Assembly: GCA_031284645.1 (NCBI GenBank)
Contig: JAITXS010000045.1
Location: forward strand, 1-35,120
Length of the DNA: 35,120 bases
From: Spirochaetaceae bacterium
Lineage (GTDB): Bacteria > Spirochaetota > Spirochaetia > Treponematales > Breznakiellaceae
Direction of reading: 5' to 3'
In this document: piece after piece, positions 1-35,120 of the stretch
How the letters are laid out: every line of letters starts with the position of its first letter
How positions within the stretch are numbered: the first letter of the stretch is position 1
Translations under genes and position numbers: made by a program
The notes under the pieces: generated by a model
What the model saw: only the letters and a program-made list of their open reading frames with translations
What the model was told of the DNA's origin: nothing
Databases searched by the model: none

Positions 1-1
1 C

Positions 2-1168
2 TGGGAAGGAGATTATCCCGGGATGGGCGTAAGCTTGAACCGGACGCTGATACGGATTGGCACGGGAAGATCGTATCAGTTAGAGGATACTATGACAGGA
101 CCGGGTATGGTAGGGGGTATACGCTGGATAAGCGAAAATCCGGCTATAGCAAGCGTGGACCAAGATGGGAAGGTAACTGCTAACAACGCGGGGGAAACAA
201 AAATAACCATAAAGAATGGAGATAAGAGTGCGTCCTGTAAGGTTGTGGTATATGACTCTGCCGTGCAGGATCTTGCGATAAAACTTAAGGTAACAACAGA
301 AGGGACGGAAAGAGTAAACGCAACATTCAGGGCTTTACATGATTATTTAGAGTTTCTGCGTACAGAGGTCGGAGAAGATGCCATTAACGAGCTGAAAGCC
401 GAGAACTTTATCCGTCTTGGGGATTATGTGGATTTGCCGTTCCTGTACGTGGACGGGTATCAGGGGGCCGAGGATACCGAGCCTCTTGGGGTGATAAATG
501 AGACAGATAATATTGATTTCGGGGAAAAAGGGCGTTTGCTAAGGATAATCGTGGTCGGGCGGAACTCGTTTAACCCGGGGGCCGGTAACAGTTACTATAA
601 GGGGGGCGTGGAGGATGCCATGCCGCATCTGGTGATGCAGTTTCAGAACATACCCGTATGGCGGGTGTTGCATCATGGTAGTGGGCCTATATCGTATGCG
701 GACAGCGATATGAGGAAATATCTGGTGAAAGTATCTGATCCTGAAGTTTTGGAAGAGGGGAATTTTACGGAGGGTTTAATACTGGCCGGAGTGCCGATGG
801 ATACGGATATCATCTGGGCGCCAAATCGGGAGCTAAACAATACGCTACAAACTGCTGTTGATGAGATTAAGGACAAGCTCTGGCTAGCCACCGAGTGGGA
901 AATGTTTGGAGTCGGCATAATGTTAAATCACACTTTGGAGAACCAGAAGAATCAGGCATTTTTGGAATACTATCTGGAAGAGGGAAACAAAGTGAAGTAT
1001 GCAAAGCGGGAGACTTCTCCCTATTACAAGACTACGGATTATTGGGAAGTATCCCCTAATGCTGCCCTCGGGTCCTCATACTTCCCCTCGCTGTTAAACG
1101 GCACCTTTATCAGGGCGATCTCTATTAATCTGGACAACGGCGTTGCCCCCGCATTCTGTGTGCGCTAG
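2..1168 (+). CDS. Bacterial Ig-like (Big_2) domain protein with uncharacterised C-terminal domain, probably 5'-partial
   Basis: ORF 23..1168. The frame stays open back to nt 2 and there is no signal peptide, so the true start is probably upstream of the window. The N-terminal ~75 aa (SYQLEDT...WISENPAIASVDQDGKVTANNAGETKITIKNGDKSASCKVVVY) fit the Big_2 pattern. The remainder has no motif I can name confidently; the C-terminal GVAPAFCV weakly resembles DUF6273-type ends. Confidence 0.6.
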   Translation, partial: WEGDYPGMGVSLNRTLIRIGTGRSYQLEDTMTGPGMVGGIRWISENPAIASVDQDGKVTANNAGETKITIKNGDKSASCKVVVYDSAVQDLAIKLKVTTEGTERVNATFRALHDYLEFLRTEVGEDAINELKAENFIRLGDYVDLPFLYVDGYQGAEDTEPLGVINETDNIDFGEKGRLLRIIVVGRNSFNPGAGNSYYKGGVEDAMPHLVMQFQNIPVWRVLHHGSGPISYADSDMRKYLVKVSDPEVLEEGNFTEGLILAGVPMDTDIIWAPNRELNNTLQTAVDEIKDKLWLATEWEMFGVGIMLNHTLENQKNQAFLEYYLEEGNKVKYAKRETSPYYKTTDYWEVSPNAALGSSYFPSLLNGTFIRAISINLDNGVAPAFCVR

Positions 1169-1326
1169 GGTTTAAATAAGGGTAGTAGGGTTTAGGGTAG
1201 GGGCTTTCTGGTATTACCAAACCCTTTACCCTATTTAGACCCCGAAGCAAAGGTTTAGGGGCGTTAGGGATGGAGCAGACTTTCTGGTAAGAACTAAACC
1301 CCATACCCTATCCCCAATTACCCTAC
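1166..1326. repeat. Family-1 GGGT/ACCC modular intergenic repeat, about one unit, inverted relative to the 12.3-13.7 kb copies
   Basis: Begins on the TAG stop of the upstream gene. Carries linker motifs CTTTCTGGT (1204-1212 and 1280-1288) and CCCGAAGCAAAGG (1241-1253). Bases 1192-1242 are a perfect reverse complement of 12362-12412. Confidence 0.85.
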
Positions 1327-1333
1327 TTTGGAC

Positions 1334-1624
1334 TTAGGCCGCGCCGCAGGCACCGCTTTCCGCTTTTTTACACGCAGCGCAGGGGGCAGGGGCAGGTTTT
1401 TTTTCGCTAGCTGCCGGTGCCTGAGTATTTTTACCTGAACGGGGAAGCCCCTTATCGGTACAGTAAAAACCTCCGCCCTTGTAAATGACACCTGCACCGC
1501 CGTTAATAAGGCGATGGATTTCGCCACCACATTCGGGGCACAGTTTAAGCGCTTCGTCTTTCATGCTTTGAAAGACCTCGAATCTATGGGAGCACTTGTT
1601 GCATTCATATTCGTATGTCGGCAT
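1334..1624 (-). CDS. FmdB-family zinc-ribbon protein (CxxC_CxxC_SSSS)
   Basis: MPTYEYECNKCSHRFEVFQSMKDEALKLCPECGG carries two CxxC pairs in the typical FmdB arrangement, followed by a low-complexity Ala/Pro tail. Confidence 0.75.
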   Translation of the reverse strand: MPTYEYECNKCSHRFEVFQSMKDEALKLCPECGGEIHRLINGGAGVIYKGGGFYCTDKGLPRSGKNTQAPAASEKKPAPAPCAACKKAESGACGAA

Positions 1625-1664
1625 TTTTTAATTCCTATCACTTGTCTTTAGTTATGTTATACGC

Positions 1665-2750
1665 TTACGGTAACGCAAAAGAAAAGAAAAATCCAGTGAT
1701 CAACTCTTCACTCATGGGTGCTGTGCTCAGCAGGACAACATTCTCCTCTGTCTTTGGCGCGTTTGCGAAAAATATTTCCATGACAAGCCGCAGAAAGCCA
1801 TCGTCTGTTTGCCGGTCGTTTGTCGTCGTTTTATTTTCCGCATTCCCACCGGCTATTCCGTTTTCTGTTTCTCCGTCTTCCTCTTGATCTGTTTCCCTGT
1901 CATCCTCTTCACCGCTAATCGGCTGGTATAAAAGACTTGCACGGGCAATAGAAATCATACCCGCGATTGCTTTGGCCACAGAAGGATTGTTTGCTTCTAT
2001 ACGAAAAGACATGACATAGAGATCCCCGTTTTTATGTACCGCAAAAAGAATCTCTTTGGCAAGAATATTCACCGGCAGGCCGATATTCCGTAAAAAATTA
2101 TTCATACCTTTTGTCCGCGAGATCCAACCCGAAGCCGCCGATCCTTTTTGAAATTCCGCATAAGCTAACGGAATTTGAGTATTTGTTTCGTTTAAGAACG
2201 GAATGTCCGCGATAAAGATTGTGGTGGAATCTATAGAAAGACGTATATCGTTTTTTGTTGATTTCCAAAAAGCGGGATTTGAGTTTTCTTTTTTCCAATC
2301 AGGAGAAAGGTTTAATCCGAGTGCGCCTTTGACCGCCGGATAGCCCTTGCCTCGGAGCATCGCAATAAAATGTTTTTGAGCTTCGTTACTGCGCTCCCCA
2401 AGACGCGGCGTTGTTTCCGCTGTCTTCGCTTCTGTGTCAGACTCGTTTGTATTCTTGTAAAAGGCAGCGTTAATCCTGCTTGTTTTATCAATAATTTGTT
2501 TTTGGGTGTCGTCCAGGGGACCGCTTAAAAGACTAAAGAACGTAATAAAACGATTAAAAAAACTATCGGATTGACTGCGGGAAAGCGAAATATACAGGTC
2601 TGCGCCGGAGGGGAAAAGCTCAAAATCTTTTTCAGGCTCCTCAAGAGACAGAAGCTCCTCTTCCGGAAGGCTCGCGCATCCGCTTATCAGGATCGCGGAC
2701 AGAGCAAAAAGTAAAACAAATAATAGTGGCGGTGATTTTTTTAATTTCAT
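1665..2750 (-). CDS. Hypothetical lipoprotein
   Basis: MKLKKSPPLLFVLLFALSAILISGCAS is a signal peptide plus lipobox. The ATG at 2750 overlaps the recO stop (ATGA). The TTG at 2762 used by the ORF track is less likely. No recognisable catalytic motif. Confidence 0.65.
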   Translation of the reverse strand: MKLKKSPPLLFVLLFALSAILISGCASLPEEELLSLEEPEKDFELFPSGADLYISLSRSQSDSFFNRFITFFSLLSGPLDDTQKQIIDKTSRINAAFYKNTNESDTEAKTAETTPRLGERSNEAQKHFIAMLRGKGYPAVKGALGLNLSPDWKKENSNPAFWKSTKNDIRLSIDSTTIFIADIPFLNETNTQIPLAYAEFQKGSAASGWISRTKGMNNFLRNIGLPVNILAKEILFAVHKNGDLYVMSFRIEANNPSVAKAIAGMISIARASLLYQPISGEEDDRETDQEEDGETENGIAGGNAENKTTTNDRQTDDGFLRLVMEIFFANAPKTEENVVLLSTAPMSEELITGFFFSFALP

Positions 2751-3400
2751 ATATTTTCCCAACTCGAAAGATGCCTGCCCAGCGTGGACGCAAGAATATC
2801 AAGGCAGAGCGATTTCGCATAGTTCAGCGATATTTCATCCAGAGAATAGCGGACAAGGAGCGCCGGTTCCAGATTTTCAATAACCTTAAGCCAGTGAAGC
2901 GCCCCGGGGTTTTTTATACTGATACAAGACGCCTCGTCCTCGAACTCGGGGCGTGCGCCTAAAATATCCGTCCAGTTCCATAAAAAATGGATAAGAATAC
3001 GCTCTGCGTGTTCAATTCCGGCATTTTCAAGGGCATCATACGAGAGACCGGCTAAACGGGCGGCATCCTGACAATTTGACCCGCCGCCGTCTCCGGCAAG
3101 TATTGTTTCCGCAATAGCACCGGCAATGACAGTACGCTCATAATTTTCACGTATACCCGGCCTCCACTTTATAACATCAAAATCGCTTACCTTGTAAGAA
3201 TCACGCACCGGATCGTGGTAAAGGTAGAGTATGCCCGAATGAAACGGCGAGACATAGGAGCGAAGCCGACTTTTCGGCCCTCCGTACACAACAGCGCGGA
3301 TAATCCCCATTTCGGCGTTTAAAAAAAACGCCTCGCGGTTTGATTCCCCCTGATTGCGGACACGCAAAACCAAAGCCTTATTTGTTATAAATCTATTCAT
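2747..3400 (-). CDS. recO: DNA repair protein RecO
   Basis: 217 aa. N-terminal OB-fold-like pattern (ALVLRVRNQGESNREAFFLNAEMGIIRAVVYGGPKSRLRS...SGILYLY) and a C-terminal helical part (FLWNWTDILGARPEF) match the RecO layout. Confidence 0.7.
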   Translation of the reverse strand: MNRFITNKALVLRVRNQGESNREAFFLNAEMGIIRAVVYGGPKSRLRSYVSPFHSGILYLYHDPVRDSYKVSDFDVIKWRPGIRENYERTVIAGAIAETILAGDGGGSNCQDAARLAGLSYDALENAGIEHAERILIHFLWNWTDILGARPEFEDEASCISIKNPGALHWLKVIENLEPALLVRYSLDEISLNYAKSLCLDILASTLGRHLSSWENI

Positions 3401-3409
3401 AACAACACA

Positions 3410-4633
3410 TCAGGGAAAAAGCCGGACGCAGCGCTGTTGAAGCAGTAAATCCGCTAAAACAAGAGCCGTCATCGCCTCCACCACACTGACCGCACGGGGA
3501 CAGACACAAATATCATGCCTGCCTTTCACACAAAGCTCCCTCAGCACACCCGAACGATCAACCGTCCTTTGTTGTTTTGAAATTGAAGGAACCGGCTTAA
3601 AGGCCACCCGAAACTCAAGCGGCGCCCCGTTTGAAATACCACCCAAGACACCACCCGCTCTATTGGAAGCAAAGAGAAGCTGCGGAACATGGGGGGGGAG
3701 CACATTATCCGCCTTGGGGAAGAGGCCCCCTTCGCGGCTCCCCCTGTCTCCGAACCCCCGCGGGCCAAAGCCCGCGGGGTGTTCTCCGCCACCCCCACTT
3801 ATTTTTTTGCTGTTTGTCAGATCACAGGGCAGCGGCGTATCGTTGCTTTCAGAGCCCAAAAGCCGCGCCGAGGCAAAACCCGAACCAAACTCAATTCCTT
3901 TTGCCGCGCCAAGAGAGAGCATGGCCCCGGCAATAAGCGCATCAATTTTTTCAAAAACAGGCTCCCCCAGACCGGCGGGAAGCCCAGTTACCGTGCAGGC
4001 CACAATACCGCCTGCGCTTTCCCCTGCCAGCCGCAATTCGGCGATTTTTTCCGTTATACACGCAGCAACAGCGGCAGAAGGCACATGCAGATTGTTTTTT
4101 TCAGCTTCATCCAGGTCAAAATCAGCCTGCCCCTGTCCGGGTGCCGTGATACCGGCGATTTCAGCAGTCCATGCGCGGATAAAAATATTGTTTTCGGCAA
4201 GCAGGCGTTTTGCGACTGCTCCTGCCGCCACTCGTCCGGCAGTTTCCCGGGCAGATGATCTCCCGCCGCCGTTATGATCGCGTCGGCCGTATTTTGCTTC
4301 GTATGTCCAGTCTGCGTGTCCGGGTCTGTAGATATCTTTTAATTCATCGTAATCTCTGCTGTTATGGGACTTATTCCTGATTAAAATCGCGATAGGCGTA
4401 CCAAGGGTCTTTCCTTCAAATACACCGGAAAGTATCTCTGCATTATCGTCTTCTTTCCTTGTAGTCGAAGCTCCCCCTGAGCCCGGCCTGCGCCGTGCAA
4501 GCTCGCTCAAAATATCCGTAAGCTCAAGCTCAAGTCCGGCCGGACAGCCGTCCACAACGCAGCCTGTCGCAGGCCCGTGAGACTCTCCGAATGTTGTTAC
4601 TTTAAAAATCTTGCCAAAGGTATTACCGGACAC
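3410..4633 (-). CDS. aroC: Chorismate synthase, carrying an extra ~45-aa Gly/Pro/Arg-rich insertion
   Basis: MSGNTFGKIFKVTTFGESHG, GGGRSSARETAGRVAAGA, NRAGGVLGGISNG and KGRHDICVCPRA are chorismate synthase signatures. The protein is 407 aa against about 360 typical. The excess lies between SNDT and SNRAGG. Confidence 0.95.
   Translation of the reverse strand: MSGNTFGKIFKVTTFGESHGPATGCVVDGCPAGLELELTDILSELARRRPGSGGASTTRKEDDNAEILSGVFEGKTLGTPIAILIRNKSHNSRDYDELKDIYRPGHADWTYEAKYGRRDHNGGGRSSARETAGRVAAGAVAKRLLAENNIFIRAWTAEIAGITAPGQGQADFDLDEAEKNNLHVPSAAVAACITEKIAELRLAGESAGGIVACTVTGLPAGLGEPVFEKIDALIAGAMLSLGAAKGIEFGSGFASARLLGSESNDTPLPCDLTNSKKISGGGGEHPAGFGPRGFGDRGSREGGLFPKADNVLPPHVPQLLFASNRAGGVLGGISNGAPLEFRVAFKPVPSISKQQRTVDRSGVLRELCVKGRHDICVCPRAVSVVEAMTALVLADLLLQQRCVRLFP
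3716..3798. repeat. Family-2 GC-rich element, copy embedded in-frame in aroC
   Basis: CTTCGCGGCTCCCCCTGTCTCCGAAC ... GTGTTCTCCGCCACCCCCAC matches the other two copies (13667-13750 reverse complement, 17957-18022). The central palindrome CCCCGCGGGC-CAAA-GCCCGCGGGG (3756-3779) is perfect. Confidence 0.8.
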
Positions 4634-4761
4634 AGAAACTCCCTATTTCAGTATAGGGCTTTTAGCGCGAATAAGGCAAGACTTGCCGGAATTTTTATTT
4701 TGAAACATATCAAGAGACAATGCGTCCTTCGGATGTAGAACGGCGGTCTTTTTTATAACTT

Positions 4762-5634
4762 TTATTCAAATAATTCTAATTGTCCGTTTTTATTTTTCTC
4801 TTCAAACGTACTCATATATTTAAATAATTTATCGTTACCATACACTATATTATTTTCACGGCAGGTTTTAGTAAATATTTTCATAAGCCCTTCATTATTA
4901 TCACTGGTGAGTATATAACTGTTTCCATATCTATGCTGATATTTTTGTTTTAATCCCGGAAAATGTCTATCGAGTTTTTCATAAAAATATTCCCTGCTTC
5001 CTTCCCGCAATGTTAACCCCATTTCAAAACATATAATACCATATACCTTTGCTTCTATACAATAATTTAATATCCCCCGAAGATTTTCTTCCGTATCATT
5101 GATAAAAGGCAATATGGGACCTAACCATACTATTGTCTGAATTCCATTATCCCGAAGTATTTTTAATGTTTCAAACCTTTCTTTTGTTGTTGATACATTT
5201 TGTTCAATTATTTTACATAAAGATTCGTCAAAAGTTGTAAGAGTTATTTCTACGATACATTTTGCGTTATTGTTAATTTTTATTAATAAATCTAAATCTT
5301 TTAATATTAACGTTGACTTTGTTTGAATAGCTAAACCAAAACCGTGTTTTTCGATAATTTGCAAGCAGTCTCTTGTAATATTTAAATTTTCACTTACAGG
5401 CATATACGGATCGCTCATTGCCCCGGTACCAATCATGCATTTCTTTCGTTTCGTTTGTATTTTTTGTTCCAATAGCCGGCGCGCATTTATTTTTATCTCA
5501 ATATCTTCAAAATCATGATCCATGCTATAACATTTACTTCTTGCATCGCAATAAATACAGCCATGAATACATCCGCGGCTGATATTCATGCCATTCTTTG
5601 GTGATAAGATACCTTTAACTTCTTTAAAGTGCAT
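4762..5634 (-). CDS. Radical SAM protein, SplB/COG1533-like (SPL family)
   Basis: CIHGCIYC is a CxxxCxxC cluster motif near the N-terminus. The 290-aa length and layout are typical of the SPL-type radical SAM family. The gene is markedly more AT-rich than its neighbours. Confidence 0.7.
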   Translation of the reverse strand: MHFKEVKGILSPKNGMNISRGCIHGCIYCDARSKCYSMDHDFEDIEIKINARRLLEQKIQTKRKKCMIGTGAMSDPYMPVSENLNITRDCLQIIEKHGFGLAIQTKSTLILKDLDLLIKINNNAKCIVEITLTTFDESLCKIIEQNVSTTKERFETLKILRDNGIQTIVWLGPILPFINDTEENLRGILNYCIEAKVYGIICFEMGLTLREGSREYFYEKLDRHFPGLKQKYQHRYGNSYILTSDNNEGLMKIFTKTCRENNIVYGNDKLFKYMSTFEEKNKNGQLELFE

Positions 5635-5996
5635 AATTATTTATATAGTATGTTTGATTTAATTGCCAGATGTTTTCAGTCAATTTTACCACAACTTTGT
5701 CCCCTTTATAATTTCCTTTTTAAAAATGCCGCCGCTTGTCGGCGGTTTGTGGACTTACTCTTTTTGGATTGGGATGTCAAGAATGGTAAAATTGGGGGGG
5801 CGGGGCGATGTACAGATGTGAAAACGTATATATTTCTCGTCCAAAAGTCTTGCGGATGGCGGGCTTCCATGCGTATTTTGGCGGGTTTTTTCTAAAATAA
5901 GGTAATACGGCCCATTGACACGGCAAACGAATAGCGGGTACACTACAGACAGCATATAAATGCGTCAAATCAATTTTAATTCCAGGGGGGTAAATT

Positions 5997-7268
5997 ATGG
6001 CTGAAGTATTATCTGTTATTCTTGGAGGAGGAAAGGGAACTCGATTATTCCCTTTAACAAAGACCCGCTCAAAACCGGCTGTTCCGTTTGGAGGCAAGTA
6101 TAGGATCATTGATATTCCTATTTCAAACTGTATAAACGCCGATTTAAAACAGATTTATATACTTACCCAGTTTAATTCAGCGTCTTTGCATATACATCTT
6201 GCCCATGCCTATATTTTTGACCATTTTTCCCGCGGCTTTGTTGAGATTCTCGCGGCAGAGCAAACGCATGAACATACCAGCTGGTTTGAGGGAACTGCGG
6301 ATGCAGTGCGGAAAAACCTTATGCATTTTAAAAGCCAAAACCCCGATTATTATATTATTCTTTCAGGAGATCAGCTTTACCGGATGGATTTACGTGATAT
6401 GCTTTTGAAACACCAGGAATCAAAAGCGGAAATTTCCATTGCCTGCACACCCGTTACGCGGAATGAGGCAAGTGATTTCGGTATTTTAAAGGCAAATAAA
6501 TCCAATAGTATTACGGAATTTCTTGAAAAACCCGGCCCAACAAGGGATATTTCTGATTTTAAAGCGCCGGAAACAATGAAAATGGCTAAAAAGAAAGGTG
6601 AACTCTATCTTGCCTCAATGGGCATCTATATTTTTAACGCGAAAGCACTGGAAAAATGCCTGGATAATGAATTCACGGACTTTGGTAAAGAGATCATTCC
6701 CGATGTGATTACTAAGTTAAAGGTGAACGCTTATCCTTTTGAAGGCTACTGGGAAGATATCGGAACTATTACTTCCTTCTACGAAGCCAATTTGAATCTT
6801 GCCAATATTAAACCTGAATTTGATGTGTATGATGAAGAACACCCGATTTATACACAGATGTATAATCTACCTCCCTCAAAAATGAATTTTAGCTCCATGA
6901 ACGAGTCGCTTGCAGCCGAAGGTTGTATTGTAACCAATGCTTCCATTACGAGCTCTATTGTCGGCGTCAGGACGATCATTGAAAGCGGGGCAAGTTTAAA
7001 CGGTGTTGTCTGTATGGGTGCCGACTATTATGAAAATGAGGTACAAAAACAGGCAAACAGAGGCGAGCGTATTCCCGATGTCGGCATAGGTAAAGGTGCT
7101 ATCATCAAAGGCGCGATTATCGACAAGAACGCCCGTATCGGTGAAGGATGCCGTATTGGTATTGACAATATTGTGAGGACTAACGGGGAATACGATAATT
7201 ATGCTATTGTTGATGGTATCATCGTTGTTCCGAAAAACGCCGTACTCTTCCCCGGTACTGTAATCTAA
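5997..7268 (+). CDS. glgC: Glucose-1-phosphate adenylyltransferase
   Basis: ILGGGKGTRLFPLTKTRSKPAVPFGGKYRIIDIPISNCINA and WFEGTADAV match, with a C-terminal left-handed beta-helix region. A GGGGGG SD-like run precedes the ATG. Confidence 0.95.
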   Translation: MAEVLSVILGGGKGTRLFPLTKTRSKPAVPFGGKYRIIDIPISNCINADLKQIYILTQFNSASLHIHLAHAYIFDHFSRGFVEILAAEQTHEHTSWFEGTADAVRKNLMHFKSQNPDYYIILSGDQLYRMDLRDMLLKHQESKAEISIACTPVTRNEASDFGILKANKSNSITEFLEKPGPTRDISDFKAPETMKMAKKKGELYLASMGIYIFNAKALEKCLDNEFTDFGKEIIPDVITKLKVNAYPFEGYWEDIGTITSFYEANLNLANIKPEFDVYDEEHPIYTQMYNLPPSKMNFSSMNESLAAEGCIVTNASITSSIVGVRTIIESGASLNGVVCMGADYYENEVQKQANRGERIPDVGIGKGAIIKGAIIDKNARIGEGCRIGIDNIVRTNGEYDNYAIVDGIIVVPKNAVLFPGTVI

Positions 7269-7299
7269 GACTCTATCATTTTTAATCAGAAATAGTTTT

Positions 7300-7331
7300 A
7301 AGGGGAACAGAATGAAAGTTCTGTTCCCCTT
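7300..7331 (+). terminator. Perfect 13-bp stem hairpin between glgC and glgA, without a U-tract
   Basis: AAGGGGAACAGAA (7300-7312), loop TGAAAG, TTCTGTTCCCCTT (7319-7331). It is not followed by a T run, so it could be an attenuating or stabilising stem rather than a full terminator. Confidence 0.3.
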
Positions 7332-7478
7332 AATCATGGTCACAACAATGCTCCTGTTAAAAAACATCCTTCAAGGTATGGCCTGTCAAATATAAAACGC
7401 TTGAAATAAATACGTCCCTTGAATCAGACTCCATGAGTATGCTATTCTACAATAACTAAAATATTTCGGAGGTTACTA

Positions 7479-8960
7479 ATGAAAATCCTGATGACTTCGA
7501 GTGAAGCAGTCCCCTTCGCAAAGACAGGCGGCTTAGCCGATGCGGTCTCGGCGCTTTCTATCGCACTTGCGAAACTCGGACACGAAGTAAAAATCGTGAT
7601 CCCGCGTTACTATCATATTGACAGAGAACCGTTTACAAAACTTGAAGGCGCGATGGGCGTTCCTATGGGCAGCGGTATTGAAGAATGGTGTGCTGTCTAT
7701 AAAACGGAAATGCCGGGATCTCCTGCAAAAAATCCTGTTGAGATTTTTTTTATTGACCACGAAATTTTTTTTGGCCGCGATGGTATATACGGAACACCGG
7801 TCGAGCCGGATTTTATTGACAATCCGCGCCGTTTTGCTTTTTTTTCACGATCGGTTTTTCAGCTTTGTTATAAAATCCACTGGTATCCCGAAGTTTTTCA
7901 TAGCCACGATTGGCCGACATCTCTTGTTCCGGTCTATCTCAAATATGCGCTCCGTTACGGCCCCTTTGAAAAAAGTGTTTCGATATTAACGATTCACAAC
8001 CTTGGATATCAAGGCATCTACCATAAAGATAATTTTAACTATACCGGTCTTGGCTGGAATGTATTCTACGAAGGCGGTTTTGAAGACTGGAATATGATGA
8101 ATATGCTCAAAGCCGGAATTTATTCCGCCGACAAGCTTAACACAGTTTCACAGAGCTATTGTGAGGAAACAAAGACCCAAGCTCAAGGCTTTAGACTGGA
8201 CGGCGCGCTTCTTTCCCGGAATATTGATTACCGCGGCATATTAAACGGCGTGGATACCACGATCTGGAACCCTCAAAAAGACAAGTATATCCCGAAAAAT
8301 TATTCCGCCGCTGATTTAAGCGGAAAAGCTGAAGCCAAAAGGGAGCTTCAGAAAGCGTTTGATCTGCCGAATAATCCTGATATACCGCTTATCGGTATGA
8401 TCACCCGTCTTGCCGGTCAAAAAGGTGTCGGAGAACTCTTCGGTCCGGCTTACGGATCCGCCTACTCAATCTGTCATGATATGAAACTTAATTTTGTTAT
8501 TCTTGGAACCGGAGAGAGCTGGTGTGAAAATGAACTGCGTAAGCTTTCTTCGGATCTTTCTAATTTTAAAGCGATAATCGGTTATAGTGAAAAACTCAGC
8601 CACCTTATTGAAGCAGGAAGTGATTTCTTCCTTATGCCTTCACGGTATGAACCCTGCGGACTTAATCAAATGTATTCGCTGCTCTACGGAACCCCGCCGA
8701 TAGTCCGGCGTACCGGCGGCCTTGCCGATACGGTGAAAAATTATAACGAAACGACCGGAGAAGGTACCGGCTTTATGTTTGACGATTTAACGCCGCAGGC
8801 TATTTATAACACCATAGGCTGGACAGTTTGGGCCTATTATAACCGCCCCAAGCAAATAAACGAGATGCGAAAACGGGGAATGAAAAGTGATTTCTCGTGG
8901 GATGCGTCGGCGAAAAAATATCTGGAGATGTATAAAGACGCGGGACTGCAGCTACGGTAA
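7479..8960 (+). CDS. glgA: Glycogen synthase (ADP-glucose type, GT5)
   Basis: MKILMTSSEAVPFAKTGGLADAV, HSHDW, TIHNLGYQG, PSRYEPCGLNQMY and TGGLADTV are classical GlgA motifs. A GGAGG SD lies upstream. Confidence 0.95.
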   Translation: MKILMTSSEAVPFAKTGGLADAVSALSIALAKLGHEVKIVIPRYYHIDREPFTKLEGAMGVPMGSGIEEWCAVYKTEMPGSPAKNPVEIFFIDHEIFFGRDGIYGTPVEPDFIDNPRRFAFFSRSVFQLCYKIHWYPEVFHSHDWPTSLVPVYLKYALRYGPFEKSVSILTIHNLGYQGIYHKDNFNYTGLGWNVFYEGGFEDWNMMNMLKAGIYSADKLNTVSQSYCEETKTQAQGFRLDGALLSRNIDYRGILNGVDTTIWNPQKDKYIPKNYSAADLSGKAEAKRELQKAFDLPNNPDIPLIGMITRLAGQKGVGELFGPAYGSAYSICHDMKLNFVILGTGESWCENELRKLSSDLSNFKAIIGYSEKLSHLIEAGSDFFLMPSRYEPCGLNQMYSLLYGTPPIVRRTGGLADTVKNYNETTGEGTGFMFDDLTPQAIYNTIGWTVWAYYNRPKQINEMRKRGMKSDFSWDASAKKYLEMYKDAGLQLR

Positions 8961-8978
8961 AAGGCATGGAAAAAAGGA

Positions 8979-10370
8979 ATGAGTAAAACAGACTCTTTCT
9001 TGAAATTCTCCGCCATGACAGGACAAAGAGGCTGTCAAAAAATCAAGCGCGAAAATCTCCATGCCGGATTCCGTATTATTCCGGCTGGTATTTTCGCGTT
9101 TTTTTTAGCGCTTCCGGTTTCCTGTGCCTCAACGCCTTTTGCACTTGTTGATGAGGAAGTTTCTGCCGGAAGATACCAAAACGCAGAAGATATTTTAGAA
9201 GGAAAAAGAAGCTCTCTGTACGGCAGTGATCTCATTCTTTATTATCTTGACGGCGGTATGCTGAGCCATTACGCCGGTGATTACAAACAATCAATTACAT
9301 TATTAGCTAACGGTGATCACGCTATTGAGGATGCGTTTACCAAAAGCGTTACGGAAAATGCCGCGTCTTTTTTACTGAACGATAATACAAAAACATATAG
9401 CGGCGAAGATTATGAAAACCTGTATTTGAATGTGTTTAACGCCTTGAATTATTATCATGAAAATAATTTGGAAGACGCGATGGTCGAAATTAGAAGAATG
9501 GAAAACAAGCTGCGGGACTTGCAGACAAAATACGATGTTGTTGAACAGGAATTACAGGGAGAAAGCAGCAGCGCAGCGGACTACACGGGTGTAAAAATCA
9601 ATTTTTCAAACTCGGCCTTGGCTCGTTATCTTGGGATATTATTTTATCGGGCACGCAAACAATATGATGACGCACGGATCGATCTTAATTGGCTTAAAAG
9701 AGCTTTTCAACGCCAGAAAAATGTCTATCCCTTCCCCATTCCTTCCACGATAGATGAGGAACTGAAGATTCCCGAAGGAGAAGCCCGTCTTAATGTGTTG
9801 AGTTTCAGCGGTCTTTCCCCGGTAAAAGTCGAGAACGTTATCCGTATTCCTATTCCTCCGTCAAATTGGATAAAAATAGCCCTGCCTGAAATGCAAAAAC
9901 AGCCCTCTGCGGTAACAAGAATCGAAATTGTGTTTGATAGCGGGGAAAAATATAACGCTGAATTATTGGAAGACCTGCAAAATGTGGCTATCGAAACTTT
10001 TAAAATCCATCTTGGCGTGATAACAGCAAAATCCATAATTCGGGGAGCGGCAAAAGGAATAAGCGCCGCCGGTTTAAATGCCGCAGGGGAAGCCGGCAGA
10101 AACCAAAAAGATGGGCAAGGCGGATGGCTCACTCTTGCCGGTCTTGCCGTACAGGTCATGGCGGAATTAAGCGAAAGCGCCGATACGCGGCTTTCGAGAT
10201 ATTTTCCCGCTCAAGCGCATGTATTGGGACTCAGCTTAAAACCGGGAAAGTATACATTTTCGGTAAATTATTATAATAATTACGGAGGCTTGGTTGATTC
10301 GTTTGAACAGAAAGATATTGTTTTATCCGCATCATCATTAAATTTAATTGAAACATATTGTTTAAAATGA
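8979..10370 (+). CDS. Hypothetical lipoprotein
   Basis: GIFAFFLALPVSCAST is a signal peptide plus lipobox after a long N-region; Met13 at 9015 is an alternative start. No catalytic motif recognised. Sits 18 nt after glgA. Confidence 0.55.
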   Translation: MSKTDSFLKFSAMTGQRGCQKIKRENLHAGFRIIPAGIFAFFLALPVSCASTPFALVDEEVSAGRYQNAEDILEGKRSSLYGSDLILYYLDGGMLSHYAGDYKQSITLLANGDHAIEDAFTKSVTENAASFLLNDNTKTYSGEDYENLYLNVFNALNYYHENNLEDAMVEIRRMENKLRDLQTKYDVVEQELQGESSSAADYTGVKINFSNSALARYLGILFYRARKQYDDARIDLNWLKRAFQRQKNVYPFPIPSTIDEELKIPEGEARLNVLSFSGLSPVKVENVIRIPIPPSNWIKIALPEMQKQPSAVTRIEIVFDSGEKYNAELLEDLQNVAIETFKIHLGVITAKSIIRGAAKGISAAGLNAAGEAGRNQKDGQGGWLTLAGLAVQVMAELSESADTRLSRYFPAQAHVLGLSLKPGKYTFSVNYYNNYGGLVDSFEQKDIVLSASSLNLIETYCLK

Positions 10371-10490
10371 AAATTATTGTATGATAAGTAGTCTTGGTCG
10401 GCAGTTTTGCAAGAAAATTGCCGGGTCTATACACTTTTTGCCGTAAAATTACGGCAATTTTTAAAAACGCCGTATTAATAGGAAACTTTA

Positions 10491-11399
10491 TTGAAAAAAT
10501 CCGCATTTGTTGCCATAGTGGGCCGCCCGTCAACGGGTAAATCAACGCTCTTAAATGCTCTCTGTAACGCGAAGGTCGCTATTGTAAGTCCTGTTCCGCA
10601 AACAACGCGGAACAGTATTCGGGGTATAGTGAACAGGGAACAGGGACAGCTTGTTTTTGTTGATACACCCGGTATCCATATTTCTGAAAAGAAAATAAAC
10701 TGCCGCCTTAAAGCGGCGGCGCGGCGAACTATCGGGGAAAGCGATTTAATCCTCTATCTTCTTGACGCAAGCCGTTCCCCGGGTGATGAAGAATCCGCTG
10801 TGGTCGAAATTTTAAATACCCTTCCTCAAGATATGCTTACGGAAAAAACAATAGCCGTTATTAATAAAACAGACCTTGGGAAAGCGGACAGTGCGGCGAT
10901 AAAAAATTTTTTATCTGAAAAAATCCCTCTGATATCGGACAAAAATATTTTTACTGTTTCGGCGCTTAAAAAAGAAGGACTCGAGGAAGTTTTACGCTGC
11001 CTGTATACTTTGGCACCTGAAGGACATCCTTATTACGATGAAGAATGTTATACTGATCAGGATGTCCGCTTCCGTATTTCCGAAATTATCCGTGAAAAAG
11101 CCATGAACTTTTTACGTGAAGAAATACCCCATTGTATCTATGTGGATATCAGGGATATTTATTTAGAAAAGAATAATGGAGGCAACGAAGTTTTAAACGC
11201 TTTTGTACTTATTCTTACAGAACGAGATTCCCAAAAAGGAATTATTATAGGTAAGGGGGGCGCAATGCTAAAAAAAATCAGAATTGCCGCCTTGCATGAT
11301 TTAGAAACAATATTTGACTGGAAAATAAAATTAGATATTCGGGTAAAAACAGAACGGGATTGGAGGCATAACGATAAAATTCTCAAAAAATTTGTGTAA
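10491..11399 (+). CDS. era: GTPase Era
   Basis: The G motifs GRPSTGKST, DTPG and NKTD are present, followed by a C-terminal KH domain (GKGGAMLKKI). The start codon is TTG. Confidence 0.95.
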   Translation: MKKSAFVAIVGRPSTGKSTLLNALCNAKVAIVSPVPQTTRNSIRGIVNREQGQLVFVDTPGIHISEKKINCRLKAAARRTIGESDLILYLLDASRSPGDEESAVVEILNTLPQDMLTEKTIAVINKTDLGKADSAAIKNFLSEKIPLISDKNIFTVSALKKEGLEEVLRCLYTLAPEGHPYYDEECYTDQDVRFRISEIIREKAMNFLREEIPHCIYVDIRDIYLEKNNGGNEVLNAFVLILTERDSQKGIIIGKGGAMLKKIRIAALHDLETIFDWKIKLDIRVKTERDWRHNDKILKKFV

Positions 11400-11411
11400 G
11401 CGGCATTACTT

Positions 11412-12353
11412 ATGGATATAAAAAAAATCGCGGAAAATTATATTCCCCTTATTTCATTTATTGTGTTTCTCAGTATTCTCAGCTACCTCTTTTTTTTACG
11501 TCCCCCGATTATCCTTGTTAGTGATGTGTATGTTCACGAGATTTACGGAGAACACGAGGAACGGATGCGGAATTTTGCAAGCTCGTTTAGCGTTTTTCGT
11601 CAAATTAAAGTGATTCGTGTTCCGGAAGATGTGGACAGCTATAGCATGGCGGAAATAATTCAGAGGAATAACGCTTCGCCTTTTTGTGTTTTTTTCCCGT
11701 TCCGTTATCAAGAGATTGCAGAAATTTATCGCGATGAAATCACGCAAAATGGTAATAAGACGACAAAGATATTTGTTATGGCAAATAAAGAGAAGGTTCC
11801 GTCACATGCGGAGCGTATTATCTATACGGTATCCGATGCGGAACGGGATTACTATAGAGCAGGGTACTGCGCGGCGATCTTGTCGAGAGATGAGGGGGCC
11901 TTAAACAATGCACAGCGCAACAGTGAGCGGTACATTGCTTTTATCTATGATCGGGATATAAACGACAGGGGGAAATCGGCTTTTGAAGACGGACTTCTTG
12001 CCGGCGGATTTTCGGGAAAATCACGCTTTAGTTTTAACCAGGAGAGTCTTAGGCCAAATGATTTAGCCTGCGTGGTGGTAGACGGGCCTGCCGATCTCTT
12101 TTTTCAATCTCCTACAGATGTACCGGTTATACTCTTTACATGGCTTGAAAACGAGGATTATTTCCCGAACAATATAAAAATAAGGATTGACGATTCGCCT
12201 TATACGCTTATCTGTCGGACGCTTAAATTGCCGAAAAAAAGCCTGATAGACGGGGCGGTTTTAAAAATCCCTGCTGATTTTCATATCCTTAAAAAAACTC
12301 TTGATAATAAAAAACTAATCAATGAATTGTCGGCAAGAAGGGTAATTGGGTAA
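11412..12353 (+). CDS. Hypothetical membrane-anchored protein
   Basis: 313-aa ORF with an N-terminal hydrophobic helix (YIPLISFIVFLSILSYLFFL). It starts 12 nt after era. The last ~5 codons and the stop are repeat-derived (see findings). Confidence 0.55.
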   Translation: MDIKKIAENYIPLISFIVFLSILSYLFFLRPPIILVSDVYVHEIYGEHEERMRNFASSFSVFRQIKVIRVPEDVDSYSMAEIIQRNNASPFCVFFPFRYQEIAEIYRDEITQNGNKTTKIFVMANKEKVPSHAERIIYTVSDAERDYYRAGYCAAILSRDEGALNNAQRNSERYIAFIYDRDINDRGKSAFEDGLLAGGFSGKSRFSFNQESLRPNDLACVVVDGPADLFFQSPTDVPVILFTWLENEDYFPNNIKIRIDDSPYTLICRTLKLPKKSLIDGAVLKIPADFHILKKTLDNKKLINELSARRVIG

Positions 12354-13095
12354 AGGGTTTAGGGTCTAAATAGGGTAAAGGGTTTGGTAATACCAGAAAG
12401 CCCCTACCCTAACTTAGGGTTTTGGGGAAAGGGTAGAGGGTCTGGGTTTTATCAGAAATACTCTACCCTATACCCCGAACCCTATAACCCTTGCTTCGGG
12501 AGGATGGGTGGAGTTCCGATCCCTCGAATACTCTGCACCCTTTCCCCCTTTTTTACGTGCAATTTTGTAAAATACACTTTTTTGCAGACCCATTAAAGCA
12601 AAAACCACGCGGTGCACTATAAATAAAGCATCATGGCTATAAACAAAAAATATATAATAGGGTTTTGGGTAAAGGGTAATAGGGTTTTGATTTTACCAGA
12701 AATCCTGTACCATACCCAACTTTTCTAAACCTTTGCTGCGGGATGAGGGGTAGAGTTCTGATTTCTCCAATACCCTATTAAGAAGGGTAATTGGGGCAAG
12801 GGTTATAGGGTCTAGCAATATCAGATATATTCCACGCAACCCGAAACCCGAAGCAGGGCGATAGGGGCAAGGGGGCAGATCAGCAGTTATCTTTTATTAC
12901 TATACCCTCTACCCCGAACCCTACTACCCTTATTTAGGGTAATTGGGTTATAGGGTAAAGGGTTTTGGTTTTATCAGGAAGTTACTACCCGCATCCTAAC
13001 TCCCCTAACCCTTTGCTTCGGGTATTAGGTAAAGATGTCTGATCATTTCAATACCCCAAACCCTAGACCCTACTACCCTTCTTTAGGGTTTGGGG
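12354..13095. repeat. Family-1 GGGT/ACCC repeat array, about five units with one unique 110-bp interruption (12546-12657)
   Basis: Approximate unit boundaries are 12337-12414, 12415-12545, 12658-12785, 12786-12935 and 12936-13084. The linkers ACCAGAAAG/ATCAGAAAT, CCTTTGCTTCGGG and CTGATCA recur in the same order. Confidence 0.85.
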
Positions 13096-13449
13096 AGCAC
13101 GGAACGCCTTGAAAAAGCGCTTGGAAAAGCCGTAAACTGGTGTATAGACCATGATATTTTAAAAGATTTTCTGGAAGAAAACTCTACGGAGGTTAACAAT
13201 ATGCTATTTACCGAATGGAATTGGGACGATGCTCTGGAAGTTGCCCGCGAGGAGGGCATTGAGCAAGGTCGTGGAGAAGGTTTGGAAGAAGGCCGTGGAG
13301 AGGGCAGAGAAGAAGGTATTGAAGTGGGTATTGACAGAGGCAGAGAAGAAGGCATTGATAGCTTGTGTGAACTGCTTGAACAGGGATACACTCCCAAAGA
13401 AGCTAGGGAAATGCTGAAAAATAAAAGTAGGGTTTTGGGTAAAGGGTAG
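13090..13449 (+). pseudogene. Orphan C-terminal fragment resembling Rpn/YhgA-like PD-(D/E)XK putative transposase proteins
   Basis: There is no credible start: the TTG at 13090 lies inside a repeat unit. The sequence NMLFTEWNWDDALEVAREEGIEQGRGEGLEEGRGEGREEGIEVGIDRGREEGIDSLCELLEQGYTPKEAREML resembles, from memory, the repetitive C-terminus of that family. The nuclease N-terminal domain is absent. The ORF tail and stop (13428-13449) are repeat sequence. Confidence 0.4.
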
Positions 13450-13660
13450 AGGGTTTAGACTTTATCAGTAAGCCTGCACCATTCCCAACTCTTCTAAACC
13501 TTTACTTTCGGGTATGGGGTCTAAATAGGGTCATGGGTATAGGGTTTAGATTTTACCAGAAAGTTACTACCCGCATCCTAACTCCCCTAACCCTTTGCTT
13601 CGGGTATTAGGTAAAGATGTCTGATCACTCCAAAACCCAATACCCAGAACCCTATGACCC
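13428..13660. repeat. Family-1 GGGT/ACCC repeat, about two units
   Basis: Same linker order as above. Bases 13561-13627 are identical to 12979-13045 (67 bp). The unit 13520-13660 has terminal inverted repeats GGGTCATGGGTATAGGGT / ACCCAGAACCCTATGACCC. Confidence 0.85.
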
Positions 13661-13666
13661 TTCACT

Positions 13667-13750
13667 GTGGGGGTAGCGGAGAAGACCGGAGGCAAGCGTG
13701 AGCGAAGCCGAGGACTTCGGAGCGAGGGGGAGCCGCGAAAAAAATTCCCC
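13667..13750. repeat. Family-2 GC-rich element, intergenic copy abutting the family-1 array
   Basis: GTGGGGGTAGCGGAGAAGACC (21 nt) and CTTCGGAGCGAGGGGGAG (18 nt) are identical to the reverse complement of 17957-18022. CCGCGAA plus GGGGA/TCCCC flanks are shared with the aroC copy. Confidence 0.8.
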
Positions 13751-13792
13751 ATTGATCCGTTTCCACTTTCACGGTGGTCTGTGCACTCCCCC

Positions 13793-14551
13793 TCAAATTT
13801 CCGTTAAAATTTCCGTATGGTCATCAAAGATAGCAATCGTATGCTCCCAGTGCGCGGAAATTTTTCTGTCTGCGGTAACGACTGTCCACTCATCGTCAAG
13901 TATTTCAACATCACCGGAACCCAGATTGATCATGGGCTCAATGGCAAGCACCATACCGCCGCGCATACGGGGATTGGGCCCCTCCCGCGGACAGTTTGAT
14001 ACCGAAGGATCTTCGTGTACATAAAAGCCGACGCCGTGCCCGCAGAATTGACTTACCACGCCGTAATGAAAAGCTTTTGCGTGCGATTCAACGGCGCTGC
14101 CTATCTTGTGCAGTCTATCTCCGGCTTTTGCCGCGGCAATCCCTTTATACAAACATTCGCGGGTTACTTTGTTTAATTGGGATGCTTCCTCGCTGACCCG
14201 GCCTATTTCGTATGTTTCGGATTTATCACTGAAAAAGCCGTCAAGGACGATGCCGCTGTCAATGCCGACAAGGTCTCCGTCTCGGAGTTTTCTTTTTGAC
14301 GGTATGCCGTGAATAACCTCTTCGTTTATTGAAATACAAAGTGCGCCGGGGAAAGGGTTATGCTTCGGGCCATAGCCTAAAAACGCAGGTGCCCCGCCCG
14401 CTTTCTTTATCCAATCACAGGCCCACCTGTCAAGCTCAATCGTCTCAAGGCCGCTTTGCAGGAGAGGCCCCATCTCCTTGTACAGTGCCGCCAGAAGTTT
14501 GCATGACTTTCTTATGCCGTCAATTTGTCTTGTATTCTTGTAATATATCAT
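13793..14551 (-). CDS. map: Type I methionine aminopeptidase
   Basis: FLGYG...FPGALCISINEEVIHGIP, DLVGIDSG, FCGHGVG and LAIEPMIN match. The ATG at 14551 is preferred over the TTG at 14569 because it follows the upstream stop (14553-14555) by one nucleotide. Confidence 0.93.
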   Translation of the reverse strand: MIYYKNTRQIDGIRKSCKLLAALYKEMGPLLQSGLETIELDRWACDWIKKAGGAPAFLGYGPKHNPFPGALCISINEEVIHGIPSKRKLRDGDLVGIDSGIVLDGFFSDKSETYEIGRVSEEASQLNKVTRECLYKGIAAAKAGDRLHKIGSAVESHAKAFHYGVVSQFCGHGVGFYVHEDPSVSNCPREGPNPRMRGGMVLAIEPMINLGSGDVEILDDEWTVVTADRKISAHWEHTIAIFDDHTEILTEI

Positions 14552-14552
14552 G

Positions 14553-15482
14553 TTATGTATACTCCGCAATTTTATAGACTGTTGTATCCGCGCTGATAAG
14601 CGGACTTTGATATGAAAAAAATATCTCCCCCGATACCGGTGAATATATCTTGTTTACCACACTACCGTCATACGGGTCAAGGATCTTCGCGATAAGATCC
14701 CCCTTTCGCACAAAATCGCTTGCCTTGTTGATCTTGTAAAGAAAACCGGCAGCCCCGCTTGTGATCGTCGTTAATTCTTTTTCTTGAATCAGACAGCTGT
14801 CATAGCCGTTGTGCAGTTTATAATGAATAAAATTATTCTTGCTTAGAAAGCGCAGAATGGAATTCCATGTGAGTTTTGCCGATTCTTTGTTGACCGAAGC
14901 AGTTTCTCCGGAATAGATTGAAAAAGCTTTTGTACCGAAAATCTGCCAATTATAATGTAACAGGGTCGTATCAAACGAGGAAGGCGTGCGCAAGAGTATA
15001 TACGGCAGAGCAAAAGTCCGTGCGCTCTCCACATCCTCGTAGCCGGTAGTCAGTATCCGCACATGCGGAATAAAGTCCCCGTGTAAATAAAACGAGGCAA
15101 GCTGTATCCCGTATTTATAATCGCGTACAAGATTAAAAAGCGCCGCCGCGATACGCTGGGTTGTTTCTCCCTTATCGTATCCGGGGAACATCCGGTTAAT
15201 ATCAGTATTGTCCATAGCCCAAAATCGTTTACCGATATTAATCGAGTAGTGATTGACGCAGGGAATCACCAGAATTTCATGACCGCTCTCTATAAGGCCC
15301 GCCTCTTCAATTTGAATTAAATTTTTTACGATTTGAGAGCAGATAAATTGTTGTTGAAATTCATCGCCTCGTATCGCGCCGACAATCGCGACAGAAGGCT
15401 CTCCGCTTCCAAAACGGAAGCCCTGAATTTTAAAACTGCTTCTATACGGCGATAAGAGCTCAAAGAGCGTTTCTTTTTTCAC
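14553..15482 (-). CDS. AstE/AspA (succinylglutamate desuccinylase/aspartoacylase, COG3608 predicted deacylase) family paralog B, first zinc His replaced by Arg
   Basis: Paralogous to the upstream gene over its full length. The motif reads VGAIRGDEFQQQ where the family has HG[ND]E. The C-terminal barrel is present (KGDLIAKILDPYDGSVVNKIYSPVSGEIFF). The GTG start overlaps the upstream TGA (GTGA). Confidence 0.75.
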   Translation of the reverse strand: MKKETLFELLSPYRSSFKIQGFRFGSGEPSVAIVGAIRGDEFQQQFICSQIVKNLIQIEEAGLIESGHEILVIPCVNHYSINIGKRFWAMDNTDINRMFPGYDKGETTQRIAAALFNLVRDYKYGIQLASFYLHGDFIPHVRILTTGYEDVESARTFALPYILLRTPSSFDTTLLHYNWQIFGTKAFSIYSGETASVNKESAKLTWNSILRFLSKNNFIHYKLHNGYDSCLIQEKELTTITSGAAGFLYKINKASDFVRKGDLIAKILDPYDGSVVNKIYSPVSGEIFFSYQSPLISADTTVYKIAEYT

Positions 15483-16417
15483 AGCCTTTCGTCCTTTTTG
15501 TAGATACGCGCGATAAGAGAGCCTTCGTACACAATAGGGTAGGTTCTCATCGTAAATAAAAATCCGTCCACCGGAGAAAAGACCCGCTGTAAGACCTTTC
15601 CCTCAAAAGGTGAGACAATCTCGCACAGCTCTTGTCCGTTTTTGATAAACGATGAAGGTTTTGCCGACGGAATAATAACTCCGGAGTAGTCCGCATTAAT
15701 AAAAATCACCTCGCCGCCGGTAGAAATGATCGGCTCTTCTATTATTTCAGCACCCTCAGGTGCCTCCCACATATCGATAGAACGCATTAAATTAAATATA
15801 CCTTTTACAAGCCGTTGTCCGTACTCCCGGGTAATGCGCATTCCGATCCCCATTTCAACAACCAGTGTTTTTGTGCCGATTGAATTTAACGAATAGGCAA
15901 GCGTTGATCGCAAAACAGTTATAGCGTCATGTATCCATATAAAATCAACATTTAACAAACGTGCGTACGGAAGAAGCAGGGCAGCCGTCTCCTCGCTTAT
16001 GCGTACCTGCATAACTTCGTTTAAAAAAACATTACTTGAGTGAATATCAAGCACCATATCAGCGCCTTTTAAATCCTCGATAATTTTATATGCGGTATTT
16101 TCAACAAGATGCCCCTCAAGAGCGCCGGGGAAAATTCTGTTCATGTCAAGATCAAAACCCGGGAAGCCGCGGCTAATTGAATCAACACCAAGCGGATTAA
16201 GTGCCGGATATATTTCAACACTGCCGCTCAGGTACTCCTGATTTTCGTTTAGTATTCTGGCAAGCTCAAAACAGACAAACTGCCCCTCAAGCTCATCCCC
16301 GTGCGTACCGGTAACAACACAAAGCCGCCTGCCTTGCTTTGATCCGGTAATAATGTTCTTTTTTATCTCAAGACGCTCGCCAACCGGCAGGGCCTCGCTT
16401 ACAATCGTTTTTATCAA
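15479..16417 (-). CDS. AstE/AspA (COG3608 predicted deacylase, M14-like zinc hydrolase) family paralog A
   Basis: VVTGTHGDELEGQ (His-x-x-Glu zinc motif), LDIHSS (second His) and a C-terminal barrel (NGQELCEIVSPFEGKVLQRVFSPVDGFLF) are present. Confidence 0.8.
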   Translation of the reverse strand: MIKTIVSEALPVGERLEIKKNIITGSKQGRRLCVVTGTHGDELEGQFVCFELARILNENQEYLSGSVEIYPALNPLGVDSISRGFPGFDLDMNRIFPGALEGHLVENTAYKIIEDLKGADMVLDIHSSNVFLNEVMQVRISEETAALLLPYARLLNVDFIWIHDAITVLRSTLAYSLNSIGTKTLVVEMGIGMRITREYGQRLVKGIFNLMRSIDMWEAPEGAEIIEEPIISTGGEVIFINADYSGVIIPSAKPSSFIKNGQELCEIVSPFEGKVLQRVFSPVDGFLFTMRTYPIVYEGSLIARIYKKDERL

Positions 16418-16467
16418 TTTTATGTCCTGGGTTTTCCCTTAAAAAGCGTCCTGGCGGCTTTAAAAGC

Positions 16468-17256
16468 CTAACTCATATAAACTTGAGCTTTTATTTCCAT
16501 AGTTTGTTCGGCAAGACCACTAAATACGCCACGCTCTATAGAACAATCGCGGAAATCCCTGCCATGTGAAAGTTTGATATATCCTGTTTCTATGCTTTTA
16601 TTATGAGTAGGATCAAGAGCCCGCCAGCACTTGTCATCGTGATACTCAACCCATGCGTGAGTATAACCTTCCCCCGCGACAAAACCGGCGACATAACGGG
16701 CAAGAATATTTTTTTTGCGGAGCAGGGCCAAAAGGATATGGGCAAAATCCTGACACACTCCCTTGCCGTTTTTAAGTGCCGTTTCCGCATCTGTTTCTGT
16801 ATCCGTTGTGCCGGACATATATAATAAAGCTTTGTGCGCTACCTCACATAAAAGGGCCGCCGTTTTATGAATATCGGCGTTATCCGGTATACAGGCCTCT
16901 TTTAAGAGATATACTATTTCATCCCCGGGCGCGCTTAATTCAGTTGCGTATAAAAAAATATGCTGTGGTTTGTCTTCCGGTATAATATAAGTATCATCAA
17001 TATTGATTTCGCCGGAAGTATCAATACTCAAATAATCATGTGCGGCCAGTATACAACCGCTTTGAACAATATTACCAAAACAATCACTACTTAAAAAAAG
17101 TCTCCGCCCGTTTTCGCCGGGAAGCAGAAGACATTCTGTTTTGATAACATGCTGAAAATGAGTATGCGGAGGCGTGCAACGAAGCAAAAAAAAATGTGAG
17201 AAAATTTCTTTTGAAAAATTGACCGAGAAATGATACTTATAGAGCGCGTGTTTCAT
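16468..17256 (-). CDS. Transglutaminase-like cysteine protease family protein (COG1305 type)
   Basis: The Cys-His-Asp triad context is GKGVCQDFAHILLALLR, GYTHAWVEY and ALDPTH. An N-terminal extension typical of bacterial transglutaminase-like proteins is present. Confidence 0.85.
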   Translation of the reverse strand: MKHALYKYHFSVNFSKEIFSHFFLLRCTPPHTHFQHVIKTECLLLPGENGRRLFLSSDCFGNIVQSGCILAAHDYLSIDTSGEINIDDTYIIPEDKPQHIFLYATELSAPGDEIVYLLKEACIPDNADIHKTAALLCEVAHKALLYMSGTTDTETDAETALKNGKGVCQDFAHILLALLRKKNILARYVAGFVAGEGYTHAWVEYHDDKCWRALDPTHNKSIETGYIKLSHGRDFRDCSIERGVFSGLAEQTMEIKAQVYMS

Positions 17257-17265
17257 AATGCACGC

Positions 17266-17934
17266 TTACAGTATAAGTAAACAGGACAGTAAATACAAGA
17301 GATGGTCTTTTGCCGCCCCGGGCAGAGCCAAGGCTTCCTTTAATTCAAGAAATTTCCCCATATCAAAAACATCTGTATCCTTGAGCACCCTCTGTTCAAG
17401 ACGCCGGAACATATTTTGCAGACGGGGAAACGAATAATCAAAACGAATATGCAGATCAAGCTCTTCAAGAAACCAGCCTGCTTTAATCATATTACGAGTT
17501 TCACTCTGAAAAATACGTTCATCGACCGCGCCCCAAAAAGCCATAAGACTATCGGTAAGCTCTTGCAGCTCATTCACATCAGAGCCCTTAGCCGCACATT
17601 CTTCCATTTTGCCAAGAGCAAGCTGCACATAAGAAAAAGTCTCGCTCTTAATCAACTCGCGAACCACAATCGCATTGTTAAACGCATTATGCAAAGCAGA
17701 ACGCAGCGAAACCCCGTCGTCTTTACTAAAAAGATAACGCAGCATAAAATCTTCCGCCGAAGAATACTTATCCGCAACACCAAGCTTTTCGCAAAAAACA
17801 GTATAATCCTCAGGCTCTTCTATCAGCATATCCCGGAATTTCCTGAAAAAATGGAGAACCGCATAGACCCGCTGCGTATAACGCCCAAGCCAAAAAAGAC
17901 ATTCAGCCTTGTTTTTTGAAATTTTATCAGACAT
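17266..17934 (-). CDS. Alpha-E domain protein (COG2307 type)
   Basis: ECLFWLGRYTQRVYAVLHFFRKF resembles the alpha-E N-terminal helix. The start is placed at the ATG at 17934 (MSDKISK, GAGGGG SD-like sequence upstream). The 49-codon extension to 18081 in the ORF track runs through a family-2 repeat. Confidence 0.7.
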   Translation of the reverse strand: MSDKISKNKAECLFWLGRYTQRVYAVLHFFRKFRDMLIEEPEDYTVFCEKLGVADKYSSAEDFMLRYLFSKDDGVSLRSALHNAFNNAIVVRELIKSETFSYVQLALGKMEECAAKGSDVNELQELTDSLMAFWGAVDERIFQSETRNMIKAGWFLEELDLHIRFDYSFPRLQNMFRRLEQRVLKDTDVFDMGKFLELKEALALPGAAKDHLLYLLSCLLIL

Positions 17935-17956
17935 AAAAACCCCCCTCATAAACATA

Positions 17957-18022
17957 AGGGGGAAGTCTCCCCCTCGCTCCGAAGCCCGCCGCTTCGCGGT
18001 CGGGTCTTCTCCGCTACCCCCA
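17957..18022. repeat. Family-2 GC-rich element, copy inside the ATP-grasp operon (between the ATP-grasp and alpha-E genes)
   Basis: CTCCCCCTCGCTCCGAAG ... GGTCTTCTCCGCTACCCCCAC. There is a flanking AGGGGGA-AGTC-TCCCCCT hairpin (17957-17974) and a GGGGC-TTC-GCCCC hairpin (18029-18041). Confidence 0.8.
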
Positions 18023-18105
18023 CTCCTCGGGGCTTCGCCCCTAAAACCCCACGTCCGACAAAGATAAAAATCCTCAGGCAAAAGCCCCTTTACCGCAGAT
18101 CAAAA

Positions 18106-19431
18106 TCATAAGTCCGCTTGTCTTTCTACCCACGTATCTTTAAAACCGCCACCCTGTGAGGAATTAACCACATAAGAGCTGGCATCACGAGCAAAACGAG
18201 TTAAGCCGCTTGGCCAAACCAGCACTTCATCTCCGTACAAAACAAAAGCGCGAAGATCCGCTTTGCGCTGCGCATTTAAGTCACCGTCAATAATATCCAT
18301 ATCACGAAATTGGATGACTTCCTGTGCAATCCAACGCCGGGGCTCCCGCTCAATAAGTTTTTCTATCTCGGTAAGACGATCCGGCGGCAAATCCTTACCG
18401 AACATAACACCGTAACCCCCTGCCTCGGCCACGTCTTTTATAACCAAATCTTTGATATTCGCGAGTATATATTTTTTGTCCTCTTCGTAATAGGGAAGGT
18501 AGGTCGGCGCGTTTTTCAACAGGGCTTTTTCTCCCAGATAATATTCGATCATCTTGGGAACAAAATAGCAAAGCCCCTTGTCATCGGCAATACCGTTACC
18601 AACTGCGTTCATAATCGCGACATTACCCTGCCGGTATGCCTGCATGATATTCGGCACGCCCAGCAGAGAGGAGGGGTCAAAAACAAGCGGGTCAAGATAC
18701 TCATCAGCAATGCGCCGGTATATGACTCCGACACGCTCGCGCTCGTTAAAAAGCCCCTTGTAGTAAACCATACCGTTATCAACAATAAGATCTCCGGGAA
18801 AAGCCAAAGTGGCCCCGGTTTTTTCAGCAAGGAACGAATGCTCAAAAAATGCCGAATTGTAACGGCCCGGCGTAAGAATAACGGCAAGGCCGTTCCCCTC
18901 GTTTAAGTAATCAAAAATCCGTGATAAAAGCAGAGGATAGTTGCGGTTATCCTCAATTTTATTATGGGCGAAGGTCTCGGGAGAGACCTTTCGGGTGATG
19001 GTCCGGGCAATAATCGGATAAGACGCGCCGGAGGGAATTCTGATATTATCTTCCAGTACAATCCACGAGCCGTCTTTTTCCTGAACCAGATCTATGCCGG
19101 AAATATGATTGTAAATTTTTTGCGCCGGAATAATCCCCTCGCATTGAGGAAGATACGCCTTTGAAGAATAGATAAATTCTTCGGGAATAAGCTTGTCTTT
19201 GACAATACGTTTTTCATTGTAGATATCCAAAAGAAACGCATTAAGCGCTTTTGCCCTTTGAATCAGTCCCTTTTCAAGAAATGCCCATTCCACCGCCGGT
19301 ATTACACGCGGAATCGGATCAAAAGGGAAGAGCTGCTCTTTAAACTCACCGTTTTTATAAATACCGAAACGAACGCCGCAGCGGTCAAGCCATTTATTTA
19401 CGGCATACTGTTGTTCCAATAACGCTTTCAT
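18106..19431 (-). CDS. Circularly permuted type-2 ATP-grasp protein (COG2308 type amidoligase)
   Basis: WIVLEDNIRIPSGASYPI, VILTPGRYNSAFFEHSFLAEKTG, VIYRRIADEYLDPLVF and NAVGNGIADDKGLCYFVPKMIEYYLGE match the conserved blocks of this family. Confidence 0.85.
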   Translation of the reverse strand: MKALLEQQYAVNKWLDRCGVRFGIYKNGEFKEQLFPFDPIPRVIPAVEWAFLEKGLIQRAKALNAFLLDIYNEKRIVKDKLIPEEFIYSSKAYLPQCEGIIPAQKIYNHISGIDLVQEKDGSWIVLEDNIRIPSGASYPIIARTITRKVSPETFAHNKIEDNRNYPLLLSRIFDYLNEGNGLAVILTPGRYNSAFFEHSFLAEKTGATLAFPGDLIVDNGMVYYKGLFNERERVGVIYRRIADEYLDPLVFDPSSLLGVPNIMQAYRQGNVAIMNAVGNGIADDKGLCYFVPKMIEYYLGEKALLKNAPTYLPYYEEDKKYILANIKDLVIKDVAEAGGYGVMFGKDLPPDRLTEIEKLIEREPRRWIAQEVIQFRDMDIIDGDLNAQRKADLRAFVLYGDEVLVWPSGLTRFARDASSYVVNSSQGGGFKDTWVERQADL

Positions 19432-19476
19432 ATTTCTTATTCAATACGAATATGTATGGATTGTCAATCGCTTTTT

Positions 19477-19502
19477 TAAATAATACATTTTTGTATTATT
19501 TA
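19477..19502. promoter_or_regulatory. Perfect 11-bp inverted repeat (operator-like) upstream of the ATP-grasp operon
   Basis: TAAATAATACA-TTTT-TGTATTATTTA lies 46-71 nt upstream of the ATG at 19431. It is adjacent to a minus-strand TTGACA (19467-19462). Confidence 0.3.
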
Positions 19503-19596
19503 AATAATAAACAGGAGACTGCTAAAAGATCTGCGAATCCCCCGAATAATAGTCTCCGTATCGATCCCTCATTTACCGGAAGTACTGCTCGGGCAT

Positions 19597-19635
19597 AAAA
19601 AAACCGTTGCCGATAAGGAGGGAAACGGCAACGGT
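19597..19635 (-). terminator. Canonical intrinsic terminator on the minus strand with no annotated gene upstream of it
   Basis: Minus strand reads ACCGTTGCCG-13 nt loop-CGGCAACGGT followed by TTTTTTT (perfect 10-bp GC-rich stem plus a 7-U tract). Confidence 0.5.
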
Positions 19636-19733
19636 AAAGGAGTTATGATGAAGAGAACTATGATTTATTAACCAATCAATACCCCGAAAGGTTACATCCG
19701 GTAGCTCCCATTTTAAAATATACCCCCAAAAAG

Positions 19734-20010
19734 AGGGGTAATGGGGTCTAGGGTAGTAGGGTCTAGGGTTGGGGTATTGAAATGATTAGACATCTTTACC
19801 TCATACCCGAAGCAAAGGGTTAGGAGCGTTAAGGATGGGGCAGGGAATTTCTCGTAAAATCTCTACCCCAAACCCAAGGAGAAGGGTGATTGAGTTCTGG
19901 GTAGGGGCTTTCTGATAAAACCAAGACCCCATACCCTTTACCCATGACCCTCTACCCTCTACCCTCTACCCTCTACCCTCTACCCTCTACCCAATTACCC
20001 AAAACCCTAA
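19734..20010. repeat. Family-1 GGGT/ACCC repeat, about two units in inverted orientation, in a divergent promoter region
   Basis: Bases 19773-19838 are the near-identical reverse complement of the conserved core at 12992-13055. The linkers CCCGAAGCAAAGGG and CTTTCTGATAAAA are present. Confidence 0.85.
19948..19992. repeat. Perfect heptanucleotide tandem repeat (CCCTCTA)x6 plus CCC
   Basis: Six exact copies were counted from 19948 to 19989. They are embedded in a run of 12 C3-4 tracts spaced 3-5 nt apart (19927-20007). Confidence 0.95.
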
Positions 20011-20112
20011 GGTAGATATGTTTCAAATATGAATCGGAGGATAAACGCATAGAGTTTATCCTGCTCGTGAGCACTTGTCTAAGAAAAAGAATTACCCGAT
20101 AATATTTCTATA

Positions 20113-21609
20113 ATGAGCATTTTTCATATTCCGAAAGGATTGCCGAAAAAACCGGCGTTTTTATGGACAATAGCCACCTGCTTTTTTTGTTTATTCATAA
20201 TAGCTGCATCAGGCCCGCAGACGGATGAGCAGGACGCACAGCGGGAACAAAACCCGCGTCGCTATACTGCCATGATTCAAAATGTTTTTGATTTTATTCA
20301 AAGGCATTATGTTGATGAAGTGGATCCCCAAAAAATCTACGAAGGTGCTATGTCCGGTATGCTCGGCGCCTTGGGTGATCCTTACTCCCAGTTTCTTTCC
20401 GAAAAAGAAATGTCGGATCTGAGTGAAAATGTTATCAAAGGTGCCTACGGCGGAGTAGGCCTGTATATTTCCAAGCCCGTTGGTGAACGCATCGAGGGAG
20501 GAAAGCCTGCTTATGTTGAGGTTGCCTCGCCTATTGAGGATACTCCCGGCTGGAGAGCGGGGATTATGCCAGGGGATCTTATCATCAAGATTGAAGATGA
20601 GAGTACTGCGGATATTACTATGGAAGAGGTGCTTGCCCGTTTAAAAGGCCCTCCCGGTGATCAAGTGAATCTTACGATACAACGTGGCGAGAAACTCGTG
20701 TTTCCGGTAAGTTTGGTACGTGAAATCATTGAGGTGCCGACGGTAAAATCAGCAATGATTGACGATATCGCGTATATCCGGCTTATCAGCTTTAGCCACA
20801 TGACCGGTGAACGTACAAAAGAGGCACTTGAAGCTTTCCGGAAAACAAACTACAAAGGCTTAATTCTTGATTTACGGAACAATTACGGCGGGCTTTTAAC
20901 CGCGGCGGTGGATGTCTGTAATTTTTTTCTGCAAAGTGGGGTTGTGGTTTCGGTAAAATCAAGGATCGCCGGACAGAATTTAGTATACTACGGCGGAAAA
21001 GAAAAGCCGCTTATTCCCGAAAACACCCCGCTTGTGGTGCTTATCAACCACGGCTCCGCATCCGCCTCGGAAATTGTCGCGGGCGCATTAAAGGATCGGG
21101 GACGGGCTTATCTTGTCGGTGAAAAATCTTACGGAAAGGGCTCGGTGCAGCAGGTTTATCCTTTTGATAAATCCGGATTTAAAATTACCACAGCCCGTTA
21201 CTATACGCCCAGCGATGTAAATATCGATAAAATAGGCATTCCGCCCGACATGGAAGTTTTATTTCCCAAATATTCGAACGAAGACGTGGAGTCCTTGAGT
21301 AAGCTGCTTCATTCAAATAAAATCAAGGAATTTGTCAAAGAACATCCCGTGGCTTCGGTGGAACAAAGTAATGATTTTATCCGCCAAATTCAAGCGGAGT
21401 ATAGTCTTGACTCTAACCTGCTTAGCAGACTGGTACGTGACGAGCAAAATCGGGCGAGTATCGCGCCGGTTTACGATCTGGAATACGATGTGCAATTACA
21501 GGAAGCCGTAAAGATCATCAGAGAAGGGCAGTACTATCAGTTAATAAAACAGACAAAAACGCTTCACGATTTACAGGAAGAAGCAGAAGCAGAGGCGCAA
21601 GCCTCGTAA
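20113..21609 (+). CDS. S41-family carboxy-terminal processing protease (PDZ domain)
   Basis: N-terminal membrane anchor; PDZ region (TPGWRAGIMPGDLIIKIEDEST); LDLRNNYGGLL, INHGSASASEIVAGALKD and GEKSYGKGSVQ. Confidence 0.9.
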   Translation: MSIFHIPKGLPKKPAFLWTIATCFFCLFIIAASGPQTDEQDAQREQNPRRYTAMIQNVFDFIQRHYVDEVDPQKIYEGAMSGMLGALGDPYSQFLSEKEMSDLSENVIKGAYGGVGLYISKPVGERIEGGKPAYVEVASPIEDTPGWRAGIMPGDLIIKIEDESTADITMEEVLARLKGPPGDQVNLTIQRGEKLVFPVSLVREIIEVPTVKSAMIDDIAYIRLISFSHMTGERTKEALEAFRKTNYKGLILDLRNNYGGLLTAAVDVCNFFLQSGVVVSVKSRIAGQNLVYYGGKEKPLIPENTPLVVLINHGSASASEIVAGALKDRGRAYLVGEKSYGKGSVQQVYPFDKSGFKITTARYYTPSDVNIDKIGIPPDMEVLFPKYSNEDVESLSKLLHSNKIKEFVKEHPVASVEQSNDFIRQIQAEYSLDSNLLSRLVRDEQNRASIAPVYDLEYDVQLQEAVKIIREGQYYQLIKQTKTLHDLQEEAEAEAQAS

Positions 21610-21694
21610 AGAAGCAGGCAGCAATTTTGAAACACAATGTTCAGGGGTAGAGTCAGCCGGAGCATTGTGATGGATCAGCGCGGGGGATTTTTGT

Positions 21695-22102
21695 ATGGCA
21701 GCCTTTTTTGACAGCTCAAAAAACTGGTATATTGTTACGCCGGAATCTGACGGCATTAAGTCGATTGAGGAACTCTCCCGTGTTATATCCCTTTTACGGG
21801 AAAAGGCGGGATTAGCAAAAATAGCGCCGCCGATTATCAGTGCAAAAAACGCATCGCCGCCTGAGAGCGCGGAAATTATTATAAATTACACTGCCGGATC
21901 CCCGGGTATGAGTTTTGCCTGGCGCGCCGGAGAAGAGCGTATCGAAATTTATGCTCATTCTTTGCAAAGCCTTGATAATGCTATTGCGGATTTTTTAAAG
22001 GCGCTTGGCATAAACCGTGCCCCGCCGGAGACACTCGCACTTCCTTCGCCGGCACAAGGGGCCTTGTACCTTATATCAAAAAAAGCGGAACATGTTTTTT
22101 AA
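21695..22102 (+). CDS. Hypothetical protein
   Basis: 135-aa ORF in a gene-sized gap with no competing frame. No recognisable motif. Confidence 0.4.
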   Translation: MAAFFDSSKNWYIVTPESDGIKSIEELSRVISLLREKAGLAKIAPPIISAKNASPPESAEIIINYTAGSPGMSFAWRAGEERIEIYAHSLQSLDNAIADFLKALGINRAPPETLALPSPAQGALYLISKKAEHVF

Positions 22103-22119
22103 ATAGGATAGCCGGAATG

Positions 22120-23274
22120 TTACCATTCAAGGAGTATAAGGCGCTCAAGTAAGTCGTTTACTGCGTTATTCCGTATACCAAAACTTTGAAAATCGCGGAG
22201 AACCGCTATGGCTGCTTCCTTGTCGCCTATTCTTCGATAACAGTCGGCAAGCTCAAGGTAGGGGCGGTGATTTTTCATATCCTGTTCGATAAGATTCAGA
22301 AGGATGTCGATTGCCTTCTCGAATGCTCCGTGAATTTTGGCAATCACGGCAAGTCCTAACACGGCATAGGTGTCAAATTCAATATTAAGGGCGCGGGTAT
22401 AGTAATCGGCTGCCTGCGCGTAATTTTGTAAGGCGCAGTAGGCGTCTCCGGCGCGGGTAAGTATCACTTTGTTACGCGGGTCTTGCTCTAAAATTAAATT
22501 CCAGTAATCAAGGGAACGGCGCGGCTGATTTAAACCGCGAAAACAGTCTCCCAGTCCGAAAAGCGCGTAAAAATTCGCGGGATCACGCCGTAACGCAGCG
22601 TCAAAATACGCAAGCCCGTCATCAAACAGCTTTAATTTACGGTAACAGTTTCCGATTGAAGTTAGTACGCGGATATCAACACTTAACAGACTGTGTGTTT
22701 CAAGCATTTTTTCCCAATAAAAAAGCGCGTCCTGATATTCTTTAAAGTCATAGTGAAGATGGCCAAGTCCGATAATTGCGTATGCGTTGTCCTCTTCTAT
22801 TTCGAGTACTCGTTCGTATTTTAGTTTTGAATTTTTAAAATCGTGGAGTTTGCGGTAGGCATCGGCGACACGAGTAAGGACAGTGATGTTCTTCTCGTCA
22901 TGTTCAAGATATTTATTCCAAATTTCGATAGCTTTTATGTACTGATTCAGCGCTTTATAACAGTCGGCAAGTCCAAAAAGCGCGTAATTGTTATCCGGAT
23001 GACACACAAGACAGCGCTCATAGAACTGTGCTGCCGGACGAAACGCATTACGCTTCCTCCATGCGTCACCCATCCCGACAAGCGCGTAGTTATTTTCCGT
23101 ATCCATCGAAAGAATCTGCCGGAAACATTCTTTTGCATCTTCTATTTTGTTTTCTTTTAGCAGCTGGTATCCTTGTTTCGAGAGTTCGGAGATTAACTGG
23201 CCCCGGCTAAGGTTCTCGTCTATCGGCTCTTCAATATTAATTTCAAAGCTGATCTCCTTTATTATTTTCATCAT
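22120..23274 (-). CDS. Tetratricopeptide (TPR) repeat protein
   Basis: About nine tandem 34-aa units with the TPR pattern (A..Y/F...L..DP.N..AL.GLG.CY). Confidence 0.85.
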   Translation of the reverse strand: MMKIIKEISFEINIEEPIDENLSRGQLISELSKQGYQLLKENKIEDAKECFRQILSMDTENNYALVGMGDAWRKRNAFRPAAQFYERCLVCHPDNNYALFGLADCYKALNQYIKAIEIWNKYLEHDEKNITVLTRVADAYRKLHDFKNSKLKYERVLEIEEDNAYAIIGLGHLHYDFKEYQDALFYWEKMLETHSLLSVDIRVLTSIGNCYRKLKLFDDGLAYFDAALRRDPANFYALFGLGDCFRGLNQPRRSLDYWNLILEQDPRNKVILTRAGDAYCALQNYAQAADYYTRALNIEFDTYAVLGLAVIAKIHGAFEKAIDILLNLIEQDMKNHRPYLELADCYRRIGDKEAAIAVLRDFQSFGIRNNAVNDLLERLILLEW

Positions 23275-23663
23275 CCACCTCGTCCCGTTTTTACATTGTC
23301 TTCTTTCAAAAGCCCTTTAATAAATAGAGCAAGCTCCATACAGATCTCATCTGATTTTTGCTTGTCGTGAGCCAAATAATACATCCGTAACGCGTCTACC
23401 AATCTTTTCTTTGATCTGTAATAATCGCCGACACGGGATAGACCGTCCGAATACCCCGTTGTGATAAAAATACGCCGCGAACCTTCAATATCGCCGCTGT
23501 TAAAAAGGAGATTTCCTTTTCTGTTGAGCATGGCTTTCTGTGAGCTTTCTACATTGCTTTTTGACGTTCCTTTCAGAAAAATTGCTTCGTCTTCAAGTTT
23601 TTCTAAAATATTTATTTTAAATGCTGTCTTGTCCATTATACTCAATTCCTGTTGAAAAGTCAA
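23271..23663 (-). CDS. Hypothetical protein, translationally coupled to the TPR gene
   Basis: 130-aa ORF with a 4-bp overlap with the downstream TPR gene start. A short helical-repeat-like C-terminus (GDYYRSKKRLVDALRMYYLA). Confidence 0.5.
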   Translation of the reverse strand: MTFQQELSIMDKTAFKINILEKLEDEAIFLKGTSKSNVESSQKAMLNRKGNLLFNSGDIEGSRRIFITTGYSDGLSRVGDYYRSKKRLVDALRMYYLAHDKQKSDEICMELALFIKGLLKEDNVKTGRGG

Positions 23664-24002
23664 AATTCACGTTCGTACTATCAGATTGGTCATATCCCTT
23701 CATCGTGCCTTTATATTAATAACGGCAAAAGGCGCGGTAATATTGCTACTTATGCCGGTAAAAATCATGTCGCAGAGAACAGCAGGATAGAGCCCGATCG
23801 GCTCTCCGGTACCAGAGTTTTTGGCCTTGAATGAATTAAACACCGTATTTTTTAAGGAAAACTGTTTGAATCGCGCCATAAGCCGCTTTTACCTTATCCC
23901 ATTCGTTTTCCATCATGGCCCACCCCTGTCGTTAAAATGCGCTTGATAAAATACAGCAACGGAATAAAAACTTATTTGATTATGGTACTATTTTATTAAA
24001 TA

Positions 24003-24074
24003 AGCGGCTGAAGGGAGTCGAACCCTCGTCTCCAGCTTGGAAGGCTGGGGTAATAGCCGTTATACGACAGCCGC
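24003..24074 (-). tRNA. tRNA-Gly (anticodon UCC)
   Basis: Folded by hand. Acceptor GCGGCTG/CAGCCGC (7 bp), D-loop with GG, anticodon stem CCAGC/GCTGG, loop CTTCCAA (TCC) and T-arm GAGGG-TTCGACT-CCCTT. Discriminator T, no encoded CCA. Confidence 0.9.
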
Positions 24075-24309
24075 ATTTTTTTATTCTACCGGGAAATTTC
24101 ATTTGTTTCAAGTAGCCGAATTGCGCCTGCCGAATTGCGCCATGTTAAATGTTACCGAAAGGTAGCCGCAGTGTGATAAATCCGGCAGACTCCTAGTCAT
24201 TTTCCTCCTTTTCTGTTATCGTTAAAGACATAAATAAATCAATTAAAAAACAGGTGGGCAGGCGAAGGCTGTTTGCCTTTCAAATGTTTTCTGCCAAAGG
24301 AGTTAAAAA

Positions 24310-26211
24310 ATGGCACAACGTCAATTTAAGACCGAGGTCAGTCAACTACTGAACCTTATTATTCATTCACTGTATTCTAATCGGGAAATCTTTTTACGGG
24401 AGCTTGTTTCTAACGCGTCGGATGCGCTTGACAAACTCAAATATCTTACGATAGCGGACGAAGCCTACAAAAGCATGAGTTTTGAACCGCGTATTGATAT
24501 TTCTTTTGATCAAAATGCAAAAACTCTGACGATTGCCGACAACGGGATTGGCATGAACGAAGAAGACTTGGCCGACTCTCTGGGAACTATTGCCCGTTCC
24601 GGTACCAAGGCTTTCCTTGAAAAATTGAGCGCGGAGGCAAAAAAGGACAGCAATCTTATCGGGCAGTTCGGCGTTGGTTTTTATTCGGCGTTTATGGTCT
24701 CCGATAAAATCGAGGTGATTAGCCGTAAAGCACTTGATGACAAGGCGTGGAAATGGTCGAGTAACGGCAAGGATGGTTATGATATTGAGAGCGCCGAGCG
24801 TGAGACGCACGGTTCTACCATCATCCTTTATTTAAGTGAGGAAGGTGCGGAATTTGCCGATCGCTGGCGCATTGAGCATATTATCAAGCAGTACTCAAAT
24901 CATGTGGCCTACGGAATTTTTCTGAGCTTTGAGGAAAAAGAATTCGATGACAAGGGCAATGTCAAAGAAACGAAACAGAAAACCGAACGGATTAATGACG
25001 GCACGGCAATGTGGCATAAGTCGAAATCCGAGCTTAAAGAGAGTGACTACAACGAGTTTTATAAACAGATTGCCCACGAAAGCGAGGATCCGCTTTTCTA
25101 TCTGCACACCAAAGCAGAAGGGACGCTGGAATACGACACACTTTTTTTTGTGCCTAAAAAAGCGCCTTTTGATCTGTACCACGCCGATTATAAACCCGGG
25201 GTCAAGCTCTACGTTAAGCGCATATTCATCACTGATGATGACAAGGAATTGATGCCTGTCTACCTCCGTTTTATCCGCGGTGTTATCGACAGCGAGGATC
25301 TACCGCTCAATGTAAGCCGTGAGATTCTCCAACAGAACAGAGTCTTGCTGAATATTAAAAATGCATCGGTAAAGAAACTGCTTGCCGAGTTTAAAACGAT
25401 TTCAGAAACAGACAGTGAAAAATGGAATATTTTTATATCCCAGTTTAACCGTCCTTTAAAAGAAGGGCTGTTATCGGATTGGGGAAATCGTGATGCGCTT
25501 ACCGACCTTATCCGCTTTAAGAGTACTGCAGTTTCCGGCTGGACAGGTTTCTCCGATTACACATCGCGCATGAAAGCGGATCAAAAATACATTTACTATA
25601 TCACCGGCGGAGATGAAAACACCCTCAAAGCGTCTCCCTTGCTTGAGGCGTACAAAGCCAAGGATATTGAAGTTCTTGTAATGGATCAGGAAATGGACGA
25701 ACTTGTTATTCCGAATCTGTATCACTACCGGAAAGTAAGCGGCCTTGATAAAGACGGCAAAGAGATCGCCCAGGAATGGGAACTTAAAGCAATAAACCGA
25801 TCCGGCATAGACAAGGAGCTTGGCGAAACGGAAAATAAAGACAACGAAAAACAAGCGAAACCTATTATCGATAAGATTAAAAAAGCCTTGGGTGACAGGG
25901 TTAAAGACATAAAGCTTTCGCAGCGCCTGCATGATTCGCCTTCTTGTATTGTTACCGATGATGATGTTCCGTCTATGCAGATCACACAGATGCTTAAATC
26001 ATTAGGTCAGATGGATATTCCTGAAAGCAAGCCGATCCTCGAAGTGAATTATGGACATCCGCTGGTAAAATCGCTTGAAAATACCGAAAACGAGGAGAAA
26101 ATCGCTGATATTTCGATTATCCTCCTTGATCAAGCCTTGCTGCTTGAGGGCGCCAAACTAAAAGAACCGGCTGATTTTGTAAAGCGGCTCAATAAACTTT
26201 TGACGAATTAA
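24310..26211 (+). CDS. htpG: Molecular chaperone HtpG (Hsp90)
   Basis: LLNLIIHSLYSNREIFLRELVSNASDALDKL, DNGIGM and IGQFGVGFYSAFMV match. 633 aa. AAAGGAG SD upstream. Confidence 0.97.
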   Translation: MAQRQFKTEVSQLLNLIIHSLYSNREIFLRELVSNASDALDKLKYLTIADEAYKSMSFEPRIDISFDQNAKTLTIADNGIGMNEEDLADSLGTIARSGTKAFLEKLSAEAKKDSNLIGQFGVGFYSAFMVSDKIEVISRKALDDKAWKWSSNGKDGYDIESAERETHGSTIILYLSEEGAEFADRWRIEHIIKQYSNHVAYGIFLSFEEKEFDDKGNVKETKQKTERINDGTAMWHKSKSELKESDYNEFYKQIAHESEDPLFYLHTKAEGTLEYDTLFFVPKKAPFDLYHADYKPGVKLYVKRIFITDDDKELMPVYLRFIRGVIDSEDLPLNVSREILQQNRVLLNIKNASVKKLLAEFKTISETDSEKWNIFISQFNRPLKEGLLSDWGNRDALTDLIRFKSTAVSGWTGFSDYTSRMKADQKYIYYITGGDENTLKASPLLEAYKAKDIEVLVMDQEMDELVIPNLYHYRKVSGLDKDGKEIAQEWELKAINRSGIDKELGETENKDNEKQAKPIIDKIKKALGDRVKDIKLSQRLHDSPSCIVTDDDVPSMQITQMLKSLGQMDIPESKPILEVNYGHPLVKSLENTENEEKIADISIILLDQALLLEGAKLKEPADFVKRLNKLLTN

Positions 26212-26229
26212 GTCTTTTGCATGATTTTT

Positions 26230-26272
26230 ATTGGGTTTATTCCGGACGCTTTGTTTTTGGAATAAGCCCAAT
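26230..26272 (+). terminator. Long imperfect hairpin downstream of htpG
   Basis: ATTGGGTTTATTCC (26230-26243) pairs with GGAATAAGCCCAAT (26259-26272), 13 of 14 positions. There is no clear U-tract. Confidence 0.3.
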
Positions 26273-26317
26273 ACCAAGTTTCCCTTGGGATTGTAGTGTG
26301 AACACGGAGGTAAAGTG

Positions 26318-27127
26318 ATGAAGAAGCTTTGTATGCTTATGTGTGTTCTTATTCCGGTGCTGGTTTTCGTAAGCTGTGGGGGAAAAGCCGGTGATTTGGA
26401 AAGTATAAAGAAACGCGGAGAAATTGTCTTGTACACGGATCCGAGCTGGCCCCCGTTTGAGTATGTCGGGCCGGCAGGTGAAACTATCGGCGTAGATATT
26501 GACATTGCGAACAGGATCGCAGATGACATCGGCGTAAAATTACGGGTTGTTAACGGAGAGTTTGACGCATTCCCGCTTGCACTGCAAAACACTCAGGTTG
26601 ATATGGGGATTTCCGGTATTACGATCACCGAGGATCGCAAAGAAGCGCTTGATTTTTCAATTCCTTACGCCGACCTTGTTCAATATATTGTCAAGTCAAT
26701 TTCAAATACTGATATAAAAAATTTGAACAGTCTTGCCGGTCTTAGAATCGGCGTCCAGAAGGGGACAACCGGTGATTTTTGGGTTGATGAAAATATAAAA
26801 AACGGTGTGTTAAAAGGCAGCGGAGCTGAGCTTGTTCAGTTTAAAACAGTTCAGGAAGCTATGCTGTCGATGAAAAAAGGTGATTTAAGCGCACTTGTTT
26901 GTGATAAACCTATCGCGAATAATCTGGCAGCAGTAAACAAAGAATTTAACACGGTTGAGGCTTCGCGTGCCGATGGAACAATCACAAACGAGGAATTTGG
27001 TGTCGCTGTTAAAAAAGGAAATAAAACACTGCTTGATGCTATTAACGGAACACTGAAAGAAATGATAAGCAACGGAGATATTGCAAAGAGTGTCGAGTAT
27101 CACACAGCTAATTCGGCACTCAGATGA
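26318..27127 (+). CDS. Polar amino-acid ABC transporter substrate-binding lipoprotein
   Basis: Lipobox VFVSCGG and a type-3 SBP pattern (PPFEY, GVDIDIA, FD...ISGITIT..R...DFS.PY). The ATG at 26318 is preferred over the GTG at 26315 (GGAGG lies 7 nt upstream). Confidence 0.88.
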   Translation: MKKLCMLMCVLIPVLVFVSCGGKAGDLESIKKRGEIVLYTDPSWPPFEYVGPAGETIGVDIDIANRIADDIGVKLRVVNGEFDAFPLALQNTQVDMGISGITITEDRKEALDFSIPYADLVQYIVKSISNTDIKNLNSLAGLRIGVQKGTTGDFWVDENIKNGVLKGSGAELVQFKTVQEAMLSMKKGDLSALVCDKPIANNLAAVNKEFNTVEASRADGTITNEEFGVAVKKGNKTLLDAINGTLKEMISNGDIAKSVEYHTANSALR

Positions 27128-27819
27128 ATTCCGTCGAATATTTCCTGCGGCAGTTTGAACGGACTTTTATTGATGATCAGCGCTACCTGCTTTTTCTGAC
27201 CGGTTTACGTAACACGATAATTATCGCACTATCGGCGGCAATTATCGGAGTTATAATCGGAACGGGCATTGCCTTGATAAAGCTTTACCATACGCAGACC
27301 GGGCGTTTTAAGATTTTAGAACGCCTCCTTGCTGTTTATGTATCAATTATCAGAGGTACGCCGCTTGCCGTTCAGCTTTTGATATTTGCTTACATCATTA
27401 TCCAATCAAGCAACTATGTGTTTATCGCCTGTATTGCCTTTGGCCTGAACTCCGGTGCCTATGTGTCCGAATTGATACGAGCAGGTATCAGCGCGATAGA
27501 CAAGGGGCAGACCGAAGCCGGATTAAGTCTTGGTTTGCCGCGTTTAGCGATTTTTAAGCTTCTTATTTTTCCGCAGGCAATTAAAAACATTCTTCCCGCT
27601 CTTTGCAACGAATTTATTATGCTCTTTAAAGAAACCTCAATAGTCGGTTTGATTGCTGTTGTTGATCTGACCCGCGCCTCTGATTTAGTGCGCTCACGAA
27701 CAATGGATGCATATTTCCCACTTATTTCGATAGCTTTGATTTACTTTTTGATAGTCAGCGGACTTACCCTGCTTTCCGCCGGAATCGAAAAAAGGATGGC
27801 GCGTTGTGATAGAAGTTAA
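27124..27819 (+). CDS. Amino-acid ABC transporter permease (HisM/GlnP family)
   Basis: Multi-pass membrane protein with the EAA-type loop ([29 protein letters not shown]). ATGA overlap with the SBP gene. Confidence 0.88.
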
Positions 27820-28552
27820 AAATCTTCATAAACATTTTGGAAAACTGGAAATCCTTAACGGTATCAACGAAAGAATCAGGAAGGGAGAGAAAGTATCTAT
27901 TGTAGGCCCTTCCGGATCGGGGAAAAGCACCTTTTTACGCTGCTTAAACCTGTTGGAAGCCCCAAGCCAAGGTGAAATTTGGTTTGAGGGCAGGCAATAT
28001 ACGACAAAAAGCCCGGATTTAGGAAGGATGCGGCAGCGGATGGGCATGGTTTTTCAGCATTTTAACCTCTTTCCGCATCTGAGCGTGATGAAAAACATTA
28101 CACTTGCACCGGTAACGCTGAAATTGCAGACAAAAGACGAAGCCGAGGCAAAGGCGCACGAGCTTTTGAGGCGCATCGGGCTTCTTGATAAGGCAAAAGT
28201 CTATCCGGCAATGCTTTCCGGCGGACAAAAACAACGCATTGCCATTATACGATCTCTTGCGATGAATCCTGATGTGATGCTTTTTGACGAACCGACAAGC
28301 GCTCTTGATCCGGAAATGGTTGGGGAAGTGCTTGATCTTATCAAGCAGCTTGCACAGGAAGGGATGACTATGGTCATTGTTACGCACGAGATGGGCTTTG
28401 CCCGTGAAGTTTCAACGCGGGTGTTATTCATGGAAGACGGTCTTATCCGCGAACAAAATACCCCCCAAGAATTTTTTGCAAATCCTCAAAATGAACGCTT
28501 AAAGTTTTTCTTGTCAAAAATATTGAATATTTCATCAGCGATTCCCGTTTGA
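27806..28552 (+). CDS. Amino-acid ABC transporter ATP-binding protein
   Basis: Walker [11 protein letters not shown]-loop, signature [11 protein letters not shown], Walker [13 protein letters not shown]-loop VTHEM. GTG start. Confidence 0.93.
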
Positions 28553-28560
28553 AACCTGGC

Positions 28561-28732
28561 TTAGGGTTTGGGGTATTGGGGCTGGGGTATAGTTCTTACC
28601 AGAAAGTCCCTACCCTATACCCAACTCCCCTTGACCCTTGCTTCGGGGTAGAAGGGCGGGGTCAAGAGTGGCGAATGTCTATCACTCCCCTACCCTATAC
28701 CCTCATTTAGGGTCATGGGGTAGGGTAGGGGT
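28561..28732. repeat. Family-1 GGGT/ACCC repeat, one unit plus a partial G-arm
   Basis: TTAGGGTTTGGGGTATTGGGGCTGGGG - TTACCAGAAAG - TCCCTACCCTATACCC - CCCTTGCTTCGGGG - ... ATGTCTATCA - CTCCCCTACCCTATACCC, then GGGTCATGGGGTAGGGTAGGGG. Confidence 0.85.
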
Positions 28733-28754
28733 AAGAAATCATATCTCAAAAAAC

Positions 28755-30761
28755 TTACTCGTCAATGACGATGTCTTTTTTTAACTGATTAAAACGATCT
28801 GTTAAATCAGCTTCTGTGGGATTTTCAACGGACATATAGAGTGTCCAGCGTACATTTTCGTTGGGAATTTTTGCCGGAAGTATTGTGCCTATTGTACCGT
28901 TGTTGTCTTTAAGGGAAATCGCGGGTTTCCCGTTAAAGGGAAATCTTTCCTCAATGAGGTCTTCCCAATCCTCGCGGTAATTACTGCCCAGTCTCGGATC
29001 AGGCTTGGAGTTCATCGCAAGTACCAGAAAATCCTGCTCCCGCGAATTCTGGTTTATAACGAGTTTGGTAATGCCGTGTCCGATTGTTTTGTCGATCTGA
29101 TAAAACGAGGGTAGCATATATAATTCTGAAATGTCCGACCAGTCAAAAATGTTGTTTTCTGCTGTAATTGAAAAAGTGGGGAAGGAAAAGGCGATTTTCT
29201 TATCTTTTTTGTCCCAATTAAACGAAAAATCCGTCAAAAAATCGGGTATATAATTATCCAGCTGCAAAAAATCGTCCCATTCCGTAAAGGTTCCCGAATA
29301 GGCGGCGTGAATATGGTTACAAATTTTTTCCATGTCCCATTCATAGACAAACTGTTCATCGGTAGATTGAATGCTTGAAAGCATCACGGGGCCGCCGGGT
29401 AAGGGTAGAATATAAGCAATCAGCACTTTATTATCGAAGGGCACAAGCCAGCTTGTCTTAACCCATGTTCTGCCGACAGCATCAATATAGGTCTCAACAG
29501 CATTGGGATCACCTAAAGAAAAAATCCGGTATTTATTGGCTCCCCAAAGAGTGCGGTCAAGCCGCCAATTCCGCAAGATTAAATCCATAATAAAACGCGG
29601 ATCCGTATCAAGCAGATCGAGCGGGACTGTTTTGGGTCTGACGATTTTAAAAAGATCAAATTCGGAGATATGGGCGTAGAGGAGTTTTCCGTCATCGTTT
29701 AGGTCAATTCTTTCGATATCACTGCGGGCAAGTTTCCAGTTATCATCATTTCGGTCAACAAAATCAACCTGAGGGAAAATCGAGCTCATTGAGGCGTTAA
29801 AAAGATAGGCGTTGTTTTCTCCGGTTAAATAAGCGGGTGCTTGATTAAAAAGCTTTGTCATCGCCTGAACATAGGCTGTCTTATAGGGTGATACAATGTC
29901 ACGCTGAACGGCTTTGTAATTCGCCGGTAAGGGGACGCTACATTCAAAGACTTCTACCAGTTTATTAGAAAGAAGAACATGGGCATAACCGGGCTTGATC
30001 CGGTACCGGAGCATATCCCGCGGATAATTTACAATTACGGAAGCAGGTGTAGAATAGAGAATATTGTCGCGCAGGCTGGTAACCAAACCGAGTACCTTCC
30101 CCTCAGGGCTTACCAGAGGGCCGCCGGAATTACCCGGATTACCGTCTGCGGAAGATTTTAAAAGCTGCCATCTGCCTGATTCTGCTTCGGGAACCGTGCC
30201 CAAGATAAGTCCGTTCCGCCGCACAATCCCCTCGCCAAGAGCATTCCCTATACTAAAAACCGGCTGTTCATCTTCGTAGGCTGTATCAAATTCAAAAAAG
30301 CGCGTGAAGCGCGGGTGATCTTTTATGGTAAAGACAAGAAAATCCCTCTCGTTATTGCCGCCGGTAACCTGATCAATCTCAAAAACTCCGCCTTTTGAAT
30401 CGCGGACATAGTATTTTTTATAAATCGCGCTTTCGATTCCCAGATTAATAACATGGAAAGCGGTGATTAATTCAGTGGGTGATATGGCAAAAGCTGTTCC
30501 GATTGAATAGTATTTGTCCGTACGTATCTGATAGGGAACGGCATCCCAATCAAGCTCTTTTTCATATATAAGCGGGTCTGCTTCCGTATCCGGTTTTTCC
30601 AAAACTACTTCGAAAACAGCATCTTTAACAAGCGTTTTTGCCTCCGAAGAAAGCTCGACCCGGCCTGAGTAAGTGCCTGTTCCCCCCTGACCACTTACAC
30701 AGGAAAAACACAGGAGAAGCGCAAGGCCGGCAAAACACCATAATTTTTTGAGTTTATTCAT
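28755..30761 (-). CDS. Trypsin-like (S1 family) serine protease lipoprotein with a large uncharacterised C-terminal region
   Basis: Signal and lipobox LLLCFSCVSG. Catalytic contexts are TAFHVI (His), ERDFLVF (Asp) and GNPGNSGGPLV (Ser) within the first ~240 aa. The remaining ~430 aa have no motif I recognise. Confidence 0.8.
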   Translation of the reverse strand: MNKLKKLWCFAGLALLLCFSCVSGQGGTGTYSGRVELSSEAKTLVKDAVFEVVLEKPDTEADPLIYEKELDWDAVPYQIRTDKYYSIGTAFAISPTELITAFHVINLGIESAIYKKYYVRDSKGGVFEIDQVTGGNNERDFLVFTIKDHPRFTRFFEFDTAYEDEQPVFSIGNALGEGIVRRNGLILGTVPEAESGRWQLLKSSADGNPGNSGGPLVSPEGKVLGLVTSLRDNILYSTPASVIVNYPRDMLRYRIKPGYAHVLLSNKLVEVFECSVPLPANYKAVQRDIVSPYKTAYVQAMTKLFNQAPAYLTGENNAYLFNASMSSIFPQVDFVDRNDDNWKLARSDIERIDLNDDGKLLYAHISEFDLFKIVRPKTVPLDLLDTDPRFIMDLILRNWRLDRTLWGANKYRIFSLGDPNAVETYIDAVGRTWVKTSWLVPFDNKVLIAYILPLPGGPVMLSSIQSTDEQFVYEWDMEKICNHIHAAYSGTFTEWDDFLQLDNYIPDFLTDFSFNWDKKDKKIAFSFPTFSITAENNIFDWSDISELYMLPSFYQIDKTIGHGITKLVINQNSREQDFLVLAMNSKPDPRLGSNYREDWEDLIEERFPFNGKPAISLKDNNGTIGTILPAKIPNENVRWTLYMSVENPTEADLTDRFNQLKKDIVIDE

Positions 30762-31081
30762 GACTAATAATTATAACAGATTCAGGGATATCTGAGTAGG
30801 GGCGCAGAGATTTTCTGTCAAGCCGCAATGAAAATGTCCCCTTTTGGGAATTAAGCCGCCTTGCCAATATGGTCTTTATATTCCTGTTTTTCTATCTCCT
30901 TAACAAGGAGCGTTTTGACTCTGGGCCGCCGGATAGGGCCGATGATTCTATTGTTCATGAAGAGGCTATAGAAACGGCGTCCTAAACCGGCAGAAGAACG
31001 GCGGCGAAGGTTTATCGATCTCTTTCGCCACCTGTCAAAGGCAAAGCCTCTGAAAAGACATGATGGAAAACTGCGCAACGG

Positions 31082-32008
31082 CTAGGCGACATAGCTTTGC
31101 AAAACGCGCCTGCGTTCCGGTTCTTGAAGGTGCTTTATCGCTTTTTTTTCGATTTGGCGTATTCTCTCTTTTGTCAAATGTAAGCGGTCGCCGATTTCAT
31201 AGAGAGGCATCTTGGCACCGTTTTCAAGGCCGTATCTACAACGAATCACCGTAGCCTCTTTTTTGTCCATAGAACTCAGAGCCGACTCAATATCCTCCCG
31301 CATCGCTTGTTGCTCGGCAAAATCATAAGGAGTCGGGAACAACTTGTCCTGAATTGTCTCACCCAAAATAACAGGAGAATCACTACCCTTGAAAACCGGC
31401 GATTCAAGGGAAATCATCTCACGACTCATATTGATGAGGTCTGAAACAAGATTTTCACGCATGTCAAGCATTCGTGCAACTTCCTTTATCTCATTTTCAT
31501 GCGATAAAGAGCCTTGTATTTCCTTTCTCGTACGCTCAATTCTTGAAAGTTCCCCGGCACGGTTCATGGGAAGGCGTATCATTCCTGATTTTTCGCAAAG
31601 TGCCTTTAAAATAGACCGCCTGATCCACCATACAGCATAAGAAATAAAGTGGTATCCCTTATTCACATCATAGTGCTCCACAGCGCTAATCAAGCCGATG
31701 TTTCCTTCGCTGATAAGATCCGGCAGGAGCAGGCCGTGTCCCTTGTACCTTTTTGCGATAGTAATAACAAAACGAAGATTCGAGTTGACCAATGTGTCAA
31801 AAGCTTTTTTATCTCCGGCAGCGACAAGCCGTGCACACTGTTCTTCTTCTTCCCGCGTTAAAAGCGGTATTTTGCGAATCTCATTGATGTATATTGAAAG
31901 CACATCCTCGCTACTGTCTCCGGTGTGATTTTCAATATCCCCGCTTCCCGTTTTGGCCGGTTTATTTGATGTTTTCATGATGGTATTCTCCTCGTTCAAG
32001 ATAAGCAT
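31082..32008 (-). CDS. Sigma-70 family RNA polymerase sigma factor, group 2 (RpoS-like)
   Basis: Region 1.2/2 reads IYINEIRKIPLLTREEEEQCARL, NLRFVITIAKRYKGHG, DLISEGNIGLISAVEHYD and FISYAVWWIRRSI. Region 4 reads LTKERIRQIEKKAIKHL. At 308 aa it is too short for primary RpoD. Confidence 0.88.
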   Translation of the reverse strand: MLILNEENTIMKTSNKPAKTGSGDIENHTGDSSEDVLSIYINEIRKIPLLTREEEEQCARLVAAGDKKAFDTLVNSNLRFVITIAKRYKGHGLLLPDLISEGNIGLISAVEHYDVNKGYHFISYAVWWIRRSILKALCEKSGMIRLPMNRAGELSRIERTRKEIQGSLSHENEIKEVARMLDMRENLVSDLINMSREMISLESPVFKGSDSPVILGETIQDKLFPTPYDFAEQQAMREDIESALSSMDKKEATVIRCRYGLENGAKMPLYEIGDRLHLTKERIRQIEKKAIKHLQEPERRRVLQSYVA

Positions 32009-32110
32009 TTAAGTCCCCGAGCGCTCAAAGTGACTGTGGGCAGATGGATTTCAAAACGAAAACTCTCGTCTTGGGTCTTTCTTCTGTCTCTCTGCTTACT
32101 GGTATCTATG

Positions 32111-32128
32111 AAGCAGGTTTCATGCCAA
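32111..32128 (-). promoter_or_regulatory. Candidate sigma-54 (-24/-12) promoter for the RpoS-like sigma gene
   Basis: Minus strand reads TTGGCATGAAACCTGCTT. This gives TGGCAT-N5-CTGCT against the consensus TGGCAC-N5-TTGCW, with correct GG-to-GC spacing. It lies about 105-120 nt upstream of the ATG at 32008. Confidence 0.3.
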
Positions 32129-32408
32129 GGTGGTAGCATTTGATGTTTTTCGTGCGCTTATAATATAATTCCTTATATTGTAATGAGTTGTTAAAACTTT
32201 TTTTTAACGTGAAAAATTTGATGATAACGCGAAACGTCCGGATCCTTAAAAAAAGGACGGGTTATTCTGATACAGGCGCTGAATTTTTTTGGGACTCCGT
32301 GTCAATTTGACGCTGAATACTAAATGGGACGTGCACTGAATACCGAGAATGGGGTCAGGGTGGAGGCTTATCCGATCATTCTAAAACTAATTACCCAAGA
32401 GATGGCGC

Positions 32409-33536
32409 TTACGCCTCGTCGCGCACGATTCGCAGAGTTTGTTCAGCGCATTTATCCCACGAAAACAGTTTTGCCCGCTCGATGCCCAAGCGGACGAGTT
32501 TGTTGTGCAGTTCACTGTCCGTGGCAAGGCTTACCATGCGATCGGCCATATCCTCAGGTTGAAAGGGGTTAAAATAAAGGGCCGCGTGTTCTGCGGTTTC
32601 AGGCAGGGCGGCAGCGCGGGCACAGGCAACAGGAACACCCGATGCCATAGCTTCAATCGCCCCTTGGCCAAAACCCTCGTAACAGGAGGGAATAACCACA
32701 AAATCCGATGCTGCGTAAAGTTCGGGAAGACTAGCTGACGGAAAATTGCCGGTAAAAAAAATATCGTTCCGGCATTTTGAGGCTGCGGCGACGGCTTTAA
32801 TCCGTTCCGCGCCGTGGTCATCGGAACCGGCAAAAACAAGCCGGTGAGGAGATTTGATCCTTTCTTTAAAAATCTCAAACGCTTTGATTAATCCAATGTG
32901 ATTTTTTACCGGATGATGAAGCCGCGCGGCATAAAGAATATAGGGTCTTTTAAAACTAAACGGCTGAATTAATACCGGGTTTTCTCCATCCGGCGGACGC
33001 GGATAAAATATTGATGTGTCAACACCGTTCGGGATAACGTCTATACGGGACGGGCGAATATTAACCAGATTAATGAGCTCATTTTTTACCCAATTACTCA
33101 CCGCGATAACACGGTCAAGTTTCCGCAGGGAATCGGGCAAGAGTACCCGGAGGACTGCACCAAGATGTTCTCTTGTCTGCCGGGTTCCCCAATACGCAGC
33201 CATATCGTGCACTGTGCCGACAGAATAACAGGGGAAGGTACTCGGCAGTCTCCTGTGTGCAACGGGGAAAAAACAGGCATTATAGGCTCTTGATTCGGCA
33301 AAATGCGGAAATTTAAAAATATGCCAGAGAGAATTGGCGGTTTTACCGCTGATCCTGCCAACCGGAATAAAATCAAGCTGTTTGGAAAGATTCGCAAAAG
33401 AAAAACGATCGAATTCCCAGCCGAAGAGCTCATAAAAAACATCGGGAGAGGAGATTCGTTTTAATATTTGAGTAAGATACACGCCGGTTCCCGATATGCC
33501 GACATTACAGGCAAATGTATCAATGCCTATTTTCAT
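32409..33536 (-). CDS. Glycosyltransferase family 4 (GT-B, group 1)
   Basis: PSCYEGFGQGAIEAMASGVPV (E-x7-E motif) is present, with an N-terminal GT4 domain. The start is placed at the ATG at 33536 (MKIGIDTF), which forms an ATGA overlap with the upstream stop. The ORF-track start at 33602 would overlap by 70 nt. Confidence 0.85.
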   Translation of the reverse strand: MKIGIDTFACNVGISGTGVYLTQILKRISSPDVFYELFGWEFDRFSFANLSKQLDFIPVGRISGKTANSLWHIFKFPHFAESRAYNACFFPVAHRRLPSTFPCYSVGTVHDMAAYWGTRQTREHLGAVLRVLLPDSLRKLDRVIAVSNWVKNELINLVNIRPSRIDVIPNGVDTSIFYPRPPDGENPVLIQPFSFKRPYILYAARLHHPVKNHIGLIKAFEIFKERIKSPHRLVFAGSDDHGAERIKAVAAASKCRNDIFFTGNFPSASLPELYAASDFVVIPSCYEGFGQGAIEAMASGVPVACARAAALPETAEHAALYFNPFQPEDMADRMVSLATDSELHNKLVRLGIERAKLFSWDKCAEQTLRIVRDEA

Positions 33537-34657
33537 GAGTTTCCTTTTAATGTTATAAGTGCGATCTCCCGCATATTGCCAAAACGTAAGGGGGGCCCCC
33601 ACCAGCGTACGCCGGAGCTGACATACATCACCGCACTTCCTTTTTCGTATAAACCATAGTTGTAATCCATAAAAAAACGCCGGACAATTTCAACAGGCGG
33701 GATTTGGCCTGCATGGGTATGCCCTGAAAGCTGAATGATTTTATGATGATCCATTGTCTGCACCGTGTTAAATGATTCAGGACGGTGATTTAAAAATAAA
33801 ACAGGATAATTTTTATCAGATCGGGAAATAGTGTCCTGAATAAATTCCTCTTTGTTCCAATTAATGTCATTGATACCGGCAACATTGATAATATTCTTTA
33901 CAAGAAGTACATCGTCGTCTAACATCGTGATATTATTTTTTTCGCATAACGCAGCAAATGTTTTAATTCCCGTATAGTAATCATGATTACCGCTTACCGC
34001 AAAAACTCCGTATTTTGCTTGTAAGCGGTCAAATCCGTAGGCCTTGTACATATCATCTTTTACAATATCGGTATCAATAATATCACCGACAAGAACAATC
34101 ATATCAGCGTGTAGTAACATAACTTTATCAAAAATTGCGCGAATTTCTTCCGGACGCGTGAATGTATTGATGTGTACATCTGAAATTTCCGCTATTCTTA
34201 ACGAAGGGATTTTTAATTCAGGAACACTGATATCAACTTCCCGAACCCGCAGGATCATTCCTACGTTAATGATTGACCAGATTGAGGATACGGCAGCAAG
34301 AATAAAACAAATCATCGTTGAATAGAAACGGAAATTTTTAACCGGAAATGTATTTTTAAAAACACGATGTCCGATTATAACAATAAAATTGATAATCTCG
34401 TTTACAAAGCAAAATGAAATTAATATCGCCCATACACCGATGATCACATAAGAAAGCGGGGCAAGAACAGTAAGAACGCTGTTATCCTGCCTTCTTCCCA
34501 AAAAAACAGCGGCGCTTAAAACAAGGCAGAAAAGACAAAATGTATACACAAAATAATGATAGGGGAACTTAACCTTTACAAGGAAAATCAGCCTCTGTCC
34601 GATATAGATATATGACAGGGCATAAAACAGTAAAGCAACTATAAAAAAAATCCTCAT
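33533..34657 (-). CDS. Membrane-anchored metallophosphoesterase (calcineurin-like, YkuE-type)
   Basis: About five N-terminal TM helices, then ISDVH, VGDIID, GNHD and GHTHAGQ phosphoesterase motifs. Confidence 0.85.
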   Translation of the reverse strand: MRIFFIVALLFYALSYIYIGQRLIFLVKVKFPYHYFVYTFCLFCLVLSAAVFLGRRQDNSVLTVLAPLSYVIIGVWAILISFCFVNEIINFIVIIGHRVFKNTFPVKNFRFYSTMICFILAAVSSIWSIINVGMILRVREVDISVPELKIPSLRIAEISDVHINTFTRPEEIRAIFDKVMLLHADMIVLVGDIIDTDIVKDDMYKAYGFDRLQAKYGVFAVSGNHDYYTGIKTFAALCEKNNITMLDDDVLLVKNIINVAGINDINWNKEEFIQDTISRSDKNYPVLFLNHRPESFNTVQTMDHHKIIQLSGHTHAGQIPPVEIVRRFFMDYNYGLYEKGSAVMYVSSGVRWWGPPLRFGNMREIALITLKGNS

Positions 34658-34742
34658 AATATTATCTCCTGTATTTTTACGAAAAAATTTACTCTGCGGG
34701 AGACAAGTTTACAATGTTTCACGCTCCTGTAAGAAATCCCGC

Positions 34743-35120
34743 TCATCGTTTATACTTTTCTATCTGTTCTCTTTCAAAGACTCTCCCTTCGCTGTCTATT
34801 CCCACGACAAGGCGGATCTTTTCCATCAAGAGCGCTTTTATTGATTCCGAGTCCAGGTCTTCATAGGCCAATACCGTACATTTTTTTACCTGCCGTACCA
34901 TAAGTGCCGCCACTCCGCCGAAACCTAAAAAATAAACACGTTTGTATTGCTTGCAAAGGAGGGCCGCCCTGTCGGAACGCCCTCCTTTGCCTATTGTAGC
35001 TGAAACACCCAAACCATAACACATCTCTAAAAAACCATCCATCCTGATTGATGTTGTCGGTGCGATAGAACCTATAATATAACCCGGTTTTGCCGGACAG
35101 GGGCCTGCATAAAAAATAAC
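34743..35120 (-). CDS. Fe-S type hydro-lyase beta subunit (class I fumarate hydratase / tartrate dehydratase C-terminal domain type), 5'-partial
   Basis: The frame is open to the window edge. VIFYAGPCPAKPGYIIGSIAPTTSIRMD...TIGKGGRS...FGGVAAL matches the beta-subunit pattern. The ORF-track Met at 35042 is internal. Confidence 0.75.
   Translation of the reverse strand, partial: VIFYAGPCPAKPGYIIGSIAPTTSIRMDGFLEMCYGLGVSATIGKGGRSDRAALLCKQYKRVYFLGFGGVAALMVRQVKKCTVLAYEDLDSESIKALLMEKIRLVVGIDSEGRVFEREQIEKYKR

Follow-up and report, generated by a model that had tools for sequence, protein, structure and literature searches.

Rickettsia palindromic elements (RPEs) are small palindromic repeats which, as summarised in a review, occupy intergenic positions and are also found in frame within unrelated housekeeping genes (Ogata et al., 2000; PMC10969869). 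Bacterial MITEs, such as Correia, ERIC, RUP and BOX, are non-autonomous small repeats that can give in-frame fusions when located inside genes (PMC10969869). REP, BIME and REPIN sequences of proteobacteria are mobilised by RAYT Y1 transposases, and the attC sites of integrons are recognised by their structure and not by sequence. Rho utilisation sites of the lambda tR1 type (rutA-boxB-rutB) have two C-rich, G-poor single-stranded tracts and a hairpin whose sequence is unimportant. Here, we compare with these systems a GC-rich segment interrupting the chorismate synthase gene in a window of 35,120 nt (the whole stretch of DNA that was analysed), which represents a metagenome-assembled spirochaete contig. 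Our preferred interpretation, with an estimated probability of about 0.72, is that this segment is a copy of a so far undescribed small dispersed REP-like hairpin repeat of Spirochaetota (Treponema and relatives), which is translated within a tolerant loop of AroC. Full-text literature searches on spirochaete repeats and on the arm sequences of the element gave no report of such a repeat family, and no report of an in-frame repeat insertion of this type in spirochaetes was found.

Copies in the window and anatomy of the element

The element, of 60-85 nt, is present at three sites of the window, and both of its conserved blocks occur just at these sites, named already in the earlier note, with identical order and orientation. 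Copy 1, embedded in aroC, spans 3728..3803 on the plus strand (arms at 3738-3754 and 3783-3798) and scores 67.3 bits with covariance model R1 and 55.2 bits with model R2; since its C-rich strand is the plus one, the aroC mRNA bears the G-rich strand. This copy folds at -29.9 kcal/mol, and its hairpin (3752-3784) is composed of GAAC followed by a perfect 10-bp stem with a CAAA loop, CCCCGCGGGC-CAAA-GCCCGCGGGG, correctly spotted earlier, with T3780 bulged out. Copy 2 (13662..13742, minus strand; arms at 13716-13732 and 13667-13682; 65.9 bits with R2) has an imperfect 33-nt centre and is intergenic, separated by 51 nt from the 3′ end of the gene for methionine aminopeptidase (13793-14569, minus strand). 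Copy 3, also intergenic (17957..18028, plus strand; arms at 17967-17983 and 18008-18023; 65.3 bits with R2), resides in the 171-nt spacer separating the gene of a circularly permuted ATP-grasp protein (18106-19431, minus strand) from the alpha-E gene. The two intergenic copies do share the exact 21-nt and 18-nt blocks ascribed to them, and the proposal that copy 3 is open in the aroC frame (SGGSGEDP) and thereby lengthens the alpha-E ORF was borne out: the 5′ extension reading through it (17935..18081, minus strand) is spurious, as the Pfam Alpha-E match begins at residue 59 of the 271-aa ORF. Judging from the sequence, the true start of the alpha-E gene is likely the ATG at 17934, just upstream of which a Shine-Dalgarno-like run GAGGGGGG is located.

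The conserved blocks are found far more often than expected for shuffled sequence. With up to 3 mismatches allowed, TCTTCTCCGCYACCCCCAC has 3 matches in the window versus 0.01 expected, and CTCCCCCTSKCTCCGAA has 3 matches versus 0.21 expected. Model R2, trained on 16 copies from other genomes with the window copies left out, retrieved all three when scanning the window (E from 1e-11 to 1e-9), the next best candidate scoring 7 bits, which upholds the significance of the resemblance suggested in the earlier note. GC content of the element is 64-71%, and that of the host contig is 44%. This 35-kb contig has 3 copies, whereas 42 kb of aroC surroundings from T. primitia ZAS-2 and one other relative have none. 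The three window copies have hairpins unrelated to each other and hence do not stem from a recent burst of a single master.

The element consists of two C-rich and nearly invariant arms, (GCKG)CTCCCCCTCGCTCCGAA and TTCTCCGCTACCCCCAC, which are not complementary to each other, and of a GC-rich hairpin between them, closed by GAAN/N′TTC and carrying a single bulged base on its 3′ side. The hairpin centre takes 10-125 nt and varies in sequence, its pairing being kept via compensatory changes, so that most copies are 43-85 nt long, and those with a long centre reach ~140-160 nt. The alignment of 19 distinct full copies has 24 invariant columns in the arms, and all 19 centres fold into the hairpin, in agreement with the initial impression of a variable but always self-complementary core. 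In the stem 90.8% of cells are paired versus 40-57% with the partner columns slid, 7 of 10 stem pairs change on both sides, and, of the closing pairs, 10 are G-C, 6 are A-U and 3 are C-G. No other feature of the family is as unusual as this variable yet self-complementary centre. Pairing between the two arms, or of the arms with adjacent G runs, was considered and rejected, given that outer G-run hairpins are inconsistent, appearing in the 18-kb copy and at two other loci (L023 and L127), and that covariation is absent from a putative GCGG/CCGC outer helix. Terminal inverted repeats were not found, complementarity being restricted to GAAN/N′TTC at the hairpin foot, and no direct repeats indicative of target-site duplication flank the 22 copies inspected, their left flanks showing just the conserved GCKG and their right flanks mostly T.

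Distribution, presumed mobility and possible function of the element

Nearly all of the 19 distinct full copies originate from spirochaete contigs, with host GC content spanning 36-72%. The copies are mostly intergenic and occur in both orientations near unrelated genes, including those for enolase, NAPRTase, a permease, EF-G, MatE and a peptidase. In one assembly, two different loci have near-identical copies (53 of 54 nt), and a tandem pair is found in one contig. The metagenome scan returned 9 exact matches, the family thus being rare in public data. Viral contigs, phage records and plasmid records gave no matches to the element, so that a phage or plasmid vector is unsupported. A tRNA-like or rRNA-derived origin was also rejected: the many Paenibacillus matches of the genome scan correspond to antisense 23S rRNA devoid of the left arm, and we take them as chance, since by our own estimate ~140 chance 17-mer matches are expected in 596 Gb.

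Location at unrelated loci, the near-identical pair within one assembly and the contrast in GC content suggest, at the sequence level, that the element is mobile. Neither a transposase nor an integrase was seen in the 35-kb window, and no RAYT (Y1 HUH) gene was seen in the loci scanned. New loci would gain copies through a DNA-level mechanism that depends on the hairpin and the arms and not on inverted-repeat transposition; candidate machinery may be an enzyme recognising single-stranded hairpins, or else template switching or recombination at C5 runs. An association with Rpn/YhgA-like “Transposase_31” genes was considered as the mechanism and not adopted, such a gene being flanked by copies on either side at L123 and L132, two of the 8 related Rpn loci, and the association being absent from the 6 others; the small ORF 13090-13449 of the window, tried as an Rpn fragment, gave no significant match.

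As a separate observation, the element carries centres of up to 125 nt, brackets genes of Rpn/YhgA-type PD-(D/E)XK nucleases in some genomes and can turn coding. The last property is exemplified by a second in-frame coding copy, found at Treponema locus L114 within the part of a gene that encodes the N-terminal region of a secreted protein; a conserved Shine-Dalgarno sequence and ATG precede this copy by 50 nt. In the 72%-identical orthologue (L147) exactly 45 nt of the element are missing, encompassing the inner arms and hairpin, with GCTGCTCCCCCT and CA kept. This orthologue was rejected as an empty target site in favor of internal deletion, since it retains 12-14 nt identical to the left arm of the family, which chance would not provide in an unoccupied site. 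Along with the false extension of alpha-E, the truncated start call in L114 demonstrates that the element misleads gene callers.

The most serious competing view sees in the element primarily a cis-acting nucleic-acid motif with a function, maintained by selection, and not selfish DNA, the aroC copy being an accidental tolerated duplicate. Such a motif may be envisaged as a site bound by a protein, as a hairpin serving mRNA ends or stability, or as a Rho-loading site formed by two C-rich tracts around a dispensable hairpin. Near invariance of the arms in the 19 copies, although their hosts differ so widely in GC content, is compatible with such a motif, as are the compensatory changes in the hairpin, the usual position of copies immediately 3′ of genes or in gaps separating co-directional genes, and persistence of consensus arms at orthologous or paralogous sites with diverged flanks (~22%) or a replaced centre. 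In terms of sequence evolution, this conservation fits selection for a function more readily than it fits a purely selfish repeat in decay. Nevertheless, no strand rule is followed, the sense transcript being C-rich in ~10 copies and G-rich in 6-7, no neighboring gene family is common to the copies, and two of them lie within coding sequences, where such a signal is unwanted. Rfam offers no match either: scanning of the window at gathering scores detected only a tRNA elsewhere in it, and permissive scans (E up to 10) of two copies gave nothing credible, the Rpn locus likewise being without a family. We therefore consider this alternative as a minority option of limited probability, bearing in mind that it overlaps with the dispersed-repeat interpretation, as REP elements are both. 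The conservation pattern as such points to dedicated recognition machinery or function, which may be approached in carriers that can be grown in culture, for instance Breznakiella homolactica.

The copy within chorismate synthase

The aroC gene occupies positions 3410..4633 on the minus strand and its ORF, encoding a product of 407 aa, is intact. This assignment is based on the full-length match to Pfam PF01264 (E 2.8e-127, over all 327 profile positions), on similarity to chorismate synthases from PDB (E 4.5e-98), on the AF2 model and on the aroC-recO gene order, which is the same in the window and in its closest homologue. The earlier note described AroC as interrupted in frame by a dispersed GC-rich repeat, which is confirmed by alignment with homologues, by the R2 match and by integrity of the ORF. 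Between SNDT and SNRAGG there are exactly the 56 residues that it counted, and the extra segment is real, but the insertion does not take up this whole stretch: according to the loop alignment with 48 homologues, the net in-frame insertion comprises 99 nt at 3713..3811 (minus strand; boundaries within a few nt), that is residues 275-307, SKKISGGGGEHPAGFGPRGFGDRGSREGGLFPK, or ~33 aa in comparison with the closest orthologues. In relatives the loop at the same place has ~15-20 residues. The alignment with P. aeruginosa 5z9a breaks between query residues 269 and 321, equivalent to chain residues 264 and 267, leaving ~50 residues unmatched.

None of the 119 other AroC homologues listed, the closest of which is 69% identical, has the insert. 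This comparison, proposed earlier as a check, supports its assignment as a copy of a dispersed repeat and not as a lineage-wide loop. The search with the 36-aa insert against 1.84 billion representative proteins resulted in 0 matches, on which ground a conserved peptide module encoded by the element was rejected. Since the closest AroC is just 69% identical and no empty aroC site was found, we infer both the boundaries of the insertion and the direction of the event. In the proposed scenario one copy would have entered aroC within a loop already variable in length in related species, and the ribosome would translate the 99 nt into a Gly/Pro/Arg-rich disordered loop of 33 residues tolerated by the enzyme. 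Because the inserted DNA is GC-rich, it is stop-free in all frames, which preserves the frame.

Consequences for the enzyme were assessed from its model. The AF2 prediction (pTM 0.84) has a high-confidence core, with pLDDT below 50 at residues 273-310 and 51-56 and nowhere else, and comparison with chorismate synthase structures by Foldseek gave target-normalised TM-scores of 0.84-0.94. The insert is predicted to form a disordered loop on an otherwise normal chorismate synthase fold. It might be argued that the insertion, being real, disables or alters AroC, the gene decaying or acquiring a new role, as the insert is placed immediately N-terminal of the conserved N-x-A-G-G-x-x-G-G-I-S block. 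This appears improbable for a full-length ORF in which all ~85 columns invariant in the alignment of 49 sequences (A3) are kept, given as well the confidence of the modelled core and the fact that the same loop accepts inserts of up to ~35 residues in other species. We infer that the insert-bearing AroC is made and active and that the insert is neutral for the enzyme, which marks this specific loop as a site tolerant of insertions.

Two further possibilities concern the origin of the segment. The insertion is known from a single metagenome-assembled contig, two database entries being the same contig, and repeats are a classic source of misassembly, so that a repeat-induced chimera has to be weighed. 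However, the flanks are two halves of one gene in the same frame, with gene order as in relatives, whereas a chimera would normally join different loci; in addition, the aroC copy has a unique hairpin and arm variants unseen in the other two window copies, which implies that it was not copied from them during assembly. An artefact is accordingly very improbable. Growth of the loop in place, by slippage or low-complexity expansion, with its likeness to the intergenic copies being fortuitous, could appeal to the loop as an indel hotspot, with unrelated inserts of 15-35 residues in several relatives and a local duplication in T. primitia ZAS-2, but the block counts lie far above shuffled expectation, and this reading is effectively refuted by the foreign-trained model R2, which matches the aroC copy at E 1.4e-9 with both arms, in the right order, and the hairpin.

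Comparison with described systems

Taken together, these data reveal a repeat family that appears to be undescribed, with fixed unpaired arms and a free hairpin, dispersed over hosts of 36-72% GC. Like MITEs, the element is a small repeat making an in-frame fusion within a gene; it is not a classical MITE, as its arms are not inverted repeats and the defining terminal inverted repeats and target-site duplications are missing. The similarity to integron attC sites includes conserved short ends, a variable self-complementary centre and a stem with unpaired extrahelical bases on one side, yet the complementary R″/R′ cores (RYYYAAC/GTTRRRY) are absent from the element alignment (A2) and the window has no integrase or cassette array. 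Two C-rich tracts split by a hairpin of free sequence resemble lambda tR1 by analogy only, since tR1 is not a repeat family and orientation of the element is mixed. REP sequences are likewise short GC-rich imperfect palindromes, mostly extragenic near gene 3′ ends; they, too, occur in both orientations, lack terminal inverted repeats and target duplications and have a consensus common to several genera, and the consensus G-rich arm of the element has GTAG; but in REP the stem is conserved, whereas the element combines a free stem with conserved unpaired flanks, and the host phylum is different.

Tentatively, and with odds clearly against it, one may think of a new class of structure-recognised elements in Spirochaetota, the recognised unit being a one-bulge hairpin with two fixed non-complementary C-rich single-stranded arms. 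The recognising agent could be a mobilising nuclease, a recombinase or a host factor, and, the hairpin sequence being free, the logic would resemble the recognition of attC or REP more than that of transposon ends. If Rpn-family proteins or another enzyme do act on the element, it would be the first defined DNA substrate for the putative Transposase_31 family.

As for RPEs, with which the element was compared in the earlier note, the likeness holds for behaviour and not for kinship. RPEs, as described, are ~100-150 bp long, conserved over the whole length, encode a family-specific conserved peptide and are confined to Rickettsia. The spirochaete element, mostly 43-85 nt long, with only its arms conserved and no conserved peptide, is set apart from them by description. 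What the two have in common is the addition of a peptide in frame in a manner compatible with the protein fold, as in the AroC loop and in the N-terminal region of the L114 secreted protein, and it is this second coding copy, coming from another genome, that lets the analogy in behaviour hold. Small repeats as translated parts of essential enzymes would thus occur also outside Rickettsia, in free-living or gut-symbiotic spirochaetes.

The repeat family and its anatomy

The window carries three copies of a small dispersed hairpin repeat, at 3728-3803 (+) within aroC, at 13662-13742 (-) and at 17957-18028 (+), with GC content of 64-71% vs 44% for the contig. The earlier note named these three places for the repeat blocks, and pattern counts show the blocks nowhere else in the window: TCTTCTCCGCYACCCCCAC, allowed as many as 3 mismatches, is matched 3 times vs 0.01 expected and CTCCCCCTSKCTCCGAA 3 times vs 0.21, the order and orientation of the blocks being identical at all three sites. 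The same note had called for a significance test of the similarity among the three copies; as an unbiased test, a covariance model (R2) was trained on 16 non-window copies alone, and in the window it recovered the three copies and no others (65.9, 65.3 and 55.2 bits, runner-up 7 bits), which effectively refutes a chance resemblance. Neither degenerate copies of the element nor a transposase were detected in the window, which encodes housekeeping genes only.

Scanning of a genome collection with the right arm as query returned 119 loci, most of them matched by chance, as with the antisense strand of Paenibacillus 23S rRNA. A left-arm-like match lies upstream in 11 of the 119, comprising nine compact elements and two copies with long centres: L020 (4742-4880, -), with about four 18-nt tandem repeats resembling GGCCTATTGCCGCTCG, and L041 (7327-7465, -), with a long hairpin of about 100 nt. 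Ten of these 11 reside on contigs labelled Treponema, Treponematales, Spirochaetaceae, Rectinemataceae or Breznakiella homolactica; the other, L101 (3668-3739, +), is a full element whose contig, of termite-gut origin and 49% GC in the stretch fetched, was binned as Helicobacteraceae, which could reflect mis-binning or transfer beyond Spirochaetota. A metagenome scan requiring both arms added 9 loci. In a clean alignment of 19 non-redundant copies the arms, (GCKG)CTCCCCCTCGCTCCGAA and TTCTCCGCTACCCCCAC, are nearly invariant and hold 24 invariant columns, while the centre between them (10-39 nt in the aligned copies, 125 nt in L132) differs in each copy. All centres form hairpins, which G-A-A-N/N'-T-T-C closes; on the 3' side of each, at four pairs above the stem base, a single G or T is left unpaired or mismatched. 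Covariation in the stem is strong, with 90.8% paired cells vs 40-57% after a shift of the partner columns by 1-3 positions, both-side changes at 7 of 10 stem pairs, and the closing N/N' pair being G-C in 10 copies, A-U in 6 and C-G in 3. No matching family was found in Rfam, nor a description of the element in full-text literature searches, those with the arm sequences themselves included, and the family is apparently undescribed.

Genomic context and spread of the copies

The GC content of host contigs lies between 36% and 72%, and the genes beside the copies are mutually unrelated (enolase/VIT1, NAPRTase, xanthine-type permease, EF-G, MatE, peptidase, DUF6326, VanY and others). The majority of copies lie just 3' of a gene or between genes of the same direction, and by our own tally their orientation relative to the neighboring transcript is mixed, the C-rich strand being sense in about 10 copies and the G-rich strand in 6-7. 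Copies at two separate loci of one assembly (ERZ795054) agree in 53 of 54 positions, the hairpin among them, and a tandem pair on one contig (L127) has identical hairpins; the copies were therefore propagated whole. Neither terminal inverted repeats nor target-site duplications were detected in the copies compared, and the element is absent from 42 kb surrounding aroC in T. primitia ZAS-2 and another relative, as well as from viral, phage and plasmid collections.

The earlier note had the called alpha-E ORF adjacent to the third copy running through the repeat, and its over-extension is confirmed (region 17934-18105), with the likely start at ATG 17934, which is preceded by GAGGGGGG. This run is part of a 10-bp hairpin with a T run after it (17940-17963), directly before the start codon and within an apparent operon. 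The second copy abuts a 1.3-kb non-coding cluster of another, unrelated repeat family (1173-1328, 12328-13660, 19724-20022 and 28555-28650), whose GGGTA/TACCC heptad-like units surround a CTTTCTGGTA...TACCAGAAAG core and which also comprises a perfect inverted pair of 51 nt (1192-1242 with 12362-12412) and, at 19947-19992, a tandem run of ACCCTCT. An ORF of 119 aa with (E/Q)G four-residue repeats (13090-13449, +) is flanked by two 142-nt direct repeats (12940-13081 and 13522-13663, 85% identical); it does not significantly resemble the C-terminal repeats of Rpn-type proteins (E 0.13).

Copies residing in coding sequences

The gene aroC (3410-4633, minus strand) encodes a chorismate synthase of 407 aa, which covers the whole Pfam profile PF01264 (E 2.8e-127), matches solved chorismate synthases (best E 4.5e-98) and keeps all invariant columns of a 49-sequence alignment. 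Its AlphaFold2 model (pTM 0.84) superposes on solved enzymes with target-normalised TM-scores of 0.84-0.94, pLDDT below 50 being restricted to residues 51-56 and 273-310, and the insert is modelled as coil. The core of the insert-bearing protein is intact, and the protein is presumably expressed and active. Alignment with the P. aeruginosa structure 5z9a splits into two parts (query 1-269 with chain 1-264 and 321-401 with 267-347), leaving about 50 query residues unmatched, and 56 residues do separate SNDT from SNRAGG, as previously counted. Comparison with orthologues, which had been proposed for defining the insertion, drew on 119 other homologues among the matches listed, from termite-gut-type Treponema, Spirochaetaceae MAGs and T. 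primitia (top identity 69%). The spacing from GxGF to N-x-A-G-G is 70 residues in the window protein and 22-74, typically 34-40, in the homologues, and alignment reveals ND-x-P-x-P ... LPPGVP-x-L as the common frame of the loop. Compared with P0002, the closest of the homologues and one that shares the aroC-recO gene order, the window protein has about 33 additional residues, SKKISGGGGEHPAGFGPRGFGDRGSREGGLFPK (residues 275-307; 3713-3811, 99 nt), absent from every one of the listed homologues compared. The same loop bears unrelated insertions in P0025, P0026, P0033, P0016 and P0073 and a local internal duplication in T. primitia ZAS-2, and is therefore a general indel hotspot; in this set of entries, which also takes in P0043, the insertions in other termite-gut spirochaetes are independent and span 15-35 residues.

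Owing to its high GC content the inserted segment is free of stop codons in each of the six frames, so their absence provides no evidence of selection, and the informative point is a net length divisible by three. The aroC mRNA contains the G-rich strand of the element with its hairpin (-29.9 kcal/mol), and a search of 1.84 billion representative proteins yielded no relative of the encoded peptide. The insertion is known from one metagenome-assembled contig, and the gene probably gained the element.

A second in-frame copy (L114, 5078-5133, -) occupies the N-terminal region of a secreted hypothetical protein in a Treponema MAG, 50 nt 3' of an ATG with a strong GGGGGAG Shine-Dalgarno sequence and upstream of the signal-peptide hydrophobic core, with no alternative canonical start codon between the element and this core; the NCBI start (P0241, 448 aa) is annotated 80 residues too late. 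The orthologue P0242 (L147, 1541-1571) is 72% identical, shares the Shine-Dalgarno sequence, the ATG and the signal peptide, and lacks exactly 45 nt comprising the inner arms and hairpin, CGCTCC-GAAA-hairpin-TTTC-TCCGCTACCCC, retaining GCTGCTCCCCCT followed by CA. An unoccupied target site is argued against by 12-14 nt identical to the left arm of the family, a remnant not expected there; L147 therefore reads as a probable in-frame internal deletion between two C5 runs spanning the hairpin, a classic slippage substrate. Whichever way L147 is read, the element is translated in L114, so that lying in frame within genes characterises the family and is not peculiar to aroC.

Proposed mode of spread and relation to known systems

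The best-supported reading, with a probability of roughly 0.7, is that of a REP-like dispersed hairpin repeat which would be copied at the DNA level into new loci, one copy having presumably become fixed within the tolerant, disordered AroC loop, where it would be translated as part of the enzyme. As a lead rather than a mechanism we regard the Rpn/YhgA-like gene of PD-(D/E)XK type (Transposase_31, TIGR01784), which has copies in the same orientation on either side in L123 (1336-1391 and 2472-2546) and L132 (2268-2427 and 3455-3582), the 125-nt long-hairpin centre of the latter recurring downstream of the gene; the element is absent from six other related Rpn loci. Another Rpn-like gene, beside VapBC, PIN and MazEF toxin-antitoxin genes in L137, is flanked by a direct repeat of about 200 nt (420-622 and 1590-1792) probably reflecting tandem Rpn gene copies; the hairpin element is absent from this locus.

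The main tension in this best-supported reading is near-invariance of the unpaired arms across very different genomes: they stay nearly unchanged at sites with flank divergence of about 22%, and between L123 and L132 despite a replaced centre. The pattern points either to arms needed for recognition by the mobilising machinery or to a function in the host, for which a rut-like pair of C-rich tracts flanking a dispensable hairpin is, by analogy, a possible candidate. Such a conservation pattern is odd, and it is testable.

Unlike MITEs, the element has neither inverted ends nor target duplications; unlike typical REPs, its stem varies while the flanks are fixed; unlike attC sites, it lacks both R''/R' cores and an integron context; and its anatomy differs from that of any Rfam family. 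Insertion of a repeat in frame is ordinary in principle, and no spirochaete case was found in the literature. In behaviour the element matches Rickettsia palindromic elements, as well as further small repeats that lie within genes (review: PMC10969869), as the earlier note proposed for the Rickettsia elements and as the in-frame copies in the AroC loop and the L114 gene bear out; a known kind of event is here carried by an apparently undescribed repeat family.

Follow-up and report, generated by a model that had tools for sequence, protein, structure and literature searches.

A family of hairpin-forming repeats was detected in a window of 35,120 nucleotides, the whole stretch of spirochaete DNA analysed here. 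Five loci of the window together contain copies, about 12 in number and either whole or partial, of a unit of approximately 145 to 150 nt. The favoured reading, with a probability of about two in three, is that the family consists of interspersed DNA repeats, non-coding and non-autonomous, that are specific to the lineage of an uncultured spirochaete and MITE- or REPIN-like in their behaviour. This reading is based on the presence of truncated and nested copies, variable numbers of units and a 51-nt module that is identical at two loci. The host is probably a termite-gut organism. Bacteria commonly carry small palindromic repeats, and the existence of the family is in itself no surprise, since spirochaetes have already been reported to be rich in such repeats; the units are an ordinary, if unnamed, kind of small non-coding "junk" repeat. 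Genomes of Leptospira, Sediminispirochaeta and Treponema have been described as unusually MITE-rich (PMC11602168).

All five loci of the original prediction were recovered. A scan of the window detected a density of at least five GGGT or ACCC motifs per 100 nt only at positions 1131-1320, 12281-13150, 13411-13730, 19661-20070 and 28521-28790, and a degenerate 29-nt pattern combining an arm and a loop had five matches in the window compared to none in 100 shuffles. With an nhmmer profile of the units, 12 dominant-strand matches were obtained in the window, at E values down to 6e-37, and BLAST alignments gave 87% identity over 141 nt for units U2 and U3 and 87.5% over 112 nt for U2 and the inverted unit U4. 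Units varied in length from 120 to 155 nt, and their reading frames were full of stop codons. The sequences available were 35 kb of the source genome and 12.5 kb of related contigs, from which two alignments were derived, one of 10 copies (A1) and one of nine copies, including three from other contigs (A2). Both alignments had the predicted fixed order of modules, consisting of a G arm, TTTTAYCAGAAAG, a C arm, CCTTTGCTTCGGG, a short G arm, TCTGATCA and a C arm.

Each unit is a single long imperfect palindrome. The outer G arm, usually with four GGG tracts at a 7-nt spacing, pairs with the terminal C arm, and the inner C arm pairs with the short G arm over an apical CCTTTGCTTCGGG, while two loop-like linkers (..ATCAGA.. 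and ..TCTGAT..) are able to pair with each other. Pairing of the outer arms in U2, U3, L005a and L008a generates terminal inverted repeats of the length (at least 10 to 15 bp) used to recognize MITEs, the clearest being those of U3, as had been proposed for this unit. As every G arm is complementary to every C arm, half-units can fold alone and units can recombine with each other. RNA folds of the tested units were more stable than those of composition-matched shuffles (z of −2.2 to −4.1), as were DNA folds for most units (z of −2.1 to −3.8), with some units being no better than the shuffles in the DNA fold (z of about −1). The family was confirmed as a modular, interspersed, hairpin-forming repeat with terminal inverted arms. 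An IHF site within the ATCAG loop was considered and dropped, WATCARNNNNTTR being a fit for U2 only.

The arms have a marked periodicity. The spacing of GGGT or ACCC motifs was 7 nt in 41 of 70 cases, and the modal arm length was four tracts (17 of 35 tract runs). The five loci accounted for every one of the 19 canonical G-quadruplex motifs of the window. Through the units, 3′ untranslated regions acquire either a long hairpin or one G-quadruplex motif per strand. With its regular arms of four G3 tracts in heptad spacing on the two strands, this family is a clean natural case for examining competition between hairpins and G-quadruplexes or i-motifs in a repeat of the mobile type. Column conservation was highest in the linkers and the ends of the arms rather than in the stems, for A1 and A2 alike, and could reflect a sequence-specific host function instead of selfish spread.

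Four of the five loci are situated at the 3′ ends of genes and one is between divergent genes. The claimed convergent and divergent settings agreed with the gene calls. Locus A (1166-1329, minus strand) consists of a full unit whose 3′ half has been replaced by a second G-loop-C module at 1177-1234 (nhmmer matches at 1329-1236, E = 8e-26, and 1234-1177, E = 2e-11). The TAG stop codon of the upstream Big_2 gene (1166-1168) forms the first 3 nt of this element, which ends 5 nt ahead of the stop of a convergent Zn-ribbon gene. Locus D (19735-20009, minus strand), the one between divergent genes, contains unit U4 (19877-19747) and a half-unit (19954-19876), with a C arm grown to about 8.7 tandem TACCCTC heptamers (19932-19992). 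Locus E (28562-28733, plus strand; z of −3.9, E = 2e-35) fills the spacer between convergent genes for an ABC-ATPase and a trypsin-like protease, and comprises a unit at 28562-28703 with an extra hairpin of a C arm and a G arm at 28687-28733.

The largest cluster is formed by loci B and C, in which all elements are on the plus strand unless otherwise indicated. Locus B begins with a half-unit detected by nhmmer at 12335-12413 (G arm, TACCAGAAAG loop and C arm), from which a 313-amino-acid ORF (11412-12353) derives its last five codons and TAA stop. Within this half-unit, positions 12362-12412 constitute the 51-nt module, 100% identical to the inverted 1192-1242 of locus A in a family whose members are otherwise about 70 to 87% alike. 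A unit at 12411-12551 follows, with two successive hairpins and then a T6 run (12549-12555; RNA z of −4.1, E = 2e-35). Beyond a non-repeat segment at 12556-12657 lie U5 (12658-12776; E = 8e-31), with a truncated 3′ arm, and a degenerate unit without assigned strand (12781-12932), whose core is internally inverted (CCCGAAGCAGGG) and which was weakly matched on both strands (E = 1e-7 on the plus strand and 6e-10 on the minus strand). The locus ends with the full unit U2 (12933-13085; E = 6e-37), whose 3′ end adjoins GGGTTTGGGGAGCA of an rpn coding remnant. A small ORF at 13090-13449 is embedded between the clusters of units. Locus C contains a half-unit (13428-13519; E = 2e-24) with a G arm, a loop, a C arm and TTTACTTTCGGG, and then the full unit U3 (13520-13661; RNA z of −3.5, DNA z of −3.65, E = 4e-36).

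The same family was present on two contigs, L005 and L008, of JGI metagenome 3300042624, beside unrelated genes. Independent Logan contigs from run SRR14710888 reproduced the gene-to-unit junction, and one of these broke off precisely at the CCTTTGCTTCGGG core, where a multi-copy k-mer would be expected to end a contig. No units were detected in the 12.8 kb around an Era-linked homologue (44% identity) of the gene for the 313-amino-acid protein on L009, or on L006 and L007, which encode more distant rpnS homologues. The nearest database relative of the 313-amino-acid protein was only 47% identical, indicating that the database contains no close orthologous locus.

The assertion that the family has no database name was borne out, with no Rfam family and no match of U2 to plasmid or phage records by BLAST. 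Rfam searches of the window yielded tRNA-Gly only and, at E values up to 5 for positions 12300-13700, sub-threshold matches resembling microRNA hairpins (30.6 bits versus a threshold of 80). An exact-motif scan of species-representative genomes with the core CCTAAMCCTTTGCTTCGGG detected two matches, both due to chance and lacking G or C arms. The arm-plus-loop pattern had one chance match, in a coding region, among JGI metagenome contigs; this negative result is a weak one because the collection evidently lacks sample 3300042624, whose contig L005 has the pattern. Three patterns had no matches in viral contigs. Six-frame translations of four units, concatenated, had no match at an E value of ≤0.1 among 5.8 billion proteins, the peptides being too short for this database.

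A plausible route to the observed arrangement would start with copying of the units by an enzyme acting in trans and encoded outside the window. Recombination between arms, or gene conversion, would then rearrange the units and yield truncated, nested and inverted copies and variable unit numbers, and clusters would gather at the 3′ ends of genes, where insertions are tolerated. Half-units and the nested module, detected both in the alignment and by nhmmer, are signs of such copying and turnover. Transposition is a step that we infer from these sequence patterns: no mobilising enzyme was found in the window or related contigs, and the 30 major ORFs of the window, in a housekeeping context, included no mobile-element genes. 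Inspection of the outer boundaries of loci A to E and of the copies on L005 and L008 detected no target-site duplication of 2 to 10 bp. Several unit ends read TA/GGGT...ACCC/TA, a feature missing from the left of B, the left of D and the right of C. Owing to the lack of a visible duplication, the term MITE applies only in a loose sense. The units share with Correia/NEMIS elements of Neisseria, RUP of pneumococcus and ERIC/IRU of enterobacteria a non-coding length of 100 to 150 nt, inverted terminal arms, an imperfect palindrome and multiple copies, some truncated, in both orientations and mostly between genes. They differ from these elements in sequence, in having arms composed of periodic G3-tract heptads rather than unique sequence, in showing no duplication (Correia elements have TA) and in that no partner insertion sequence with shared ends was found in the window or related contigs.

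Another explanation is that the G-loop-C hairpins are REPIN-type doublets, moved by a single-copy RAYT (an IS200/IS605-like Y1 transposase) located elsewhere in the genome, with the 150-nt units being BIME-like mosaics. The family resembles the REP/BIME/REPIN-RAYT system in several respects: hairpin doublets or modules are assembled into mosaics and clusters of alternating orientation with conserved linkers, follow the stop codons of convergent gene pairs and have no target-site duplications, and half-units, such as that containing the 51-nt identical module, act as independent modules. However, the modules are about twice as long as those of REPs and the arms are arrays of heptad G tracts rather than palindromes of 20 to 40 nt with a conserved GTAG head; GTAG was observed in some arms (GGGTAGAGGGT) but did not form a conserved column in A1 or A2. 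The loops and linkers are, moreover, the best-conserved parts, more so than the stems. No RAYT gene was present among the 30 major ORFs of the window or the called genes of L005, and no Y1 transposase was detected in the approximately 47 kb of window and related contigs. We consider a REPIN system unlikely. Pneumococcal BOX elements similarly have few module types in a fixed order, variable module numbers and a stable secondary structure, but their sequences and host phylum are unrelated and their modules (boxA, boxB(n) and boxC) are not complementary G and C heptad arms. The likeness to REP, BIME and BOX elements drawn in the original prediction is one of analogous modular hairpin design; membership lacks support, there being no sequence similarity, no conserved GTAG head and no RAYT in view.

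We place less weight on the units being chiefly host RNA or DNA signals at gene ends, such as 3′-end stabilisers, terminators or G-quadruplex elements, kept by selection rather than selfish copying. The stable hairpins, the location of four of the five loci at 3′ ends and the T6 run after the unit at 12411-12551 would be consistent with this proposal. The preference for four tracts matches the requirement for G-quadruplex formation and also fits the GGGNATC heptamers of Xanthomonas and Nostoc, transcribed repeats that occur <50 bp from stop codons (Rehm et al. 2015, PMC4692102). These GGGNATC or GGGGA(C/T)T repeats have the same 7-nt G3 period, non-coding enrichment near stop codons and local expansion, seen here in the TACCCTC array, but are simple tandem repeats, whereas the spirochaete units have variable heptad spacers, a C arm complementary to each of their G arms and conserved, non-repetitive linkers. 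Against a host signal, units are present in both orientations, truncated and nested, and one locus is between divergent genes. Terminator-like sites numbered six compared to 3.5 expected, so that there was no enrichment and a terminator reading was rejected. An RNA gene was also rejected: the RNAalifold consensus was weak, most pairs were invariant and the covariation term added nothing to the fold (+0.17 for nine units and +1.75 kcal/mol for six units).

The original prediction had also stated that all copies were intergenic and that no transposase was attached. The first statement was correct relative to intact genes, but three ORFs draw their last codons or stop codon from a unit, and the cluster at 12335-13661 holds rpn-family remnants and the ORF at 13090/13201-13449. 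Both statements overlooked that this cluster, the largest, appears to be a decayed Rpn-family gene, with units in place of the nuclease part and a stand-alone RpnS-like ORF left over. The Rpn family was formerly annotated as "putative transposase"; its members are now seen as nuclease toxins that carry an internal antitoxin. The segment at 12556-12657 (plus strand) is the 5′ remnant of this gene, with a promoter-like stretch, an ATG at 12633 and the codons MAINKKYII. This remnant is conserved on L005 at 9940-10027, and in both sequences the unit that follows truncates it at an identical junction (AAATATATAA/TAGGGTTTTGGGTA). On L005 the stretch from codon 9 to INKGKN has exactly one unit where the nuclease core would be. 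By inspection, 54 of 55 nt were identical between the window (3′ end of U2) and L008 (1-60) across the upstream unit-to-gene junction. The number of units after the same AAAAG/TAGGGT junction varied from one (L008) to about 1.6 (window) and about two (L005).

The RpnS-like ORF has a probable start at ATG 13201, preceded by GGAGG at 13188-13192, and 12-nt (4-amino-acid) EG repeats at 13285-13358; the next unit supplies the end of the reading frame, including the TAG stop. At least nine copies recur with units. Close homologues (P0002-P0008 and P0012; 63 to 84% identity, at least five from one MAG) all end in ...NKSRV(I/L/M/V/E)G, reading into a unit at the same junction, and the block has different neighbouring genes in each case. 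The closest homologues are from MAGs named Spirochaetaceae and Treponema, which we take to be termite-gut organisms; these names agree with the spirochaete host supposed in the original prediction. Judged by a dN/dS of 0.12 to 0.30, the ORF is under purifying selection, and this ratio, together with indels of 4 and 8 codons and an internal ATG with a Shine-Dalgarno sequence, appears to fit RpnS. Domain models matched the ORF itself only to EG repeats of the FliH/Yae1 type. Longer homologues (P0057, P0027 and P0068) matched TIGR01784 with E values of 6e-6 to 9e-8, under the 52.1-bit cut-off, and several homologues are assigned to this family by JGI. A PDB profile search and a Foldseek search of the PDB gave no meaningful match. 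The AlphaFold model was poor (pLDDT of 61.7, pTM of 0.34). Rpn (YhgA-like, TIGR01784) is a toxin with an intragenic RpnS antitoxin (Zhong et al. 2023, PMC10400941). The resemblance concerns the embedded ORF and not the repeat: the ORF corresponds to the C-terminal helical domain, with variable 4-amino-acid (12-nt) repeats beginning 19 residues past an internal Met that has its own Shine-Dalgarno sequence, and small free-standing homologues are known. It differs in that repeat units stand where the nuclease part has been lost, the small ORF exists in several copies with units at its borders in every case, and the similarity to TIGR01784 is evident only through the longer homologues, under the curated cut-off.

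This association raises the possibility, in our view a long shot, that the units are tied to the Rpn family, either as the ends, acting in cis, of an element that carries rpn or as its substrates for recombination, with solo units as miniature derivatives; variants would have the units mobilised by the Rpn nuclease or acting as portable homology that moves rpnS cassettes. The shared upstream junction, the exact replacement of the L005 nuclease core, the common reading of all close homologues into a unit and the differing neighbours of the block are in keeping with such a link. However, four of the five loci in the window have no rpn sequence, no intact rpnL gene bordered by units was found, the more distant rpnS homologues on L006 and L007 are without units, and two multi-copy sequences may merely collect in the same dispensable DNA. 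Equally doubtful, but of interest if correct, is the idea that in these spirochaetes the Rpn family has the GGGT/ACCC units as its DNA partner, serving as cis sites for the movement and rearrangement of rpn or rpnS cassettes or as nuclease substrates. Repeat ends would then be defined for the first time in a family that has long borne the label "putative transposase", and orphan RpnS antitoxins would have a means of spreading. Under the favoured reading of a non-autonomous interspersed repeat, the RpnS-like ORF would be carried about together with its flanking units. The recurrence of units with a conserved, multi-copy, stand-alone RpnS-like gene is in any case a testable lead on the rearrangement of Rpn defence genes and the origin of orphan antitoxins.

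Integron attC sites were rejected, as no integrase was present, the unit ends (TAGGGT/ACCCTA) differ from GTTRRRY/RYYYAAC core sites and the flanking genes, which occur in both orientations, have housekeeping roles (MetAP, Era, ABC transporter and HtpG). Neighbouring ORFs gain stop codons and C-terminal tails from the units, which account for odd tails in gene calls, such as ...RVIG, and for assembly breaks in this organism.

The GGGT/ACCC repeat is a real, unnamed family. The original prediction of five GGGT/ACCC-rich loci was borne out on reading the sequence, with all five present where claimed and delimited here as A (1166-1329), B (12335-13085), C (13428-13661), D (19735-20009) and E (28562-28733). 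Stretches holding five or more GGGT/ACCC motifs per 100 nt were confined to these loci in the window (35,120 nt, 44% G+C), and a degenerate 29-nt pattern, spanning the G-arm end plus the first linker, had 5 matches versus 0 in 100 dinucleotide-preserving shuffles. All of the loci were recovered by a BLAST search of two full units against the window. The unit at 12933-13088 (U2) exhibited 87% identity over 141 nt to that at 13520-13663 (U3), 87.5% over 112 nt to the inverted unit at 19859-19750 (U4) and 75% over 158 nt to the inverted unit at 1325-1173 (U1). An nhmmer profile built from ten copies detected 12 dominant-strand hits in the window (E values of 1e-7 to 6e-37), seven of which were at least 120 nt long and five of which were shorter partial copies. 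Truncated, nested and inverted copies were all present; two loci 11 kb apart shared a 51-nt module with 100% identity, the rest of the family being 70 to 87% alike. No Rfam family matched the repeat.

The proposed fixed module order was upheld in an alignment of ten copies and in another of nine that included three from other contigs: G arm, TTTTAYCAGAAAG, C arm, CCTTTGCTTCGGG, short G arm, TCTGATCA and terminal C arm. The linkers were the best-conserved columns of both alignments. A full unit is a single long imperfect palindrome: the outer G arm is paired to the terminal C arm, the two linkers hold complementary CAGA/TCTG, and the inner C arm and the short G arm form a stem capped by the apical CCTTTGCTTCGGG. 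The predicted hairpin was better than composition-matched shuffles for most copies, with z scores of −2.2 to −4.1 for RNA folds and −2.1 to −3.8 for DNA folds, three copies being near −1 in the latter. Half-units, consisting of G arm, loop and C arm, fold independently. No compensatory covariation supporting a selected RNA fold was found, and there was no enrichment of terminator-like sites. A separate terminator-like hairpin on the minus strand, CCGTTGCCG...CGGCAACGG followed by T7 (~19590-19630), was observed in the spacer between two divergent genes, for ATP-grasp and S41 peptidase proteins; no gene is called upstream of it.

Spacing within the arms was regular, GGGT/ACCC tracts recurring at 7 nt in 41 of 70 cases and at 8 nt in 14. 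Of 35 tract runs, 17 had four tracts, the commonest arm length. The window contains 19 canonical G-quadruplex motifs (ten plus-strand, nine minus-strand), and every one falls inside the five loci. One C arm of locus D (19932-19992) consists of ~8.7 tandem TACCCTC heptamers, an expansion that generated 12 consecutive C3 tracts at 19927-20007. The arms are similar to the G-quadruplex repeats of Xanthomonas and Nostoc, which are heptameric, four-unit and stop-codon proximal (PMC4692102); the spirochaete units, in contrast, additionally possess complementary arms and conserved linkers. These regular G-quadruplex-capable arms make the family more notable. The likeness drawn earlier to BOX and REP/BIME elements stood in part: modularity is common to BOX and this family, and the family works like bacterial MITEs and REP/BIME mosaics, but features that define such systems, namely target-site duplications, a conserved GTAG-type head and a RAYT gene, were not found in the sequence covered. 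A census of MITEs reported spirochaete genomes to be unusually rich in these elements (PMC11602168), and a family of this kind is therefore to be expected.

The neighbours of the loci are ordinary chromosomal genes, encoding chorismate synthase, glycogen synthase, Era, methionine aminopeptidase, HtpG, a sigma factor and an ABC transporter. The spacers holding loci A, B/C and E are bordered by convergent genes and that of locus D by divergent genes. In three cases units extend into the ends of reading frames: element A shares its first three bases with the TAG stop of a Big_2 gene (1166-1168), a 313-aa ORF (11412-12353) draws its last five codons and stop from the initial unit of locus B, and the ORF ending at 13449 owes its tail and its stop codon to a repeat unit. 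The 313-aa protein, encoded next to Era, matched nothing in Pfam or NCBIfam; its search gave just four homologues (38 to 47% identity), all in JGI metagenomes, and one, on contig L009, is also Era linked.

The region from 12335 to 13661 is more than the intergenic DNA originally described, as it contains remnants of a probable rpn-type gene and an ORF at 13090-13449, both of which had been missed. The 5′ remnant (12556-12657) comprises a promoter-like stretch and the first nine codons, MAINKKYII, starting from an ATG at 12633, and is conserved on L005 (9940-10027), an unrelated contig of JGI metagenome 3300042624. On both contigs a repeat unit cuts this remnant off, and the junction is identical. 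Exactly one unit lies in place of the nuclease core on L005, between codon 9 and an INKGKN motif, while three units replace it in the window, where the deletion extends further in. A more distant rpn-type gene on another contig (L006, 9840-10396) has its N-terminal part (MKVNKKLKDSLFSFLFSN...) fused directly to the C-terminal domain; internally deleted rpn genes thus seem to be common in these spirochaetes. No GGGT units were present near this gene.

For the ORF at 13090-13449, 76 homologues were detected, all of 207 aa or fewer and most from MAGs named Treponema or Spirochaetaceae, several of them carrying the JGI names 'TIGR01784 family' or 'predicted transposase YdaD'. The longer homologues matched the C-terminal half of TIGR01784, the Rpn family, with E values of 6e-6 to 9e-8, scores too low to reach the curated cut-off. 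RpnS is an intragenic antitoxin (Zhong et al. 2023, PMC10400941). Judged by its sequence features, the surviving ORF, which corresponds to the C-terminal domain of an Rpn/TIGR01784-type protein, appears to behave like RpnS: the probable start is an internal ATG at 13201 with a Shine-Dalgarno sequence, GGAGG, 8 nt upstream (13188-13192); 12-nt (4-aa) repeats at 13285-13358 begin 19 residues after the internal Met; indels of exactly 4 and 8 codons distinguish the copies; and dN/dS was 0.12 to 0.30 among the window, L005 and L008, a second contig of the same metagenome, indicating that the ORF is kept by purifying selection. Neither a PDB profile search nor a structure model of low confidence confirmed the assignment. 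The repeat by itself is modest, and its recurrent pairing with this conserved stand-alone gene makes the family more notable. A functional tie between the units and the Rpn family is, however, unlikely, as rpn sequence is absent from four of the five loci and rpn genes were not accompanied by repeats or duplications in published work (PMC10400941).

Beyond the window, the family was found on L005 (units at 9858-10820) and L008 (one unit at 369-516, plus the end of a unit at 1-55); the adjoining genes, for glycerate kinase and FGE-sulfatases, are unlike those of the window. The number of units following one identical junction varied among three contigs. The nine close copies of the RpnS-like ORF all end in ...NKSRV(I/L/M/V/E)G and, therefore, run into a unit at the same AAAAG|TAGGGT junction. 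At least five of these nine are from one NCBI MAG (LBV68 locus tags), probably the source of the window, and several of these MAG proteins are 'partial', beginning where the upstream unit would be, which is consistent with assembly breaks in the repeat. Logan contigs of SRR14710888 were identical to the window, and one of these independently assembled contigs (L010, 880-1008, corresponding to window 1370-1241 on the minus strand) reproduced a gene-to-unit junction and halted exactly at the CCTTTGCTTCGGG core, as expected for a k-mer common to many genomic copies. Units were absent from L006 and L007, with an RpnS homologue of 59% identity, and from L009 with its Era-linked homologue of the 313-aa gene (44% identity). 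Plasmid and phage records contained no match, and exact-motif scans of species-representative genomes, JGI metagenomes and viral contigs yielded chance matches only, these negatives being weak because the metagenome collection scanned did not include 3300042624, in which the family occurs.

No target-site duplication was found at the repeat and no mobilising gene was found; the 30 major ORFs scanned in the window included no transposase, integrase or Y1 enzyme. Copies probably arise through a trans-acting enzyme and are then reshuffled through recombination between the mutually complementary arms; they would survive at gene 3′ ends because an insertion is nearly harmless in that position. The high conservation of the linkers would be compatible with a partner protein that recognises a specific sequence. 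A second small repeat, GCGAAGCCGAGGACTTCGGAGCGAGGGGGAG, was observed as an inverted pair (13702-13732 and 17967-17997) with 90% complementarity, one copy lying a short way downstream of the MetAP gene and its counterpart within an Alpha-E domain ORF. The first of these copies contains the end of Logan contig L003, at window position 13712.
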